Part shown: positions 1-64,000 of the stretch, piece after piece
Layout: every line of letters starts with the position of its first letter
Position numbering within the stretch: position 1 is the first letter of the stretch
Sequence record: MN508624.2
DNA from: Enterobacter phage EC-F2
DNA length: 64,000 bases
Strand: one strand, 5' to 3'
Position numbers and translations under genes: made by a program
Notes under the pieces: generated by a model
What the model saw: only the letters and a program-made list of their open reading frames with translations
What the model was told of the DNA's origin: nothing
Database searches by the model: none

Positions 1-23
1 TCTTTAGCAAAAAGTGCTATTTG

Positions 24-227
24 TTAAACCCGTTTCCCTTGATACCATTTCGGGAAAATAACCCGGTCAATAAAAGTTCTCCCCAAGTTGAAACTATCAC
101 CGAACAGGAGAACACCAAACAAAGGGTCGTGCTTGATATCGTTTTTCCCGACAGTCTTCATTTTCCCTTCGTGGATCACGGTGTCACCCACCGTGATATC
201 CTTGATGCTTACTTTTACATGATGCAT
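24..227 (-). CDS. hypothetical small protein (67 aa)
   Basis: ORF in same orientation as the early gene block; overlaps the stop of the upstream gene; no recognisable motif. Confidence 0.3.
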   Translation of the reverse strand: MHHVKVSIKDITVGDTVIHEGKMKTVGKNDIKHDPLFGVLLFGDSFNLGRTFIDRVIFPKWYQGKRV

Positions 228-377
228 ACAATCACCTCTGCGAGTTTAGCAGGTTTTGCTTCTGGTCTAACTTTCAACGCATCATTCAGATTCTTTTCAA
301 CCATTGCTACCGCGTCGTTTTCGTTGAAACCGTTCTTAACCAGGACTTTAACTACTTTGGCTTCTAAGTTTTTCATG
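215..377 (-). CDS. hypothetical small protein (54 aa, MKNLEAKVVKVL...). The annotated ORF extends to 499, but the ATG at 377 sits right after the conserved leader/SD.
   Basis: ATG preceded by AAGGAAC SD-like sequence and the conserved ACACACATCGAAACGAAACAGACAAAAGGAAC leader; a sigma70-like promoter lies upstream. Confidence 0.4.
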
Positions 378-413
378 ATGCGTTCCTTTTGTCTGTTTCG
401 TTTCGATGTGTGT

Positions 414-443
414 AATATACTGCATATCGAAATTTGGGTCAAT
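414..443 (-). promoter_or_regulatory. sigma70-like early promoter. Read on the minus strand: TTGACC -17 nt- TATATT. Followed by the conserved leader cassette.
   Basis: Reverse complement of 414-443 gives TTGACCcaaatttcgatatgcagTATATT; the conserved leader follows immediately. Confidence 0.5.
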
Positions 444-450
444 ACCCAAA

Positions 451-936
451 TCAAAGAAAATCGTATTTTTCTTTTAATTTTTCGTAATACGTATCCCATG
501 CGGCTTCGTCGTTGATGATCTCAGTACCGAACCGATAAGCACGTTTGCGCAGTTCGAAACGTTCACGGATACGCTCAACATTGATTTTCACTGATTCCGG
601 CGTTGGTTGCCAGTCCGCGCACAAATGACGATGAAACAGGGAGTTTGACAACGGACTAAGATCGAAATCTTCGTATGCACCGTCCATGTATTCTTTACCG
701 TTACGCGCAAGGTATTCAGCACGTAATGCAGCATGACGATCGCGAAGGTATCCCAGCTTATTGTAAAAGAAGGTTACGTGTCCGGTTCCCAGCGTATACA
801 CAGCAGGGATTTTTGACAGGTTGATTTTTGCCTTACCTGATAAAACGGCATTGGGAATGCGAGGGAGTTCGCGCAGTTCTGCGATCAGGTGTTCGTTCAG
901 CAGAAGAGAAGGATCGATTGTGTTAATACGTGTCAT
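451..936 (-). CDS. denV: endonuclease V (pyrimidine dimer DNA glycosylase), DenV homolog
   Basis: Internal start MTRINTIDPSLLLNEHLIAELRELPRIP...GTGHVTFFYNKL matches the T4 DenV N-terminus (MTRINLTLV...LMAEYRELPRV...GAGHVTFFYDKL, as I recall it). AAGGAGG RBS upstream of the ATG at 936. Confidence 0.75.
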   Translation of the reverse strand: MTRINTIDPSLLLNEHLIAELRELPRIPNAVLSGKAKINLSKIPAVYTLGTGHVTFFYNKLGYLRDRHAALRAEYLARNGKEYMDGAYEDFDLSPLSNSLFHRHLCADWQPTPESVKINVERIRERFELRKRAYRFGTEIINDEAAWDTYYEKLKEKYDFL

Positions 937-964
937 AGTTGCCTCCTTTTGGTATGTGCGCAAT

Positions 965-996
965 ATACAAAAAAGCCTCTTGCAATGCAAGAGGCT
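965..996 (-). terminator. rho-independent terminator (hairpin agcctcttgcaatgcaagaggct plus a T-run on the minus strand)
   Basis: GC-rich perfect hairpin followed by TTTTTT in the minus-strand reading, downstream of the 1004..1309 gene. Confidence 0.5.
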
Positions 997-1003
997 ATTA
1001 AAA

Positions 1004-1309
1004 TTATTTTGCCAGTGGTATAAGCATCTTTCGCATACCGCCGTTTTGTGTCGCATCATACACGCGTTTAGCTTCAATAAGGGAAAGTTCGATATGGTAT
1101 GATTTCCCTTTCCCGTCAAAATCAAACGTTACTGTGCCGCTTGCTACGCTTACATGAGTAAAGATGAACTCACCAGCGAAATGCTTTCGAAACGCTTTGT
1201 CATGATCTAGGAACCATTCAAACGCTTCTCCGTGCTGGTACAGTCTGACGATAATCATTGAAACTATGACGAAAATCAGAACTGCTGCGACGATCGTAAG
1301 TTCTTTCAT
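1004..1309 (-). CDS. hypothetical membrane-anchored protein
   Basis: N-terminal hydrophobic helix LTIVAAVLIFVIVSMIIV; the ATG overlaps the stop of the upstream ORF (ATGA). Confidence 0.45.
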   Translation of the reverse strand: MKELTIVAAVLIFVIVSMIIVRLYQHGEAFEWFLDHDKAFRKHFAGEFIFTHVSVASGTVTFDFDGKGKSYHIELSLIEAKRVYDATQNGGMRKMLIPLAK

Positions 1310-1518
1310 CACTTACCCCTGTTTACAGATTGACGGTGCAGCACACGGTTAACGCGTGGCGCTTGATACGGTTTCATTTTGTACGGTGTTGGATCAGAGT
1401 ATTCGATCCGGTTCGGCATTGCGTACAGTTCAACGCGTGGTTGAATCCAGCGGATTGAGTCGATTAACCCTTGAGTTAACGCACGACCGAAACCTACACC
1501 AACTAAACATAAACGCAT
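1309..1518 (-). CDS. hypothetical protein (69 aa)
   Basis: ORF in operon orientation; stop overlaps the downstream start. Confidence 0.35.
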   Translation of the reverse strand: MRLCLVGVGFGRALTQGLIDSIRWIQPRVELYAMPNRIEYSDPTPYKMKPYQAPRVNRVLHRQSVNRGK

Positions 1519-1527
1519 AATATCCCC

Positions 1528-1671
1528 TTACTGTGCCAGAATGTGAAGCCATTCACCTAACCACACGATCGCCTGATAAGACAACCACACCGCACCGGAT
1601 ACACACGCAATCACACCAATGATCGCAAATCCGATTAAAATGTTCAAACCTTCTTTCAAATCACCAAACAT
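1528..1671 (-). CDS. small hydrophobic protein (about 47 aa; not in the ORF table)
   Basis: Minus-strand ATG at 1669-1671 preceded by GAGGA; translation MFGDLKEGLNILIGFAIIGVIACVSGAVWLSYQAIVWLGEWLHILAQ contains one TM helix. Confidence 0.3.
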   Translation of the reverse strand: MFGDLKEGLNILIGFAIIGVIACVSGAVWLSYQAIVWLGEWLHILAQ

Positions 1672-1704
1672 GTTTCATCCTCTTTTGTTTCAGTCCCTAC
1701 AAAA

Positions 1705-1740
1705 TAACAAAGCCCCTGCACGAATGCAAGGGCTTTTTAT
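1705..1740. terminator. bidirectional rho-independent terminator (agcccctgcacgaatgcaagggct)
   Basis: Hairpin flanked by an A-run on one side and a T-run on the other; lies after the stop of the LysM gene. Confidence 0.5.
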
Positions 1741-2021
1741 CATAATTCGACTAACTGAGGCAATTTCAGAACCATCCCCGGAAGGATATAGCTTGCATTA
1801 CTAACGGTTTTACGGTTCAACTTAGCGATAGACTGCCAGCGCTCACCACAACCGTATAATTTTTCAGCGATTGAATACATGCTATCGCCAGGCTGAACAA
1901 CATATTCATCGTATTCGACTTTAACGAACGCGGGGTTCATGAGAATGTCAAACATCTGCGCTTTTGCTTCGTTCAGTGTTTTTGCATGTACAGTTTTACC
2001 CACAAATGATAATTTAATCAT
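1740..2021 (-). CDS. LysM-domain protein
   Basis: YVVQPGDSMYSIAEKLYGCGERWQSIAKLN fits the LysM consensus. Confidence 0.55.
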   Translation of the reverse strand: MIKLSFVGKTVHAKTLNEAKAQMFDILMNPAFVKVEYDEYVVQPGDSMYSIAEKLYGCGERWQSIAKLNRKTVSNASYILPGMVLKLPQLVEL

Positions 2022-2689
2022 CTTTTCCTCGGCAGACTCAATGGATCGGTTTCTTCTTCACTTGGGGGTTCTTCCAGCCCCAGCGCATATCTCAATGAAT
2101 AGACTATCATCAAAACATCTTTCGCGCAATCGTGAATTGAATTATGCATCACAAAACCATCAAGTAACCCTTTCCGAAGAGGACAGGTCGAAGCATCACG
2201 CGTTAACAGGCGGTTTTCGATACATGTACGCACATCGCGACTATTCCAGAACACGGTCGGCATATCTTCGAAGATGTCGATCTTACCAACCATCTTACGC
2301 ACGATATCAACCAGGATACCGCGATCGAATTCAGGGCCGCGAACGTAATCGAGTGATTGCCAACGGCTCACACCGTCCGCTTTCAGGTCTTCGAAGAATT
2401 GTCTGTGTCCTGCATACAGTTCCAAATCCTCCGGCGACGGTTTCAGGATTGTGCGGGCTTCTTCGCTTTGTTGTTTCCACCAGGCGATTGTTCCCTGATC
2501 GGCAATACGATCGGGCTGATTACGCAAATCGAATTTGTATTTGCGTCCCCTTGCAACCAGTTCCGCGAACGTTGGCGGGTTGTGTGGATCATCAACAAAC
2601 GGAACGTATGAGAGTTCGATCACCTTCCCGTTCGGGGAAGGACCAACCGTTTCATAATCCCATACGTAATCTACGGGTAAATGACTCAT
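2018..2689 (-). CDS. dexA: DnaQ-like 3'-5' exonuclease, probable exonuclease A
   Basis: Exo I motif VWDYETVG and Exo III motif HNSIHDCAKD; position downstream of dda as in T4; 223 aa versus T4 DexA 227 aa. Confidence 0.6.
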   Translation of the reverse strand: MSHLPVDYVWDYETVGPSPNGKVIELSYVPFVDDPHNPPTFAELVARGRKYKFDLRNQPDRIADQGTIAWWKQQSEEARTILKPSPEDLELYAGHRQFFEDLKADGVSRWQSLDYVRGPEFDRGILVDIVRKMVGKIDIFEDMPTVFWNSRDVRTCIENRLLTRDASTCPLRKGLLDGFVMHNSIHDCAKDVLMIVYSLRYALGLEEPPSEEETDPLSLPRKR

Positions 2690-2997
2690 GAACTTCTCCG
2701 CTTGTACTCTTCCATGAAGTATGCCAGCGTAAGCGCAACTTCTGGGTTGATGTCGAATGTTCGGATCTCTTCGCTAGCCATTGACATCATTCCGAACTGA
2801 CGCAAACCGCAATGATAGATCGCTTTTTCCAGGCGGCTTGCATTTTCAACAGCTTCCATGAATTCATAGAGCAAATCAATATCAATATTCACCGGAAGGT
2901 CTGTGCGTGGAGTTTTGAAAATCAGGTCTGCAATTGCTTCCGCGTGGAGGCGTGGGATCTGGATAGATACATCTTTTTTCATGATATTAGTGTCCAT
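2686..2997 (-). CDS. hypothetical protein (103 aa)
   Basis: ORF with overlapping start and stop, in operon orientation. Confidence 0.4.
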   Translation of the reverse strand: MDTNIMKKDVSIQIPRLHAEAIADLIFKTPRTDLPVNIDIDLLYEFMEAVENASRLEKAIYHCGLRQFGMMSMASEEIRTFDINPEVALTLAYFMEEYKRRSS

Positions 2998-3293
2998 ATG
3001 TCTTTATCTTCACGAATGTTTCGTGCCATTCTAAGGATCAGCACGATAACGCCATATTCATCATAAGTCAGTTCAACTTCTTTTGCAATAGGAGACCATG
3101 AATAACTTGGCCCGTTCGGAGAATAAAGAACATCGTTAGACTTTTCAATGAAGCGCAAACGGTGAATAACTTCTTGCGGATCTGCTGCGCTATACATCCC
3201 GAACACATTGACCGCATGTGGATCTTTTTCTCGAATTTTATCGAGTGCTTCAAGAATTCGGGGAATGTCTTTTACAAGGATAGTCAATTTCAT
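2979..3293 (-). CDS. hypothetical protein (104 aa)
   Basis: ORF in operon orientation downstream of dda. Confidence 0.4.
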   Translation of the reverse strand: MKLTILVKDIPRILEALDKIREKDPHAVNVFGMYSAADPQEVIHRLRFIEKSNDVLYSPNGPSYSWSPIAKEVELTYDEYGVIVLILRMARNIREDKDIWTLIS

Positions 3294-3302
3294 AATAACC
3301 TC

Positions 3303-3322
3303 AAAAGGGGCAAAGCCCCTTA
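3303..3322 (-). terminator. rho-independent terminator (ggggcaaagcccc)
   Basis: Hairpin plus T-run on the minus strand, immediately after the dda stop. Confidence 0.4.
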
Positions 3323-4651
3323 TACATAATCAACGGTGTAACGTGCGCGGGTTACGCCCACATAGATTAACTGCTTACACAGATCGTAATCTGCGAACGC
3401 ATACGCATCGCGCGTGTACATATACGCATGGTCATACGTGCTCCCCTGTGATTTGTGATACGTGCAAACCGGAAGAGGCTTAACATCCTGGAACTTGTTT
3501 TTAATCGCCCAGAACGAATGCCACGGGGCTTTATAGCCTGTTTGCTGCTTGATGCGCTTATAAGTGCTCGCAACGTAGGCCAGATAGTTACCCAGACGGT
3601 CTTTCATCACCGGATCAACAACAACCTGAATCTGTGCTTCGGTTTCCTCTTCGAGCGATACCGTTTTCAGAAGATAGAATTCAAGTTCGATCTTCTCGTC
3701 GCACTTCTCCGCCTTGATAACTTCCCGACGCGGGATGATTTCTAAGACTCGGATTTTTTCGTTGTTGTTATAAACAATCTCGGTGAAGATCTGCCCGTTC
3801 AACCGCATTTCCTGAACTAACGGTTCCTGCATCACGATCACTTCATCGAGAATGAAAGGTTCTGTTGTTTTGTACAGGTGTTTACGGATCGTTGCGTTCA
3901 GCTTGTCCACGTTGTCGTTAGTGTAAGCGAACATGCGGTTCTCGATCAAGTCATCCGGCGTTTTGACACGGCGGAAATACTGACGGAGGAAGTCAACAGC
4001 GTTAGCATGTTGGAACACACCCAGATCACCGACAGACATCGGTTTCAGCATCTTACCATCACGTACAGCCCGTGAAACCTGAATAATCGGGTTCCCTTCT
4101 GCCTGACGCATGATTTTATCCATACGGATAACATCAAAGATTTCTTCATCAAAGAACGGGGAGAGTTCAACACGTCCATCGGCGTTTACCGGACGGATCT
4201 GATCTTTATCACCCAGTCCCAGAATAACAGCGTTGCTTGGAATACTGCGCCGGATGATTCGGAACAGATCCATATCAACCATCGAGACTTCTTCAACAAC
4301 GAACACGCGACAGGTAGACAGATCAGGCGCTTTCTTGCCTTTCTGCTGTTCGAACACACGCAGTTCTTCGTTTGTCACAGGGCTAATCTTCAATGCAGAA
4401 TGAATCGTTGTTGCGTCCATTCCGGTAGCCGCTGCTAACACGTTTTTAGCCTGGTGTGTTGGGGCAGTTAACCAAATACCGCTAATCCCCAACCCTTTCA
4501 GAGTGTTAAAGACAAACTTAACCAGTGTTGTTTTACCAACACCAGGGCCACCCGTAATAGTTGTATGAATGGCGTTCTGGATGTTGTGGATCACGCGATC
4601 ATGCGCGGACTTCTGATCGTCACTCAGATCATCAAATGTTAACTCGCTCAT
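3320..4651 (-). CDS. dda: Dda-type SF1 DNA helicase
   Basis: Walker A GGPGVGKTT near the N-terminus; 443 aa versus T4 Dda 439 aa; synteny with dexA. Confidence 0.85.
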   Translation of the reverse strand: MSELTFDDLSDDQKSAHDRVIHNIQNAIHTTITGGPGVGKTTLVKFVFNTLKGLGISGIWLTAPTHQAKNVLAAATGMDATTIHSALKISPVTNEELRVFEQQKGKKAPDLSTCRVFVVEEVSMVDMDLFRIIRRSIPSNAVILGLGDKDQIRPVNADGRVELSPFFDEEIFDVIRMDKIMRQAEGNPIIQVSRAVRDGKMLKPMSVGDLGVFQHANAVDFLRQYFRRVKTPDDLIENRMFAYTNDNVDKLNATIRKHLYKTTEPFILDEVIVMQEPLVQEMRLNGQIFTEIVYNNNEKIRVLEIIPRREVIKAEKCDEKIELEFYLLKTVSLEEETEAQIQVVVDPVMKDRLGNYLAYVASTYKRIKQQTGYKAPWHSFWAIKNKFQDVKPLPVCTYHKSQGSTYDHAYMYTRDAYAFADYDLCKQLIYVGVTRARYTVDYV

Positions 4652-4935
4652 AATTTGAGTAATACCCCTTGAATTTTCGAATTCTCAATAAACCAACGCA
4701 TCTCTTTTTTCTGTTCTTCGGTTGCTGGTAGTTGCTCGGTTTTGCGGAAGAAACTGAAACGCGGTTCGTCCGGCGTGTAGTTCAGTTTGGTTTCGTAGCA
4801 CTTGCGGATAAAATCTAATTTATCTTTTGCAAGTTGCGGTGATGCAAACAGTTCCGGCGTTTTCCCGTTTTCAACGTGTGGAATAGTAAAGCCGTCTTTG
4901 TCTTTCGTAACAATGATATAGTATTTGTCAATCAT
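4648..4935 (-). CDS. hypothetical protein (95 aa)
   Basis: ORF with ATGA-type overlaps. Confidence 0.4.
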   Translation of the reverse strand: MIDKYYIIVTKDKDGFTIPHVENGKTPELFASPQLAKDKLDFIRKCYETKLNYTPDEPRFSFFRKTEQLPATEEQKKEMRWFIENSKIQGVLLKL

Positions 4936-5114
4936 TTTCGCCCCTCATAGATGACGTAGAAAAAACCTATAACCCATAGCAATGATATTACTATCAAAGC
5001 GGCTTTTCTGTCAACACCGTTAACGTGGAAAACGCACCATCCGAAGAGATACGTTATCACCGCGCAAACGATATAAGACAAAGCAAATACGGCATGTAGC
5101 GCGGTGAGTTCCAT
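4932..5114 (-). CDS. small membrane protein (60 aa)
   Basis: Two predicted TM helices (ALSYIVCAVITYLFGW, LIVISLLWVIGFFYVIY). Confidence 0.4.
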   Translation of the reverse strand: MELTALHAVFALSYIVCAVITYLFGWCVFHVNGVDRKAALIVISLLWVIGFFYVIYEGRK

Positions 5115-5647
5115 TAGTAGTTGTTAGCCCAACGACGCAGGTTTTCCGCCTGTTTCAGAGCATACAGCTTGTAGATGGTTTCCGCATCCAGTCCCAGCGC
5201 GAGGAACTTACACATGAAGAAGTGCCACTGGTCAATCAGTTCAAACAGGATTTCCAGTTTGTCTTCTTCTTTCATTTCTGCGAATACCTGATTACGCAGT
5301 TCCTGGTGATTTGCTTTCCACGGTTTCCATACACCGGAAGCCGCTTTTGCACCGCGAGACATACCACCCAGAGCGGTGTAAAGTTCGCGGGTTTCGTCTG
5401 CGATCGCATCATCTTGCAGTTTCAGCCAGTCCAGAATATCACCGCACGTTTTCAGGTTATCAGGGCGCGGAACCCATGAAAGGGTATCGGACAGGCTTTG
5501 CTGTGCGTGGTTTTGCAGATCCAGCATTGATTGCAGCGGGTCGCCGTTACGTGCCAGAATCTTTTGATATTCATTATCTACGAATTCCAGATCGGCAGGG
5601 TTAACCAGGTGCGCACAGCTATTAAACACAGGAGTTTTATCAGTCAT
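5114..5647 (-). CDS. 56: MazG-like dNTP pyrophosphatase, gp56 (dCTPase/dUTPase)-like
   Basis: N-terminus ...FNSCAHLVNP resembles T4 gp56 MAHFNECAHLIEG (from memory); all-alpha composition with an E..TRE motif; 177 aa versus T4 171 aa. Confidence 0.5.
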   Translation of the reverse strand: MTDKTPVFNSCAHLVNPADLEFVDNEYQKILARNGDPLQSMLDLQNHAQQSLSDTLSWVPRPDNLKTCGDILDWLKLQDDAIADETRELYTALGGMSRGAKAASGVWKPWKANHQELRNQVFAEMKEEDKLEILFELIDQWHFFMCKFLALGLDAETIYKLYALKQAENLRRWANNY

Positions 5648-5654
5648 ATCAATC

Positions 5655-6680
5655 TCATTTTTTCGGTGATTTGTTCCACGACTTAAACCGAAGTTTTGCC
5701 GTGAGTCCAGAAACAGTATTATCTTTCAAATACTGCATGATTTCAAGTTTAGTTGCGCCGTCAGTTTTTATCATTTCGTTGATATCTTTTGACGGCCACG
5801 GGCATTTGTCCCACAACACAACCTTTTCGCCAGCCTCAATCAATTTTAAAAGGCGGTGAGTAGTATCAGGGTGTCTCGCTTCATTGTCAAGAACCCAGAC
5901 ACGCATATTTTTATACGGAACATCGGACAGCGCCATTTGTCCGCCCGTAATCGCACCAGCATTATCTACAAACAGGCTATCCAGCGGCCCTTCAAGCAGG
6001 TAGACAGGTTTCAACGGATCGATGGTATCTTGACCATACACTTTCGTTGAGTGTTCACATGCTTTGATTGTCATGTATTTTGCGTTGGCATTGTCACGTA
6101 AGGCACGTCCCTGGAATGACTCGATTTTACCCTTTTCATCAAAGATAGGGATCACCAAACGTGGTTCATCCTTCGGTAAAGGGTATGCGTCCGCATTCAC
6201 AGAATTAACCAGGTGTTGCCATTGACGCGTAAACCAGAGGCGATCATATTTGTCTTTAGGTATGTGACGACCTGCAACATACTTAACGATAGGGTGATTT
6301 TCTGGCAACGTGTCCAGACGTTCGCAGAACTGCAATTCAGGAATATATTTCTTTTCTTCCTTCGGCGGTTCTTCGTGCGTCTGTTTTAAATCTTTACGAT
6401 CCTTGAAAGATTCCATCAAATACGCCGTGTAATCATCCGGGTAATAATCTTTCAGAAACACAGAAAACGGCTTGCTGTAGTTGCAGTTAAAACAACCACA
6501 CATCATGTGTGTGCCTCGTTTTGATGGAAAGATCCAAAAACGTTTTTTGTGCTTATCCTTCATGGAGTCGCCACAAATCGGACAACGGGAATGGATACTG
6601 AATTCCCCACCCCGTCGAACGATTTCGCTTTGTGGTAATGATCCCATGATACGAGTTGCGAACTCTATATCAAGATACAT
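5655..6680 (-). CDS. 61: DNA primase gp61
   Basis: N-terminal zinc-binding motif CPICGDS...CGCFNCNY and central TOPRIM-like region; 341 aa versus T4 342 aa; downstream of gp41 as in T4. Confidence 0.85.
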   Translation of the reverse strand: MYLDIEFATRIMGSLPQSEIVRRGGEFSIHSRCPICGDSMKDKHKKRFWIFPSKRGTHMMCGCFNCNYSKPFSVFLKDYYPDDYTAYLMESFKDRKDLKQTHEEPPKEEKKYIPELQFCERLDTLPENHPIVKYVAGRHIPKDKYDRLWFTRQWQHLVNSVNADAYPLPKDEPRLVIPIFDEKGKIESFQGRALRDNANAKYMTIKACEHSTKVYGQDTIDPLKPVYLLEGPLDSLFVDNAGAITGGQMALSDVPYKNMRVWVLDNEARHPDTTHRLLKLIEAGEKVVLWDKCPWPSKDINEMIKTDGATKLEIMQYLKDNTVSGLTAKLRFKSWNKSPKK

Positions 6681-6688
6681 GTTTACCT

Positions 6689-6910
6689 CTATCGGCTAAC
6701 TTCTTTCTCTGTGCCGTCTAAAGTGATTTTCCATTCATAGAATATCTTATAAAACGGATAAGGTCTAGGAATATCAACACCCGATGATGTTTTTCTTTCG
6801 TTCGTGTACACGATCGCTGTGTCGCTCATGTACTTGATACGGATAGGAAACCAGGTGTAATTGTTCGCAGTAACCCAGATCCGATAATTCAATGGCGGTA
6901 ATGGTTTCAT
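6689..6910 (-). CDS. hypothetical protein (73 aa)
   Basis: ORF in operon orientation. Confidence 0.35.
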   Translation of the reverse strand: MKPLPPLNYRIWVTANNYTWFPIRIKYMSDTAIVYTNERKTSSGVDIPRPYPFYKIFYEWKITLDGTEKEVSR

Positions 6911-7398
6911 TCTTCACTCTTCATGATTTTACGTTTGCGTTTATGCGGACGTGTAGAACCCAGAACCTTCGGCCCTTTGTTCGTGATCGCGCCTGTAGTC
7001 ACACCCGAAGCAATATTATCCACACTTCCGCCTGAATCACCTGCAACCATTTCTTCGTTGAGTCTTTCGCGAAGTTCTGGGAGGTTCATCATGATTTCTT
7101 CGTGCTCTTGCTCGGTCAGGTTCCAGCGGTTCCGTAACGAGTCATACGCGCTCGTAAGGTTCATGAACCCAGACATATAAGGAACCGCGTTTAAACGGCG
7201 CTTAATGTGTCTCACAGAGCGATGGAATGGGGAATATGCTTCCAGTTCTTCCTTCGTCTTCGGGTTCTTGATTACTTCCCCTTGACCGTCGATGATACCC
7301 AGCTTGTAAGCCGTCCATTCAGTCCAGGGCTTTTTCAGTAGGCGAATCATTCGCACACTGTAGGTCAAATCCATGTTTTTGATTAATTGATCGCTCAT
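6907..7398 (-). CDS. hypothetical protein with a highly basic C-terminus (PHKRKRKIMK)
   Basis: 163-aa ORF directly downstream of the MTase gene; the Lys/Arg-rich tail suggests nucleic-acid binding. Confidence 0.4.
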   Translation of the reverse strand: MSDQLIKNMDLTYSVRMIRLLKKPWTEWTAYKLGIIDGQGEVIKNPKTKEELEAYSPFHRSVRHIKRRLNAVPYMSGFMNLTSAYDSLRNRWNLTEQEHEEIMMNLPELRERLNEEMVAGDSGGSVDNIASGVTTGAITNKGPKVLGSTRPHKRKRKIMKSEE

Positions 7399-7403
7399 AT
7401 TCT

Positions 7404-8189
7404 TTACTCTATTGTGAAAGTGAAAAGGTTTTGCGCGGGTTCTGGCTCCGGTTCGGGGAATTCCATACAGACAACTTCACACATCGGTTTCACGCCTTTC
7501 CATTCTTCCAGATAATATCCGGTATCAATGCCGCAACCTGGTTGCATTTCAAGGCCAGTTTCATCAAGAAACTTTTTGCATTTCGATGTTGTCGTTGATT
7601 CGTCCTGTTGGAAATAACGCCGTCCAGAGTAACGGAAATTCGCGGACATCTGCGGGAGAATGAACGTACCCGCACGGGCAATCTGTGAAGCACGTTCAAT
7701 CACTTTATATTCAAATTCCGCGCCCGTATACTTACCCTTAAAATCGGATGTCTTTATCTTGCCGAAAGGCGGATTGCTGATCGCCATATCAAACATAGTA
7801 TCAAACTCCGTCGTTAACGCGTCTGCGTTAATCCAGGTCGCTTCCGGTACGATACGCTTACCCAACTTATAGTATGTATGGTTTAACTCCACACAGACGA
7901 TTTCACGCGGTTTGGCGTACATCATCATATGAAGCATCGCGAAGGATAGCCCACCGATACCCGCGCACAGGTCAACAACGCTTCCACTGGTACAAGCATC
8001 AATGGTGAAATCGCGAGCAAGTCCGATCGGGGTAAAGAATGCACCCAGTTCAGAGTTATTCGTAAATGCACCTTCATGGAAGTTTTCGATAATGAATAAT
8101 TTTTCGTCGTAGGTTAGCGCCTTGTCAGACTCCACCAGATCCATTATCTTGTTGTGTTGTTTGGTTTCCGCTTTCGTTAACTTCGCCAT
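7404..8189 (-). CDS. N6-adenine DNA methyltransferase (motif I before motif IV, gamma-like order)
   Basis: Motif I VVDLCAGIGGLSF (FxGxG) followed about 65 aa later by motif IV NPPFGK; 261 aa. Confidence 0.75.
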   Translation of the reverse strand: MAKLTKAETKQHNKIMDLVESDKALTYDEKLFIIENFHEGAFTNNSELGAFFTPIGLARDFTIDACTSGSVVDLCAGIGGLSFAMLHMMMYAKPREIVCVELNHTYYKLGKRIVPEATWINADALTTEFDTMFDMAISNPPFGKIKTSDFKGKYTGAEFEYKVIERASQIARAGTFILPQMSANFRYSGRRYFQQDESTTTSKCKKFLDETGLEMQPGCGIDTGYYLEEWKGVKPMCEVVCMEFPEPEPEPAQNLFTFTIE

Positions 8190-8511
8190 TGACCTTTTCC
8201 GGTAATAAGAACAGAGGGGTAGATTCTACCACATCAAAGCCCCAGTCATCAACAATATTGCTTTCCCAGTCGCGGGTTTCCCACGGGCTGCAAATCCACT
8301 TATACACCCCAGCAGGATCTTCAACCTGTTCAGGCATACCCAGCATTTCCGCATTGATACCTTCGTCCAGATAGCCAGGATGAATATTAGGCCAGCGCAT
8401 GATATCAACGTAGCCTTTATCATCAACTGATACGATCCATTCGGAACGATACGGACTATCGAACTTCGGTTCTTCTTCGTCTGGAAGTATCATATCTAAT
8501 AAATCACTCAT
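8125..8511 (-). CDS. hypothetical acidic protein (128 aa)
   Basis: ORF whose 3' end overlaps the MTase start by about 60 nt in another frame. Confidence 0.35.
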   Translation of the reverse strand: MSDLLDMILPDEEEPKFDSPYRSEWIVSVDDKGYVDIMRWPNIHPGYLDEGINAEMLGMPEQVEDPAGVYKWICSPWETRDWESNIVDDWGFDVVESTPLFLLPEKVNGEVNESGNQTTQQDNGSGGV

Positions 8512-8738
8512 TTCACTAAACCTTCTTTAACGCCCTCTTTCATGGCTTTCAGAACACCGATAAAAGCGTCTTTGCCACCGATAGCGCCGATGATAAGCAT
8601 CAGGACACCAACACAACCCGCTAAACCGATTCTGAACAGGTTCCATGCAAACGGGATAGCCAGAAGCACTAACCACGGGAACGGAAATCCCATAAGTGCG
8701 TTTAGAACCAGTAAGATAAAAGCGATTGCAAGTTTCAT
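8508..8738 (-). CDS. small membrane protein (start trimmed to the internal ATG with AAGGAGG RBS)
   Basis: Two TM helices; RBS caaacaaaggaggacatcATG. Confidence 0.4.
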   Translation of the reverse strand: MKLAIAFILLVLNALMGFPFPWLVLLAIPFAWNLFRIGLAGCVGVLMLIIGAIGGKDAFIGVLKAMKEGVKEGLVK

Positions 8739-8803
8739 GATGTCCTCCTTTGTTTGTTTAGAATAAGGTATCACCTTTCGAGAAGGATTGCAATACCTAC
8801 AGA

Positions 8804-8829
8804 TACAAAAAAGCCCCTTTCGGGGCTTA
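8804..8829 (-). terminator. rho-independent terminator (aagcccctttcggggctt)
   Basis: Perfect hairpin plus T-run on the minus strand after the 8833 gene. Confidence 0.5.
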
Positions 8830-8832
8830 ATT

Positions 8833-9087
8833 TTATGCTTTGTTGATTAGATACCGAAGAACGTTTTTGGCCTGAACTTCGTTACAGCAGAGTTTGAATT
8901 CTGGGTCGATTGGGAGGAAGCCCCAGAGGAAATCAACGCTACCTTCAACATCTGCTTTCCCACTTTTCAGCATTTCAACCAGCAAACCTCTGTTTACTAC
9001 GCTGTTCACTACTGCATCGAAATAACCCGCGCTGAAATCCAGTTCTGGGTTCATCACTTCGTCGTATGGGTTGTTCAGTAAGTTCAT
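8833..9087 (-). CDS. hypothetical protein (84 aa)
   Basis: ORF in operon orientation. Confidence 0.4.
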   Translation of the reverse strand: MNLLNNPYDEVMNPELDFSAGYFDAVVNSVVNRGLLVEMLKSGKADVEGSVDFLWGFLPIDPEFKLCCNEVQAKNVLRYLINKA

Positions 9088-9168
9088 TTGGTATCTCCTT
9101 TAATCCGTTTCGTTGTCTACGGGAGTCATATTATCACAATCATAACTCCCGTCAACCCCTAATCAGGA

Positions 9169-9378
9169 TTATTTTGCGTTTTTTGCAATCCAGAGAGTCA
9201 GTTTAGGGAATACATTTGCCATTGCCACCACAAACAGCACCCAGAAAGCCAGCTTAATCACACCGATCACGATCAGAGGTGCAAACACAAGCCACCAGGA
9301 AGCATTTGCCATAACCCCGATTGCTGCCAGTTTCAGAGACAGGAGGATCAGGAACACAATAACGAGAATCTTTTTCAT
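9169..9378 (-). CDS. small membrane protein (69 aa)
   Basis: Two TM helices. Confidence 0.4.
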   Translation of the reverse strand: MKKILVIVFLILLSLKLAAIGVMANASWWLVFAPLIVIGVIKLAFWVLFVVAMANVFPKLTLWIAKNAK

Positions 9379-9411
9379 TTCACTATACCTTTGGAGGGGG
9401 CCGAAGCCCCG

Positions 9412-10851
9412 TTAAAATTGAATGTCTGTGCTGTTTGCTACTTCGGCTAACTTACTGCTTCGGTTAGTTTCAGCTTGTTTTACCATAGCACCTTGTGCTT
9501 CTTCAAGCGTTTTCGGCATCTGACGACCTTTATAATCAGATTTGAACCCGATATCGCTGTTGTCGGTATCCATCCAGCGTTGATTACCCTTACGCACTTC
9601 GAGTTTGAAGTGGTTAAAGTGGTTCTTATCGCCGTAACGGGATTTGATCTGCTTGAACAACTGCAAGCCCTGATCAGCTAACTCGTCGGTCTCAATCACA
9701 GCTAACATAAAGTCAGCGGTTGCTGGAAGACCAGCAGATTCGGCAACGTCGCCCATACTGATATCAGAAGCATCCCACGCGGCGCGGGTAGTTTGCGCAC
9801 CAGTCCACATTACGGTATTCGTTTCAACAGCCAAACCGCGAAGTTCTTCGGCAATCGCTTTAACCAGGATGTATGTATTTTCCGCCCCGCGTACACGGGT
9901 AGAAGCACAGATCCCCAGGTAGTCAACAATAATCACATCAGGCACGAAGTTTTTCTTCAATTTAAGCTCTTTAATCAGCGCTTTGAAGTGGTTCGCGTTC
10001 GCCCCTGCTGTTGGGTATTGCTTAACGATTAAACGTCCGACCTTCGACTGTTTGAGGCGTTCCATACGGTTCTTATAGTCCGCATAGGTAATGTTCCCGT
10101 TGTCGATATCGTCAAGTGACACATCAAGCAGGTTAGCGTCAATACGTTTAGAACAAACGTGTTCAGCCATTTCCATACTGATATACAGGACGTTTTTACC
10201 TGATTGCAGGTAATCAGCAGCGAGAGAACAAAGCCCCAAAGATTTACCAACGTTAACACCAGCCATTAAGATGTTCAATGTTCCACGTTCTGCGCCGCCT
10301 TTGGTAATGGCGTTCAGGATCGGGATATTGAAAGCAATCTTCATCGCTTTGGACTGGTAAAGCATCCAGCGTTTTTCATAGTCTTCGAAGTAATCATGAC
10401 CGACCGAACTATCGAAGCTAATCGCTAACGCTTCCGCCATGATGTCAGGGATTGCCCCAACGTCAGGGATTTTGTTGTTGCGTTCTCCAGCAGGTTTTTC
10501 AGCATTCGCCTGGATCTCAATTGCACGGGACAGAGCGCGATACATTGCCTTGTCACGACAATAGGTTTCCGTTTCTTTCATCAACCAGTCCAGATCTTCC
10601 GGCGCATTTTTCATGCTGCGGATCATCTTTTTGGTGTCTTCGTAGACTACATCACTCAGGCTCTTTTTGTCCAGAGCTACTTCTAAAGCAGTTTGTGAAG
10701 GAATGCTGTTGAATTCCTGTACGTGCTTATCCATCAAATCAAAGAGAACTTGCGCATTCCCTTCGAAATATTCACGGCGTAAATGGGGCCACGCCTGAAC
10801 AAAATACGTACCATTAAAAACCAGATTTGAAAATATTGTTTCGACGATCAT
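9412..10851 (-). CDS. 41: DnaB-like replicative DNA helicase gp41
   Basis: Walker A GVNVGKS and RecA-like core; 479 aa versus T4 gp41 475 aa; synteny uvsX-41-61. Confidence 0.9.
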   Translation of the reverse strand: MIVETIFSNLVFNGTYFVQAWPHLRREYFEGNAQVLFDLMDKHVQEFNSIPSQTALEVALDKKSLSDVVYEDTKKMIRSMKNAPEDLDWLMKETETYCRDKAMYRALSRAIEIQANAEKPAGERNNKIPDVGAIPDIMAEALAISFDSSVGHDYFEDYEKRWMLYQSKAMKIAFNIPILNAITKGGAERGTLNILMAGVNVGKSLGLCSLAADYLQSGKNVLYISMEMAEHVCSKRIDANLLDVSLDDIDNGNITYADYKNRMERLKQSKVGRLIVKQYPTAGANANHFKALIKELKLKKNFVPDVIIVDYLGICASTRVRGAENTYILVKAIAEELRGLAVETNTVMWTGAQTTRAAWDASDISMGDVAESAGLPATADFMLAVIETDELADQGLQLFKQIKSRYGDKNHFNHFKLEVRKGNQRWMDTDNSDIGFKSDYKGRQMPKTLEEAQGAMVKQAETNRSSKLAEVANSTDIQF

Positions 10852-10860
10852 TGTTACCTC

Positions 10861-11166
10861 TTAAACCAGATTTGCGAACATCTGAAAGAAATTATACAGC
10901 TTTACTTTCAACGCCGCCCATAAGGTCTTTTCAGGCTTTGGGAGATTAGGCTTGATCTGCGCGTAGATTGCATCGTGAACCAGCGGAATCAGTTTTTCTT
11001 TATCTTCGTCCGGCGTACTGAATTCGACTTTCAAGCCGTTATCCCAATACACTTTATGGATGTACACTAAGTGTGCAACATCGTTTTCATCGTTGATCAA
11101 CAGTTCTTGAATAACGTCCTGCATTGCTTCATCAAGAATGTTCTTTGTTTTTTGTTCAATGTCCAT
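10861..11166 (-). CDS. hypothetical protein (101 aa), occupying the position of T4 gene 40
   Basis: ORF between uvsX and 41. Confidence 0.4.
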   Translation of the reverse strand: MDIEQKTKNILDEAMQDVIQELLINDENDVAHLVYIHKVYWDNGLKVEFSTPDEDKEKLIPLVHDAIYAQIKPNLPKPEKTLWAALKVKLYNFFQMFANLV

Positions 11167-11173
11167 GATTCAC

Positions 11174-11197
11174 CTATTAAAAGGGGGCAAAGCCCCC
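11174..11197 (-). terminator. rho-independent terminator (gggggcaaagccccc)
   Basis: Hairpin plus T-run on the minus strand after the uvsX stop. Confidence 0.45.
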
Positions 11198-11206
11198 AGT
11201 TGTTTA

Positions 11207-12355
11207 TTACTCTTCTGACATATCCACATCATCAGGGATATCGTCATCCAAATCAAATTTATTTGACGGTTCTACTTCATCGTCAGAATAAAGATCTTCG
11301 AGTGCTGCCCCGTCAGTGATCTCTTTGTCAGGAATACGGTATTTTTCCTGAATCGCATCAAGGAATGGCTGGTGAGTGAACAGAGGTTTCCAGAACTCAA
11401 TAGAGTTGGTTTCCGTTTCACGCCATTTCTTATCTTCAACTTCGAGTTCGCCAGTCTCGGTATTCAGGAAAGCACGGTTGCGCCAGCCTTTCGTTACGGT
11501 CTGAACGAAGTTCATTTCCATAGCCAGATCCAGAAGACCAGAGAACATACTGATACCGCCCTCATAGGTAACATGAAGCGGGAATTTGGATTTCTCTTTC
11601 ACGAAGCGAGATTTCTCGATGTTCATGATGAAGTCATAACCGACAACTTCCGTACCTTCTTTCACCTGCTGTTTGCCCAGGATGATCGCGGTATCTGCGG
11701 AATACATCAGACCAGTACCACCGGAAATGACTTTCTTACTGTACATTTCTTGTGTGTCGTATGTGTGACAGATACACACCATTGGAATATCCAGATCCGC
11801 CAGGTAAGGCGTAACCATACGGAACATACCTTTAAGTGCTTTAGCGCGGGTCATGTCCTGTTTGTCGTTGTCAGACAGGGCATCAGCCAGTTCTTTTTTA
11901 CTCGCGGTGTTGCCTACAGAGTCCACAAAAATGATCACTTTGTCGCCGCGTTCCAGCGCGTTAAGCTGGCTCACAACGTCATTTCGAAGTTGCTCAACTG
12001 TCGTGATACGAGTATACACCACACGATCGGGGTCAACGCCCATTGATTTCAGGTAAGACTTAGTTACGCCTTTCTCTGAATCATAGAACAGACACACAGC
12101 ATCCTCATTCGCTTTGAGGTACGCCGCAACCGTCACCAGCCCCAGATTCGATTTAAAGTGTTTTGACGGGCCAGCAAACAGAGTTAAGCCGGAAGTCAGA
12201 CCACCATCGAAAGCGCCGGACAGCGCCAGGTTCAGGATCGGTACACGGGTTCGAGTTTTGGTGATGTTATTGAAAACATCGCTTTCAGACAGAATTGACG
12301 CAGATTGACTATTCGAGTTTTTGATCAGTTTTTTCAGGAGTGCTTTATTAGACAT
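11207..12355 (-). CDS. uvsX: UvsX RecA-like recombinase
   Basis: LFAGPSKHFKSNLGL...DAVCLFYDSE...VIIFVDSVGN closely parallels T4 UvsX (ILAGPSKSFKSNFGL...DAVCLFYDSE); 382 aa. Confidence 0.9.
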   Translation of the reverse strand: MSNKALLKKLIKNSNSQSASILSESDVFNNITKTRTRVPILNLALSGAFDGGLTSGLTLFAGPSKHFKSNLGLVTVAAYLKANEDAVCLFYDSEKGVTKSYLKSMGVDPDRVVYTRITTVEQLRNDVVSQLNALERGDKVIIFVDSVGNTASKKELADALSDNDKQDMTRAKALKGMFRMVTPYLADLDIPMVCICHTYDTQEMYSKKVISGGTGLMYSADTAIILGKQQVKEGTEVVGYDFIMNIEKSRFVKEKSKFPLHVTYEGGISMFSGLLDLAMEMNFVQTVTKGWRNRAFLNTETGELEVEDKKWRETETNSIEFWKPLFTHQPFLDAIQEKYRIPDKEITDGAALEDLYSDDEVEPSNKFDLDDDIPDDVDMSEE

Positions 12356-12399
12356 TTATTTTTCCGGTTTATATACACGCATAATATATTCCTCACAAA

Positions 12400-12430
12400 T
12401 TTATATAAATGGGGCATTTCTGCCCCGTCA
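12400..12430 (-). terminator. terminator hairpin (ggggcatttctgcccc) after the gp43 stop, with an adjacent TATAAAT late-promoter-like box for uvsX
   Basis: Hairpin at 12411-12426; the minus-strand reading gives tTATATAAATt immediately downstream. Confidence 0.4.
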
Positions 12431-12434
12431 GGTC

Positions 12435-15140
12435 TTACCAGTCATCACCGAACAGAGTGTTCAGGGATGCGCGTTTTTCGTAATCAATTTTACATGCTTC
12501 CGTGATGTTTTGCAACGGGCTAACCACATGTTTTTCAAATAATCCGCCATAGTCTACCCACTTCAAAATATCTTCTTCGATCTCAGTTGGTAAACGCGTA
12601 CCGGATTGCCATGCGATGCAATCAGCTTGCCACGGGTTTTTATCTCGCAACGGCAGAACCATCACCTTTTCACCTTCCATGATCGGGGTGATTCCTTGAA
12701 TACCCTTCGTATGGCGGTTAAAGAACAGAACGCCTTTGATGTGGTTTGGTGTCCCTTTGATTGGGAAGCCAGCACCATCATTATATTTTGAGATATTGTT
12801 AGCAGATGATACACCAGCTATTTCTCGGTAGTCAAGCGCCTTATACTCTTCTTCAAATACTTTGAAGTGTTCGTGTAAGGATTCTTCACCTTCTTGCAGG
12901 ATGCGACGGATCGCTTCTTTCAAGAACTTTTTAACCGCTGTCGGTGTACTGCTTCGCTGGGTTTCCATTCCCATGATCTTTAATTTAGGCTTCTCGTAGC
13001 GGGTTCCTTCGGAGTCCCATACGTTAGCCGCATATCGTTTCTTAGCCGTCCAGAAACTACCCAGACCTTTCGATCCTAGAGGTGGTCCAGAAATGATTTC
13101 GCGATCCATAAACATCAGATGTTCGACGTTGTTCATGTACTCACACAGTTCGCGGTAGCCCTTATCAATGATAGGTTCCATGCGTTCTTTACTGAACTTA
13201 TCCAGGAAGTCAACCCAATGGTTGTTATCCCTGAACTTACTTTCACCGCCGACTTTCGCGATCACGTTATCCATACAAACATAAATGGAGTCGGTGTCAC
13301 AGTAGCGCACGTATGCGTAATCCGTGGTGTTGCACAGTTCGTTAAGGTATTCGTTAACCTTACGTTCAATCCACTGAATAGCCAACTGACCGAACATGGT
13401 GATCGCGCTTGCGTTTCGAATATCGAAGTACCGGAAGTGTTCATTACCCAACGCACCATAAAGGGAGTTGATTGAAATCTTACGGTTAAGCTGTGCGGTG
13501 TTTGCTTGTGCGATCTTCTTCTCACAAACTTTCTTCACGGCTTTAAGCATTTGCTTAGACAGCGTTTTCAGTACAGCTTTTGATTCATCACTGAAATCTT
13601 CGTAGAACTCGAAATCAGGGTTGATCATTTGATTGTGCGCGTCCGTCAGGTGTTCAAGTTCGTGCTTAATCAGTTCGAGATTTCGCTCACCCGCCATCAT
13701 TCGTTTTTTCCACGTCTTACGCTGATCAAATACTTTCTTGATCTCGACCGGAATCACGCCTTTAACATCGCGTCGGAACATCCACCCGTTAGGAGAGCAG
13801 CTAAATTCATCGCTAGGGCGCGGCGCAGTCTTATTGATGTATTCGTGCATCGGACGCACTGCAAAGCTGTTAGCGATTGTCTCAGGGCTTATATTCACCT
13901 GTCGGATGATAGATGGATACAGACTGGTTAAGTCGAACGATACAATGTATTTGTACGGAGCGACAACCGGATCTTTAACGTATGCACCATCATACTGCGT
14001 TTTCGTGTGGCGTTTATTTTCTGGGATTACTTTCTTCTCTTCACGCAGAGAGTTGTAAATGATCGCGTCCCACGTTTTAAGCGGAGACATAACCCCAGGG
14101 AAGTTTATTTTCGCATAGTACGCTACAGACAGAACCAGTTCGATAAAGTTGCGTTTCCCGTCGATATCCAACACGCGGATAACGTCAACGATGTTATACG
14201 TGATGTATTTCTGGTGATCCGCTTGACGCAGTTCAGACAGTGAACCTTCGTAATCAACTTTGTTTTTGCCTGTTTCGAACTCAGCGATTGCGCCCAGAGC
14301 GTAAGACGGTTGCGGGGTGAAACTGAATTTCTTATAGAGATCCATTCCATCCATTTGAGAAACGCCGTAAATCTCGTATCCCAGTTGTTCATTCCCATAA
14401 TGGTCGGTTGTTGTCTTCGCAGTCACTTTCCCGAACGGGCTGAAATGACGAACAACGTTTTGCCCGAAGATGTTCAGGTAACGGGTGATGATATACGCGA
14501 TATCGAATTTGTTCGAGTTCCAGCCCGTAACAATAACAGGTGTCCGCTCTTTCCAGTCTTTGATATAAGCAGACATCAGCGACTTTTCGGTCTGGAATGA
14601 ACGGTAAACAATTTTCTTCAAATCTTCTTCGCTGATCTCTTTTTCGGTATCAACTTTCGACGCTACCCACTCGTCTAACCCGCCCTCGACCAGATCATAC
14701 ACAAAGAATTTATCTTCAACGCTGTCATAGTGGGTGATTGCGTCGATAGCGTATTTTGCTTCGCGTGGATCAGGGAATTCAGGCGCGGTAACTTCGATAT
14801 CAAGTGAAGCAATACGGATCTTGTCGCGATCGTAGTTGATTTCCTTTCTGTAAGAATCGGAGATATACGCCAGCCTGAAATCATCCATGCCTAGCGCTTC
14901 CATACCTACATCTTTCATTCGCTGCATCCAGTTTTTCGCTTCCTTGATGCTGTCGAAGTTCTTTTTGATGCAGGTCTTGCCGTAAATGTCGCGATACGGC
15001 GAGTCTACACCCGCCATAGCGTGTTGAAACATTGTAGGCGCATATTTTGTTTTGCGAACCTGTTCGCGTCCCTCAGAGTCAATGAAGCGCTCGTAGATGT
15101 GATCGCCCATTTGCTCAACGGATAGATAAAATTCATTCAT
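12435..15140 (-). CDS. 43: DNA polymerase gp43 (family B, with 3'-5' exonuclease domain)
   Basis: Collinear with T4 gp43 over its whole length (e.g. YGDTDS motif at ...YCDTDSIYVC, KKRYA); 901 aa versus T4 898 aa. Confidence 0.95.
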   Translation of the reverse strand: MNEFYLSVEQMGDHIYERFIDSEGREQVRKTKYAPTMFQHAMAGVDSPYRDIYGKTCIKKNFDSIKEAKNWMQRMKDVGMEALGMDDFRLAYISDSYRKEINYDRDKIRIASLDIEVTAPEFPDPREAKYAIDAITHYDSVEDKFFVYDLVEGGLDEWVASKVDTEKEISEEDLKKIVYRSFQTEKSLMSAYIKDWKERTPVIVTGWNSNKFDIAYIITRYLNIFGQNVVRHFSPFGKVTAKTTTDHYGNEQLGYEIYGVSQMDGMDLYKKFSFTPQPSYALGAIAEFETGKNKVDYEGSLSELRQADHQKYITYNIVDVIRVLDIDGKRNFIELVLSVAYYAKINFPGVMSPLKTWDAIIYNSLREEKKVIPENKRHTKTQYDGAYVKDPVVAPYKYIVSFDLTSLYPSIIRQVNISPETIANSFAVRPMHEYINKTAPRPSDEFSCSPNGWMFRRDVKGVIPVEIKKVFDQRKTWKKRMMAGERNLELIKHELEHLTDAHNQMINPDFEFYEDFSDESKAVLKTLSKQMLKAVKKVCEKKIAQANTAQLNRKISINSLYGALGNEHFRYFDIRNASAITMFGQLAIQWIERKVNEYLNELCNTTDYAYVRYCDTDSIYVCMDNVIAKVGGESKFRDNNHWVDFLDKFSKERMEPIIDKGYRELCEYMNNVEHLMFMDREIISGPPLGSKGLGSFWTAKKRYAANVWDSEGTRYEKPKLKIMGMETQRSSTPTAVKKFLKEAIRRILQEGEESLHEHFKVFEEEYKALDYREIAGVSSANNISKYNDGAGFPIKGTPNHIKGVLFFNRHTKGIQGITPIMEGEKVMVLPLRDKNPWQADCIAWQSGTRLPTEIEEDILKWVDYGGLFEKHVVSPLQNITEACKIDYEKRASLNTLFGDDW

Positions 15141-15450
15141 TACGGTTTTCTTTCTCCGTGTTTAATCGTGACAGGAATGATACCCCAGCCAGCTTGATCA
15201 GATCAAGTGAACGTTGCGCTAATTTGTGATAGCGTTGGGTGTCTGGTCGATTTAGGTTTTCAACCAGTGCGGTATATTCTTCCATGATACGGGTATAGAA
15301 TTTAGGGAAATGATCCCGCGCATATGCGTAGGTGCGCAGGTCAGAGAGATTGCAAGTAAGAGACAGTTTGATGTCTTCGCTATGCAGACGGTTGATCAGA
15401 TGATCGCCTGATTCGATAGCTTTGATGATTTCTTCAATACGAATTTTCAT
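15133..15450 (-). CDS. hypothetical protein (105 aa)
   Basis: ORF between regA and 43. Confidence 0.4.
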   Translation of the reverse strand: MKIRIEEIIKAIESGDHLINRLHSEDIKLSLTCNLSDLRTYAYARDHFPKFYTRIMEEYTALVENLNRPDTQRYHKLAQRSLDLIKLAGVSFLSRLNTEKENRNE

Positions 15451-15482
15451 AATTTAGTCCTCACAAGTGGTATGTAACCAAT

Positions 15483-15514
15483 ATAACAAAGCCCCTGCAT
15501 TTCTGCAAGGGCTT
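15483..15514 (-). terminator. rho-independent terminator (agcccctgcatttctgcaagggct)
   Basis: Long perfect hairpin after the regA stop. Confidence 0.45.
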
Positions 15515-15518
15515 TTGA

Positions 15519-15887
15519 TTAATGACCGATACGGTACTTGTATTTCAAAGTCCATTCAGCTTTTTGTGCGTGAGTCAATACACGGAAGTTATTCTCTTCG
15601 GAGAATTTCAGATCCGGCGTAAGGATGGAAACCATACCCCACTCTTCCAGAAGTCGCGCAATGTTATTGCGGCGCAGTTCGTCATCTTCGGTCATGTCAA
15701 CCTGGCGACCGTCCAGCTTCAACAGTTCTTTGAAGTGTACGATAAAATAACGCCCTTGTTTCTGTAGGATGTGGCAAGACTGCCACAGCATTTTCTTTTT
15801 GTTATTTGCGATCCCGATACGGGTCAGCGTTTCGCGAATTTTCAGGAAACTGTCATCGCTGGACAGTTTAATTTCGAGCATGTTCAT
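15519..15887 (-). CDS. regA: translational repressor RegA
   Basis: 122 aa, exactly the T4 RegA length; ...ETLTRIGIANNKKKMLWQSCHILQKQGRYFIVHFKE... is near-collinear with T4 RegA. Confidence 0.85.
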   Translation of the reverse strand: MNMLEIKLSSDDSFLKIRETLTRIGIANNKKKMLWQSCHILQKQGRYFIVHFKELLKLDGRQVDMTEDDELRRNNIARLLEEWGMVSILTPDLKFSEENNFRVLTHAQKAEWTLKYKYRIGH

Positions 15888-15890
15888 ACA

Positions 15891-16463
15891 TCACCATTTC
15901 TTTATTAGTTGTTCAACCTTTTTCTGGTCGGTTTTATTTTTCACAACATCAGCCAACACAGATAAAGCAACTTTCATATTTTTCCGCTTCCACTCGTCCA
16001 GTTTTTCAAGCTGTTTGAGTTCTTCGTAATATTCCATTGCTATACGTGTATTTACACCGTATCGTTTTTGGAGAACATGAAGGATAACTTTCATTTCGTT
16101 ATCTTCGGTGAGTTTAGCCCACGCCCCGAACCGCTTACCTTTGCGCACCGTATGCAGGTAATAATCAAAGTGCGCCTGGTCTGGTAAACCGGAACCGATC
16201 ATATTCATCGTGTATGCAGGTATCAGCGTTTCGATATGCTGGCTCATTGCATTGTCGATGAAAAACTTATCGTATGAATCAAGGGAAGAGATCCGCAATG
16301 GTGTCTTCCCGTTGTTCAGTTCTTCGAGTACCATAAACAAGGTGTTTTCCTTGTCTTTGGTGTACTCTTTCAAAAGTTCTTCGATCTTGTCCCAGTCTTT
16401 AGAACGCCAGGCCGCTTCATGTTCGTTCAGTTCTTCTTCATCGAGAAAAGCAGCCAGTGACAT
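15891..16463 (-). CDS. 62: clamp-loader small subunit gp62
   Basis: 190 aa versus T4 187 aa; position between regA and 44. Confidence 0.7.
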   Translation of the reverse strand: MSLAAFLDEEELNEHEAAWRSKDWDKIEELLKEYTKDKENTLFMVLEELNNGKTPLRISSLDSYDKFFIDNAMSQHIETLIPAYTMNMIGSGLPDQAHFDYYLHTVRKGKRFGAWAKLTEDNEMKVILHVLQKRYGVNTRIAMEYYEELKQLEKLDEWKRKNMKVALSVLADVVKNKTDQKKVEQLIKKW

Positions 16464-16464
16464 T

Positions 16465-17463
16465 TTAAGCCTCCCACGCGAGGGTAAGCATTAAGCCCAT
16501 GAACAGGTATTGCAGGTGAATCTCTTTGTTCACTGCCAGCCCGTACTGTGCGTTGTTTTCGCCTACTGCCTGAATGAGTGCAACCTTAGATTCGTTGGTG
16601 ACGATCGGGTATACCGCATCCAGAAGTTTAGCCAGGAAAGTTTCATACTCAGGCGCGTACTTGATTGCTTCGGCTCGCAGTGCTTTGAAGTTCTTCGCTT
16701 TAAGCCCCTCAATCACTGGTGTGATGTCCGAACCAACAATCTCAGACAGAATACCAGCATCAATTTTGCCACGCTTAGAATAGAACCCAAGAGCTTTAAC
16801 GATGGATCGCGCGTCTGGGTAGTGCTTCTTAACGAATCCGGCGATCACCTGCTGGTCATATTCGATTTTCTCGATTTCGAGGATACCGAAACAACGTTTG
16901 ATCATTTGCTTCATCAGTTCAACGCGTTCTTCCTTCGACGGGGAACCGAACTTGACTACCGGACAGCGGGAGATCAGCGCAGGGTGAATCCCGTTGATGT
17001 TGTTCGCGGTGATGATAACAGTAACGTTCTTGCTGTACGCTTCGATAAAGCTACGCATGTGCTTCTGTGCTTCTGCCATGCCAGGGCGATCGAATTCGTC
17101 AATCAGAATGATTTTACCGCCTTTCTTCTGCGTCATAGAGGACGCGTAACGATCCAGTTCGTTACGGATGAAGTTCACACCACAATCGGAACCGTTGACA
17201 AACATCACTTCCGCATCAACTTCGTTAGCCAGAACCAGCGCCAGCGTTGTTTTACCCGTACCTGGGGAATCAGAAACCAGAGTCATGTTGTCGATGCGTC
17301 CAGACTTGATGAAGCCGCGCATCGTCGCTTTATCAGCAGCAGGGAGAATGCATTCATCGATCGTCGTCGGGCGATAGCGCTGATCCCATGCGAATTCTTC
17401 GGGAGACTGGGAGATTTTGCCGTATTTGGTTTCGATTAACTGTACGTTTTCACTAAGTTCCAT
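16465..17463 (-). CDS. 44: clamp-loader large subunit gp44 (AAA+)
   Basis: Walker A SPGTGKTT and AAA+ organisation; 332 aa versus T4 319 aa; synteny. Confidence 0.9.
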   Translation of the reverse strand: MELSENVQLIETKYGKISQSPEEFAWDQRYRPTTIDECILPAADKATMRGFIKSGRIDNMTLVSDSPGTGKTTLALVLANEVDAEVMFVNGSDCGVNFIRNELDRYASSMTQKKGGKIILIDEFDRPGMAEAQKHMRSFIEAYSKNVTVIITANNINGIHPALISRCPVVKFGSPSKEERVELMKQMIKRCFGILEIEKIEYDQQVIAGFVKKHYPDARSIVKALGFYSKRGKIDAGILSEIVGSDITPVIEGLKAKNFKALRAEAIKYAPEYETFLAKLLDAVYPIVTNESKVALIQAVGENNAQYGLAVNKEIHLQYLFMGLMLTLAWEA

Positions 17464-17483
17464 AATATTACCTTCAATTGATT

Positions 17484-17508
17484 ATCAAAAAGGGGCTTAA
17501 CGCCCCTT
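17484..17508 (-). terminator. rho-independent terminator (aggggcttaacgcccct) between 45 and 44
   Basis: Hairpin plus T-run on the minus strand after the gp45 stop. Confidence 0.5.
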
Positions 17509-17527
17509 GTGTACTGCTTTGTTTATC

Positions 17528-18199
17528 TTACTTGAACTGGCTGGTTGCTTCAAGTACCACTACATACGCAACGCCGTTTTCGGACGAGAATTTCGCAGCG
17601 CCGCGAGAAGAGATTTCAACTTTGTAATCGCTGTTGATGAACTGCATGTTGTCAATCTTCATATCGAAATTGAACATGTTATCACCTTCGTAATCGCCCA
17701 CTTCTACCGAGAAGGTTGACTGGCTTTCTTTACTTTTCGCGGTGATTACCAGCTTGCCGTTGATTGGCTCAACAGACAGGTCGGTCAGTTTCATCATGCG
17801 TGACGCTTTGATCAGTTTTTCGAAATCGTTCGCGCTAATCTGGAAAATCAGATCCGCAACTGGCATTTCCAGACGCTTCTTAGGCTGTACGATTGTGGTT
17901 GGATCGCTTGAACGCTCAACGATTTTCATTTTCTCACCACGAATGACGATTTCGCCAGTGGACAGATCGTGAGTTACTTCGGCATCAGTGCCTACAACGT
18001 TCAGCATGTTCAGGAATGAGTTCAGATCGTAGATACCTACATCTTCGTCAATTACGTCAGAAATCGTTGCTTCTGCGTAAACTACGCTGTTGATGGATTT
18101 CGTCATAATGAACGAACCCTTTTTCAGCATTACAGACGGGTTGATCTGGGAGAAGTTTTTCAGGATATCGATCGTTTGTTTAGAGAATTTCATATTCAA
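17528..18199 (-). CDS. 45: sliding clamp gp45
   Basis: MKFSKQTIDILKNFSQINPSVMLKKGSFIMTKSINSVVYAEATIS... is collinear with T4 gp45 (MKLSKDTTALLKNFATINSGIMLKSGQFIMTRAVNGTTYAEANIS); 223 aa. Confidence 0.9.
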   Translation of the reverse strand: MNMKFSKQTIDILKNFSQINPSVMLKKGSFIMTKSINSVVYAEATISDVIDEDVGIYDLNSFLNMLNVVGTDAEVTHDLSTGEIVIRGEKMKIVERSSDPTTIVQPKKRLEMPVADLIFQISANDFEKLIKASRMMKLTDLSVEPINGKLVITAKSKESQSTFSVEVGDYEGDNMFNFDMKIDNMQFINSDYKVEISSRGAAKFSSENGVAYVVVLEATSQFK

Positions 18200-18213
18200 C
18201 CTATAGTTTTCAA

Positions 18214-18498
18214 TTAGGCAAAAGTGCCGTTAATCAGGGATTCTACAACGCGATCCGCCGCATTGTCAAGGAATTCTTTGCTTTTGGACTCGTTGATTTT
18301 CGTACCCGCTTCGCGAGCGTCGTGAATCAGTCCGGTATGTACTGCGCTTACTGCTTCGTCGATCCGTTTGTAATGCTCAAAGCGTTCAGCTTGAGGCATC
18401 GCACGGAAAATCTCTTTGATGTTTTCCGGCACTTTACCTACCCAGGATTTGCGAACGTTGTTCAGATGCGCTACATATACGTTTTGTTCTAAATTCAT
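18214..18498 (-). CDS. hypothetical protein (94 aa); position of T4 rpbA/45.2
   Basis: ORF between gp32 and gp45. Confidence 0.4.
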   Translation of the reverse strand: MNLEQNVYVAHLNNVRKSWVGKVPENIKEIFRAMPQAERFEHYKRIDEAVSAVHTGLIHDAREAGTKINESKSKEFLDNAADRVVESLINGTFA

Positions 18499-18514
18499 AT
18501 CTACCTCAAACTTT

Positions 18515-18537
18515 CAAATTGGGGGCTTTCGCCCCCG
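18515..18537 (-). terminator. terminator hairpin (gggggctttcgccccc) after the gp32 stop
   Basis: Perfect GC hairpin; the downstream U-run is weak. Confidence 0.4.
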
Positions 18538-18543
18538 TAAGCA

Positions 18544-19527
18544 TTACAGATCCAGCAGTTTATCCAGGTCGTCATCACCGGAACCACCTTCCAGGTCAAA
18601 CGGAGGGGTGTTGTCATCTTCCGGTACGCTTCCGCCTACGTTCAGTTGACTTACGCCACCAGATTCTTTAGCACCTTTGGACTGGTTGCCATTATCGAAG
18701 TTTTTCAGTTCGTTGTCAAATGAGTTCAGTTCTGAATCCAGATCCGCACCAGCGCTTGCGCCAGCACCCATTGCAGCACCACCGAATACTTTGGTGAACT
18801 TCGCGGTCAGTTCCGCAGTTGGTTTGAACTGGTCTGGAGCAGTGATTGGACGCAGATCGCTCATACCTTCGAAGATTTCTTTCTGACGCGCTTCGTCTTC
18901 GATGCCTTTGATTGGGACAGGAACACCAAATTTGCTGTCGTCGTAGTTAGGCCAGTCACCTACTTTCTTCGCGGTCAGGGTGAAGTTAGCACCACCAAAC
19001 GGACAAGTTACAGCGATACCTGGTTCATCCAGATCAGGGTTGCCAGCGATAGCAGCGGTGATCTTATCCATGATTTTCTTGCCGAAACGGAACTTAAACA
19101 CTTTACCTTCGTTTTCCGGCGCTTTCGGATCTTTAACGACCAGAATGTTAGCCCAGAAGGATTGTTTACGCCCAATCATACCCAGCAGTTTATCAGCTTC
19201 GCCGCCTTTATTGGCTTTGGCTTTTTCGAACAGATCGTTGTCAGAGATATACTGACATACAGGACAACCATCATAATCGCCGTGGGTAGACGGACAGTTT
19301 TCAATGAACCACTGATTGTTCTTTTTGAACGAGTGATTCACCAGGCGAACAAACGCCAGTTCGTCATCAGAGCGGTTAGGCAGGAAGCGAATAGTCGCAG
19401 AACCGTTTTTCTGTGCATCCAGAGTGAGTTTCCACTCTTTTTCATCTTTCTGGAAGCCGGAGGAACCTTTCAGAGCGGCGACTTGTTCTTGCAGTTTGGT
19501 TGGATCTTGACGTTTAAAGAATGACAT
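18544..19527 (-). CDS. 32: ssDNA-binding protein gp32
   Basis: ...WKLTLDAQKNGSATIRFLPNRSDDELAFVRLVNHSFKKNNQWFIENC... parallels T4 gp32 ([20 protein letters not shown]...ILVNHGFKKNGKWYIE); Zn-binding Cys/His cluster; acidic C-terminal tail. Confidence 0.9.
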   Translation of the reverse strand: MSFFKRQDPTKLQEQVAALKGSSGFQKDEKEWKLTLDAQKNGSATIRFLPNRSDDELAFVRLVNHSFKKNNQWFIENCPSTHGDYDGCPVCQYISDNDLFEKAKANKGGEADKLLGMIGRKQSFWANILVVKDPKAPENEGKVFKFRFGKKIMDKITAAIAGNPDLDEPGIAVTCPFGGANFTLTAKKVGDWPNYDDSKFGVPVPIKGIEDEARQKEIFEGMSDLRPITAPDQFKPTAELTAKFTKVFGGAAMGAGASAGADLDSELNSFDNELKNFDNGNQSKGAKESGGVSQLNVGGSVPEDDNTPPFDLEGGSGDDDLDKLLDL

Positions 19528-19530
19528 ATG

Positions 19531-20196
19531 TTATTTCTCGTTTAAGTTAATTAAAGTTTGTTTCATTAAGTTTCGGTATTTTACGATTTCTTCGTTACTG
19601 ATTTCAACTAATTTTCTGTATGCGTTTAGTTTTTTACTAAATTCATTCCAGACGAAATCCGTTGCGATTTCATCGTGTTTATTTATGATGTCTAAAAACG
19701 AGTCGAGGATCAAGAATGATTCATAAGAAATCACCCCAGACTGTACGAGTTTGCTGATATACGAGGTTGATGATTTGACGCTATACTGAAACACCGTTGA
19801 GAGGGGAATACCTTTCATGCGGGAAAATTCATACAGGTTTTTTACATCGTCCACGAAAATATTATCAATTCGCCTCAACTTGCCTATGTATTGACGATAA
19901 AACACGATCGTATCTTCGTCTACATCCCCGACCCAGAAGTCGGGGTTAGCTACCATGTTGGAGAGAAGTATAAGATATATTTCTTTGAATGTAAACCTTT
20001 CGGCTAACTTTTTGAAAAAATACTTATCTCTTCTCTTTTCGAACGCTTTTTCAGTGATCTTTATTTCCCATTTGTACTTGATCGCGTCATACTTCCCAGC
20101 AAAGTGATTTTTCATCACCAGATACAGTTTGTATACCGCAATCGGTTTCAAACGGGAATTAGCGTCTGAACTGTCAAACGGGGTTTTAAATTTCAC
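19531..20196 (-). CDS. 59: helicase loader gp59
   Basis: AVYKLYLVMKNHFAGKYDAIKYKWEIK...RRDKYFFKKL is collinear with T4 gp59 (SVYKLYLMIKQHMNGKYDVIKYNWCMR...RRDKYFFQKL); 221 aa versus 217 aa. Confidence 0.85.
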   Translation of the reverse strand: MKFKTPFDSSDANSRLKPIAVYKLYLVMKNHFAGKYDAIKYKWEIKITEKAFEKRRDKYFFKKLAERFTFKEIYLILLSNMVANPDFWVGDVDEDTIVFYRQYIGKLRRIDNIFVDDVKNLYEFSRMKGIPLSTVFQYSVKSSTSYISKLVQSGVISYESFLILDSFLDIINKHDEIATDFVWNEFSKKLNAYRKLVEISNEEIVKYRNLMKQTLINLNEK

Positions 20197-20444
20197 ATGA
20201 AATCATCCAGTGTTTGCGTCGTCGCGTGGTCTTTAGCCACAGAAGGACGCAGCAGATTGTTTTTAATGGCTTCGTCGCTAATCTTGTCGATGATCGCTTT
20301 CGGTACTGTTTTGGACAGCATAGCATAATCAATGCTGTTTTCGTCCATCCATTGTAACGTAGCTTCCATGTAGGTTGCCCCCTCAGAGGCAACCAGATTT
20401 TCGATATACAAGCCGACTTCGGTTTTGTTTCCGATTTCGCTCAT
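20193..20444 (-). CDS. 33: late transcription co-activator gp33-like (tentative)
   Basis: 83-aa acidic protein in the T4 gene 33 position (59-33-dsbA-rnh). Confidence 0.45.
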   Translation of the reverse strand: MSEIGNKTEVGLYIENLVASEGATYMEATLQWMDENSIDYAMLSKTVPKAIIDKISDEAIKNNLLRPSVAKDHATTQTLDDFM

Positions 20445-20445
20445 A

Positions 20446-20709
20446 TTACGCCTTATCGATCACATCGTACAGTTCGATAAGTTCGTTGTTCTGTTCTTCG
20501 AACGCGGTACGTGCCTGTTCGTGATACAGTTTGAACAGCTTGCCGAAGGTTTTACCGTCGATACCATAATCCGTTTTCGCTTTGGATTTGATGTCTTTGA
20601 AAGAACCCTGGAAGTGTTCGATCTGGGTTTTCACGTTCGACGCTTCTTTGATCAGTTCTTTAACCGCTTTAGCGATGTCTGGGTTTTCTTGCAGTAATTC
20701 TACACTCAT
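20446..20709 (-). CDS. dsbA: dsDNA-binding protein DsbA-like (tentative)
   Basis: 87 aa versus T4 DsbA 89 aa; synteny. Confidence 0.45.
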   Translation of the reverse strand: MSVELLQENPDIAKAVKELIKEASNVKTQIEHFQGSFKDIKSKAKTDYGIDGKTFGKLFKLYHEQARTAFEEQNNELIELYDVIDKA

Positions 20710-20718
20710 TTTGTTACC

Positions 20719-21654
20719 TCAAAAGTCACTTAGTTTTTCATACATACGGGTAAGTTTGCATTCCATGAAGTATTTCTCCATTTTTGCTTTGTTCCCGATT
20801 TTTGGAGCATTGTACGCTTCTTCGATTGCCGTTGCAACATCTTTCGGAATAAAATCAAAGTCGCGAAGTTCTTCGTTTTCTCTGTAGCGGATCGCCCACT
20901 CTTCGGGCATACCCACGGTCGGATCGTCCGCTTCCAGCCAGGCTTCGAGTTCAGCAGCCCTGATTTGTGGGGCGCGTTCTCCTTCAACCTTCGTAACAAT
21001 ATAGTCATTTCGCATTTTAATGCAAGCGATACTATCTTTTTTATCGCCCTTGATGATCTTCATGCGCAAATCGTTACGAGGTGAACCATATTTCGGTGTA
21101 ACCCATTTCTTTTGGGTTGGCGACCACTGACGCACACCCTGATATTTTTGAAGGGCTGCAAAGTCACCATCAGCAGAAACGATCAGGACACGTTTACCTT
21201 CGGATACCGCTTTACGCGTCACCACACCGATCACGTCATCGGCTTCTGCGAAGTCAACACGGATACCTTTGTACGGTAAATTAGCACGGATTTCATCGTA
21301 TGTCGGGTGAAGGAAACCATTCAGGCGATCCCAGTCCCAATCCGATGCTTCTTGTTCCATTTTTCGTTTCTTTTTGTAGTACCAGGCTTTACTTCTGCGC
21401 CAATACTTGTTATCATCAAAGGCTAGAACAATTTCAGGGTACTCGCCTTTGAATTTAACCACATTGTGACGAATGGTGTCAAGCACTATGTGACGAACAA
21501 TTTGTTGGTTGATGTCATTCTGGTCTTTCGGCTTGAAGTTGTTCATCAACGTTGCTACCGAAAGGTTTGAAATATCTATACACATCACATCAACAGGATC
21601 ATCGTCATTGCTCATTAAGCTGTTCAGGTTGAACATACTTGCAAATGAAGACAT
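20719..21654 (-). CDS. rnh: RNase H / FEN-type 5'-3' exonuclease
   Basis: VIGVVTRKAVSEGKRVLIVSADGDFAALQKYQGVRQWSP parallels T4 RNase H (HIAVLVKKFSLEGHKILIISSDGDFTQLHKYPNVKQWSP). The table ORF begins at a GTG; an ATG with a GAGG RBS at 21654 is preferred. Confidence 0.85.
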   Translation of the reverse strand: MSSFASMFNLNSLMSNDDDPVDVMCIDISNLSVATLMNNFKPKDQNDINQQIVRHIVLDTIRHNVVKFKGEYPEIVLAFDDNKYWRRSKAWYYKKKRKMEQEASDWDWDRLNGFLHPTYDEIRANLPYKGIRVDFAEADDVIGVVTRKAVSEGKRVLIVSADGDFAALQKYQGVRQWSPTQKKWVTPKYGSPRNDLRMKIIKGDKKDSIACIKMRNDYIVTKVEGERAPQIRAAELEAWLEADDPTVGMPEEWAIRYRENEELRDFDFIPKDVATAIEEAYNAPKIGNKAKMEKYFMECKLTRMYEKLSDF

Positions 21655-21732
21655 TTCAATACCTCGTTGTTGTTGAATGAAACTGATTATAGTGATCACT
21701 TTTTCAAAGTCAATAGATCATTTCAAAAATCT

Positions 21733-21889
21733 GAGCGAAGCGAAGGACACGAACGTAGTGAGTGTCTATGTACTGAATGTACGTTTTAATATTTTTATAT
21801 TTTATATATAGAGAAAACAGTACATTTCCGTATACTTTTTAACCAGTTTTAACTATCCGTTTCGCTTCGCTCACGGAAGCGCTTCGCGC
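21733..21889. repeat. 13-bp perfect inverted repeat tgagcgaagcgaa / ttcgcttcgctca separated by about 115 bp of AT-rich DNA, plus an adjacent 10-bp palindrome gaagcgcttc
   Basis: Read directly: 21733-21745 and 21861-21873 are exact reverse complements; gaagcgcttc lies at 21877-21886; located in the divergent rnh/55 intergenic region. Confidence 0.6.
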
Positions 21890-21923
21890 TGATTTTATTA
21901 AATAATATAGATTGGAAGTAGGT

Positions 21924-21952
21924 TTGAAACACCTGATTCAATCGGCTATAAT
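21924..21952 (+). promoter_or_regulatory. consensus sigma70 promoter (TTGAAA -17- TATAAT) for gene 55
   Basis: TTGAAAcacctgattcaatcggcTATAAT about 25 nt upstream of GGAG...ATG of gp55. Confidence 0.6.
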
Positions 21953-21977
21953 GAATGTATTCAATTTGGAGAATATA

Positions 21978-22493
21978 ATGACTACAAAGATTTATGCAGA
22001 TAATGATAAGCTGTATCCAGTTATGTGTAAGTGGAAACAGCAAATCCGTGAAACTGGTGATCGTAAGATGCCGGATGAACTCGGTATTGCGATTATGAAT
22101 ATTGCTCACGGTTTGGCACGTCGATACAACTTCAACCGTTATTCCGAAGACTGGAAAATGGATATGATCGATGATGGAATTTCAGCAACGATTTCCGGCC
22201 TTCATAACTTTGACGAAACCAAATATACAAACGTCTACGGTTACATCAACAAGGCTTGCTGGCAAGCGTTTGTAACTCGTATTCTCTACGAGAAGAAAGA
22301 GAACGCGAAGAAATACAAATACTTCCTGGAACATGTCTATGACAGCGATGATACTGATATGACCACGATAGCCGATGAAACTTTCATTCAGGATATCCAT
22401 GACAAACTTAATCAGTATGAAGAGTCCGCGAAAAAACCAAAAGATAAAATCGAGGTTGTGGACGAATCGCCAACATTGGAAATGTTTCTATGA
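21978..22493 (+). CDS. 55: late-transcription sigma factor gp55
   Basis: GLARRYNFNRYSEDWKMDMIDDGISATISGLHNFDETKYTNVYGYINKACWQAFVTRI and YFLEHVYDSDDTDMTTIADETFIQDIHDKLNQYEES are near-collinear with T4 gp55; start placed at the ATG with a GGAG RBS. Confidence 0.9.
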   Translation: MTTKIYADNDKLYPVMCKWKQQIRETGDRKMPDELGIAIMNIAHGLARRYNFNRYSEDWKMDMIDDGISATISGLHNFDETKYTNVYGYINKACWQAFVTRILYEKKENAKKYKYFLEHVYDSDDTDMTTIADETFIQDIHDKLNQYEESAKKPKDKIEVVDESPTLEMFL

Positions 22494-22717
22494 AAATTAA
22501 AATTGACCTGAACAAAATTTTAGCAGATGCTAACGACGAAATTGATCTGCTTCCTTACCTTGTGAAATTAGAGTTGCAGAGCTTAGGGATTCCGATTATC
22601 ATCGACCCTACAGATGTACGAGATCCAGACTTCCAGATAACAGAAGGTCGTCTGGACTATGTAATAAACGCCGAAACAATGATCATGGAGATCACTTACT
22701 ATGAACGTGCAGCATGA
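22490..22717 (+). CDS. hypothetical protein (75 aa)
   Basis: ORF with overlapping start and stop, between 55 and 47. Confidence 0.4.
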   Translation: MKIKIDLNKILADANDEIDLLPYLVKLELQSLGIPIIIDPTDVRDPDFQITEGRLDYVINAETMIMEITYYERAA

Positions 22718-23045
22718 AGTAATCGACGAAGTACACCAAAAATCAGCGCTGGATCTTCGTGAAGAAGAACTGGAATCCATCAAGGGTACACGCATTGAAC
22801 AGGAAGCCCTACGCAAAGCGCAAAAGTTCATGCGGAAGAACAAAGCGGAATGGAAGCGACTGCATAAACACGCAGAGAACGCACTCTTCGAAGGTAACAA
22901 AGAGCAGTACGTATACGCGATCAAAAAGATGCGTGATATGCTCAAGCAACCATACAACGATGAACTGATTGAAACGATGTGGATCACTTCGAACCAGCAG
23001 TTGAAAGACCTGTTCATCATGGCTTCTGAAAAATACGGCAAATAA
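22701..23045 (+). CDS. hypothetical coiled-coil protein (114 aa)
   Basis: ORF in the position where T4 carries alpha-gt; no glycosyltransferase motifs. Confidence 0.4.
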   Translation: MNVQHEVIDEVHQKSALDLREEELESIKGTRIEQEALRKAQKFMRKNKAEWKRLHKHAENALFEGNKEQYVYAIKKMRDMLKQPYNDELIETMWITSNQQLKDLFIMASEKYGK

Positions 23046-23066
23046 ACCCCTTCGGGGGTTTTGAGG
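23044..23066 (+). terminator. rho-independent terminator (aaccccttcgggggtt)
   Basis: Hairpin plus TTTTG immediately before the gp47 start. Confidence 0.5.
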
Positions 23067-23071
23067 TTTAT

Positions 23072-24091
23072 ATGAACTATGTTTTAATTGGGGATACCCA
23101 TGCCGGACTTCGCCAGGATAACCCCTGGAACGAAGAAAACCTGTATGCGGTATTCAAACAGATCGTAGAGTATTGCAAAGAACACGGGATCACGCGCGGC
23201 TTCCATGCTGGCGACTTCTTCGACGTTCGAAAAGCAACCACACAAACGACAATGAATTTTGTTCGTGAAAAGCTGGTTCCTCTTCTGATTGAGGCGGGGA
23301 TCACTCTGGATGTTCTTGTCGGCAACCACGATTGCCAATTTAAGGACAAAATACGCCCCAACGCGCCACGCGAGATACTAAGTCAATACGAATGCTTTAA
23401 TGTCATCGACGAACCGACCACGGTTGATTTAGGTGGCGGAAATTCGATTGACCTGATCCCGTGGATTTGTCAGGAAAACAGCCAGCGTATTTTTGACTAC
23501 ATCAAACAATCGAAAGCTAACTTTTGTTTGGGACACTTCGAACTGTCTGGTTACTATTTCTACAAGAACAGCAAAGCCGATCATGGGATGGAACCTGATT
23601 TCTTGAAGAAGTACGATCGCGTTTACTCTGGACACTATCACCACGCTAACGAAGGTGACAACGTGTTTTACATCGGTACGCCTCTGACTATGAGCGCTAA
23701 CGACGAAGACGAAACACGCGGTTTCTATGTGTTCACGGGCAAGCCTGAATTGACTTTCATCGCTAACCCTGTGTGTCACCATCGCCGGATCATGTATCCA
23801 GCACAGAAAGATGTTGATCTTGAACAGTTCCGTAACTGTGCGGTGCGTCTGATTGTCAGTGAAATTGATCAGGGGCTTGCAAAGTTCCAAACCAAAATTG
23901 AAGAAATTGCCTATGAAATCAATATCATAGACAAAGTTCAAACTGATTCGGATGTCGATACCGACTTTGAAATCAAAACCGTTCGTGGCCTTATCACTGA
24001 GTATATCGCCAACATGCAGATCACCGACGATGAAAAAGAGGAAGTGAATAAGCTGATCAGCGAACTATACGCGGAGGTGTCAAGTGCATAG
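23072..24091 (+). CDS. 47: recombination endonuclease subunit gp47 (Mre11-like)
   Basis: GDTHAG...HAGDFFD...GNHD phosphoesterase motifs; 339 aa, the same as T4 gp47; extensive collinearity (ANFCLGHFELSGYYFYK versus ASFCVGHWELNGFYFYK). Confidence 0.9.
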   Translation: MNYVLIGDTHAGLRQDNPWNEENLYAVFKQIVEYCKEHGITRGFHAGDFFDVRKATTQTTMNFVREKLVPLLIEAGITLDVLVGNHDCQFKDKIRPNAPREILSQYECFNVIDEPTTVDLGGGNSIDLIPWICQENSQRIFDYIKQSKANFCLGHFELSGYYFYKNSKADHGMEPDFLKKYDRVYSGHYHHANEGDNVFYIGTPLTMSANDEDETRGFYVFTGKPELTFIANPVCHHRRIMYPAQKDVDLEQFRNCAVRLIVSEIDQGLAKFQTKIEEIAYEINIIDKVQTDSDVDTDFEIKTVRGLITEYIANMQITDDEKEEVNKLISELYAEVSSA

Positions 24092-24374
24092 CCGTTATGA
24101 TGAATATTTCGGGGCGAATCCCCGATATTCTCACCTGTTGCGTATGTTGGGAATGAAACACATCATTTCCACATCCGACGAAGCAGGGGAAACCAGCGCA
24201 GTTTGTTTGACCATCATGAAGGGTGCATGGCATTCATCACGAACATGGTCAATATTCATGCTTGATACACTGGACGACGATACTCTATCATATAGTATTG
24301 ATTCATCAGTTGTTCAAATGATCACTGAATTATGTGAACGGATTTTAAATGAAACTAAACTTCAAAAAAATTAA
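24084..24374 (+). CDS. hypothetical protein (96 aa), 46.1-like position
   Basis: ORF between 47 and 46. Confidence 0.4.
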   Translation: MHSRYDEYFGANPRYSHLLRMLGMKHIISTSDEAGETSAVCLTIMKGAWHSSRTWSIFMLDTLDDDTLSYSIDSSVVQMITELCERILNETKLQKN

Positions 24375-26052
24375 GTATCAAAATATTCTGTCGGTCGGGA
24401 ACACCCCGATCGAACTGGAATTTGATACGGCAAAGAAAACCCTGATCACGGGGAAAAACGGTGGCGGTAAATCGACACTGATCGAGGCTTTAACCTATGC
24501 CCTGTTCGGTAAGTCATTCCGCGATCTAAAAGTCGGGCAGTTGGTGAACAGCGTCAACAAAAAGAAATGCCTGGTTGAACTGGAAATCGAATACGGGAAA
24601 GACTCGTACAAAGTTGTGCGCGGACAAAAGCCGAAGGTGTTCGAGATCTGGAAGAACGGCGAGAAGTTGCCGGAAGACTCCGCAGCAGGTGATTATCAGG
24701 CACAGCTTGAATCTATGCTGAACATCAACCTTGTGGGCTTCAAACAGGTTATCGTTCTGGGTACAGCGGGTTACACCCCATTCATGGAACTGAAAACCCC
24801 CGAACGCCGGAAACTGGTTGAAGATTTGCTGTCTCTGTCCGTCATCAGTGAAATGGACAAGTTAAACAAGTCATACATTCGCGGTGTTAATCAGCAGTTG
24901 GATACACTCTCAATGCAGGGTAATCACATCCAGCAGCAGATCGCAACACACCAGCGCTTCATTGACGAACAGCGATCGAAAGCAAACCAGAACAACGCCC
25001 GATACAAAGAGATCTACGATAGCCACGTAGAAACCGCAAAGAACATCAAAGCACAGCTTATGCAGTTGCAAGCGGAGATTGCGGAATCGGTGATCACTGG
25101 AGAAGACCGGACGGAAGATATCAACAAACTCCGTGACGGTTATTCGCGGCTCTCAATGACTGTAGAGCAGTTTAAAAAGCTGGAGGTGATGTATCAGAAA
25201 GGCGGTGAGTGTCCGGCCTGTAAGCAAGCGATTAAACCCACTCCTGAGCGTATGGCGGAGATCGCAGAGAACATCAAAGCGGGTACACAGCGTTTAACCC
25301 TGATCAAAACCAAACAGGACGAGTTACAAGGGATCATGAATGACTTGCTGCAACAGCAACGCGCACTCAATGCCCTGAAAACCAAATATGAAGCCCTGAA
25401 AGGTACTCTGCAAAACGAAGTTGCCAACGCTAAACGCGCACAGGCGATCATGGAACAGGCAAGCGCGGAAGTAGTCATTGATGAAGAACCCGTGAAGCAG
25501 TTGCAACAGCAGGAAGCAGAACTGAACGAAAAACGACAAGGCTACGTCAAGGAAAAATATATTCGTGGTATTGTTACGGATATGTTGAAAGATTCCGGCG
25601 TTAAAGCGAGTATCGTTAAGCGTTATATTCCGTACTTCAACAAACAGATAGCATATTATCTGGATCTGTTGGGTGCTGATTATCAGTTTACTTTAGATGA
25701 CGAGTTCAACGAATCGATCAAATCACTGGGGCGCGATGATTTCAGTTATGCGTCATTCAGTCAAGGCGAACGCGCTCGCATCAACTTGTCTATTCTGTTC
25801 ACATGGCGTGACGTGACAAGTAAAGTATCAGGCGTGGATCTGTCTCTGCTGGTACTTGATGAAGTGTTTGATGGGCCGCTTGATAAAGAGGGTTCATTCG
25901 CGATTAAATCCCTGCTGGATTCTGTAGATGGTAACGTTATTGTAATCAGTCACCAGGATCTTGATCCGCAGGACTTCGACCGCCACATCATCATGTCTAA
26001 GGTTGGGCGGTTCACAAAACCATCAATCAAAGATATGGCGATCTCATGTTAG
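24349..26052 (+). CDS. 46: recombination endonuclease subunit gp46 (Rad50/SbcC-like ATPase)
   Basis: Walker A GKNGGGKST; long coiled-coil centre with a CPAC zinc hook; signature and D-loop (LLVLDEVFDG) at the C-terminus; 567 aa versus T4 560 aa. Confidence 0.9.
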   Translation: MKLNFKKIKYQNILSVGNTPIELEFDTAKKTLITGKNGGGKSTLIEALTYALFGKSFRDLKVGQLVNSVNKKKCLVELEIEYGKDSYKVVRGQKPKVFEIWKNGEKLPEDSAAGDYQAQLESMLNINLVGFKQVIVLGTAGYTPFMELKTPERRKLVEDLLSLSVISEMDKLNKSYIRGVNQQLDTLSMQGNHIQQQIATHQRFIDEQRSKANQNNARYKEIYDSHVETAKNIKAQLMQLQAEIAESVITGEDRTEDINKLRDGYSRLSMTVEQFKKLEVMYQKGGECPACKQAIKPTPERMAEIAENIKAGTQRLTLIKTKQDELQGIMNDLLQQQRALNALKTKYEALKGTLQNEVANAKRAQAIMEQASAEVVIDEEPVKQLQQQEAELNEKRQGYVKEKYIRGIVTDMLKDSGVKASIVKRYIPYFNKQIAYYLDLLGADYQFTLDDEFNESIKSLGRDDFSYASFSQGERARINLSILFTWRDVTSKVSGVDLSLLVLDEVFDGPLDKEGSFAIKSLLDSVDGNVIVISHQDLDPQDFDRHIIMSKVGRFTKPSIKDMAISC

Positions 26053-26237
26053 AACGTGAATTTGATTTAAAGACCTCTCCCGAAGTGGAGAGGTTTTATC
26101 TCCATAATGAACTATTGGAAGAAAAACATGTAGTTACAATGGCAGATGTTGAGGAAGCATTCAAAGACAACCCCATTGAATTGACCCGCATCAAGAATAA
26201 TAAATCTTCGGTGTGGTTCCTCGAAAAAATCTATTGA
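26046..26237 (+). CDS. hypothetical protein (63 aa)
   Basis: Short ORF overlapping the gp46 stop. Confidence 0.3.
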   Translation: MLEREFDLKTSPEVERFYLHNELLEEKHVVTMADVEEAFKDNPIELTRIKNNKSSVWFLEKIY

Positions 26238-26261
26238 CAGTAAAACATAAATACCTTAAAG

Positions 26262-26295
26262 TCGCCCGTGTACTGAGTTGCACGGGTTTTTATTT
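26262..26295 (+). terminator. hairpin cccgtgtactgagttgcacggg plus T-run (terminator or attenuator) preceded by TTGACA...TAAAGT
   Basis: Perfect 8-bp stem followed by TTTTTATTTT; a sigma70-like -35/-10 pair lies 30 nt upstream. Confidence 0.5.
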
Positions 26296-26308
26296 TGAGG
26301 AACGGAAA

Positions 26309-28009
26309 ATGATTAACGAACAAATGTCACACAGCGAAGCATTGAAGATTTTAGGCGCTACTGGCGACGAATCTAAAGCTGAACTGTCAAAACTCTTTAA
26401 ACGTGCTTCTCTGCGCAATCACCCCGATCGTGGTGGTAGCACTGAACTCATGCAGAAAATCAACCAGGCGTATGACGTTGTAACCAAAACAAACAGCGCT
26501 GGTAAAACTTTCAGTGATGTTCGCGCAGAACACGCAGCAAACAAAAAAGCATGGGAAGAAAAATTTGCGGCGTATTTCGTGGTTGCGAAAAACTATTTCA
26601 GCACGAAATTCAACGCGCAAGAATTTGCGGAATATTTCACGAAATTCACCGGACAACCAACAACCTATACCCAGACAATCAGCGAAGTTCGCGGTCATAC
26701 TGTTCACGCAACCTATCGTTTCACTTCTGGTGATGCGTTCTTTGACTTCTCTTTCTCTTGTCAACCGCCTAACGGTCAAGGTTTAGCAGCGCCGGACGCG
26801 TCCGCACTGGGTAGCGTATCAGTTAATACTCTGGTTCTGGTTGGTACGAAGAAACACAAAATGGCAAGCCGTGATTACCAATGGGGCAAGAACCCAGACA
26901 AAATCACGCCGGAAAGCCTGTTCCCTACTAAGAAACTGGAATCCATCTTTAGCCCGACTAAGAAGGATCTCAAGTTCAAACGCGCGGACTACATGACATC
27001 CTTTGCCCGTATCCTGGGTGCGAAGGTTAGCGGTAACGATGTTATTGTTGATGTTGGACACTATAAAGTTCACTTCTACCGTCACGTATTCATGCGTAAA
27101 GGCGCGTATGTGTTCCAGTATGTTGTTGACCCAACGGTGAACAAATTCAAACCTGCTGAACGTCTGAAAGGTACTATGCTGGAAGATGAAGACGGTGCAT
27201 GTCTGGATATGATCATCGACACTTTCAAAGAAATGCAGAAAGTGAAACCAGACGCAAGCGGCATCGCAGCGGTAATCGACAGGATGAACGCAGAGTTTGC
27301 AGCGGGGCATCGTTCAGCATCTTTTGTTAAACGTACCGCACAGCAAGCAGCAGCGCCGGAACCAGAACAGAAACCGAAACGCACCGTTAACCGCATCAAT
27401 AAAGATGACTATTTCAACGCACTGAAACAGGCGGGGGCAACATTCCGCAGTAACTACGGTGAGTTTGATAACGGCGCGGGTTTGACTTTCCACTTCAAAC
27501 GCGAGATCAGCAACCGTAAAGGTTTCTGGAGTTTCAGCAGCTTTGATTTCATGCACTCCGGTCAGAAACATGTTGAATGGTTGAAAGATATCGACATTGA
27601 CGAGGATAGCAAAGGCGCAAGTATCGGTTTGCTGGTTGATACCCTGAAACAACTTCGTGGTGTTGCTGACTGGTACACAGCCCGTAAGATCCTGGAAGGT
27701 ATGCGTGATAACTTCAAGGCTGGTAAATTCTCAGCACCTCATGTGAAGAAAGAAGCCGAACAGAAACGCACTGAAACGCAAGCTAAGGACGAGTTAGGCG
27801 CACAGCCTACGAAACCACAGGCAGCGAAGAAAGAAGCCCCGGCGGTTGATAAGGCGCATCAGGCACAGATGGATCGTGAGAAGTCACAGATGAATGCAAC
27901 CATTCGTTCTATGCTCTCTGCCCTGGTTAAAGCCGGACGCAAAGACACGCCGGAAGAAATTAAAAAAGCAGTTGATGAAGCAATCGCTCTTTGGCGCTTG
28001 AAATACTAA
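26309..28009 (+). CDS. J-domain (DnaJ-like) protein with a large uncharacterised C-terminal region
   Basis: N-terminal J-domain with the HPD motif (LRNHPDRGGSTELMQKINQAYDVV); start set at the ATG with a GAGG RBS after the hairpin; about 566 aa. Confidence 0.7.
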   Translation: MINEQMSHSEALKILGATGDESKAELSKLFKRASLRNHPDRGGSTELMQKINQAYDVVTKTNSAGKTFSDVRAEHAANKKAWEEKFAAYFVVAKNYFSTKFNAQEFAEYFTKFTGQPTTYTQTISEVRGHTVHATYRFTSGDAFFDFSFSCQPPNGQGLAAPDASALGSVSVNTLVLVGTKKHKMASRDYQWGKNPDKITPESLFPTKKLESIFSPTKKDLKFKRADYMTSFARILGAKVSGNDVIVDVGHYKVHFYRHVFMRKGAYVFQYVVDPTVNKFKPAERLKGTMLEDEDGACLDMIIDTFKEMQKVKPDASGIAAVIDRMNAEFAAGHRSASFVKRTAQQAAAPEPEQKPKRTVNRINKDDYFNALKQAGATFRSNYGEFDNGAGLTFHFKREISNRKGFWSFSSFDFMHSGQKHVEWLKDIDIDEDSKGASIGLLVDTLKQLRGVADWYTARKILEGMRDNFKAGKFSAPHVKKEAEQKRTETQAKDELGAQPTKPQAAKKEAPAVDKAHQAQMDREKSQMNATIRSMLSALVKAGRKDTPEEIKKAVDEAIALWRLKY

Positions 28010-28024
28010 ATCACTGTGTTATAC

Positions 28025-28055
28025 TGGGAACTGTTGAAAAGCAGTTCCCTTTTTT
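28025..28055 (+). terminator. rho-independent terminator (gggaactgttgaaaagcagttccc)
   Basis: Perfect hairpin plus TTTTTT right after the J-domain gene. Confidence 0.55.
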
Positions 28056-28069
28056 ATGAGGAAAATACT

Positions 28070-28402
28070 ATGAGTTGTCCAACATGGGCGCACTTTGAAA
28101 ACCTGAAAGAAGGTACGCAAAAACGCGTGTTTATCAATCTGGGATGGTTCGCACCTACAGATTTTGACATTGCTGAAATTCTGGTTAATGCCAGTAAAGA
28201 GATCAGCTATACTTACGAATGGGACTGTGTGAGAATGCCAGTTCTACCAGGGCAGTTTATTGATCGCGAGAAGTTCGAAGCAATGCGGATCGCCGTCGAA
28301 GGTATCAATTCGCTGTATCCCCCAAGTCTGGGTATGCATTACCGCCAGCGTTTTACCTTGAAAAAAGCATGGACTAAAGATAAAGAATGGGTGAAAGTAT
28401 GA
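28070..28402 (+). CDS. hypothetical protein (about 110 aa)
   Basis: ATG with a GAGGA RBS downstream of the terminator. Confidence 0.4.
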   Translation: MSCPTWAHFENLKEGTQKRVFINLGWFAPTDFDIAEILVNASKEISYTYEWDCVRMPVLPGQFIDREKFEAMRIAVEGINSLYPPSLGMHYRQRFTLKKAWTKDKEWVKV

Positions 28403-28626
28403 TTATTCAGGTATCGGTTCAGGGCAATACCCTGACAGTAACAAATTCCATTATGACCGCTATGGCTGCATGTCGTGATCATGTGATGTCAAACCCTCCG
28501 GTAACGGAAATTCTGGAAATTGATGTATGGGAAGACGGTGTGATCGAAGAATCCTTTGGTTTCACTCCGTTAGAGGAAGATTTACGTAAAATGGAACAAT
28601 GGTTATGGCAAACTGTACCCCAATGA
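28387..28626 (+). CDS. hypothetical protein (79 aa)
   Basis: Overlapping ORF in an operon. Confidence 0.35.
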   Translation: MGESMIIQVSVQGNTLTVTNSIMTAMAACRDHVMSNPPVTEILEIDVWEDGVIEESFGFTPLEEDLRKMEQWLWQTVPQ

Positions 28627-28880
28627 AACTACCAAAACACACAACCCTGTTAACCCGCGAAAAACTTCATTCGGTTGAATGGAGTCCGTTAGATGTGATG
28701 GTTTTCGATCTGGAATCCAAAATCATTAACGCTCATGTTAACGGATTGAATATCTTTTCTGTTGAATTTGAAAAGATTCGCGGGTACAATGAAGCCTGTA
28801 AAGACAAATTGCGCGTCATGGTTGAAGCTATGGGCTACATCGTGACTATTGAAGACAACAAAATGTGGATCGCGCTATGA
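28623..28880 (+). CDS. hypothetical protein (about 85 aa)
   Basis: ATGA overlap with the previous ORF; stop overlaps the frd start. Confidence 0.35.
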   Translation: MKLPKHTTLLTREKLHSVEWSPLDVMVFDLESKIINAHVNGLNIFSVEFEKIRGYNEACKDKLRVMVEAMGYIVTIEDNKMWIAL

Positions 28881-29458
28881 GCAAAGTAAAAGCAGTTTTC
28901 GCCGTTGGTCATGATATGTACGAAATGGACTATGCTTTCGGTTATGAACAGGGTTTACCGTGGGGACACTGCAAAGAGGATTTACAGAACTTCAAAGCAG
29001 AAACCGCAGATAGCGTCCTGATCATGGGTGCGAACACTTTTACTTCTCTTCCTGGTAAATTGCCAGGACGAATTCACTGCGTTCTGTCTGGTTCTGGTAG
29101 TTTCCTCAAAACCAAAAAAGGCGATGTTGCTGATTACGTCATCCACGGCGGCGGGTTGTCTGCTGCAATCGACGTGATGAAAGCAACGCATCCAGATCGT
29201 GATGTGTGTCTCATTGGCGGTAAGGGGTTGCTTCTGGAAGCAATCAATAATACACTGGTTGATGAAGTGGTTGTGACGCACATTTACGGACATCACACTT
29301 TCAATGCGCCAGCTTTTAAACGTGATGTTTCATTCACGGTTCCTGAATTCTGTGAAGCGGTTCTGAAATATGAACTGACTGATTTCAAAATTCAGCAGAT
29401 CGAGTCAAACGAACGCGTCAGAAAAATTATCGTCGATCGACATACGAAAAAGGCATAA
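28877..29458 (+). CDS. frd: dihydrofolate reductase
   Basis: GLPWGHCKEDLQNFKAETADSVLIMGANTFTSLPGKLPGRIHCVL parallels T4 Frd ([45 protein letters not shown]). Confidence 0.85.
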   Translation: MSKVKAVFAVGHDMYEMDYAFGYEQGLPWGHCKEDLQNFKAETADSVLIMGANTFTSLPGKLPGRIHCVLSGSGSFLKTKKGDVADYVIHGGGLSAAIDVMKATHPDRDVCLIGGKGLLLEAINNTLVDEVVVTHIYGHHTFNAPAFKRDVSFTVPEFCEAVLKYELTDFKIQQIESNERVRKIIVDRHTKKA

Positions 29459-29459
29459 A

Positions 29460-30314
29460 ATGAAACAATATCTTGATATCGTCAACACCGTTCTAACACA
29501 CGGTACTGAATCAACCGATCGTACTGGTGTTGGTACACTGCGCATCTTCGGGATGCAAGCACGTTGGAACCTCGCAGAAGGTTTCCCAGCGACTACCAGC
29601 AAACAGCTATTCTTCAAACCGTGTAAGCATGAATTACAGTGGTTCCTGTCCGGTTCTACCAACGTGGAAACATTGCGTAAAATGACGTGGGGTGAAGATA
29701 GCGATAAGCGGACAATCTGGGACGATAACTACGAAAATCAGGCTAAAGCACTGGGATATACTCATGGTTATCTGGGGCCGATCTACGGGCATCAATGGCG
29801 CTCGTTCGGTGAGGAAGGTTCTTTTTATGGTGTTGACCAGATTGCAAAAATCATCGAACAACTGAAAACCACACCAGACGATCGCGGGATCATCGTTTCT
29901 GCCTGGAACCCGATGGATCTGGATGATATGGCTTTGCGTCCGTGTCACTGTTTCTTCCAGTTCGTCGTAATCAACGGCAAACTGTCTCTACAGTGGTATC
30001 AGCGTTCAGTTGATGTCTTCTTAGGGTTGCCGTTCAATATCGCCTCCTACGCTCTCCTGACGCATATTATCGCTGATATTTGCGGGTATGAAGTGGGCGA
30101 TCTGGTTTGGACTGGCGGTGATGTCCATATCTACAAAAACGCAGTAGAACAAGCGAAAGAGTTGTTGAAGCCGGAACGCGCACCGCTTCCACTTCCGACC
30201 CTTTATATGCCGAAGGTAAATAGCTTACTTGATTTGGATCAAGAATTCTTTGACTCCATCCATTTGAAAGACTATAATCACCACGGCTCGCTAAAAGCAG
30301 CTATGGCAGTATAA
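29460..30314 (+). CDS. td: thymidylate synthase (uninterrupted)
   Basis: Canonical ThyA motifs (RTGVGT, active-site PCH in ALRPCHCFFQF, DLGPIYGHQWR); 284 aa in a continuous ORF. Confidence 0.9.
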   Translation: MKQYLDIVNTVLTHGTESTDRTGVGTLRIFGMQARWNLAEGFPATTSKQLFFKPCKHELQWFLSGSTNVETLRKMTWGEDSDKRTIWDDNYENQAKALGYTHGYLGPIYGHQWRSFGEEGSFYGVDQIAKIIEQLKTTPDDRGIIVSAWNPMDLDDMALRPCHCFFQFVVINGKLSLQWYQRSVDVFLGLPFNIASYALLTHIIADICGYEVGDLVWTGGDVHIYKNAVEQAKELLKPERAPLPLPTLYMPKVNSLLDLDQEFFDSIHLKDYNHHGSLKAAMAV

Positions 30315-30317
30315 ACA

Positions 30318-30340
30318 AAGGGGGCGAAAGCCCCTTTCTT
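30318..30340 (+). terminator. rho-independent terminator (agggggcgaaagcccct)
   Basis: Hairpin plus TTCTT after the td stop. Confidence 0.45.
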
Positions 30341-30354
30341 AACAAGGTAAGATA

Positions 30355-32601
30355 ATGAGTGATATTAAAACAGTAGTGAAGTCTTCTGGCGTAAGTCAAA
30401 CGTTCGAAAAAGAAAAACTGTTCAAAGTCCTTAATTGGGCAAGTATTGGAAGAAATATTGATGTTAACGCATTCCTTGAAAGTGTCGTTGACCTGCTTCG
30501 TGATGGTATGACTACCAAACAGATCCAGGCTGTAGCGATCAAGTATGCAGCGGATCGAATCTCCGCAAAAGAACCTGACTGGCAGTATGTAGCGGCTAAC
30601 CTCGAAATGTTCGCCCTTCGTAAAACCGTTTACGGGCAGTTTGACCCGATTCCGTTCTACGAACACATCACTAAGCTGGTTGAGGCTGGAAAATACGATA
30701 AAGAAATCCTGACAAAATGGACTCCAGCGGAGATTGATTATCTGGAATCGAAAATCAATCACGATAAAGATTTTGAATTTTCGTATGCTGGCGTTCAGCA
30801 GTTGATCGGGAAATATCTGTTGCAGGATCGCACGTCCGGCGACATCTACGAAACACCACAGTATGCATTCATGCTGATCGCGATGTGTCTGCATCAGGAC
30901 GAAAAACACGCTGATAAAATCAGTCATGTTGTTGACTTCTATAACGCGATTTCGGATCGTAAACTGTCATTACCTACGCCTATTATGGCGGGTGTGCGTA
31001 CTCCTACGCGTCAGTTCTCCAGTTGTGTTGTAATCGAATCGGGTGATTCTCTGGGTTCTCTGAACGCTGTTACGTCCGCGATCGTGAAGTATATCTCCCA
31101 ACGTGCGGGTATCGGTGTCAACGCCGGACATATTCGCGCTATGGGTTCAAAAATCCGTGGTGGTGAAGCAGTACATACAGGCGTTATCCCGTTCTGGAAA
31201 CACATTCAGACGGCGGTTAAATCCTGTTCCCAGGGCGGTGTTCGTGGTGGTGCAGCAACCCTGTATTATCCGATCTGGCATCTTGAAGTTGAAAACCTGC
31301 TGGTTCTGAAAAATAACCGTGGCGTTGAAGAAAACCGTATTCGTCACCTGGATTATGGTGTACAGCTTAACGATTTGATGTATAAGCGTTTAATCAATAA
31401 CGATTACATCACTCTGTTCAGCCCTGACGTTGCAAACGATCGCCTGTATGACGCGTTCTATCAAGCGGATCAGACTGAGTTTGAAGAACTGTATACCAGT
31501 CTTGAAAAAGACCCAACGGTACGCAAGAAACGCATCAAAGCGGTAGATCTGTTCCAGTTGCTTGTTCAGGAACGCGCACAGACCGGACGCAACTACATTT
31601 TCAACAGTCATCACGTAAACCAGCAGGGTAGTTTCTCTGTTCCGGTTCGTATGTCGAACCTGTGCTGTGAAATCGCGATCCCAACTTCACCGCTGGATGA
31701 CGATGATAAACTGGCTGGCGAAATTGGACTGTGTACGCTTATGGCGATCGTTCTCGATAATGCCGATATAAGCGAATTCCCAGCCCTTACACGCATCGCA
31801 GTACGCGCACTGGATAACTTGCTTGATTACCAGAACTACCCTGTTGCAGCGGCTCTGAAAGCCAAACAGCGTCGTTCTCTGGGTGTTGGTATTACCAACT
31901 ATGCATCATGGCTGGCAAGCAACTATTGCGACTACTCCGAAGCATATGCCGGAAACGTTCATGAGTTGATGGAAGCGTTTCAATTTAACCTGCTGGTTGC
32001 CTCTATGGAACTCGCACAGGAACGCGGTGCATGTGGACTGTTCCACGAAACGAAATATGCACAAGGGCTGTTGCCTATTGACTGGTACTGCAAAAACGTT
32101 GATGAACTGGCATCACCTGTGTATAACTGCGATTGGGAATGGTTACGCGGTGAAATCAAAAAACATGGCTTGCGTAACTCAACGCTTTCTGCTTTAATGC
32201 CTTGTGAAAGTAGCTCGCAGGTAAGTAACTCAACCAACGGGATTGAACCCCCACGCGGCCCTGTGAGTGTGAAATCTTCGAAAGAAGGTTCATTCAATCA
32301 GGTAGTACCAAACCAGAATAATCAGATTGACTTCTATGATTATCTCTGGACAATGGCAAAACGTGGAAACAAAGGTTATCTGTCTCATGTAGCGGTTATG
32401 CAGAAGTTTGTTGATCAGGCTATCTCTGCAAACACAAACTATGATCCGGCTAACTTCCCAGATGGTAAAGTGAAATCTGAAATCATCCTTGAAGATCTGC
32501 TGTATGCAAACTATTTCGGCATCAAAACGCTGTACTACCACAACACCCGCGACGGTGCAGGTGAGGAAGAAGCGGAAGATTGCGAAGGTTGCAAAATTTG
32601 A
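30355..32601 (+). CDS. nrdA: aerobic ribonucleotide reductase large subunit
   Basis: ATP-cone N-terminus, active-site region ...SNLCCEIA..., C-terminal CEGC; 748 aa versus T4 NrdA 754 aa. Confidence 0.9.
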   Translation: MSDIKTVVKSSGVSQTFEKEKLFKVLNWASIGRNIDVNAFLESVVDLLRDGMTTKQIQAVAIKYAADRISAKEPDWQYVAANLEMFALRKTVYGQFDPIPFYEHITKLVEAGKYDKEILTKWTPAEIDYLESKINHDKDFEFSYAGVQQLIGKYLLQDRTSGDIYETPQYAFMLIAMCLHQDEKHADKISHVVDFYNAISDRKLSLPTPIMAGVRTPTRQFSSCVVIESGDSLGSLNAVTSAIVKYISQRAGIGVNAGHIRAMGSKIRGGEAVHTGVIPFWKHIQTAVKSCSQGGVRGGAATLYYPIWHLEVENLLVLKNNRGVEENRIRHLDYGVQLNDLMYKRLINNDYITLFSPDVANDRLYDAFYQADQTEFEELYTSLEKDPTVRKKRIKAVDLFQLLVQERAQTGRNYIFNSHHVNQQGSFSVPVRMSNLCCEIAIPTSPLDDDDKLAGEIGLCTLMAIVLDNADISEFPALTRIAVRALDNLLDYQNYPVAAALKAKQRRSLGVGITNYASWLASNYCDYSEAYAGNVHELMEAFQFNLLVASMELAQERGACGLFHETKYAQGLLPIDWYCKNVDELASPVYNCDWEWLRGEIKKHGLRNSTLSALMPCESSSQVSNSTNGIEPPRGPVSVKSSKEGSFNQVVPNQNNQIDFYDYLWTMAKRGNKGYLSHVAVMQKFVDQAISANTNYDPANFPDGKVKSEIILEDLLYANYFGIKTLYYHNTRDGAGEEEAEDCEGCKI

Positions 32602-32606
32602 TTCAA

Positions 32607-32627
32607 TGCCCCTTCGGGGGCTTTTTA
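32607..32627 (+). terminator. rho-independent terminator (gccccttcgggggc)
   Basis: Hairpin plus TTTTT between nrdA and nrdB. Confidence 0.5.
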
Positions 32628-32639
32628 TAAGGTAAATCC

Positions 32640-33815
32640 ATGTTAACTGTAATGAACACAAACCCAGATCACAAACACTTAGAACAGCCTATGTTCTTTG
32701 GTGAGGATACGGGCGTAGCACGATACGAAGAACAGAAACACCGTGTATTCGAAACCCTGACTGAAAAACAACTGTCATTCTTCTGGCGACCGGAAGAAGT
32801 GGATCTGTCTATCGACCGTATGCAGTACGCGAAAATGCCGGAACACGAAAAAATCATTTTCGATTCAAACCTGCAATATCAAACCCTGCTGGATACCATT
32901 CAGGGGCGCGGCCCGAACCTGGCGTTCCTCCCTATCGCTTCCGATGTCTCAATGGAAACGTGGATCGAAACATGGGCGTTCAGTGAAACAATCCATAGCC
33001 GCAGTTACACGCACATTCAGCGCAACCTACACATCGACCCGTCGAAAGAGTTCGATAAGATTCTGCGCAACGAAGCGATCATGAAACGTTCTGCTTCCAT
33101 GACAAAATACTACGATGATCTGATCGCAGAATGTCATGAACTGAAAAATATTGTACTCAAGCTGGAACTGTTTACCTCTCACGGATACCCAGACGAATCG
33201 ATCGCAGAGTACGAGAAGAAACGCAAAGAGCAAATGCGTAAATGCAAGGTTGCTCTATACCTGTGTATGCACGCTGTCAACGCTCTGGAAGCGATCCGCT
33301 TCTACGTGTCGTTTACCTTCACGTTCAACTTTGCCGAACAAGGCAAGATGGAAGGTAACGCGAAGATCATGCGTCTGATTGCCCGTGATGAAGCACTTCA
33401 CCAGAAAGGCACTCAAAGCAAGATCCGACTCTGGCAGATGGGTAAAGATGACCCAGAAATGGCGGAAATCGCTTACCAGTACGAAGAGGAAGCGACAAAG
33501 ATTTTCCTGGAAGTATACGAACAGGAAAAAGAATGGGCTGAACACCTGTTCTCTATCGGTGATGTAGACGGCGTATCCCTGAAAAGTACGATCGCCTATA
33601 TTGAACACCTGACGGATCAGCGTATGCGCGCGGTTGGCTTGCAGTCTCCATTTAAACCAACGCCGAACCCGTATCCATGGATGAACAAATGGTTGAAGTC
33701 TGACAACGTACAGGTAGCCCCGCAAGAGGTTGAAGTAAGTTCTTACCTGGTTGGCAACCTCAACACTGAGATCAGCGACGAAGCCTATGCAAAATGGCGA
33801 CAAAAATACGCTTGA
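32640..33815 (+). CDS. nrdB: ribonucleotide reductase small subunit (uninterrupted)
   Basis: Di-iron ligands (...ETIHSRSY..., ...RDEALH...) and the tyrosyl radical site; 391 aa versus T4 388 aa. Confidence 0.9.
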   Translation: MLTVMNTNPDHKHLEQPMFFGEDTGVARYEEQKHRVFETLTEKQLSFFWRPEEVDLSIDRMQYAKMPEHEKIIFDSNLQYQTLLDTIQGRGPNLAFLPIASDVSMETWIETWAFSETIHSRSYTHIQRNLHIDPSKEFDKILRNEAIMKRSASMTKYYDDLIAECHELKNIVLKLELFTSHGYPDESIAEYEKKRKEQMRKCKVALYLCMHAVNALEAIRFYVSFTFTFNFAEQGKMEGNAKIMRLIARDEALHQKGTQSKIRLWQMGKDDPEMAEIAYQYEEEATKIFLEVYEQEKEWAEHLFSIGDVDGVSLKSTIAYIEHLTDQRMRAVGLQSPFKPTPNPYPWMNKWLKSDNVQVAPQEVEVSSYLVGNLNTEISDEAYAKWRQKYA

Positions 33816-34098
33816 TTGTCGCGTCGTAAACAAGTATAAAAGTGATTGGGATGTCGATATTCAAAGAGGTACGAAGTTCGGCAATCCCTTTTACAAGGGA
33901 ACACGGGGTGAAAACATTCTTAACTTCATCCCGTATTTCCAAAACTTGATTCGAACTGGCGTGATCACAATCGACGAACTGAAAGAACTGGACGGGAAGC
34001 GGTTAGGCTGTAGTTGCAAACCCTTACCGTGTCACGGTGATTATATTGCTCACTGCGTCAATGTGTTGACCGGAAAGGTGAATAAGTTGGATATATAA
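33787..34098 (+). CDS. DUF4326-like small protein (conserved GTKFGNPF ... CxC ... CHGD)
   Basis: Motifs RGTKFGNPF and CSCKPLPCHGD; overlaps the 3' end of nrdB by about 29 nt; start uncertain (the table ORF begins at a TTG at 33751). Confidence 0.4.
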   Translation: MQNGDKNTLDCRVVNKYKSDWDVDIQRGTKFGNPFYKGTRGENILNFIPYFQNLIRTGVITIDELKELDGKRLGCSCKPLPCHGDYIAHCVNVLTGKVNKLDI

Positions 34099-34517
34099 TG
34101 GACGATGTAACGTTTGGTGTAATATTTCCTTTGCGTCTGGGTTCAGACAAAAGGATAGATCGGAGTTTTGTTAAATGTGGCGAATTCCGGCATTGTGTGT
34201 ATTTTATTGAAATCGACGGTCGGATAGTGTATGTTGGAAAATGTCGTGATTTGTGGAAGCGGTTAGACACATACCGCAATTCGAAATACTGGCGGGAAGC
34301 AAACCCCAGTAACATTTTGAAAACCGCACGTCTGGAAATGGCAATCAAAAAACGTAAGCGTGTAAATCTTATCGTGACAACACACGATGAAGAAACATAT
34401 CATGATTTTGAAATAAACATGATCCGAAAAATCAATCCTGAATGGAACAAACAGCACTATGACAAATCTAACCAAAAATCAGAAAACCTTATTCAACCAG
34501 TTGATGAAACTGTGTAA
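34098..34517 (+). CDS. denA: endonuclease II (GIY-YIG family)
   Basis: CVYFIEIDGRIVYVGKCRDLWKRLDTYR and KINPEWNKQHYDK parallel T4 DenA (VIYAIAINDELVYIGKTKNLRKRINYYR ... LFNPPWNIQHKK); 139 aa versus 136 aa; position after nrdB as in T4. Confidence 0.7.
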   Translation: MDDVTFGVIFPLRLGSDKRIDRSFVKCGEFRHCVYFIEIDGRIVYVGKCRDLWKRLDTYRNSKYWREANPSNILKTARLEMAIKKRKRVNLIVTTHDEETYHDFEINMIRKINPEWNKQHYDKSNQKSENLIQPVDETV

Positions 34518-35616
34518 CGAAAGCGAATGCTTCTACTTCATTGATCAAAAAACTGTGATGCAAACCAATGTTCGCATCTTTAACTATCGCATGGCGAGCT
34601 ATTCCGACTGGTTAAAACCTGGTGCGCTGGAATGTCGCGGCATCATGTTTGTAATGGATGGGGATACCCCCGTAAAACTCGCCAGTCGCCCTATGGAGAA
34701 GTTTTTCAACTATGCTGAGGTAAAGGCATGGGAAGCACTGAAAGCCTCTCCTGTGACGATTGGTGAAACCGTAGTGGATGTGATGATTAAGGAAGATGGT
34801 TCCCTGATCTCCACCTTCTGTGATTCCGGCTATCTGGGTGTTAAGTCTAAAGCATCCGTTCAATCTGAACAGGCTATGGACGCTATGAGCGTGATCCAGA
34901 CTAACCGCGCATTGTTCGATCGCCTGACCGAACTGGTTAACGATGGTTTCACAGTCAACATGGAATACGTCGCACCGACAAACCGTATTGTAATTGGCTA
35001 TCAGGAACCAGCAGTGGTGATCCTGAACATCCGTAATAACGACACGGGCGAATATGTCGATTATCAGGATATCTTCGCAGATGGTGTATTACGTCCGTTC
35101 CTGGTTGAGCGCGAGAAAATCGAAATCACCGATCTGGATGCGTTCATTACCGAAGCCTACACGAAAGAAGGTTTCGAGGGTTACGTGATCAAAACTGATA
35201 AAGGTTTTGTAAAAGCGAAAACCAACTGGTATGTAAACCTTCACCGCACGAAGGATAGCATCAACAATAACAAAGATCTGTTTTTAAATATTGTTGAAAA
35301 TACCGTCGATGACCTGAAACAAATGTTCCTCGATGATATGTACGCACTCAAGAAAATTGACGCATTCGAAACGTTATTCCTTGATAGTCTGAATCGTCTG
35401 ACTGCAAAAGCATTCCAGGCAATCGAAGACACGAAAGGCAAATCACGCAAAGACTACGCGATCGCCCTGAGCGCAGACTTAACCCCTGACGGTCGTATCA
35501 TCTTCGGGCCTATGATGCGTTATTTCGATGATACCGATAAGCAAAAGCTGGTCGATAACATCGTTGCATTAATGGCGAAGAACTACGAACAGTTTATACC
35601 GGAAGAATATAAATGA
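34459..35616 (+). CDS. rnlA: RNA ligase 1 (T4 gene 63 type)
   Basis: [39 protein letters not shown]...KEDGSLIS is collinear with T4 Rnl1 ([39 protein letters not shown]...KEDGSLVS); catalytic lysine motif KEDG. Confidence 0.85.
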   Translation: [385 protein letters not shown]

Positions 35617-35939
35617 CATTACCAGCCTTTCCAAAGTTAACTTCTTTGGTGTGGCCTGTGCTTGTTGCCCTGTCTTTGGCAGGGCTTTTGTACATGACAA
35701 TCACGCTAAAGAGCGAAAACGATCAATTGGCTAAAGATATCAAAGAGTTACAGGCTGATATCAAAAAAGTCAAAGAGACAAACAACACCAATACGGTGAT
35801 CTATGTCGAACAAAAAGGTAAGGATCAGCAGTTGGTCAAGGATGCCGGACGTAAAGATCTGCTGTTCAAGAAACCAGGACTGATCGAAATCAAGATCAAC
35901 AAGTCCTTCGAAGAGTATATGGCGGAGTACGACAAATGA
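35613..35939 (+). CDS. i-spanin (pseT.3-like)
   Basis: N-terminal TM helix (LVWPVLVALSLAGLLYMTI) followed by a coiled-coil periplasmic domain; immediately precedes a lipoprotein gene and pseT, as in T4. Confidence 0.6.
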   Translation: MTLPAFPKLTSLVWPVLVALSLAGLLYMTITLKSENDQLAKDIKELQADIKKVKETNNTNTVIYVEQKGKDQQLVKDAGRKDLLFKKPGLIEIKINKSFEEYMAEYDK

Positions 35940-36253
35940 AAATTGCAACGTTAGCCCTTGTTCTGGGCGTTCTGTTGGTCGGGTGTGCTGAGAAGCCCCC
36001 AGAAAAGATTTTGCCTACGCTCCCCGCTAAGGTGAATCCGGTGAATGTGAAATGGAAAGTGGTTGCAGAAGTCCGAGAGATTGACGGTAAAAAATACCTT
36101 GTCATGCCTTATGACGGAAACCCATACGTTGCCCTTTCATATCCCGATTCGTTAATCTTCCGTAGTTGGATGAATGACGTTAAGCGTCAGAAAGACCAGA
36201 CGGATAACATTCTGTGTACCGTGGGATACCCTGAGAAATGCAAGTCAAAATAA
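35936..36253 (+). CDS. o-spanin outer-membrane lipoprotein (pseT.2-like)
   Basis: Signal peptide with lipobox LLVGC; ATGA start overlap with the i-spanin gene. Confidence 0.65.
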   Translation: MKIATLALVLGVLLVGCAEKPPEKILPTLPAKVNPVNVKWKVVAEVREIDGKKYLVMPYDGNPYVALSYPDSLIFRSWMNDVKRQKDQTDNILCTVGYPEKCKSK

Positions 36254-36405
36254 TTGATACATTCTTTGATGACTTGACGGTCGGAAAGGTGTATGATGCT
36301 GTAGAATCCAAAAATGAACTATTGATTGATAGCGATTGGGGGATTGCAGTCAATCTGCATACCGAAGCCAATCAGGAACTAATTGAATATGAGATCTTGA
36401 AATGA
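36238..36405 (+). CDS. small hypothetical protein (55 aa; not in the ORF table)
   Basis: ATG at 36238 in another frame overlapping the o-spanin 3' end; stop overlaps the pseT ATG (ATGA). Confidence 0.25.
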   Translation: MQVKIIDTFFDDLTVGKVYDAVESKNELLIDSDWGIAVNLHTEANQELIEYEILK

Positions 36406-37289
36406 ATCTGTTTATTACTGTAGGCGTACCAGGTAGCGGGAAAACTACATGGGCGAAAGAAAAAGCTCGTCAACTGGGGAACACGCTGACTGTTTCCCGT
36501 GACGATATCCGCAAAACCCTTTACTGTGCTGGCGGTGATCTCACTGGCTATCGCTTCACCGAAGAGAAAGAACTGTTTGTTTGCCGTGTGCAAGAAGATA
36601 CAGTTCGTAATGCCCTGGCGAGTGGAAAGAACGTTATCGTTCACAATACCCATTTACACCAAAAAGATCATGATGCGTGGCGAGCAATTGCGAAAGAGTT
36701 CGATGCTGATTTCCATATTGAATGGATTGATTCCGATATTGTAGAACTCCTGAAACGAAACCATAAACGCGGTGTGAATGCTCTGCCTGTTTCCCGTGTC
36801 TGGGCGATGTTCGAACAGTACCGTAAACTCCGTGGCTGGGTTCCGGCTATGAGCTATGCAGATCCGACGAAACCAAAATGCGTTATCTTCGACGTTGACG
36901 GGACTCTAACCAAAGTCGGACAACGTAGCCCGTATGATTTCACGAAAGTAATCAACGATCCGGCTAACCCTCCTGTGCAAGAACTGTTCAGGATGTATAA
37001 GGCCGCTGGCTATGCCTGTGTTGTCGTATCGGGGCGTGAGGGTACTGCGCAGTGCGCACATGATACCGCTGCAAGCCTGATCGGATATGGTGTTGACCTG
37101 AGCGATGGTATCTACATGCGAGAAGAAGGTGATCATCGTCACGATATTCACGTAAAAGAGCAAATACTTGTTGAAAAGATTCTCGATAAGTATTATCCTG
37201 TTCTTGCAGTGGACGACAGGGATACACCAGTCGGGATGTGGCGAATGAACGGTATCCCGTGTTTCCAGGTTGATTACGGCGACTTCTAA
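36402..37289 (+). CDS. pseT: polynucleotide 5'-kinase/3'-phosphatase
   Basis: Kinase P-loop GVPGSGKTT...RDD and HAD phosphatase motif VIFDVDGTL; collinear with T4 Pnk; 295 aa versus 301 aa. Confidence 0.85.
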   Translation: MNLFITVGVPGSGKTTWAKEKARQLGNTLTVSRDDIRKTLYCAGGDLTGYRFTEEKELFVCRVQEDTVRNALASGKNVIVHNTHLHQKDHDAWRAIAKEFDADFHIEWIDSDIVELLKRNHKRGVNALPVSRVWAMFEQYRKLRGWVPAMSYADPTKPKCVIFDVDGTLTKVGQRSPYDFTKVINDPANPPVQELFRMYKAAGYACVVVSGREGTAQCAHDTAASLIGYGVDLSDGIYMREEGDHRHDIHVKEQILVEKILDKYYPVLAVDDRDTPVGMWRMNGIPCFQVDYGDF

Positions 37290-37296
37290 AAAACAG

Positions 37297-37332
37297 TTGA
37301 CAGTGAGTGCGGGTGTGATAAGATACCCGCAC
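37297..37332 (+). promoter_or_regulatory. sigma70-like promoter TTGACA -16- TAAGAT with an overlapping inverted repeat gtgcgggt/acccgcac
   Basis: TTGACAgtgagtgcgggtgtgaTAAGATacccgcac about 25 nt upstream of AAGGAG...ATG at 37350. Confidence 0.5.
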
Positions 37333-37349
37333 AAACAAAGGAGAATATT

Positions 37350-37616
37350 ATGGTTATTCGTGAAAATGAAAATGTGATGGTTGAACTGGGTGATCGTGTT
37401 AAAGTTGAGAATCCTGTTGAACTTCAACTGAAACTCAACCAGTTAGGCCAGCGCATTGCTGATAAAATTCCTGCTGGTTATACAGTGAAGATTGTCCGCG
37501 ATGGTCAGTTCTCCTTCCTTCTGGGTATTCTGAGTCAACGTAACATCGTTGAACAACAGTTCGGGATTCAGTGGAATCCGGTAACTAAATTCGTAACATG
37601 GGCGGCAGTATTATGA
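37350..37616 (+). CDS. hypothetical protein (88 aa)
   Basis: AAGGAG RBS; first gene after the promoter. Confidence 0.4.
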   Translation: MVIRENENVMVELGDRVKVENPVELQLKLNQLGQRIADKIPAGYTVKIVRDGQFSFLLGILSQRNIVEQQFGIQWNPVTKFVTWAAVL

Positions 37617-37867
37617 GTGACAAAATCAGAAAGATTCATCAGGCATGGCTCTGTACTGAACCAACGATGCTTCGTTATGGTTGTGTGTTTGGGTTGGTTG
37701 ATAATGATCCTCAACAGGACATTGCAACAAGTCCGGTTGTTGAATACGCGATTCCGGCGAACAAATCGTTTGTTGAAGTGGTGACACGTTCAGGTACTAC
37801 GTATCACATCGTCAACCCTGATAACGATTTCATCAAAGACATTCTGAAATATATGGATGACCGTTAA
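37613..37867 (+). CDS. hypothetical protein (about 84 aa)
   Basis: ATGA overlap with the previous gene; stop overlaps the cd start. Confidence 0.35.
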   Translation: MSDKIRKIHQAWLCTEPTMLRYGCVFGLVDNDPQQDIATSPVVEYAIPANKSFVEVVTRSGTTYHIVNPDNDFIKDILKYMDDR

Positions 37868-38397
37868 TGAAATTCAAAGTAATGAATATGCTGAGAGCAA
37901 TCGATCGGAGTCAACGTTCTCAATGTATTTCGAATCGTGTAGGTGCTATTATCGCGATTGGTGGTCGTGCCGTCGCGTGGGGCGAAAATAATACGGTTGA
38001 CCTTGATTGTCGTTGCAACTCATGCAACAATCATATGGTGAATGATGACGGTAAACTGAAAGCGGTTGATCGTCCTGAACATTCAGCATGGTCAAACGAT
38101 AACGAAATTCATGCAGAAATGAAAGCGCTATTGAGTGCGCACACAAGAGGTGTTATACTCAAAGACGCAGCACTTTACACAACTGCATCGCCTTGCCCTA
38201 ACTGCGCGAAACATATCGAATGGTATGTTGCTAACGGGGCGATTACATCGGTGTATTATCTCGATAAATACGATCGTGGTAATGATGAATGGATTTCACG
38301 CTTGCAGAAATATGGCTGTGTCGTGGAACAAATTAAACGGGAAGAGTTAGAATCGTTTATCGACTTTTCCAAAGTAGTGTTTAACAACAATGAGTAA
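37867..38397 (+). CDS. cd: dCMP deaminase
   Basis: Zinc-binding deaminase motifs HAEMKAL and PCPNCAKHI; position pseT-cd-31 as in T4. Confidence 0.8.
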   Translation: MKFKVMNMLRAIDRSQRSQCISNRVGAIIAIGGRAVAWGENNTVDLDCRCNSCNNHMVNDDGKLKAVDRPEHSAWSNDNEIHAEMKALLSAHTRGVILKDAALYTTASPCPNCAKHIEWYVANGAITSVYYLDKYDRGNDEWISRLQKYGCVVEQIKREELESFIDFSKVVFNNNE

Positions 38398-38746
38398 AGA
38401 AATGTCTGAACTGAAAGTAAAAGCATCCGGCGAATATGTGATCATCGAAGCTACTGCGCGTCCGCAGGGTTCCGAAATCAAATCTGAATCTGGTATCGTG
38501 GTTGGTGTACGCCAGCACGGGGAACAACCTTTTTATGGTAAAGTTGTTTCTGTAGGCGTAGACGTTCCAGCAGAAGCGGCAGAACGAATCCTGGGTAAAT
38601 ATATTCCACTGCCAAGCGCTCACATGGCGAATGTTCCTGACCCTGATCTGGTTGCGGGTTACATTTCCGAAAAAGAAGCAAAAGAGAAGGAAACAAAATA
38701 CGTTTCCGCACATTACAAAGCAATCCAGGCAATCTACGAGATCTAA
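38390..38746 (+). CDS. 31: GroES-like co-chaperonin gp31
   Basis: GEYVIIEA...SGIVVG and C-terminal HYKAIQAIYEI parallel T4 gp31 (GEYVILV...SGLIIG...HYKAIPCLYK). Confidence 0.75.
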   Translation: MSKEMSELKVKASGEYVIIEATARPQGSEIKSESGIVVGVRQHGEQPFYGKVVSVGVDVPAEAAERILGKYIPLPSAHMANVPDPDLVAGYISEKEAKEKETKYVSAHYKAIQAIYEI

Positions 38747-38748
38747 AA

Positions 38749-39000
38749 ATGGCTAAATCAATTCAAGCAATTATCGCTGATACCGTCAGCAAATCCAAAA
38801 AGCTGTTCGACAAAGGCGAAATTCTGGAAGCCCCAGCGCGTATTGACGTAATGACAGCAATGATCATTGATGCGCATCAGGGTAAACTTAAATCCCGTGC
38901 CGATGAAGTCATGGCGTACATCGTCCAGTTCGAAGACGTATGTAAGTACGCGAAAGATGTTGATCCGTTGGTTCGCGAGATCTATCGCAAACAGTTCTAA
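38749..39000 (+). CDS. rIII: rIII-like lysis-inhibition accessory protein (tentative)
   Basis: 83 aa versus T4 RIII 82 aa; synteny immediately after gene 31. Confidence 0.45.
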   Translation: MAKSIQAIIADTVSKSKKLFDKGEILEAPARIDVMTAMIIDAHQGKLKSRADEVMAYIVQFEDVCKYAKDVDPLVREIYRKQF

Positions 39001-39007
39001 AAATTCC

Positions 39008-39084
39008 GGCCCTTTAGCTTAATTGGTTAGAGCGGGTGACTCATAATCGCGCGGTTGCTGGTTCAAGTCCAGCAGGGGCCACCA
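39008..39084 (+). tRNA. tRNA-Met (anticodon CAT; could instead be Ile2 if lysidinylated)
   Basis: Cloverleaf folded by hand: acceptor GGCCCTT/AGGGGCC, D-arm GCTT-AATTGGTTA-GAGC, anticodon loop CTCATAA, T-arm GCTGG-TTCAAGT-CCAGC, encoded CCA. The anticodon stem has a G27-G43 mismatch. Confidence 0.8.
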
Positions 39085-39089
39085 AATAC

Positions 39090-39165
39090 GCAGGTGTAGT
39101 TCAATTGGTAGAATATCTGGTTTCCATCCAGATTGTTGAGGGTTCGAGTCCCTTCACCTGCTCCA
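39090..39165 (+). tRNA. tRNA-Gly (anticodon TCC)
   Basis: Acceptor GCAGGTG/CACCTGC, anticodon stem TCTGG/CCAGA with loop TTTCCAT, T-arm GAGGG-TTCGAGT-CCCTT, encoded CCA. Confidence 0.8.
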
Positions 39166-39314
39166 ATTCGGGTGCGTAGCGCAATGCCGTTAAATGGTTC
39201 GGAATATGCAACCTTATCGTATGCGATAGGCTCTGTTGGTATCCGGTAATAGGTTCCCCGGAATGCGGGGTGAAGTAAAGAAACTTCCAGCCCACAAATT
39301 TAAAAGAGAAAAAT

Positions 39315-39734
39315 ATGAAAGGTCTTCAAAAGCTGTTTGAGTTAACCCCAAAAATTCGCGAAATCGTCGCTGCATCAACTGAAAAAGAAATCAACGGTAA
39401 ATTGATGAAACTGTTTACCGAAGAAATCACTGATTTCGATAAAGAATATCGTAAAGCGTTCGATGCGTATTCTGTTGATGGTTTCTTTGCATCACCGCAG
39501 GTGAATAGCAAACACGAATATCATCGACGATTCTTTGACTGGTCGATCGTCAATATCGTTCGTCGAACTGATATCGAACCTACGAACCATCAGTTGATCT
39601 CTATAGATTCTTCTGTATTCTTTATCCAGTACCTTATCACTGGTGGATTTAAAGCAGAAGGTATCCCGTTCTGTAACGAAGCTCTGGAAGAAGAGTTCGC
39701 AGAAGCGTATAAGTATATCAAAGCAGTTCGTTAA
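39315..39734 (+). CDS. hypothetical protein (139 aa)
   Basis: ORF with a terminator downstream. Confidence 0.45.
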   Translation: MKGLQKLFELTPKIREIVAASTEKEINGKLMKLFTEEITDFDKEYRKAFDAYSVDGFFASPQVNSKHEYHRRFFDWSIVNIVRRTDIEPTNHQLISIDSSVFFIQYLITGGFKAEGIPFCNEALEEEFAEAYKYIKAVR

Positions 39735-39739
39735 TCAAC

Positions 39740-39766
39740 AGGCTATCTTCGGATAGCCTTTTTTCT
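39740..39766 (+). terminator. rho-independent terminator (aggctatcttcggatagcct)
   Basis: Perfect hairpin plus TTTTTT. Confidence 0.55.
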
Positions 39767-39776
39767 GGAGAAGCAT

Positions 39777-40346
39777 ATGCGCTTTTTGAAATACGCAAGC
39801 TGGCTTGTACTGGTTCCCCTGGATATTCTTTCGGGTGTTCTGGCTATTCTGCTGGCTCCTTTCGTGGTTCCGTTCTACAGTGACGAAACCGGACACTTAC
39901 CTAAAGGGTTCCGTTGGATGGAAACATTCGATAACCCGATCGATGGTGATGGTGGACATATCCGGCGTTGGGCTAACATCCGGTATCACTTAGGCGATCT
40001 GGGTGTGTATGCGCAACGTGTAGGCTGGTTGTGGCGTAACAAAGCGTACAACTTCGCTTATCACGTCTTAGGGCGTGAAGCACAGTCAGACTTCGCCTGG
40101 AAGGGCAACCCGAAAACAGAAGGTGGTTCCGATCCTTCGCGTCACGGTTATCTGTTGATGTGGAATGATTCGGCATGGGGGCTTTATGTCTTCAAACCGT
40201 GGCTTAAAGTCGGAAAGGTTCAGTTCTGCTTACGCGTGTATTGCGGGTGGAAACTGAAACAGGAAGTAACTGACCCTAACGGGCTGGATCGTGCAATGCT
40301 GGCGTTCCATATCAACCCGTTACGTTATTATGTCGTAGAAAGGTAA
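39777..40346 (+). CDS. hypothetical membrane protein (189 aa)
   Basis: N-terminal TM helix ([27 protein letters not shown]); Trp-rich. Confidence 0.45.
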
Positions 40347-40350
40347 TACA

Positions 40351-40713
40351 ATGAAAGCATATCAGATTTTAGAAGGTTTACACACTGGTACAATCTACCT
40401 GGAAGAAGGTAATGATGTTCGTGTGGTGGTATCCAAAACCCTCGAAATGGATTCAGTGATCGGTAAAGCTCGCGTTGCTCCATTCGCAAAACGTGAAGTT
40501 GATATTGAATTTCAACCCACTGTTAAAGTGGAAGGTGGACAACACTTAAACGTAAACGTGTTGCGTCGCGAAACTCTGGAAGATGCTGTGAAGCATCCAG
40601 AAAAATACCCACAGTTAACGATCCGTGTGTCCGGCTATGCAGTGCGTTTCAATTCACTGACTCCTGAACAACAGCGCGACGTTATCGCCCGAACCTTTAC
40701 AGAGAGTCTATAA
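40351..40713 (+). CDS. grcA: GrcA/YfiD-like autonomous glycyl-radical cofactor
   Basis: C-terminal glycyl-radical motif ...[33 protein letters not shown]; the last roughly 60 residues match my recollection of E. coli GrcA almost exactly, while the N-terminal half is divergent. Confidence 0.75.
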
Positions 40714-40994
40714 TGGCGATTGAAGACGTACAGGGCTATAAGCCCCATTCGAAAGAAAAGATCGACAAAGTAAACCGCATCAAGGCCGCAGAAGTTGCCC
40801 TGGGCGAAATCTTCAAAGAACTGGATGAAGAGTATTCAAGTGATTACGCGGTATCAGATACCGATTCATTCACTACAGAAGAACTCGATGCGATGCTTGA
40901 ACGTATCCATCAAATCCAAAAGGCGAAAGACCGACTGAAAGAAGCCTCTATGTGGGCGTGTCGCGCGGTGTTCCAGCCCGAAGAAAAGTATTAA
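40713..40994 (+). CDS. hypothetical protein (93 aa)
   Basis: ATGA-type overlap with the grcA-like gene. Confidence 0.4.
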   Translation: MAIEDVQGYKPHSKEKIDKVNRIKAAEVALGEIFKELDEEYSSDYAVSDTDSFTTEELDAMLERIHQIQKAKDRLKEASMWACRAVFQPEEKY

Positions 40995-41000
40995 AATCAA

Positions 41001-41028
41001 GCCGTTGCCGAAAGGTAGCGGCTTTTTT
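41001..41028 (+). terminator. rho-independent terminator (gccgttgccgaaaggtagcggc)
   Basis: Hairpin with a GAAA loop plus TTTTTT. Confidence 0.5.
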
Positions 41029-41044
41029 CGTTTTTATGCAAAAT

Positions 41045-41109
41045 AATGCTTGCACTGAATCGTGAGTATGGTAAAGTACACACATCGAAACGAAACTGAG
41101 GATGACATT
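41045..41109 (+). promoter_or_regulatory. MotA-box-like middle-promoter element (aATGCTTGCa ... TATGGT) plus the conserved leader cassette
   Basis: aaataATGCTTGCActgaatcgtgagTATGGTaaagtACACACATCGAAACGAAACtgaggatgacattATG. Confidence 0.4.
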
Positions 41110-41406
41110 ATGAAGAAAACTTACAACATGAAAGAACTGGTTTGCTTCAACACTCGTCGTGAAGCCCGTGCGTATGTTCTGGCTGCTGGTAAGAATACCT
41201 CTGCTGTAATCGACCTGGGTACTGATAAAGCTGTTGGCGCACGTTGGGCTGCTGTTGTGGTTATCGCTGCTCCTGTGACTCCTGTTAAAACTCTGGTTCT
41301 GGGTGCGCGTAAAGCCGAAACTCTGAAAACCAGCACTTGCGGGGCGGGTGGTGTTCATAATGTTACGGTCATTCGAAAAAGATCTTTTAATCGAGTCGGT
41401 GTATGA
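41110..41406 (+). CDS. hypothetical protein (98 aa)
   Basis: ATG immediately after the conserved leader; competing antisense ORFs ignored. Confidence 0.35.
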   Translation: MKKTYNMKELVCFNTRREARAYVLAAGKNTSAVIDLGTDKAVGARWAAVVVIAAPVTPVKTLVLGARKAETLKTSTCGAGGVHNVTVIRKRSFNRVGV

Positions 41407-41496
41407 AGGTATACGGGGAAAACAGAAAGAACAATCTCCGAAGAGATTGATGTAATCAATGAATTTCTATGTAGACCATACGTTAAGAGAGTTATT

Positions 41497-41937
41497 ATGA
41501 ATATTGGTAGTGGTGATTCATACCCATCATGCGCATTGAGCAACTTCGCCCCGCATCCGTTTACGTTTGACGGGGTAGAATGTGCATCAATGGAGGGCTT
41601 TTTACAAAGTCTGAAATTCAGCAATCCAGATATGCAAGCGCATGTGTGTACGCTGGTTGGTAAAGCCGCCAAGTTCAAAGGCAAGAAAAAGAAATGGTAT
41701 CGCGATCAGACCCTATACTGGAAGGGTATGCCGATTCACCGTGAATCAGAAGCGTATCAAATCCTGATTGAAAACGCGTACAATGCTCTTTTCCTGAATG
41801 ACGGTTTCCGCCGTGCGCTGGCTGCAACCGGAAAAAGTACCTTGACTCATTCAATGGGAAAGAATAAGATGAATGAAACTGTGCTCACTGAACGTGAGTT
41901 TGTCCGAAATTTAACCCGATTGAGAGATCTGTTATGA
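41497..41937 (+). CDS. NADAR (YbiA-like, DUF1768) domain protein
   Basis: LSNFAPHPFTFDGVECASMEGFLQSLKF matches the NADAR signature (SNF..PF..DG..Y.S.EH.FQA.KF). Confidence 0.6.
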   Translation: MNIGSGDSYPSCALSNFAPHPFTFDGVECASMEGFLQSLKFSNPDMQAHVCTLVGKAAKFKGKKKKWYRDQTLYWKGMPIHRESEAYQILIENAYNALFLNDGFRRALAATGKSTLTHSMGKNKMNETVLTEREFVRNLTRLRDLL

Positions 41938-42212
41938 TAGGTTATAAAGATTATGATGAAAGAGTAGAATGCGCGTTCCTGTTCAAAGGCGCGATCAATC
42001 CGCTGGCATTACTCCACGCGCAGGGCGCTTTGAGTTCTACCCTGATTATGGGTGTTATCTACAAAGCGGGTGTGTATTACGTTACCATCGGCGCGAACAA
42101 CATCAACGTGATCAACAGCTATGTTGAAAAATGCAAGCTGAGAGATATCGTATTCGATAAAATCGAAATGGATGTTCCGGGTTTCGACGCTGTTTATATG
42201 TACAAGGGCTGA
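41934..42212 (+). CDS. hypothetical protein (92 aa)
   Basis: Overlapping start; operon. Confidence 0.35.
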   Translation: MIGYKDYDERVECAFLFKGAINPLALLHAQGALSSTLIMGVIYKAGVYYVTIGANNINVINSYVEKCKLRDIVFDKIEMDVPGFDAVYMYKG

Positions 42213-42214
42213 TA

Positions 42215-42436
42215 ATGGGTTACGTAATTTATTTCGATTGTTCGGATCTTGATCCGTTCGTTCTGCAACAGGCAAAGAAATATCATCAAGATATCATTGG
42301 TATCAGTGTCACGAACGATGATATGTTGTGCATCGAATTTGATTATTATCGTACATTTGAGCGTGACAAATTCCTTGCGGATATTGAAGCGTTTAAAAGT
42401 ACCCTTTTCTTTGATCGTTATGAGGTTAAATCTTGA
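42215..42436 (+). CDS. hypothetical protein (73 aa)
   Basis: Operon ORF. Confidence 0.35.
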   Translation: MGYVIYFDCSDLDPFVLQQAKKYHQDIIGISVTNDDMLCIEFDYYRTFERDKFLADIEAFKSTLFFDRYEVKS

Positions 42437-43050
42437 AACCAGTTATTCTTACCGACATTGACGGGATCGCCGTAAAATGGCAGTCGGGGTTGCCGTTCTT
42501 TTTGTCTAAACACAACATGCCGACCGATATCGCGCTGGATATGGTTACGGATGAAAAGTTCCGCGATATGACCGAAATCTTCGGGTGTGATCACCAACTG
42601 GCGAAAATTCTCATGGAAGAATACAACAACAGTTCGTTTATTCGCTATCTAAGCGCGTATGACGATGCGTTGATTGTGATCAACCGCCTGAAAGCCCAAT
42701 ATGATTTCGTGGCTGTCACGGCGCTGGGAACCACTCCTACGGCAAGCCTTAACCGTATTGCGAACCTGAACACGCTGTTCCCTTCTGCATTCAAAGAAGT
42801 GATGGTTGTCGGGCATGGTGAAACCAAAGTACACCGCTACCTGGAAGCGAAAGCCAAATATGGCAATCGTCTGGTTTGCTTCGTTGATGATCTTGCGGTA
42901 AACTTAAACGAATGTCATAACGTCATCAGTCAGTTGCCGTTATTCCATATGTTGCGTGGTGAACGTGAAACCCCGTGGTCGCCTCACCAGTCAGTTAAAT
43001 CATGGTTTGAAATCGAAGAGAAATTACATGATCTTACAGATTCTAAATGA
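42433..43050 (+). CDS. HAD-superfamily phosphatase-like protein (tentative)
   Basis: N-terminal ILTDIDG fits HAD motif I (DxDG); 205 aa. Confidence 0.4.
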   Translation: MKPVILTDIDGIAVKWQSGLPFFLSKHNMPTDIALDMVTDEKFRDMTEIFGCDHQLAKILMEEYNNSSFIRYLSAYDDALIVINRLKAQYDFVAVTALGTTPTASLNRIANLNTLFPSAFKEVMVVGHGETKVHRYLEAKAKYGNRLVCFVDDLAVNLNECHNVISQLPLFHMLRGERETPWSPHQSVKSWFEIEEKLHDLTDSK

Positions 43051-44551
43051 ACTCGCTTCGACTCTGAAAATTTCAGAGAAGGAAGCGATCCTGAAACGTA
43101 ATGCAGGTAATGATCTGCTAAAAGAGATTTTCCGCATTACGTACACGAAACAGATTATGTTTCACATTAAGAAGTTTCCGCAGGTGGACGGTAAGCCAGG
43201 CACAACCCCGCTATCGAATGCTATCGCGGATTTGATGTCTGATTTGGCAACGCGAAAATATACGGGCAATGCAGCCCGTGATCGTCTGCTGGATATCGTA
43301 TCATCGGTGAATGAGAATGATCGCGAAGTGCTTCGCCGTATCATTAACCGCGATCTGGAATGTGGTGCTGGTACAACGTTACCAAACCGCGTATGGAAGA
43401 AACTCATTCCAGAACAGCCTCAGTGCCTCGCTACGCCGTTTAGCGAAAAAGCATTAAAACGTATTCGCTTCCCTGCTTACTCGCAGCTTAAAGCCGATGG
43501 TGCGCGTTGTATGTCCGATCTGTTAGAGAATCAGATCCGCAAAGCAACCCGCGCGGGAAATGAGTATGAAGGTTTGGTGAATCTGGACAAGGATCTGAAA
43601 AAGATTCGTGAATATCTGGGTTATGATGTTGTACTTGATGGAGAACTGATTTATGTCCCTGCTGAAAAAACTGCTGTCGTTCCTTCAAACAGCGTTCCAT
43701 TTAGTCTTGCTGGGTTTATGGGCGATGACGACGATTCTGTTTCTGACCTTGTGGCAGATGTTAGGCGGGAAGCTACCGAGAACGAGACACAAGCGGAAGC
43801 GAAACGCGAAGAGGGCAACGGGATTGTAAACAAATCCCTGAAAGGCACTATCAGCGACGAAGAACAGCGCAATATCGTTTATGTTGTCTGGGATATCGTA
43901 CCGTATGAAGTGTACTATGGTGATGCTCCGAGTGTTCAACCATATTGCGATCGCTTTAGCATCCTGGAAGGTGCGCTGGCTGGCTCTGGTGTAACATCGG
44001 TTAAGCTGATCCCTTCTATCCTGGTGCAGAACTACGCGGAAGCGAAAAAGGATTACAACAATTACCGCAATGACGGTAAAGAGGGTTCAATCCTGAAAAA
44101 CGTTGATTTCAAATGGAAGGATTCACGCGTTGCGGATCAGGTGAAGTTGAAGAACAAAACACCGATCGAACTGCGAATCATTGACGTGTACGAACACACC
44201 AAAGAACCTCATAAGGTTGGCGGGTTCGTGGTTGAGGACTTATCAGGAGAAGCCAGAACAAACACAGGTTCCGGTCTGACTGATACGGATTACCGATACG
44301 ATGAAGACGGTATTAACCGCGTGTACATCCCGTTAGAAGAACGTGGTGAACTGGATCGCGAATACATTATGGCGAACAAAGATGACTATATCGGCGCTAT
44401 CGTCGAAATGGAAGTTGACGGACTCCAGAAATCGAAAACGCGTAAGAAGGGCGAACCTGAGTTCAGTTTCTTCCTGCCAATCATCAAGAAGATTCGACGC
44501 GATAAGACCGAACCGGATGACATTCACGTTATCTTCGCTGATCTGTTTTAA
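43028..44551 (+). CDS. 30: ATP-dependent DNA ligase gp30
   Basis: MILQILNELAS...FPAYSQLKADGARC (KxDG adenylation motif) and C-terminal FLPIIKKIRRDKTEPDDIHVIFADLF parallel T4 ligase; carries an acidic insertion (DDDDSVSDL...) not present in T4. Confidence 0.9.
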   Translation: MILQILNELASTLKISEKEAILKRNAGNDLLKEIFRITYTKQIMFHIKKFPQVDGKPGTTPLSNAIADLMSDLATRKYTGNAARDRLLDIVSSVNENDREVLRRIINRDLECGAGTTLPNRVWKKLIPEQPQCLATPFSEKALKRIRFPAYSQLKADGARCMSDLLENQIRKATRAGNEYEGLVNLDKDLKKIREYLGYDVVLDGELIYVPAEKTAVVPSNSVPFSLAGFMGDDDDSVSDLVADVRREATENETQAEAKREEGNGIVNKSLKGTISDEEQRNIVYVVWDIVPYEVYYGDAPSVQPYCDRFSILEGALAGSGVTSVKLIPSILVQNYAEAKKDYNNYRNDGKEGSILKNVDFKWKDSRVADQVKLKNKTPIELRIIDVYEHTKEPHKVGGFVVEDLSGEARTNTGSGLTDTDYRYDEDGINRVYIPLEERGELDREYIMANKDDYIGAIVEMEVDGLQKSKTRKKGEPEFSFFLPIIKKIRRDKTEPDDIHVIFADLF

Positions 44552-44569
44552 ATAGCACTTTTTGCTAAA

Positions 44570-44643
44570 GAAGCCCCTTGCATATGTGAGGGGCTTTTTG
44601 TATATTACACACATCGAAACGAAACAGACAAAAGGAACATCCC
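44570..44643 (+). promoter_or_regulatory. PeSL-like cassette: terminator hairpin (agccccttgcatatgtgaggggct) fused to TATATT plus the conserved leader
   Basis: aagccccttgcatatgtgaggggctttttgTATATTACACACATCGAAACGAAACAGACAAAAGGAACatcccATG. Confidence 0.55.
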
Positions 44644-44916
44644 ATGCAAATCACTAAAGAACTCGAAGGCAAAGTAATCGTTCTGGTAAATGAAGACCGT
44701 TTGGCACAACTGGGTAACGGTGGTGAAAAACTGCCAGCGGACGCACTCGAAAGCCTTTCTAAAATGCGCGTGATGCGCGTTACTGACGGTTGGGTTACTT
44801 GTCTGCCTCTGAACGACGAAGACAAAGCCGTATACGATGCACAAGCGGATTCATGGGATATCGAAGTACCTCTGGTAAACATCGAAGTTGAAGAGTGCTA
44901 CGAAATCGAAAAATAA
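44644..44916 (+). CDS. hypothetical protein (90 aa)
   Basis: ATG after the conserved leader. Confidence 0.45.
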   Translation: MQITKELEGKVIVLVNEDRLAQLGNGGEKLPADALESLSKMRVMRVTDGWVTCLPLNDEDKAVYDAQADSWDIEVPLVNIEVEECYEIEK

Positions 44917-44977
44917 TGCTTGCTTACTGGGTAATGTAGTGGTACATTACCCATATCGAAACGAAAGGAGAAACATC
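44911..44977 (+). promoter_or_regulatory. MotA-box-like element (aATGCTTGCt) plus a variant of the conserved leader
   Basis: aaataATGCTTGCTtactgggtaatgtagtggtacattacccATATCGAAACGAAAGGAGaaacatcATG. Confidence 0.4.
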
Positions 44978-45157
44978 ATGAAAATTATACACACTGCAAA
45001 TCAACTTCAAAACGGCAACTACGCTATCCACGATGCTATCGGTGCGCTGGTTGGGGTTTATCTTCATGGTATCAAACTCCTTGAAGTAAGTGGGAATACC
45101 TTTTATGGTGTTGAAAACATCGAAGCAGCGATGGAAATTATCGGTGACCTGAAATGA
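44978..45157 (+). CDS. hypothetical protein (about 59 aa)
   Basis: ATG with a GGAG RBS after the leader. Confidence 0.4.
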   Translation: MKIIHTANQLQNGNYAIHDAIGALVGVYLHGIKLLEVSGNTFYGVENIEAAMEIIGDLK

Positions 45158-45345
45158 GTAAGAAACTCGAAATATTCGAAACTATCAGCGAAGACCCGAA
45201 TCTTCGCTGGTGCTGTGCGAAAACTGGGTTTGATGCTGCATGGGGTGATACTCCAGAACAGGCGCGTAAAAACTGGGAACACCAACAATTGTTTTTTGCC
45301 TGTCGGGTTCCTACCAATTATGAGGGGAGTCAATTGTTAGCATGA
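45154..45345 (+). CDS. hypothetical protein (63 aa)
   Basis: ATGA overlap. Confidence 0.35.
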   Translation: MSKKLEIFETISEDPNLRWCCAKTGFDAAWGDTPEQARKNWEHQQLFFACRVPTNYEGSQLLA

Positions 45346-45632
45346 AAAATAAAGAATATGACCCAATAGAAGTTAAAGAGCGGTTATCGGTAGCAAGAAG
45401 ATTCCTTGAATCTATCGACCCTGATAAACTTGGAAAATGCCCTGATACGATTTGCCTTAATTGTGGGCGATCCGTAATGGTTGGAAAGTGCTGTGATAAT
45501 CAGAATATCGTTATCATGGACAGGAAAGAAGTTTCACCGGAAGTGTGGGATCAGATTCAAGAGATCATCAAAAACCCACCTGAACCGACGAAACGTTTAC
45601 GCGAACTTATGAGCAGGAAAACCACGTTATGA
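45342..45632 (+). CDS. zinc-ribbon protein (CPDTICLNCG...CCDN)
   Basis: Four-Cys cluster; operon ORF. Confidence 0.4.
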   Translation: MKNKEYDPIEVKERLSVARRFLESIDPDKLGKCPDTICLNCGRSVMVGKCCDNQNIVIMDRKEVSPEVWDQIQEIIKNPPEPTKRLRELMSRKTTL

Positions 45633-46003
45633 AAAATGAACCAAGTAAGACTGTGCGCCTTATCCGTTGGGAAGGACAAGAAATCCGTTATGAAGATCAG
45701 GATCGTGAATTCGTCCATGAAATGCTTGCGCATAATCTGGGATTCAAAAACGCCGCACTGGTGATGATGCAGCAAACCAGTGATGAAGACACCTGGCAAT
45801 GCGTCATTCTCGATCTGGACAAAAACAAGGATTACACCGAAGATGAACTGTTTGCGCTCACAGAGAACGCTACAGCGCGTCAGAAGTGCTTCATGATTGA
45901 TATGCCTCGCGAGAACTACGAGAATATCAAGAAAGCCCGTAAACAGAACAAGAACAACGTGTTCGACCTGTTCATGGGCTATCATGAAGAAACTACGGCC
46001 TAA
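45629..46003 (+). CDS. hypothetical protein (124 aa)
   Basis: Operon ORF converging on gp27. Confidence 0.4.
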   Translation: MKNEPSKTVRLIRWEGQEIRYEDQDREFVHEMLAHNLGFKNAALVMMQQTSDEDTWQCVILDLDKNKDYTEDELFALTENATARQKCFMIDMPRENYENIKKARKQNKNNVFDLFMGYHEETTA

Positions 46004-47103
46004 GCCTCACTGGTTTTGCTGGTGTCGTTAGTAGCCGCTGCCACCTGTACACATTCTAATGTTTGCAGGTGGAAATCTTTTGATACGTCGCGGATACATT
46101 CAACGATCAGATACTTCCCTGAATATTCATCCCCTAACACCTCAATCAATGCCCCCACTTTAACATCCATTCGACCCTGATTGATATCAAACCGAATACG
46201 TTTTTCATAACTGGATAACGTCCGACACTTCACAGCCTGGAACGGTTGACCCTGTTTGTCTGGGTTCTGGAAGTTGTTCTCATATACCGCGTTCCTGTTC
46301 ATGGTGATCCATGCGTTTTCAATATCGGTACTCGCAAGGATATCACTGTACAGTTTTTTATCCGTCATCGAGAAACTAAAGAAACTTGCATCCCCTAACA
46401 GGGTAGTGTTATCCTTATGGGTAATGTATTCTGCTTTAGTGAATACCAAAGCGTCACCTAAAAACGGGTTACTTACGTTGAACTTGTAAGCCTTTAACGG
46501 GGTTTGTGCGAGGATCTCCGTATTGCTTTTCATAAAGATACCGGAACCATCTTCCCACAGATAACAGAAGTCAGACGAATCTACGCTCTGCCCGTTGTCA
46601 CGGATGTAATCAAACATGGTTTCATACGTCCCGCTCAGGCAAGCCGGAGGAATACGCACGTTTGATGCGTCGATAGGCGGCGTGATCAACTTCATATCAT
46701 TATACAGTGCCGTCATGCACTCTGTAATCGTCTGTACGGCGTTGTTACTGAACGAACGGGAAAACTTACGACGAAACACCGTATGCACCGGAGAAAGGTT
46801 TAGGCGCAGTATAGAGCGGTTCATATCATCGGTTTCGACGTTTGAATACAGAACACCGTAGTAATGCTGTTCTAACGTCTGGTTATACTGGAACGACACC
46901 TGGATAATCGGTTTCTCTGTCAACTGATAAATTAACTGGTTATCGTAGATCTGCATCAACGTTTCAGAAGTACCGTTGATGATGGTCTTCTCGCTCATTG
47001 AGACAAGGGCAGGTAACAATTCAAGATAGACGTTATCAGCGAACTTTTCATATGTTGGATATAATTTAACCGACACGACGCGGTTTATAACTTTACTGGA
47101 CAT
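46000..47103 (-). CDS. 27: baseplate hub subunit gp27-like
   Basis: Patchy similarity to T4 gp27 as recalled (FCYLWEDGSGIFMK versus FVFVWQDIMGVNMM; MKLITPPIDASNVRIPP versus TLLTPAINAINAYVPD); 367 aa versus 391 aa; adjacent to the 28-29-48-54 block. Confidence 0.55.
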   Translation of the reverse strand: MSSKVINRVVSVKLYPTYEKFADNVYLELLPALVSMSEKTIINGTSETLMQIYDNQLIYQLTEKPIIQVSFQYNQTLEQHYYGVLYSNVETDDMNRSILRLNLSPVHTVFRRKFSRSFSNNAVQTITECMTALYNDMKLITPPIDASNVRIPPACLSGTYETMFDYIRDNGQSVDSSDFCYLWEDGSGIFMKSNTEILAQTPLKAYKFNVSNPFLGDALVFTKAEYITHKDNTTLLGDASFFSFSMTDKKLYSDILASTDIENAWITMNRNAVYENNFQNPDKQGQPFQAVKCRTLSSYEKRIRFDINQGRMDVKVGALIEVLGDEYSGKYLIVECIRDVSKDFHLQTLECVQVAAATNDTSKTSEA

Positions 47104-47165
47104 TAGACATCCTCCCTTTATATTCTATTTACTAAATAGTAAATATCGGGATACTTGAGGCGATC

Positions 47166-47744
47166 ATGAAAGAGAAGAAAAACACACTTGATAAATTTAT
47201 GGTTACGCGTTTAAACATCAAGAACAGCAAAAATAAAGTAGTCACGTTGCCTACTGGTGAACAGGTTACGATCCCCCGTCTGGGCTATCGTCATTTCACC
47301 CAGATTAAAGCAATGAAAGACCCAATGCAGTTGCTTGAGTATATCATCAAAGAGATTCAACCGCGCGAATTAACCGCAGCAGAAACCGAATTCCTTTTGA
47401 TTCACCTGCATTATCATAATGACGATAAGGCAATGGCGATACTGAAAGAGATCGGTATTAATCTGGATGATATGAAAATCAGCGAAGCTAAGTATGAACA
47501 TACTTTTGATAACCTTCGATTGGTATTCAACAAACCGACCCTAATGCTGGATGATCTGGCATTACTGCTTAAAGAAGCGTATGACAACGGAAAGCAGATC
47601 GAACTGACGGACGAAAACCGTATTCAATTAATTAACTGCCTGTATCGTTATGAATATGACGATGTAAAACGTGGCGTACTCCAGGAAGTCTATATTGTGC
47701 ATGAGGGGAAAACCATTAAAGGGCTTAACATCATCGGTGAATGA
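47166..47744 (+). CDS. baseplate hub protein, gp28-like (tentative)
   Basis: 192 aa versus T4 gp28 177 aa; position immediately upstream of the gp29-like gene. Confidence 0.35.
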   Translation: MKEKKNTLDKFMVTRLNIKNSKNKVVTLPTGEQVTIPRLGYRHFTQIKAMKDPMQLLEYIIKEIQPRELTAAETEFLLIHLHYHNDDKAMAILKEIGINLDDMKISEAKYEHTFDNLRLVFNKPTLMLDDLALLLKEAYDNGKQIELTDENRIQLINCLYRYEYDDVKRGVLQEVYIVHEGKTIKGLNIIGE

Positions 47745-49495
47745 TAATGGCTAGCAATCCATATTTTAACGAAGAACAACGTCGCCGGATGCAAAATCCA
47801 CCAAAACCACAGGCGCAACCAACTGTTCGGAAGATCCAGGCAACGTTAGATAAAGATTCGATGCGCGAGTTAAAGGATATCAATGATAACACCCTTGAAA
47901 CCGCGCTGAATACTCTGGACATCAAAGACAGTGTGAAATCCTTTGAGGATCGTTTCAAAGAGAAATTCGCTGGCTTCCAAGAACAATACGAACAGGATCA
48001 GCAACCACTTGCTGAACAGTTGCCCGATTTTGTTGGTCCATCGCGTCCACCATCACTGACAGACAACAGCACGAACAGTGTTGATAACTCCGTCAGTGTA
48101 TCGAACCAACACAACCCTTTCAGCAAGATCGAAACATACACCGGAACGATTGCGGAAGCAATCACCAAGTTCCTCGAACTCGCTGAGAAGAAACCGGAAC
48201 CGCCACCTGAACCTGAACCAGTACCGGAAGAGGAACCGGAGGTCGATCGGGACAACAAGAAGATCCGTGATAAGGATAAAGACGAGAAGAAATTCAGTAA
48301 GAAAGTATTGGCCTTACTGGGTTCAATCAAGGATAATACATCCGGTCTTCTGGCTCGCTTTATCGGGTATTCTCTCGAAGCGATAGCGAAGTTTGCCAAG
48401 TGGACTTTGATTATCGGTAGTATCGTGTTTGCTATTGAAGTTTTAGGTAAAGTCATCGCTTCATGGTTTAATGATTTGCTTAATGATGGAGAAGCATCCA
48501 AAAAGTTGTTTGGATCATATTTCAACAATATAAAAGCGTTAGCGAAAAGTATAGATGACGGATTAGATAAATTAGGTGATAAAGATGCAACATTAGCAGA
48601 AAAATTAAAAGCTCTGTTAGTAGAACCGTTTAAGATTCTGGGCAATACCATTAAAACCGCAATCACGGAAGGTATCGGTAATCTAATCTATGCTCTGGGC
48701 GAATATACCGGATCAGAAACGATTACTAACGCCGGACGCGGAATGAAAGTATCAGCACTGCGCGACAAACAAAAATACGGTCTTGACATTGATCCCGATG
48801 ACCTGATTCTGCTGAAACAACAGGAGATCCAGGATCAGAATGATAAAGTGGTTGAGGCACGTTCTAAGGTTGTCGAACAGGTTAAGGCTACTCAAGGTAC
48901 ATTCTCATATGGTTTCGGGCAACAGACGGACGCACAGAAAGCGCTATCTAAGCAATTGGAACAGATGCGCGATCGTGTGGCTATTGAAGAAAAGATCACC
49001 GAAGAGAAGAAGAAAGAACTGAAAGCATTGCAGGAAAACCCCAAACTGTTACAGGCTGAGGTTGATAAAGAGAATGCCGCTAACCGTAAGCGCGTGAACG
49101 AAACCAAACAGACCGAAACCGAGCAAGCGAAAGCGAAACCTAAAGCGGATAGTGAATTTGATCAGGGCGATGAAATTCTGAACAAAGACAATCTGACGGG
49201 CAACGATAAAAAGGTAATGGAAAAACTCATAGAATCGCTTGAAGAGAAAAACAATTCGAACAAGCTGAATGAGGACGACAAAGACCGCTATCGTGATATG
49301 ATCTCCCGCTGGCAGGAAAAGATCACCGCAGTACCGGAAACGAGTGCAAGTATTGACAAGCAACCGGAAGCAGCGAAAGCCCCTGTTCAGCCTACAACGC
49401 CTAACAGTGTTCAGGTCAATAACAAAACAGTAAACAACACGGTTCAGCATTCAGTACAACGAACTGACCGTAAACCATTGATTGCATTAGCTTAA
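47741..49495 (+). CDS. 29: baseplate hub / tail-length tape-measure protein gp29-like
   Basis: 584 aa versus T4 gp29 590 aa; Pro/Glu-rich linker plus a hydrophobic helix; upstream of 48 and 54. Confidence 0.5.
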   Translation: MIMASNPYFNEEQRRRMQNPPKPQAQPTVRKIQATLDKDSMRELKDINDNTLETALNTLDIKDSVKSFEDRFKEKFAGFQEQYEQDQQPLAEQLPDFVGPSRPPSLTDNSTNSVDNSVSVSNQHNPFSKIETYTGTIAEAITKFLELAEKKPEPPPEPEPVPEEEPEVDRDNKKIRDKDKDEKKFSKKVLALLGSIKDNTSGLLARFIGYSLEAIAKFAKWTLIIGSIVFAIEVLGKVIASWFNDLLNDGEASKKLFGSYFNNIKALAKSIDDGLDKLGDKDATLAEKLKALLVEPFKILGNTIKTAITEGIGNLIYALGEYTGSETITNAGRGMKVSALRDKQKYGLDIDPDDLILLKQQEIQDQNDKVVEARSKVVEQVKATQGTFSYGFGQQTDAQKALSKQLEQMRDRVAIEEKITEEKKKELKALQENPKLLQAEVDKENAANRKRVNETKQTETEQAKAKPKADSEFDQGDEILNKDNLTGNDKKVMEKLIESLEEKNNSNKLNEDDKDRYRDMISRWQEKITAVPETSASIDKQPEAAKAPVQPTTPNSVQVNNKTVNNTVQHSVQRTDRKPLIALA

Positions 49496-49506
49496 AGGAA
49501 ATTTAA

Positions 49507-50601
49507 ATGAAAATTACAGTATTGCAAGACACTGTACAATCATTTGCAGAAATCAAAAATGCTGGCATCCCCTCTGGGGGTGCTGCAACAACTAAAAACG
49601 CGTTGACTCAACCGATCGTAACAGCGGAATTTCCTTCCCAACGTGCAGCAGGTATTGATAACGCTTATAATGCATCAAGCCTGTATAATAACGGCTTGCT
49701 GTTCACTGCATATGAATTCACGGGCGGACTTGCGCCAGGTAGCAAAGACAACTACCGCTCATTACGTCAGGCAGCACAGAATGCGCAACAGATCCTGAGC
49801 GCGAATACAGGCAACGTTCGATATAAACAAGTTTTGAATAGCCGTACTATTGGTACGCTCAACCCCATTTGTCAAATACTTTTACCGCGAAGCCTGAACG
49901 ATAACGAGGTTAACAGCCACCGTTACCAAGATGCAACCGATAGTATTGTTGCTAAAGGACCGTCAAGAGTTGTGTCTAACGTTATCTGGGGCGCTATTGA
50001 GTCTGCTAGTGGTGGTATTTTGGCAGACCGTAGAGAAGCAGTTGATGTTGGTACGAAAGCAGCGTTTCAAGGCTCTGATAAGCGCACAAAGATGTATTAC
50101 AATACATTCGTTATCGAAAGTCGTTATGACCTGTTGGAACTTATTAAAATCTATTATCTGTTCACGGTGCTGGGTTATGGTACGACATCAGGAGGAACTG
50201 CCGCCGAAATAGCAGAATTAGCTAAACAAACAATTAATACATCATCAACAGCAGGGGCAAAACTTATTAATAATGCAATTGCAGGAAATGGCCCTACACC
50301 TACTGTATCTAATGGTTCGATTATAAGCGATCAGGCGGTGGATTTTGTTACTAATATAGAAGTTATTAAATCGCCTCCAGTGTGGTTTATTCGTGACTTC
50401 CAGACAGGTGACAGTTTGCGGTTCCCTCATTCCACGTTCGGGCCAGCAGGTATTACCAGCGTTCGTTTCGGGCGTACAATGGACAACATTGTAAATACGT
50501 TAAGAGAATCACCGAACACCCCGATCGCAGTTGAAATCGAAATTCAGTTTATGGAACTGATCGATATGCGTCAGGATTCGATTTTTGATACGCAGTATTA
50601 A
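49507..50601 (+). CDS. 48: baseplate tail-tube cap gp48-like
   Basis: 364 aa, identical in length to T4 gp48; position between 29 and 54. Confidence 0.55.
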   Translation: MKITVLQDTVQSFAEIKNAGIPSGGAATTKNALTQPIVTAEFPSQRAAGIDNAYNASSLYNNGLLFTAYEFTGGLAPGSKDNYRSLRQAAQNAQQILSANTGNVRYKQVLNSRTIGTLNPICQILLPRSLNDNEVNSHRYQDATDSIVAKGPSRVVSNVIWGAIESASGGILADRREAVDVGTKAAFQGSDKRTKMYYNTFVIESRYDLLELIKIYYLFTVLGYGTTSGGTAAEIAELAKQTINTSSTAGAKLINNAIAGNGPTPTVSNGSIISDQAVDFVTNIEVIKSPPVWFIRDFQTGDSLRFPHSTFGPAGITSVRFGRTMDNIVNTLRESPNTPIAVEIEIQFMELIDMRQDSIFDTQY

Positions 50602-50610
50602 GGGGGAACA

Positions 50611-51474
50611 ATGTTCTATAGCGTAGATGAATTTTTGTCAGGAATGGCAAACCGAGACTTCCAGCGAAGCAACCTGTTTAGTGTTGTATTCGCAACCAGT
50701 CCAGCATCACGCATTCTCGACAGCACGATCGGGAGTATCCGCGATACTTTAATTGATGGTACTATGAGTTCCATTAACGCGAATAACCCGAACGAGTTCA
50801 TGAACGCTATTACAGGGGGCGTAAGCAAGCTATTCAGCTATACGGTTGATAAAGCTATTATGTCCCTGAACAAAACAGGTTTCAGTAAAATCATGGGGGC
50901 GTTAAGCCCTCGTTTAATTACTTCCCTGTTTGGTGATAGTGTTTACGGACAGATGCTAACAGAATTCCGTGACAAAATGATGTACAATATGGGGTTGAGC
51001 ATCGTTGGTGTTCAGTTGCCTGGTAAAACACTGGGTTATGAATACGTGTATAATGGCGGTGTACCCCAGATCCGATTCACCCGACCGGAGAATGGTGAAT
51101 TATCGCTAACGTTCCGTGTGGATTCAGAAGCGCGTAACCTGAAAGTATTCAACGAATGGTTATCAGCTATTCGTGATGATGTCTCAGGCCAGTTCGCATT
51201 CATTGATGAAGTATCAAGCGCGATCCAGGTAAACTTGCACAATCGCGATGGTGTCCCGCACAGCACGTATGTATTCCAGAAGTGTTTGCCTGTTAAAGTC
51301 AGCAACCCAGAACTGAGTTATGAAAGCAATAACGAAATCTGGACATTCACTGTTGACTTTGCATATAAAACAGGCTGGCTTGTTGAAGCAGATAAAGAAG
51401 GTTGGGACGGATTCAAACAATCACTTATCGAAGGTGCAGCAATTGCCGTTCGTGGTGTGGTTACAGGACAATAA
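50611..51474 (+). CDS. 54: baseplate tail-tube initiator gp54
   Basis: NRDFQRSNLFSVVFATSPAS...VQLPGKTLGYEY...LSYESNNEIWTFTVDFAYK is collinear with T4 gp54 (NADFQRNNMFSCVFATTPST...VKMPENRLSYETDW...LSYDGDNQITTFDVTFAYR). Confidence 0.8.
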   Translation: MFYSVDEFLSGMANRDFQRSNLFSVVFATSPASRILDSTIGSIRDTLIDGTMSSINANNPNEFMNAITGGVSKLFSYTVDKAIMSLNKTGFSKIMGALSPRLITSLFGDSVYGQMLTEFRDKMMYNMGLSIVGVQLPGKTLGYEYVYNGGVPQIRFTRPENGELSLTFRVDSEARNLKVFNEWLSAIRDDVSGQFAFIDEVSSAIQVNLHNRDGVPHSTYVFQKCLPVKVSNPELSYESNNEIWTFTVDFAYKTGWLVEADKEGWDGFKQSLIEGAAIAVRGVVTGQ

Positions 51475-51493
51475 GGGGCGAAAGCCCCTTTTG
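51474..51493 (+). terminator. rho-independent terminator (aggggcgaaagcccct)
   Basis: Hairpin plus TTTTG after gp54. Confidence 0.45.
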
Positions 51494-51501
51494 AGGTTAA
51501 A

Positions 51502-52245
51502 ATGATTGATATAATCCGCGTAAAACTCCCTGGTGGAGTGAAGCGATTCCCTATGTTTACCGTGCGCGATCAGTTGAGTTTCTTACTCACAAGCGCGGAC
51601 ATGGAAGGGAAGACGCTCACAGAACAGCAAGAAATGCTGGATGAAATTTTAGATATTCTGTATCCGGGTTATTCCCGCACCGAACAGGAAAACATTTTCA
51701 CTAAGGTGTATTGTGTATCGTTCGGTAAGAACGCAATCAAGATCCGAATCAAAGGCAGCAGCGGACAATCAGAAGCATTCATGCATGTAACTGATTACGT
51801 TTTGCAAAATGAATATGCCCTTGATGACTCGCTTACTCTGGGATTCAAATTCCCGAAACATCGTAACAACAGTGAACAATTATTCCTTGAATGTATCCAG
51901 TATGTCAAGCAGGACGGCGAAAGATACGAATGGAATGCATTAGACGAGGATACAAAGAACGCGATCCTGGATCTGGTGTCTATTGAAGATATGGAAAATA
52001 TCGTTAAACTGTTACGCAAGTCCTGTCATGTTACCGTGCGTGATATTGAGTTCAGCGACTTATTGACACTGTACAAAATCCTGTTCAACAAATCAGAACT
52101 GAATGAGTTCTTCAAAACCAACTATTTGTTAAATAAGAATACCGTACAGATTGAACCTATAATGAATGGAAGCCCGATGGAACGTTCAATTTACGTTGCA
52201 CTGCTGGCGGAAGACTTGAAACGAAAAGAGAATGCAAATGCGTAA
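51502..52245 (+). CDS. baseplate hub assembly protein, gp51-like (tentative)
   Basis: 247 aa versus T4 gp51 249 aa; position before gp26-like/gp25. Confidence 0.35.
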   Translation: MIDIIRVKLPGGVKRFPMFTVRDQLSFLLTSADMEGKTLTEQQEMLDEILDILYPGYSRTEQENIFTKVYCVSFGKNAIKIRIKGSSGQSEAFMHVTDYVLQNEYALDDSLTLGFKFPKHRNNSEQLFLECIQYVKQDGERYEWNALDEDTKNAILDLVSIEDMENIVKLLRKSCHVTVRDIEFSDLLTLYKILFNKSELNEFFKTNYLLNKNTVQIEPIMNGSPMERSIYVALLAEDLKRKENANA

Positions 52246-52795
52246 ACATACACCCCGACATATCCCAAAATATAATGTGACTTATCGCCCGTTAACCATT
52301 GGCGATCTTGATGACACGGATAACTTCATTATTGAAGGTGATGTGTTCAAGCATCAGCGCGATTATGTTTACATTATGGCTCTGTTCGACAGTATCAACA
52401 AAGAGACTGTAGATCTCCAAATCAAATGCCCTGAATGCGGGGAACTGATTAAGTTTGTGCTCAATCGTCATCATATCATGGTGGATGAATACGAAGAAAA
52501 GCTGTACGGCAATGAGATCAAGATTTCAGTCGAACCACACCGCACCGGAAAGGAAGAGTTACCCGAACTGATTAAGTTTGTAGTCATCGACGGTGAACAA
52601 ATCTTATGGGATGACTGTAAAGAGTCAGAGAAAGAAGCCGTTCTGGATAGTATCGACTATCCGGTCTTTAAATCAATAAATAGCGCTCTGGATAAGCCAG
52701 CAATCGTTGCAAACATTCCGGTAAGGTGTTCGTGTGGCTACGAGCATATCGTTGCACTGAGAGGCTTAGAGGCGTTTCTAAAGGTGGTTGGATAA
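52232..52795 (+). CDS. baseplate hub protein, gp26-like (tentative), with two CxxC pairs
   Basis: CPECG...CSCG zinc-ribbon-like pairs; 187 aa; precedes gp25. Confidence 0.35.
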   Translation: MQMRKHTPRHIPKYNVTYRPLTIGDLDDTDNFIIEGDVFKHQRDYVYIMALFDSINKETVDLQIKCPECGELIKFVLNRHHIMVDEYEEKLYGNEIKISVEPHRTGKEELPELIKFVVIDGEQILWDDCKESEKEAVLDSIDYPVFKSINSALDKPAIVANIPVRCSCGYEHIVALRGLEAFLKVVG

Positions 52796-53189
52796 AATGG
52801 GTGTTAACCTTCGCTTACTGTATAGCGATATCGATCCCAACTTAACAAAAGACTGGAACAATGACGTAGCCGCCTCGAAAGGGGCGGCAGCGGTAAAGAA
52901 TAGTCTGATCGGTATCGTAACAACACAAAAAGGCACACGGCCTTTCGATAGCAACTTTGGTTGTGAGATCGGGGAACAGATTTTCGAGAACATGAACCCG
53001 CTAACAGCGGAAGCAGTAAGGACTTCGATTGTCTCCGCGATCCGTGCATACGAACCCCGTGTTTACAATCTGGATGTTGAAGTGATTCCGCAGTATGACG
53101 AAAACGCAATCACCGTGACGATTTACTACAGCATCATTGATGAACCGGAAGAAGTAGAAAGAATCAAACTCCAGCTATCATCCTCATAA
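52788..53189 (+). CDS. 25: baseplate wedge protein gp25
   Basis: LLYSDIDPNLTKDWNNDVAASKG...IKNSLIGIVTTQKGTRPFDSNFGCEIGEQIFENMNPLTAEAV...IKLQLSSS is collinear with T4 gp25; 133 aa versus 132 aa. Confidence 0.85.
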   Translation: MDKMGVNLRLLYSDIDPNLTKDWNNDVAASKGAAAVKNSLIGIVTTQKGTRPFDSNFGCEIGEQIFENMNPLTAEAVRTSIVSAIRAYEPRVYNLDVEVIPQYDENAITVTIYYSIIDEPEEVERIKLQLSSS

Positions 53190-53216
53190 CAAAAAGCCCC
53201 GAAAGGGGCTTTTCTT
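53190..53216. terminator. bidirectional terminator (agccccgaaaggggct) between convergent gp25 and the minus-strand block
   Basis: Hairpin flanked by AAAAA on one side and TTTCTT on the other. Confidence 0.5.
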
Positions 53217-53712
53217 ATTCCATCACGATCCAGCCCATTAGCTGTTGATATCGCAATTCGAACGGGGTGATGAAAGAGCGGTTATTGATAACCTTCGTTC
53301 CGTTGTAGGACTTAATCACTTCCTCACCACGAAGCACATATTCGTATACTTCGTCCATCGTATCATAACGCACTTCTTCGACTTCGAAGCAGAAGTTGGA
53401 ATATTCAATCATCCCGATCTTGTTCGCGTAACGACGTTCGATACAGCCCTGTTTTTCAATCTGAGTGATCGCAGTATCAATGAACTGCGCAAGTGCTTGC
53501 ATGAAATTACCACATTCGACTTCACGGCCTCCGCTTGAGATAGCCAGGTAAACGCGGCTCAATCCATCATTGCCGATGTAACCGATACAGTCACCGCCAA
53601 TATAGACAGACCAGACTTTACCCATCGGCCCCATACCCATACGATTCTCACTACCAGAAACACCTTTCAGTAACAGTGCCATGATACCGCCGCGAACGTA
53701 ATTAATTTTCAT
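53215..53712 (-). CDS. hypothetical protein (165 aa, Gly-rich N-terminus)
   Basis: ORF convergent with gp25; no recognisable motif. Confidence 0.4.
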   Translation of the reverse strand: MKINYVRGGIMALLLKGVSGSENRMGMGPMGKVWSVYIGGDCIGYIGNDGLSRVYLAISSGGREVECGNFMQALAQFIDTAITQIEKQGCIERRYANKIGMIEYSNFCFEVEEVRYDTMDEVYEYVLRGEEVIKSYNGTKVINNRSFITPFELRYQQLMGWIVME

Positions 53713-53722
53713 GATAAGCCCC

Positions 53723-53953
53723 TTATTTTTTCAGGTTGATTAACCAAGATGGTTGGGTTTCTAAACTAACCGCTTTCCAAGCATATGCAACACTATAACC
53801 GGAATACGTCTGACATACAACAGCATTTTCATTTAAATATTTCACTTTGTGATCTGCCTCTTGTTCATCCAGGGCAGCACACACGATATTCTTTTCATAC
53901 ACTCCGCCGTTTGGCTGGATAATGGTTTCTTCAATCAGATAAACGCTGTTCAT
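53723..53953 (-). CDS. hypothetical protein (76 aa)
   Basis: Operon ORF. Confidence 0.35.
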   Translation of the reverse strand: MNSVYLIEETIIQPNGGVYEKNIVCAALDEQEADHKVKYLNENAVVCQTYSGYSVAYAWKAVSLETQPSWLINLKK

Positions 53954-54168
53954 GCTAATTCCTTCTCGATTGCTTCGATGATGTGGAGAACGTAACCGTT
54001 CAGTTCTTTTGCTTTATCAGCGGCTTCAACCATACCATAACGAGGAACTTCTAAAACGTTCGCACCTTCGAGCAGGTTGCTTTCGATGTCTACGATTACA
54101 TAGCTCTCACCGATTGCCGCGCCTTTTCTCCAGTCTTTTACGAACTTCATCATTTTAGCTTTCATGTT
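53950..54168 (-). CDS. hypothetical protein (about 72 aa, start at MKAKMMKF...)
   Basis: ATG preceded by the conserved leader (minus strand). Confidence 0.4.
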   Translation of the reverse strand, partial: NMKAKMMKFVKDWRKGAAIGESYVIVDIESNLLEGANVLEVPRYGMVEAADKAKELNGYVLHIIEAIEKELA

Positions 54169-54243
54169 CTCGTTCCTTTTGGCTGTTCCGTTTCGATATG
54201 TGTAATATAACAAAGCCCTCACGCGAACGCAAGGGCTTTTTTG
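54169..54243 (-). promoter_or_regulatory. PeSL-like cassette on the minus strand: terminator hairpin (agccctcacgcgaacgcaagggct) followed by TTATATT and the conserved leader
   Basis: Reverse complement reads aaaaaagcccttgcgttcgcgtgagggctttgTTATATTACACATATCGAAACGGAACAGCCAAAAGGAACgagaacATG. Confidence 0.55.
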
Positions 54244-54245
54244 GA

Positions 54246-54899
54246 TTAACTGAATTTATTATAGAGAGTAAAATTAATCCCTATAGAATTCAGTGCTTTA
54301 CATGTTGCATCAAGATCTGTTGGTTCGATTTCGATGATGTATTTCAACGCTGTGTTTACTGGAATGGTTTCTGGTTCTTCGAAAGATGCCAGGGTTGGTG
54401 CTTTCACCGTTTCTGGTTCAGCAAGCACGGTTTTCTTTACGTCAAACGCTTCTTTGAACTTGTTGATTCTTTTTAGCAGGTCATCAATCAATTCGATGTT
54501 AGCTCCGTCGAATTGTCTGGTTTGTTCCAGCATACTCGTAATCTTTCCGTATGTAGTGCGTCTGGTTTGTTCCGTGTAATTCCCGACTTCATAACGGTCG
54601 ATCCGGTCGATGATTGCCCGAATGTGTCCAAGATTAGCGCGATCGAAATACGCAATCAGCTTAGATTTTCTGAACACGAACATATATGGAGCATTACCGA
54701 CAATGTAATGAGTTGCCGTTAGACCAAAACTAGGATCGATCAGAATTTTAACCGTGTTGAAATACGGGATTAAATTTATTTCACGTTCAGGTAAACGGAA
54801 AACTTCATCTTTAAAGTTCTTCCCAATCCGGTCGATCTCTTCCAGAGTTTTACCCATCATCGACGAAATTATTTCAATTTTTTTAGATACATAAGCCAT
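54246..54899 (-). CDS. hypothetical protein (217 aa)
   Basis: ORF ending at the terminator. Confidence 0.45.
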   Translation of the reverse strand: MAYVSKKIEIISSMMGKTLEEIDRIGKNFKDEVFRLPEREINLIPYFNTVKILIDPSFGLTATHYIVGNAPYMFVFRKSKLIAYFDRANLGHIRAIIDRIDRYEVGNYTEQTRRTTYGKITSMLEQTRQFDGANIELIDDLLKRINKFKEAFDVKKTVLAEPETVKAPTLASFEEPETIPVNTALKYIIEIEPTDLDATCKALNSIGINFTLYNKFS

Positions 54900-54917
54900 T
54901 TTTCAATTCTCATTTAA

Positions 54918-55208
54918 TTAATGCATAAAAGATTTGACGTACTTCACGATTTCTTCACGACACATATCGACCGGAGTATCCTCAGCAATAGCAGCATGAC
55001 AGAAGATTTCACCATCCAGCCAGAACGATAGCATGTACTGAATATCCCGACCTTCGTTTTCTTTCTGGTGTTTCTTGATGCGATCAAATGCATCATCCAT
55101 GCTTTCGGTAGCTGTAAGCATTTCAGATTCACCCGCTACAGCAGCCATTTCCCCAGCTTCATCACTGAATTCGCTTTCCAGTTCTTCCCAGTATACTATC
55201 GTTATCAT
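54918..55208 (-). CDS. hypothetical acidic protein (96 aa)
   Basis: Operon ORF. Confidence 0.4.
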   Translation of the reverse strand: MITIVYWEELESEFSDEAGEMAAVAGESEMLTATESMDDAFDRIKKHQKENEGRDIQYMLSFWLDGEIFCHAAIAEDTPVDMCREEIVKYVKSFMH

Positions 55209-55212
55209 GGAT

Positions 55213-55349
55213 TACCCCAAACAGATTTTACATTTACAGAGAGGACATTCCGCCTCTTTAACGCGCAAGCGCTTTGTTGCTGTTCGCTTCGCTGTGTTGT
55301 GATCATACACATGCAAACAGCGATAACAGATCACCAATCGTTTAGCCGT
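55213..55349 (-). CDS. possible small zinc-ribbon protein (about 45 aa; not in the ORF table)
   Basis: Minus-strand ATG overlapping the stop of the upstream gene (tATGACGGCTAA); translation MTAKRLVICYRCLHVYDHNTAKRTATKRLRVKEAECPLCKCKICLG has CxxC...CxxCxC. Confidence 0.25.
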
Positions 55350-55809
55350 CATAACCACCACCGCAACGAACATCACCTTCAATGAACAGTTCGCGGTTAT
55401 CTCTCAGGAGATTGTATTTCTTTTCGAGTTCCGGCCCGAATGCGTCCGCGTCGTCATACCAGTCATAGTCATAACTTCCGGTTTCATCGTCGTATTCCGG
55501 TTCGTCGCCGCGCTCATTGAAGTGAACGATTTTAACATCATCCAGATTCAGTTCTTTCAGCTTGTCCCAGATGCGGGTTATTTCGACGCTATTACATCCG
55601 AACGCTTCCAGTGTGATTGTGCCGTCATCGTGTATTTGAGGTAAATCCCAGCGAGGACGAGTATCATCAAACATATCCATCAGAGATTCAACGTTTGACT
55701 CACCGTAAATCTTTGCAACTTCCTGTTCTTTACCAGGGCGGACAAGTCCGACCCCGATGATAAAACTACTGCTTGAGCTATTGCTAACGAACCCAGAACG
55801 AATCTTCAT
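55342..55809 (-). CDS. hypothetical protein, paralog B of the MKIRSGFVSNSSSSSF family (155 aa)
   Basis: N-terminal 17 residues identical to the ORF at 59247-59759; acidic Asp/Tyr/Trp-rich C-terminal half. Confidence 0.5.
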   Translation of the reverse strand: MKIRSGFVSNSSSSSFIIGVGLVRPGKEQEVAKIYGESNVESLMDMFDDTRPRWDLPQIHDDGTITLEAFGCNSVEITRIWDKLKELNLDDVKIVHFNERGDEPEYDDETGSYDYDWYDDADAFGPELEKKYNLLRDNRELFIEGDVRCGGGYDG

Positions 55810-55997
55810 CGTCTTGCCTCATATTTCGCGTTCTCCGCGATTTTCTCATGATACAGGTTGTATGACAACACCAGCGGGATACAAGCTACTATAAGCCCGA
55901 TGATAGCCAGTTGATATTCGCGTTTATCGAACGCCATGAATGTAATCGTAGCGCCCAGAATAAACACACCTAACGCAATGATGAAGAATAATGTCAT
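55806..55997 (-). CDS. small membrane protein (63 aa)
   Basis: Two TM helices; overlapping start and stop. Confidence 0.4.
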   Translation of the reverse strand: MTLFFIIALGVFILGATITFMAFDKREYQLAIIGLIVACIPLVLSYNLYHEKIAENAKYEARR

Positions 55998-56620
55998 TTT
56001 GGCAGGGTATCCATTTCACGAGATTTTGCTTTCAGGATGTCAATCACAGTAGTCATCGCCTGTTCTACATCACCATCATAGTGAATCAGGAATGTTTTGT
56101 GAAGTCCCATGATCAGACGATTGATGATATAAGCCATTTCTGACGGCAACAGTTTACCATTCTGGCGATCGTACTTTCCAAACAAGCGGTAGAGTTCTGC
56201 GCTGTTGCCTGGCTTCTCAATGCTGAAATTATGCATCCCAGACAGAATACCATCCAGATACAGAACAGTTTTGTTATCACTGCGCAGGTGTCCGCCGACC
56301 TTGTAGTAGTTGCTGAATACATACGGTTTTTCGCGGATATCTTCGATATCGAAATCACCATGATCTTCGATGTTGCCAACATGGGCGAAGAAATGATGAT
56401 CTTCCAGTTCGAGAAGGATTGCACCCTTTTTGTATGGGAATCCGACTAAATCGATCTGCCAGCCATTTTCACCGACAAAGACATCATCGACAACCACGAA
56501 ATCCGGCAGCATAGGCGCGTATGCGTGGTTCTTTTCGTTGTTTTCACGATAGGCTTGTGGTTCGGACAGATACAGGATATCGCCTTTTACAACTTCACCC
56601 CAGAATACGTTACGTGACAT
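55994..56620 (-). CDS. hypothetical protein (about 208 aa; start trimmed to the ATG with a GAGG RBS)
   Basis: RBS gaggaaaataatATG immediately downstream of the terminator after the vWA gene. Confidence 0.45.
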   Translation of the reverse strand: MSRNVFWGEVVKGDILYLSEPQAYRENNEKNHAYAPMLPDFVVVDDVFVGENGWQIDLVGFPYKKGAILLELEDHHFFAHVGNIEDHGDFDIEDIREKPYVFSNYYKVGGHLRSDNKTVLYLDGILSGMHNFSIEKPGNSAELYRLFGKYDRQNGKLLPSEMAYIINRLIMGLHKTFLIHYDGDVEQAMTTVIDILKAKSREMDTLPK

Positions 56621-56635
56621 ATTATTTTCCTCAAT

Positions 56636-56661
56636 ATGCCCCCTTTCGGGGGCGGTCATTG
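56636..56661 (-). terminator. terminator hairpin (gcccccgaaagggggc) after the vWA gene
   Basis: Perfect GC hairpin followed by an AU-rich stretch on the minus strand. Confidence 0.4.
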
Positions 56662-58908
56662 TTAGATTTTGACTTCTTTTTCTTCCAGGACGATTTCACA
56701 TTCGAATGATGTGGTTTCCCAGACTTTCCAGAAATCGGATGGAATATTATCTTCTTTCGGAAGAATATCTTTTGCAGCGATAGAAACTTTGGTTTCTTCG
56801 AAGTCCAGATCCGCGAACCATGCATGGGCTACTACAACACCGTACATTACGCGACTTAAACGGGCATTCAGTTTACGGACTTCCTGAATCGTTGCCTTTG
56901 TCTGCTTATCAAGATACTCGACTACCTGATCTTTGTCAAGCGCATCCAGTTCAGATTTCACCTGATCATAAGCCCACAGGATAATCAGGTCGCCGTTGTT
57001 CAGTTTCTTCTTACCTTCTTCACGCTTCGCGACGGTAGCCGCTACAGCAGGAAGGGAGGAAACACCCTTGATTTTCACGTTCAGTTCTTTCGACATGTAA
57101 ACATCAGTCGATTCTGTGCGCTCAACCTTCGGAGAGAACCCGTAATCACGAATACCCTGTTCAGACAGCCATTCACCCGCAGCCTCACCAAAGCGCTGTT
57201 TCAGCCCTTCTGCGTTGCGCAGTCCGATCGCGTTGTCACGGAAGAACTTCATAACCTTCTGACGGCCTTTCAGGATTTCCAGACGCACGTTATCAGTCAC
57301 GAACTCTTTACCGCTTAACCCGCGAGTCATGCCACGGTTAACCAGAGGCAGAGAGGTAAAGTCTACCAGAACAGACATACGATCATCACCGATTTTTTCG
57401 AGCGGCTTGATAGTCAGGCCAGAAGCACGAAGGTTTTTCAGTGTCGGAATATCGGTTTCCAGCGGCAGAACTTTAACGTTCACGATACCATCTTTAACGA
57501 TGGTGAAGTTACGCACCTGCTTAGTTTCGACTTTTTCCGGCAGACCGAATTCTTTCTGTTTGCTTTCTGGGATAGTCACATACCCTTCCAGATCCGTGTT
57601 GATGGAAATGTTCGGACGGGAACTGTTACCCACCAGATGTTTAACCGATACTTTGGTTGTGGTTTGGGTAAATTTCGGTGTCCAGACTTCATGCGCTACC
57701 ATTTGCGCCGCCAGTGCTTTACGTTCTTCTGGGGTTGCAGCGTTTGCGATCTGTTCGGTCAGTTGATCCAGTGTATCATCTTCTTTCTGTACCGTCTGAC
57801 GGCCTGTGCGGTTGTACGCCCAGTGCTCAGAAGACAGGTCGATCACTGTGTCAGTTTGTGCCAGCAGTTCGAGCGCATCAACCAGAGTGAACGCGTTTTC
57901 GTCTGGAACCATGTTGTAATCAATACCATCAACGAAACGCTGTGATGGATCTACAACAGCCTGTGCAATCAGGTCTTTCGCGTTGGAGTAGTCCTGTTTG
58001 GTAAAGCAGTTGTCATACGCCTTGATCAGACGGACATCACCCAGCTTTTGAAGCACTTTCCATGCCAGATCAGGGTTCATTGTGTGCAGTGCATGATAAA
58101 GCACGACATACAGAACTTGCTGTTCGCTGGCGATGTTCGGATCGAAACCGTCAACATCGTTGATCGCGTTTTCACCCAGCGCCCAGATGTTTTTGATGTG
58201 TTCTGGAACCAGCACAACACCGTTTGCAGCGTTCAGGACATACACGCGCCCTTCGTCCAGGTAGATCGCGTGGGTAGCATCAGCAACTTTGACTTCGATA
58301 CGTGCGGAAGTCTGCGCGGTGATGATTTCGTTAAATGCTGGTTCGTATGCGTCGAAACCTTCAACGAATTTGTGCAATGCGTTGGTTGCTTCTGCCATTT
58401 TTTCCAGCAGAGGACGGTTTACATAATAACCGTATTCCAGGAACGCGATACTGTTGAAAGTCAGTGGCAGAACCGCACACGCTTTCAGAATATCATCGGT
58501 ACGCCAGCAGTTATCATAACCATCGGTCAGGAAGATCAGGCTGTTCAGGTTGCCGTTTTCGGATTGCAGATCGGTAGCGATTTCCGCAGCCAGATTCAAC
58601 GGCTCAACAAAGCCAGTACAACCCGTAGGTTTCAGGTAACGGTCGATAGCCGCGCAGATGTTAGACAGGTCAGAGACATTGCTAACCTTCTCACCACGGA
58701 ACACCGTGCCGTAATCGCCTTTGCTGGAGAAGTACAGGATCGAAACGGTGTCATCCTGTTTAACCAGACTCGCCAGGTTTGCTTTCAGGTGTTTACGGAT
58801 CTTAGGCAGTTCGTTGTACATTGAACCGGATACGTCACACACGAAAACGTGGTTTGTCGGGGTTGGCTTCGATACAGCGTTTTTGAATTCGATATTTGTG
58901 ATTGACAT
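56662..58908 (-). CDS. large vWA (von Willebrand factor A) domain protein (748 aa)
   Basis: N-terminal MIDAS motif HVFVCDVSGSM (DxSxS) with a following vWA-like alpha/beta region; the remaining roughly 550 aa have no recognisable motif. Confidence 0.65.
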   Translation of the reverse strand: MSITNIEFKNAVSKPTPTNHVFVCDVSGSMYNELPKIRKHLKANLASLVKQDDTVSILYFSSKGDYGTVFRGEKVSNVSDLSNICAAIDRYLKPTGCTGFVEPLNLAAEIATDLQSENGNLNSLIFLTDGYDNCWRTDDILKACAVLPLTFNSIAFLEYGYYVNRPLLEKMAEATNALHKFVEGFDAYEPAFNEIITAQTSARIEVKVADATHAIYLDEGRVYVLNAANGVVLVPEHIKNIWALGENAINDVDGFDPNIASEQQVLYVVLYHALHTMNPDLAWKVLQKLGDVRLIKAYDNCFTKQDYSNAKDLIAQAVVDPSQRFVDGIDYNMVPDENAFTLVDALELLAQTDTVIDLSSEHWAYNRTGRQTVQKEDDTLDQLTEQIANAATPEERKALAAQMVAHEVWTPKFTQTTTKVSVKHLVGNSSRPNISINTDLEGYVTIPESKQKEFGLPEKVETKQVRNFTIVKDGIVNVKVLPLETDIPTLKNLRASGLTIKPLEKIGDDRMSVLVDFTSLPLVNRGMTRGLSGKEFVTDNVRLEILKGRQKVMKFFRDNAIGLRNAEGLKQRFGEAAGEWLSEQGIRDYGFSPKVERTESTDVYMSKELNVKIKGVSSLPAVAATVAKREEGKKKLNNGDLIILWAYDQVKSELDALDKDQVVEYLDKQTKATIQEVRKLNARLSRVMYGVVVAHAWFADLDFEETKVSIAAKDILPKEDNIPSDFWKVWETTSFECEIVLEEKEVKI

Positions 58909-59247
58909 TTAAATTTTCTCGTATTTGAATTTTTCTAAAATTTCGTTAACTTTATTGCTTACTGCTTCGACTGTACGATCACACCCGAACTTACGCGCCA
59001 GGAGTTCAACGTATTCATCCATCGTAGTGAGTTTGGATTCAGCAACGTCAAACGCAAGCGCATACATTACCGGATTCCATACCCGAACGATTTGGAGAGT
59101 ATACTCGTTCAGTTCAAATCGTTCAAGATATTTTCGCAAAGAAAATACATCAAACGGTGCGGGACGATCCTGGCTAAAGGGGATCGACTCCCCTAATGCA
59201 TAGCGAGGCATAACAACACAAACTTCTGTTTTCAGTTTATTATCCAT
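58909..59247 (-). CDS. hypothetical protein (112 aa)
   Basis: Operon ORF between paralog A and the vWA gene. Confidence 0.4.
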   Translation of the reverse strand: MDNKLKTEVCVVMPRYALGESIPFSQDRPAPFDVFSLRKYLERFELNEYTLQIVRVWNPVMYALAFDVAESKLTTMDEYVELLARKFGCDRTVEAVSNKVNEILEKFKYEKI

Positions 59248-59759
59248 CAGTGATGACTCTTTGATGTGTGTTCAAGGTTGCGGAAGATGTTTCCATGTTC
59301 CAGTTGAGTTCCGATCGGGCCGCATTCATCGGAGTACGTGAATTCATAGATAAACACGCCGTCCTGATTGCCGAACTTCGTGTTGTACTCTTCGTACAAC
59401 CACATTTTGATCAGAGCGTCTTTCTCTTCTGTTTCCAGATCGTACCAGTCTCGCCCGTCATACGCAAGCGCGATTTGAGGGTTTGAACGGTAGCGGGTTT
59501 CCGCGTTTTCTTCGGTTTCCCAGTCATAGCGCTTATCGTCGTAGAACGATTCAAAGCTATTACCCAGATGACCGCCTAAGTCACGATGAACGTGACTGAC
59601 CACTTCTTCCGCTGTCAACGGCGGATCGTAGTAACCACAATCAGGGACGCAATCGCCCATCATTTCGCGCAGGTTGTCGATATTAGTCGGATCTTTCGGG
59701 AACCGGACGATGAAACTACTTGATGAACTGTTGCTCACAAAACCAGAACGGATTTTCAT
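59247..59759 (-). CDS. hypothetical protein, paralog A of the MKIRSGFVSNSSSSSF family (170 aa)
   Basis: N-terminus identical to the ORF at 55342-55809; DNA about 70 percent identical over the first roughly 50 nt. Confidence 0.5.
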   Translation of the reverse strand: MKIRSGFVSNSSSSSFIVRFPKDPTNIDNLREMMGDCVPDCGYYDPPLTAEEVVSHVHRDLGGHLGNSFESFYDDKRYDWETEENAETRYRSNPQIALAYDGRDWYDLETEEKDALIKMWLYEEYNTKFGNQDGVFIYEFTYSDECGPIGTQLEHGNIFRNLEHTSKSHH

Positions 59760-59989
59760 TTTACATCCTCAAATTGTAAGTTTTCTTTGGTTGCGTTCGC
59801 AATGGCTTTTTCGTTGTTCAGTGTTACTATGCGCAGACGTTCGCCAGTAAAGCCGTCGCATTCAGTGATACTCACCCAGTCAAAAGGTTTAGCCATTTCA
59901 ATCGCACGTTCCAGCGATACGGTAGAACCGACTAAATCACTAAATGTATAGTAATCTTCGCTTAAACTTTCAACAGTATAAATTTTCAT
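59756..59989 (-). CDS. hypothetical protein (77 aa)
   Basis: Operon ORF. Confidence 0.35.
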   Translation of the reverse strand: MKIYTVESLSEDYYTFSDLVGSTVSLERAIEMAKPFDWVSITECDGFTGERLRIVTLNNEKAIANATKENLQFEDVK

Positions 59990-60228
59990 GATACTTTACC
60001 CTTTGTTTCGGATTTCAGGACGATGTTACTGTAAGGATCTTTTGCTACCAGTTCCCACAGGTCGCCAGGATGTTCCCCGCTACGGTAGACGGATGAACGG
60101 ATGATTTCGTTAAACTTGCTCAGGGCTTCGTCGATGTCGTCATACCCGCGTTTGAGGGGCTTACGATTGCAACGAATGAAGAACATTTCGTTGGTATTCT
60201 CCCCGCGTTCGGCGTTTTTATTTTTCAT
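59986..60228 (-). CDS. hypothetical protein (80 aa)
   Basis: Operon ORF. Confidence 0.35.
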   Translation of the reverse strand: MKNKNAERGENTNEMFFIRCNRKPLKRGYDDIDEALSKFNEIIRSSVYRSGEHPGDLWELVAKDPYSNIVLKSETKGKVS

Positions 60229-60497
60229 TCGAGCACCATTTTACCAATAACTTCTTCATAGGTCACAGGGTTCGGTTCATAACCGTTAGCGCCTATTGTA
60301 TCGCCTACTCTGTTCCCCACCAATACAGCAACCGCAACTTTCTTACCGTCTTTCCATGCGATGAATTCGAGATCATCGGCAACATACGGGAAGGTTTCGT
60401 GATTGTTCACTGCGTCGATACAGTCCAGAATGGTATCGGATGCGCAGATCAGATTACCAGGCTCACAATCAACAAGACATTCAACAGTATAGATCAT
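60225..60497 (-). CDS. hypothetical protein (90 aa)
   Basis: Operon ORF. Confidence 0.35.
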   Translation of the reverse strand: MIYTVECLVDCEPGNLICASDTILDCIDAVNNHETFPYVADDLEFIAWKDGKKVAVAVLVGNRVGDTIGANGYEPNPVTYEEVIGKMVLE

Positions 60498-60511
60498 AAT
60501 AACTTCCTCAC

Positions 60512-60536
60512 GAAAAAAGCCCCTTTCGGGGCTTGA
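60512..60536 (-). terminator. rho-independent terminator (aagcccctttcggggctt)
   Basis: Perfect hairpin plus TTTTTT on the minus strand. Confidence 0.5.
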
Positions 60537-60540
60537 TTAA

Positions 60541-60819
60541 TCAGTGTCCGAACACACCACGGATAGACTCTGCGAAAGCGTACAGTTCAGGGTTTTTCGC
60601 TTTCACTGTTTCGATTTGTTCCAGGATGTAATCTGGTTTGTATTTCGCACCGAACCAGCAGTAAGAGAAAGAACGATCCCACATGAACACGTTGTAGTAT
60701 TCACCGTTACGCACTTCAACCATCACGTAACCTGGATTAGAACCCAGCGGGTAATCTTTCAGGAGATTGAATTTCGCACCAGCGCCAGTACATCCGTTAA
60801 ACAGGTCATTAAAAGTCAT
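60541..60819 (-). CDS. hypothetical protein (92 aa)
   Basis: ATG preceded by a variant of the conserved leader (GAAACGAAACTGAAAAGGAAC). Confidence 0.45.
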   Translation of the reverse strand: MTFNDLFNGCTGAGAKFNLLKDYPLGSNPGYVMVEVRNGEYYNVFMWDRSFSYCWFGAKYKPDYILEQIETVKAKNPELYAFAESIRGVFGH

Positions 60820-60860
60820 GGTATGTTCCTTTTCAGTTTCGTTTCAACAAGGCCAATATA

Positions 60861-61076
60861 TTACACTTCGTTAAACCATGCAAGATATTTCTTCTCTTGT
60901 CTGTTCAAAACGTCATAACAAGAGGCGACACAAACGGTTTCCCACACAACTTCATCGTAAGCATTCACGAAGCGAATGATCAGAGTTTTGCCATTAGTCA
61001 TCAAAGCCGGAGTGAACCCAAGTTCTTTAACCGCTTTTACTTTCTTCTGGAATAACGCTTTAGTCATGTTAGCCAT
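60861..61076 (-). CDS. hypothetical protein (about 71 aa, MANMTKALFQKK...)
   Basis: ATG with an AAGGAGG RBS (ccgaaacaaaggaggcacaaaATG). Confidence 0.4.
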   Translation of the reverse strand: MANMTKALFQKKVKAVKELGFTPALMTNGKTLIIRFVNAYDEVVWETVCVASCYDVLNRQEKKYLAWFNEV

Positions 61077-61116
61077 TTTGTGCCTCCTTTGTTTCGGTAA
61101 AGCTAAGGTATCACTA

Positions 61117-62037
61117 TCAATCAGACAGTGCAAGCACTTTTTTAATTTGTTTTGCAATTGCTTCGATCACCGGAACCGAAACAGAGTTCCCTGCCTGTTT
61201 ATATGCTTGCTTCTTGCTTGTCGGGATCTGGAATGAATCTGGGAAGCCCTGCAAGCGGAAACATTCACGCGGGGTTAATCGTCGTGGGTTCTTCCCGTCC
61301 TGTAACACCAGACATTGAACACCGTCCTTGAAGTATTGGGCTGTTATCGTCCCAGTACACACAGAATCGCTTGTGACGGCCTGATAACCGAAACCCTTAC
61401 CGTTTGCCTTATTTCGTTCCTTACGCTCTCTAAAGCCTTTCCATGCGTTATCTGAGAGGGTGAATGAATCATCAGCATCTTCGAGGATGTCGCCTACGCG
61501 TGTAGGTGTACGCGGGGGAACAGGAAATGAAAAGAATACATCATCCAGGAAGCAGACAATAAACACGCGTTCCCGTCTTTGGGGTAGTCCGAAATCCTTT
61601 GTGTTCAGGCGTTGATAGAATACGTTATATCCTTCGGCCTCCAGAAGCCCGTAAATCGTTTTAAACGTCTTCCCCTTGTCATGGGTTAGCAGTTCAGGCA
61701 CGTTCTCAAAGAACAACACACGGGGCTTTTTAGCGCGTATAATGCGGAGGATTTCGAAGAACACCGTACCGCGTACATCATCAAAGCCCAGTTTCAATCC
61801 GGCTTTACTGAACGCCTGACACGGGAACCCCGCGAGCAGGATATCATGATCAGGTACTTTGTTTTCATCAATGGCGAATAGATCACCCTGTAGGTTATCA
61901 TCGCCCCAGTTTTCGATATATGTTTGCTGTGCGAACTTGTCGATTTCAGACGTTAAAAGGCATTCGACACCGCCGAACGCCTTATCAAATCCTAATCGAA
62001 CCCCGCCCACACCAGCGCAGAGGTCAATTATTTTCAT
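61117..62037 (-). CDS. C5-cytosine DNA methyltransferase (Dcm-class, short, 306 aa)
   Basis: Motif I IDLCAGVGG, motif IV GFPCQAFS, motif VI ENV, motif X-like QAGNSVSVPV. Confidence 0.8.
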   Translation of the reverse strand: MKIIDLCAGVGGVRLGFDKAFGGVECLLTSEIDKFAQQTYIENWGDDNLQGDLFAIDENKVPDHDILLAGFPCQAFSKAGLKLGFDDVRGTVFFEILRIIRAKKPRVLFFENVPELLTHDKGKTFKTIYGLLEAEGYNVFYQRLNTKDFGLPQRRERVFIVCFLDDVFFSFPVPPRTPTRVGDILEDADDSFTLSDNAWKGFRERKERNKANGKGFGYQAVTSDSVCTGTITAQYFKDGVQCLVLQDGKNPRRLTPRECFRLQGFPDSFQIPTSKKQAYKQAGNSVSVPVIEAIAKQIKKVLALSD

Positions 62038-62303
62038 ACGTCAAAATCAATCTCGTCGATTTTGTATGAGTTTTCGTCAATGTCCGCCCATAGGGTTACA
62101 TTAACGTGTTTGCTATCTTCGTACAACTGGCGACCATCAATCCCGCCCGTGTAATTACTTTCGGTACGTTCAGTAACTTCCAGTCGGAGGCTATCGCGCA
62201 TGATCTGAACAACAGCCTGTTCCAGTGTAACTGCGTCTGGGTTTTTGGTATCGCCCAGTACAACATCTTTAACGTTCAAAATAATATCAGTCATTAGTGC
62301 CAC
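62034..62303 (-). CDS. hypothetical protein (89 aa)
   Basis: Operon ORF; stop overlaps the MTase start. Confidence 0.35.
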   Translation of the reverse strand: MALMTDIILNVKDVVLGDTKNPDAVTLEQAVVQIMRDSLRLEVTERTESNYTGGIDGRQLYEDSKHVNVTLWADIDENSYKIDEIDFDV

Positions 62304-62536
62304 TCCGTTTTAATACCATGTCGGTATGCGTCAATCCCCAGCGGGGTAATCAGCAACCATGCTTTCGAATTATCGTGATAGCCCGTTACCCTTCGAGCGT
62401 AACCTTTTTGAATCAGGGCATCACGCCCTGATTTGCTGGGTACGTCATCGAAATCTAAGTCTAGCACCTTAGTTGCATATCCGTAAAGTTTATACAGAAC
62501 ATCAATTTCAGCGCCGGACAATTTAGGATACATCAT
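62294..62536 (-). CDS. hypothetical protein (80 aa), possibly wHTH-like
   Basis: Operon ORF; helix-rich basic segment ALIQKGYARRV. Confidence 0.3.
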   Translation of the reverse strand: MMYPKLSGAEIDVLYKLYGYATKVLDLDFDDVPSKSGRDALIQKGYARRVTGYHDNSKAWLLITPLGIDAYRHGIKTEWH

Positions 62537-63534
62537 TTGTAATACCCCACAACATGATCGCGGTATACGCGTTCGATGAAATCGTTCCAGAATTCGCGGT
62601 CAACTTCTTTCGGATATGTTGAAATCGCTGCAAGCCGTTCGACTTCGCCCATGACTTCTTCCAGCTTTTCCTGTACGGTTGCGAACGGTACACCGCCAGC
62701 TTTAACCAGTTTCAGGAATGCGCTATCAGGCAGAGGATAAACGATATCACCATCTTTGTAAATCTGGATCAACTGCATACCACCGCGTAAAGCGTGACTT
62801 AAAGCCTTCCAGTCGATGCCGTTGTTGGCTTCTGCTTGTCGTGCGCGTTCTCCGTATTCATCCCAGAGTTTATACACAGACTTACGCATTTCATCGGCTT
62901 TGATCGTGAACTGGAATTTACGCCCCAGCACTTCATAGAAGTCCTGACAACCAGATTTCATTGTCGTGTCGGTAACGAATCGACAGAACTCGTTTGTAGG
63001 GAAACGATCCTTGATGTCAGACACTTTCACTTCACGCGTATAGCGTTTCATATCTGGTGTGAATTCCTGAATACCACCGATCGTTTCGGTTTCTTTCAGT
63101 ACATCGACAACTTCGCGCAGTGCAGCCAGTCGGGAACCCTTCACGCCATATTTCGCGGCTTGCTTACGAACATAACCGAACAAGCCAGTTAGTTCAGTGG
63201 TGTAAAAACGCCAGCGGTTAGCGCGGATATACTGCCAGATTTCAGAGTTAGCGATCAGCTTGTCATCCGAAGCGTGAAGCATATCGAGCGCTACGGTATC
63301 ACCATCACACGCAAGACTAATGAACTTAGTCAGACTATACAACTGACGGTCAACGTCGTCTACGGTGTTTTTAGAGCTTTTATCGCCTGTGCTGGTGTCA
63401 ATAGTCTTCGGGGCTTTCCCCAGGAGAATATCGCGCGGGTGCGGGAGAAAGATCCCTTTATAGTCTTTGTCGCTTGTCGGTGTGTTCAGTCCGTACAGGT
63501 GAGAACCGAACACGGTTTCCATTACAGTTTTCAA
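62533..63534 (-). CDS. Pol-beta-superfamily nucleotidyltransferase-fold protein (333 aa)
   Basis: N-terminal hG[GS]x9-13Dx[DE] pattern FGSHLYGLNTPTSDKDYKG with a later acidic strand VALDML; the remainder is helical. Confidence 0.55.
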   Translation of the reverse strand: MKTVMETVFGSHLYGLNTPTSDKDYKGIFLPHPRDILLGKAPKTIDTSTGDKSSKNTVDDVDRQLYSLTKFISLACDGDTVALDMLHASDDKLIANSEIWQYIRANRWRFYTTELTGLFGYVRKQAAKYGVKGSRLAALREVVDVLKETETIGGIQEFTPDMKRYTREVKVSDIKDRFPTNEFCRFVTDTTMKSGCQDFYEVLGRKFQFTIKADEMRKSVYKLWDEYGERARQAEANNGIDWKALSHALRGGMQLIQIYKDGDIVYPLPDSAFLKLVKAGGVPFATVQEKLEEVMGEVERLAAISTYPKEVDREFWNDFIERVYRDHVVGYYK

Positions 63535-63929
63535 AATTCAACCCCCAGGGTTTTTGCGATACCGCGCAGTTCAGCGGTAGTGATATTTGGTACACGCGTT
63601 ACATGTCCACGACCGAACGCGTCTTTGATTTTATCAGTAAGTTCGACACGGTACAAATGTTCTTTGTATTCGTCTTCGCTGTGATAACCCTGTGTATGGT
63701 TATTCCAGTCATTAGCGCTACCAGTTTTTCGATCAAGTCGCTCAACACGGAAATCTTTAATATCGGTGATATTTGGATCTTCCGACGCATACAGGTATTG
63801 ACGGGCAACCTTGATCACATACAGGGTGCGCGGTCGTGGGGTATTGTGATGACTGTATCGACGAATACCAGGATCAAACAGGGTATCACCCACTTTCACA
63901 TCAGTTAAATCTATCATTTCATTTTCCAA
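63531..63929 (-). CDS. hypothetical protein (132 aa)
   Basis: Operon ORF upstream of the NTase gene. Confidence 0.4.
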   Translation of the reverse strand: MENEMIDLTDVKVGDTLFDPGIRRYSHHNTPRPRTLYVIKVARQYLYASEDPNITDIKDFRVERLDRKTGSANDWNNHTQGYHSEDEYKEHLYRVELTDKIKDAFGRGHVTRVPNITTAELRGIAKTLGVEF

Positions 63930-64000
63930 CGTTTTGACTTTTCACAGTAGAACACCGGAAGACGTGCCAGAACTGGCTTCACTACGTCTTCCCCTGTGTT

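Follow-up and report, generated by a model that had tools for sequence, protein, structure and literature searches.

An orphan C5-cytosine methyltransferase of Enterobacter phage EC-F2, probably of the SsoII/Ecl18kI/NlaX lineage and predicted to act at CCNGG-type sites

Enterobacter phage EC-F2 carries a gene for a C5-cytosine DNA methyltransferase that stands alone, which raises the question of what such an enzyme does in a T4-related phage and which sites it methylates. The gene was analyzed in a window of 64,000 nucleotides (sequence record MN508624.2), which is Pseudotevenvirus DNA of the RB16/RB43 group. The gene itself is already known. A 2006 paper described the RB43 ortholog as a C-5 cytosine methylase (PMC1524935), about 170 related phage genomes have the gene annotated, and it is an ordinary orphan anti-restriction methyltransferase. 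A literature search for direct methylation data, a specificity determination or a methylome of this enzyme or its orthologs found none.

The gene, its neighborhood and its distribution

The open reading frame (ORF) at 61117..62037 on the minus strand is a real and intact C5-cytosine DNA methyltransferase gene, with exactly the boundaries and the 306-aa product given in the preliminary description. PF00145 covers the protein from end to end (residues 1-300 against profile positions 1-324 of 324; E 1.7e-92; 310.7 bits, with a Pfam cut-off of 22), and TIGR00675 scores 321.1 bits (cut-off 100.65), so the methyltransferase motif set is far beyond chance. The protein deposited for EC-F2, "DNA-cytosine methyltransferase [Enterobacter phage EC-F2]", is 100% identical to this ORF. 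The gene had been placed in a T4-like accessory block, and the phage is indeed T4-related, with the gene in its hyperplastic accessory region. Its neighbors are also those named before, an 89-aa ORF, an 80-aa ORF and a nucleotidyltransferase, all on the minus strand. The features of the locus are the following.

61117..62037, minus strand: C5-cytosine DNA methyltransferase CDS, 306 aa, ATG-initiated ORF (PF00145, TIGR00675); orthologs are RB43ORF127c, RB16p119 and KP15_105
62034..62303, minus strand: upstream 89-aa ORF (phrog_7342), whose stop overlaps the methyltransferase start (ATGA)
62294..62536, minus strand: upstream 80-aa ORF
62533..63534, minus strand: nrdC.11-like nucleotidyltransferase, 333 aa (PF10127, phrog_388)
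63531..63929, minus strand: upstream ProQ-C-like ORF, 132 aa
60861..61076, minus strand: downstream 71-aa ORF with a strong AAGGAGG ribosome-binding site, of a phage-only family
60541..60819, minus strand: downstream 92-aa ORF, of a phage-only family
60517..60534, minus strand: intrinsic-terminator-like hairpin AAGCCCCGAAAGGGGCTT, followed by a T run

The upstream genes at 62294..63929 (minus strand) form part of a leftward run and overlap by 4-10 nt. The methyltransferase ATG overlaps the preceding stop and has no Shine-Dalgarno sequence in front of it, so translational coupling to the 89-aa ORF is likely; the enzyme would thus be translated by coupling, as part of a long series of small accessory genes running leftward. 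Sigma-70-like sites near the gene are no commoner than in shuffled sequences, and neither a late promoter (TATAAATA) nor a full MotA-box promoter was found in 59500-64000. Since promoter-like sites do not rise above chance, no promoter was assigned. The hairpin falls exactly in a 43-nt intergenic gap and is likely the end of the transcription unit, while the count of terminator-like sites in the region is not above chance.

The statement that no restriction endonuclease adjoins the gene was confirmed. Flanking ORFs (71-92 aa) gave no nuclease hit in Pfam, PHROGs or PADLOC searches, and a tblastn search of the whole window with R.Ecl18kI gave no match (best E 0.7). A hidden restriction partner was rejected on these results. 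The phage had further been credited with a dual methylation capacity through an additional N6-adenine methyltransferase, and a single candidate for that enzyme was recovered. In the window, a [DNS]PP[YFW] motif occurs in only one of the ORFs that reach 150 aa (7407..8225, minus strand), and this ORF matches phrog_3820, 'DNA methyltransferase'. Its assignment is less secure than had been stated, as Pfam N6_Mtase stays below its cut-off and no PDB relative of this ORF was found. Dual capacity is plausible at most.

The methyltransferase gene is nearly universal in its phage clade. Proteins at least 80% identical occur in 172 phage records, and the 4-kb neighborhood is common to 176 records. Orthologs from Pseudotevenvirus and Slopekvirus are 85-100% identical, range from 302 to 308 aa, and occupy the same slot, with nrdC.11 and two small ORFs on the upstream side and a vWA-domain protein gene downstream. 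The EC-F2 enzyme shows minor differences only from the RB43, RB16 and KP15 orthologs, its C-terminal tail being a few residues longer (306 aa). In some relatives an HNH homing-endonuclease gene or a plus-strand ORF is inserted beside the methyltransferase gene. When more distant T4-like loci were sought by way of the nrdC.11 neighbor, nearly all of the matches were close relatives. Among seven phage orthologs (dS up to 1.5), dN/dS was 0.05-0.12 for the whole gene and 0.03-0.17 for the target-recognition domain (TRD). The methyltransferase genes of this clade are under strong purifying selection, and a pseudogene or decaying gene was rejected on these values.

Lineage, catalytic motifs and target-recognition domain

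The top PDB relative of the phage enzyme is M.HhaI (E 4e-63; residues 2-299 aligned to 13-319), a GCGC methyltransferase of 327 aa with the same one-polypeptide, two-lobe architecture and the same catalytic residues. The motifs and the TRD are encoded as follows.

62002..62025, minus strand: motif I (AdoMet binding), DLCAGVGG, aa 5-12, with Cys where Phe is usual
61807..61830, minus strand: motif IV, GFPCQAFS, aa 70-77, with the Cys73 nucleophile; aligns with the PCQ of M.HhaI
61699..61707, minus strand: motif VI, ENV, aa 111-113, with Glu111
61555..61581, minus strand: motif VIII, QRRERVFIV, aa 153-161
61285..61548, minus strand: TRD of the SsoII/Ecl18kI/NlaX type, aa 164-251 (88 aa), 51% identical to the M.Ecl18kI TRD; its elements are GKGFGYQ, aa 213-219, and TGTITAQYFKDGVQCLV, aa 228-244
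61168..61284, minus strand: motifs IX (RRLTPRECFRLQGFP, aa 252-266) and X (aa 282-290)
61168..61194, minus strand: motif X alone, AGNSVSVPV, aa 282-290

The canonical motif order is kept (PCQ at aa 72-74, ENV at 111-113, QRRER at 153-157, GN at 283-284), and the Cys, Glu and Arg needed for catalysis are all present. All of the motifs listed in the preliminary description (DLCAGVGG, GFPCQAFS, ENV and GN) were found; its reading of motif I as a standard FxGxG was not, as the G-x-G is retained and the Phe is replaced by Cys (DLCAG). This Cys is present in 21 of 21 phage-clade members, versus Phe in 96 of 96 bacterial homologues. Further clade-specific changes in the catalytic motifs, from ENVK to ENVP and from QFGNS to QAGNS, likewise affect positions that are at least 90% conserved in the bacterial homologues.

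Among plasmid proteins, the best matches are the methyltransferases of pECL18, pKPN2 and 4.2-kb Shigella sonnei plasmids (54% identity over residues 2-302), and the nuclease adjoining the pECL18 methyltransferase is R.Ecl18kI (PDB 2FQZ, E 2.6e-203). An Ecl18kI/EcoRII-C-like nuclease is adjacent at 32 of 80 bacterial loci with homologues of 45-56% identity, and the closest bacterial homologue (61%) adjoins a truncated R.Ecl18kI homologue. SsoII-type restriction-modification plasmids are present in Shigella, E. coli, Klebsiella, Salmonella, and Enterobacter. M.SsoII, M.Ecl18kI and M.Kpn2kI, enzymes of 379 aa that methylate the inner C of CCNGG, are plasmid-borne in Shigella, Enterobacter, and Klebsiella, which are host genera of the phage. 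The phage TRD has the GKGFGY and T-x-T-I-x-A-x-Y-x-KDG elements in common with M.SsoII and M.Ecl18kI. However, the phage enzyme lacks their 71-residue HTH regulatory N-terminus (motif I begins at residue 5, compared with residue 76 in M.Ecl18kI) and, unlike M.Ecl18kI, has no R.Ecl18kI-type nuclease beside it.

An architectural parallel is M.NlaX from Neisseria lactamica (313 aa, CCNGG), which from its published description is likewise a single-domain enzyme with no N-terminal regulator. M.NlaX is a natural delta(1-71) form, 67% identical to M.SsoII, and its specificity is unchanged, the M.SsoII target being the second C of CCNGG (PMC3978073). Among PADLOC models, the phage enzyme best fits a type II methyltransferase profile, of which it covers positions 75-391 of 407 and misses nothing but the N-terminal extension; this match and the location of motif I at residue 5 together indicate an NlaX-like architecture. 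Compared with enzymes of the SsoII type, the phage enzyme shows about 54-61% identity and carries clade-specific TRD substitutions.

It had been supposed that the target-recognition region must be very short and that the specificity could not be read from sequence, and neither supposition was upheld. The TRD of 88 aa compares with 90 aa in the nearest bacterial homologues, 94 in M.Ecl18kI, 100 in M.HhaI, and 115 in Dcm, and half of 98 bacterial homologues are proteins of at most 310 aa. Alignment to the M.Ecl18kI TRD is colinear, with 45 of 88 residues identical and gaps only at the motif VIII-proximal edge, and the indel pattern of the core is that of the SsoII family. A TRD of this type suggests a target that is readable at the family level, namely the inner C of a CCNGG-type site. 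GenBank notes on RB43ORF127c and KP15_105 agree with this assignment ('similar to cytosine methylase NlaX; methylase ScrFIA').

The SsoII-family core T-N-T-I-S-A-R-Y-Y-K-D-G-S-E-I-L-I is not kept, the phage clade having TGTITA[QN]Y[YFW]KDGVQCLV in its place. Seven of the 17 core positions are changed from the family consensus and fixed within the clade, and positions that are invariant in bacterial SsoII-type TRDs are altered (TNTISARYYKDGSEILI to TGTITAQYFKDGVQCLV). The enzyme is therefore SsoII-derived and not a strict member of the subfamily. Given these clade-fixed differences in the TRD and in the catalytic motifs, specificity or kinetics may have shifted. Of 18 clade-discriminating substitutions, seven fall within the TRD, which makes up 29% of the length. 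They are thus not clearly concentrated there, and sequence alone gives no argument for a change of specificity.

The initial designation as a Dcm-class enzyme is valid for the superfamily and fails for the Dcm subfamily. Dcm and M.EcoRII methylate the inner C of CCWGG, which is a subset of CCNGG methylation, and belong to the same superfamily as the phage enzyme. On NF007772, which represents the E. coli Dcm subfamily, the phage enzyme scores 198.9 bits against a cut-off of 710. Its TRD is 28% identical to that of E. coli Dcm, with 33 gap columns, and it has neither the Dcm insertions nor the 90-residue N-terminus (motif I of Dcm is at residue 91). Orthology with E. coli Dcm was rejected on this evidence. 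The specificity of M.HhaI is not transferable either, because the two TRDs are only 23% identical (19 of 84 residues) with 20 gap columns.

Recognition sites and competing explanations

Site statistics of the window were compared with those of T4 and RB49, taken at 50 kb each. CCWGG was observed 107 times, against an expectation of 89 by composition and of 160 by a Markov model. By the Markov measure this is a mild depletion (O/E 0.67), and CCWGG accounts for 107 of the 114 CCNGG sites. By comparison, CCSGG was observed 7 times against expectations of 52 (Markov) and 72 (composition). It is about 8-fold depleted, and just two of the 32 interrupted 5-bp palindromes in the window are extreme outliers, CCSGG being one of them. 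A whole phage genome would hold roughly 20 CCSGG sites. CCSGG is also rare in 20-kb loci of RB43, RB16, Lw1, and KP15 (0-5 observed, 8-13 expected). T4, which has hmC DNA, shows no depletion of CCWGG or CCSGG. RB49 is depleted in both (CCWGG 19 observed, 49-52 expected), and its Pfam table contains no PF00145 gene (PMC1524935). Since CCWGG is kept in EC-F2 and depleted in RB49, which lacks the enzyme, the enzyme most likely protects at least CCWGG. The loss of CCSGG would be unexpected if the enzyme gave such sites useful protection. The statistics of the phage genome would fit a Dcm-like effective specificity; the purging of CCSGG with retention of CCWGG fits either an activity on CCWGG only or counter-selection of methylated CCSGG. 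In previous work, KP15 and KP27 DNA (279 and 276 CCWGG sites) was uncut by EcoRII, but KP36, which has no cytosine methyltransferase, was likewise resistant (PMC3620542). The resistance of KP15 and KP27 is therefore confounded by host Dcm.

Taken together, these data point to an orphan enzyme of the SsoII/Ecl18kI/NlaX lineage which probably methylates the replicating DNA of the phage at CCNGG-type sites and so counters restriction. The same anti-restriction enzyme could have narrowed from CCNGG to CCWGG only, or to a strong preference for W. SsoII-type and CCSGG-specific nucleases would then have cleared the genome of the unprotected CCSGG. Such narrowing is a serious possibility, although we lean against it. 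The disparity between CCSGG and CCWGG counts in the window, its repetition in the RB43, RB16, Lw1, and KP15 loci, and the depletion of both site classes in RB49 are all in line with narrowing. Moreover, clade-fixed TRD substitutions fall in segments aligning with what we take to be the two base-contacting loops of M.HhaI, and in M.SinI one or two TRD substitutions swap GGWCC and GGNCC specificity. On the other hand, the TRD contains no Dcm insertion and has little identity to Dcm, the enzymes with the same TRD architecture that were compared or described (M.SsoII, M.Ecl18kI, M.NlaX) methylate CCNGG, and the clade-discriminating substitutions are not TRD-concentrated. The loss of CCSGG also has another possible cause in the targeting of methylated sites by McrA. 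Methylated C-m5C-GGG makes a Y-m5C-G-R site, which is a McrA target. It is thus possible that all CCNGG sites are methylated and that CCSGG was purged since m5CpG in this context is a type IV (McrA-like) target.

Divergence of the TRD to another target altogether, such as the GCGC of M.HhaI, is very unlikely. M.HhaI is the top PDB match, the window shows no depletion of GCGC or CGCG, and 7 of 17 core TRD residues depart from the SsoII-family consensus. However, the similarity to M.HhaI lies in the catalytic domain, with a TRD identity of 23% compared with 51% for M.Ecl18kI, and a GCGC specificity was rejected by this per-domain comparison. The abundance of GCGC is uninformative, because RB49 and T4 show no GCGC depletion either. 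There is also little to recommend methylation in the service of the phage's own biology. Under this reading it would mark self DNA against phage-encoded nucleases with cytosine DNA as their target, such as a homologue of DenA (endonuclease II), or would signal epigenetically in transcription, replication or packaging. A 5-bp site present about once per 560 bp would be a poor general self-mark, EndoII-type nucleases are not known to recognize CCWGG, the enzyme is most closely related to restriction-modification methyltransferases from the host genera of the phage, and the CCWGG contrast with RB49 fits restriction pressure. Such a role would agree with the near universality of the gene in the clade and with the dCTP pyrophosphatase homologue encoded in the window. 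The clade also keeps denA and gene 56 homologues despite its dC DNA, and a review has speculated that the methylase counteracts them (PMC8056088). Finally, an inactive remnant with a degraded catalytic pocket is scarcely credible. The lost Phe of motif I and the ENVP and QAGNS changes at highly conserved positions could be read in this way, but these substitutions are fixed in 21 of 21 members, the catalytic residues are intact, and the low dN/dS extends across Pseudotevenvirus and Slopekvirus.

Proposed protection and its meaning for the phage clade

Under the preferred reading of protection at CCNGG-type sites, a T4-related phage using ordinary cytosine would express a stand-alone methyltransferase that acts on its own replicating DNA. 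The substrate is present, as the RB43/RB16/KP15 group lacks gene 42 and glucosyltransferases (PMC2993671, PMC12115623, PMC3620542). By the chemistry of the family, the target cytosine would be flipped out, Cys73 of PCQ would attack C6, and Glu111 of ENV would protonate N3. AdoMet, bound by motifs I-III and X, would then give its methyl group to C5. Homology of the TRD predicts the inner cytosine of CCNGG-type sites, CCWGG included, as the target. DNA methylated in this manner would resist EcoRII-type (CCWGG) and SsoII/Ecl18kI/Kpn2kI-type (CCNGG) enzymes. Such nucleases sit on small plasmids of the phage's own host genera, and protection would be conferred with or without host Dcm. As C-m5C is not an R-m5C site, the methylation should also escape McrBC. 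Lacking a cognate nuclease as well as the N-terminal HTH regulator found in M.SsoII, the enzyme looks like a captured methyltransferase module. T4 Dam is comparable, being likewise an orphan methyltransferase from a T4-family phage and acting on phage DNA once it has been replicated. However, it belongs to another fold class, methylates N6-adenine at GATC, and is encoded in T4 between genes 56 and 61.

For these widely used phages of Klebsiella, Enterobacter, Cronobacter, and E. coli, which are candidates for therapy, EcoRII-type and SsoII/Ecl18kI-type barriers can probably be ignored, whereas GGWCC, CCSGG, GGCC, and AGCT sites are apparently avoided by loss instead. The analysis also corrects the loose 'Dcm' label in the literature on KP15 and KP27, in which EcoRII resistance was attributed to the phage enzyme with host Dcm left in play. 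The practical value of the finding is small, and an answer on whether an SsoII-type TRD here reads CCNGG or CCWGG only would add modestly to the picture of how the specificity of C5-methyltransferases evolves. If the specificity has shifted to W, or if McrA has driven the loss of CCSGG, then specificity and site avoidance would be tuned against both type II and type IV systems, and the clade would offer a natural example, readable genome-wide, of methyltransferase specificity and site avoidance tuned jointly.

The methyltransferase gene and its family

The window derives from a Pseudotevenvirus of the RB16/RB43 group of T4-related phages. Over 4 kb, the surroundings of the methyltransferase gene are 94-98% identical to those of Enterobacter, Cronobacter, and Klebsiella phages, e.g., EBPL, HK6, leN, and Dev_CS701. 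The gene is real, intact, ordinary, and previously annotated. An ORF scan found it exactly where the preliminary description had placed it, and the following motifs are present:

61117..62037, minus strand: C5-cytosine methyltransferase CDS, ATG-initiated ORF of 306 aa
62002-62025 (aa 5-12), minus strand: motif I, DLCAGVGG
aa 70-77, minus strand: motif IV, GFPCQAFS, with Cys73
aa 111-113 (ENVP region 61699-61710), minus strand: motif VI, ENV
aa 153-161, minus strand: motif VIII, QRRERVFIV
aa 252-266, minus strand: motif IX, RRLTPRECFRLQGFP
61168-61194 (aa 282-290), minus strand: motif X, AGNSVSVPV

The protein is matched end to end by Pfam PF00145 (E 1.7e-92), and its TIGR00675 score is 321 bits (cut-off 100.65). 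Motif I, described earlier as FxGxGG, is present but non-canonical, as Phe is replaced by Cys. This Cys is found in 21/21 members of the phage clade (the Pseudotevenvirus and Slopekvirus orthologs), whereas Phe is found in 96/96 bacterial homologues.

A deposited protein, 'DNA-cytosine methyltransferase [Enterobacter phage EC-F2]', is 100% identical to this one, and the gene is not new. Its RB43 ortholog, RB43ORF127c, was listed in 2006 as a C-5 cytosine methylase (PMC1524935), RB16p119 and KP15_105 carry DNA methyltransferase annotations, and the KP15/KP27 papers name the enzyme 'Dcm' (PMC3620542, PMC5219037). Proteins at least 80% identical occur in 172 phage records and the 4-kb neighbourhood is shared by 176, which makes the gene almost universal in Pseudotevenvirus and Slopekvirus.

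From the length of 306 aa it had been proposed that the target-recognition domain (TRD, aa 164-251) must be very short. This is contradicted by the TRD lengths, measured in all proteins from the end of motif VIII to the start of motif IX, and by the finding that 49/98 bacterial homologues have 310 aa or fewer. The protein is short because there is no N-terminal extension, motif I beginning at residue 5.

TRD lengths of the phage enzyme and its relatives
Phage methyltransferase: 88 aa
Nearest bacterial homologues: 90 aa
M.Ecl18kI: 94 aa
M.HhaI: 100 aa
E. coli Dcm: 115 aa

Gene neighbourhood

The gene is located in the hyperplastic accessory region of T4-type genomes (PMC2993671), within a leftward run of small genes whose successive starts and stops overlap by 4-10 nt. 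The run leads from a ProQ-C-like ORF through an nrdC.11-like nucleotidyltransferase, an 80-aa ORF, and an 89-aa ORF to the methyltransferase, followed by two more small ORFs and a hairpin:

60534-60517, minus strand: terminator-like hairpin at the end of the small-ORF run

With its ATG overlapping the stop codon of the preceding gene (ATGA) and lacking a Shine-Dalgarno sequence, the methyltransferase is probably translated by coupling to the upstream ORF. Promoter-like sites near the gene are no more frequent than expected by chance. The flanking ORFs (71-92 aa) belong to phage-only families with no assigned function. Pfam and PADLOC gave zero nuclease matches among them, and tblastn of R.Ecl18kI against the 64-kb window returned no match (best E 0.7), bearing out the earlier view that the gene is an orphan with no restriction nuclease partner.

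Among relatives, the slot adjoining the gene is an insertion hotspot. HNH homing-endonuclease genes are adjacent in KX443552/NC_048646 (leE), PV683289 (HMGUkp1), MW250785 (UPEC03), and MN508623 (EC-F1), and a plus-strand ORF lies beside or overlaps the end of the methyltransferase gene in the RB43 locus (L011 5292-5993, RB43ORF128w) and the KP15 locus (L010 3408-3740, KP15_104). A short distance downstream, a few genes along this leftward cluster, 56662-58908 (minus strand) encodes a protein of 748 aa whose N-terminal domain is of the von Willebrand A/MIDAS type, a label taken from the annotation in RB16, RB43, and KP15.

Ancestry and predicted specificity

The best PDB relative of the enzyme is M.HhaI (E 4e-63), and the likeness sits in the catalytic lobe; M.SsoII, like M.NlaX, is 41% identical to M.HhaI (PMC3978073). 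In a plasmid tblastn search, methyltransferases encoded on pECL18 (Enterobacter cloacae), pKPN2 (Klebsiella pneumoniae), and 4.2-kb plasmids from Shigella sonnei and E. coli ranked highest; they are 54% identical to the phage enzyme over residues 2-302. The adjoining gene on pECL18 encodes R.Ecl18kI (PDB 2FQZ, E 2.6e-203), and these plasmid loci are the SsoII/Ecl18kI/Kpn2kI restriction-modification systems. Within CCNGG, M.SsoII methylates the second C; a single residue distinguishes M.Ecl18kI from M.SsoII (PMC3978073). In a per-domain comparison, the phage TRD was 51% identical to that of M.Ecl18kI, with an identical core indel pattern, vs. 28% for Dcm and 23% for M.HhaI. M.NlaX is a natural counterpart of M.SsoII without residues 1-71, 67% identical to it and equal in specificity (PMC3978073). 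The phage enzyme shares the architecture of M.NlaX, and its best PADLOC profile, 407 positions long, is matched only from position 75 onward. For RB43 and KP15, the GenBank notes read 'similar to cytosine methylase NlaX; methylase ScrFIA'. Moreover, an Ecl18kI/EcoRII-C-type nuclease is adjacent in 32/80 bacterial or archaeal loci with 45-56% homologues.

From TRD similarity and these bacterial neighbours, the methylation target is predicted, at the family level, to be the inner C of CCNGG. The statement in the preliminary description that specificity cannot be read from sequence was therefore too pessimistic. That description was right in kind and mistaken about compactness, and its 'Dcm-class' label is too loose.

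The closest bacterial homologue (61% identity) is found in a P2-like prophage of Morganella morganii (GCA_003996855.1, L006 3523-4927), which carries a GPA replication protein, portal, terminase, and a nearby Dam-type methyltransferase. It directly follows a 156-aa ORF whose alignment with R.Ecl18kI is confined to residues 110-251 of the nuclease, and the locus looks like a decayed restriction-modification system or a methyltransferase orphaned in a temperate phage. On metagenome scaffold ERZ28634975 (L007 3312-4933), a 59% homologue lies downstream of a UvrD-like helicase, with a 224-aa GmrSD_N-domain protein of the type IV restriction family encoded immediately before it; it is unusual for a methyltransferase to be paired with a modification-dependent nuclease domain.

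A gap separates the phage clade (78-100% identical) from the bacterial homologues (at most 61%). In the TRD, the bacterial-invariant TNTISARYYKDGSEILI is fixed in the clade as TGTITA[Q/N]Y[Y/F/W]KDGVQCLV and GKGFGY[G/S] as GKGFGYQ; outside it, ENVK became ENVP, QFGNS became QAGNS, and QNRER became QRRER. Clade-fixed substitutions are not concentrated in the TRD (7/18). The replacements at near-invariant catalytic-lobe positions, among them the motif I Phe to Cys change, and several Ile to Val changes are shared by 19-21/21 phage-clade sequences, and the residues they replace by 88-96/96 bacterial ones. With dN/dS of 0.05-0.12 at dS up to 1.5, the gene is under strong purifying selection, which together with the clade-fixed changes points to a functional, long-diverged lineage.

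Proposed role and site abundance

The protein is an orphan C5-methyltransferase of SsoII/NlaX ancestry with a probable anti-restriction role. Its intactness, family, TRD type, orphan state, purifying selection, and the pattern of site abundance are shown, whereas its chemistry, substrate, and benefit to the phage are inferred. By standard C5-methyltransferase chemistry, the target base would be flipped out, Cys73 would attack C6, Glu111 would protonate N3, and the AdoMet methyl group would pass to C5. As C-m5C rather than R-m5C, such methylation should not be seen by McrBC. The pay-off would be resistance to EcoRII-type and SsoII-type nucleases; SsoII-type systems are carried by small mobilisable plasmids of precisely those genera that serve as hosts to this phage group. 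A phage-borne enzyme would also make protection independent of host Dcm, which E. coli B strains lack. E. coli B was the isolation host of RB43 and RB16 (PMC2993671). The substrate would be the phage's own DNA, which contains ordinary cytosine because the RB43/RB16/KP15 group has no gene 42 or glucosyltransferases (PMC2993671, PMC12115623, PMC3620542). A gene 56-type dCTP pyrophosphatase is kept at ~4200-4750 (minus strand; homology to Dev_CS701 14622-15152) despite ordinary dC DNA and no gene 42, a paradox already remarked in the literature.

KP15 and KP27 DNA resists EcoRII despite 279 and 276 sites, which is consistent with this role but confounded, because KP36, without a cytosine methyltransferase, is also resistant through host Dcm (PMC3620542). 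KP27 DNA is also reported to resist EcoRI, NsiI, SnaBI, and DpnI despite many sites, whereas near-identical KP15 is sensitive (PMC3620542, PMC5219037). As the two methyltransferases are 99% similar, the enzyme does not explain this 'unknown modification' of KP27.

Dual methylation had also been proposed, and a candidate for the second METHYLTRANSFERASE was found:

7407..8225, minus strand: candidate DNA methyltransferase ORF with an NPPF motif, at most 273 aa (246 aa as annotated in Dev_CS701)

No other ORF in the window that reaches 150 aa has a [DNS]PP[YFW] motif, and this one is probably the 'N6A MTase' of the preliminary description. It falls in phrog_3820 'DNA methyltransferase' (E 7.6e-131), and its match to the PADLOC mad2 model is weak. 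Pfam MTS scored 25 bits, barely above cut-off, N6_Mtase fell below cut-off, no PDB relative was found for the ORF, its position is not that of dam in T4 (between genes 56 and 61), and GATC is undepleted; dual methylation is thus plausible but not established by the window. In KP15 and KP27 the Dam gene is elsewhere, at ~150 kb (PMC5219037).

When 32 interrupted 5-bp palindromes were scanned across the window (1-64000), two were extreme outliers: GGWCC (4 sites vs. 33.7 expected) and CCSGG (7 vs. 52.3 by Markov model or 71.9 by composition). CCWGG occurs 107 times (vs. 160 by Markov model or 89 by composition) and makes up 107/114 (94%) of CCNGG sites. CTAG (11 vs. 55.7), GGCC (45 vs. 94.5), and AGCT (103 vs. 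191) are also avoided, whereas GATC (440 vs. 458), GCGC, CGCG, and TCGA are at expectation. The CCSGG/CCWGG contrast repeats in 20-kb loci of RB43, RB16, Lw1, and KP15. T4 (1-50 kb), which is protected by glucosyl-hmC, showed no depletion of CCWGG, CCSGG, or GGWCC, while GATC was depleted (59 vs. 170). RB49, whose DNA contains cytosine and for which a published Pfam table lists no PF00145 gene (PMC1524935), is depleted in CCWGG (19 vs. 52), CCSGG (7 vs. 26), and GGSCC (0 vs. 6.6).

Most simply read, the counts mean that cytosine-containing coliphages do face restriction pressure on CCNGG, and that the methyltransferase relieved it at CCWGG in the RB43/KP15 clade while CCSGG is still under selection. 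Within this explanation, specificity may have narrowed to CCWGG, a sub-variant that is a serious possibility though somewhat short of even and that fits the purging of CCSGG and retention of CCWGG in the window. The pattern is also fitted by an enzyme that methylates all CCNGG, where C-m5C-GGG would create an m5CpG site attacked by McrA-type nucleases, whose target is Y-m5C-G-R. A self-marking or regulatory role, e.g., against the phage's own DenA homologue as speculated previously (PMC8056088), is unlikely, and a different specificity such as GCGC is considered quite improbable. Least credible is an inactive remnant, which dN/dS contradicts. What gives the gene some interest is the choice between CCNGG and CCWGG as its target, together with the cause of the CCSGG purge.
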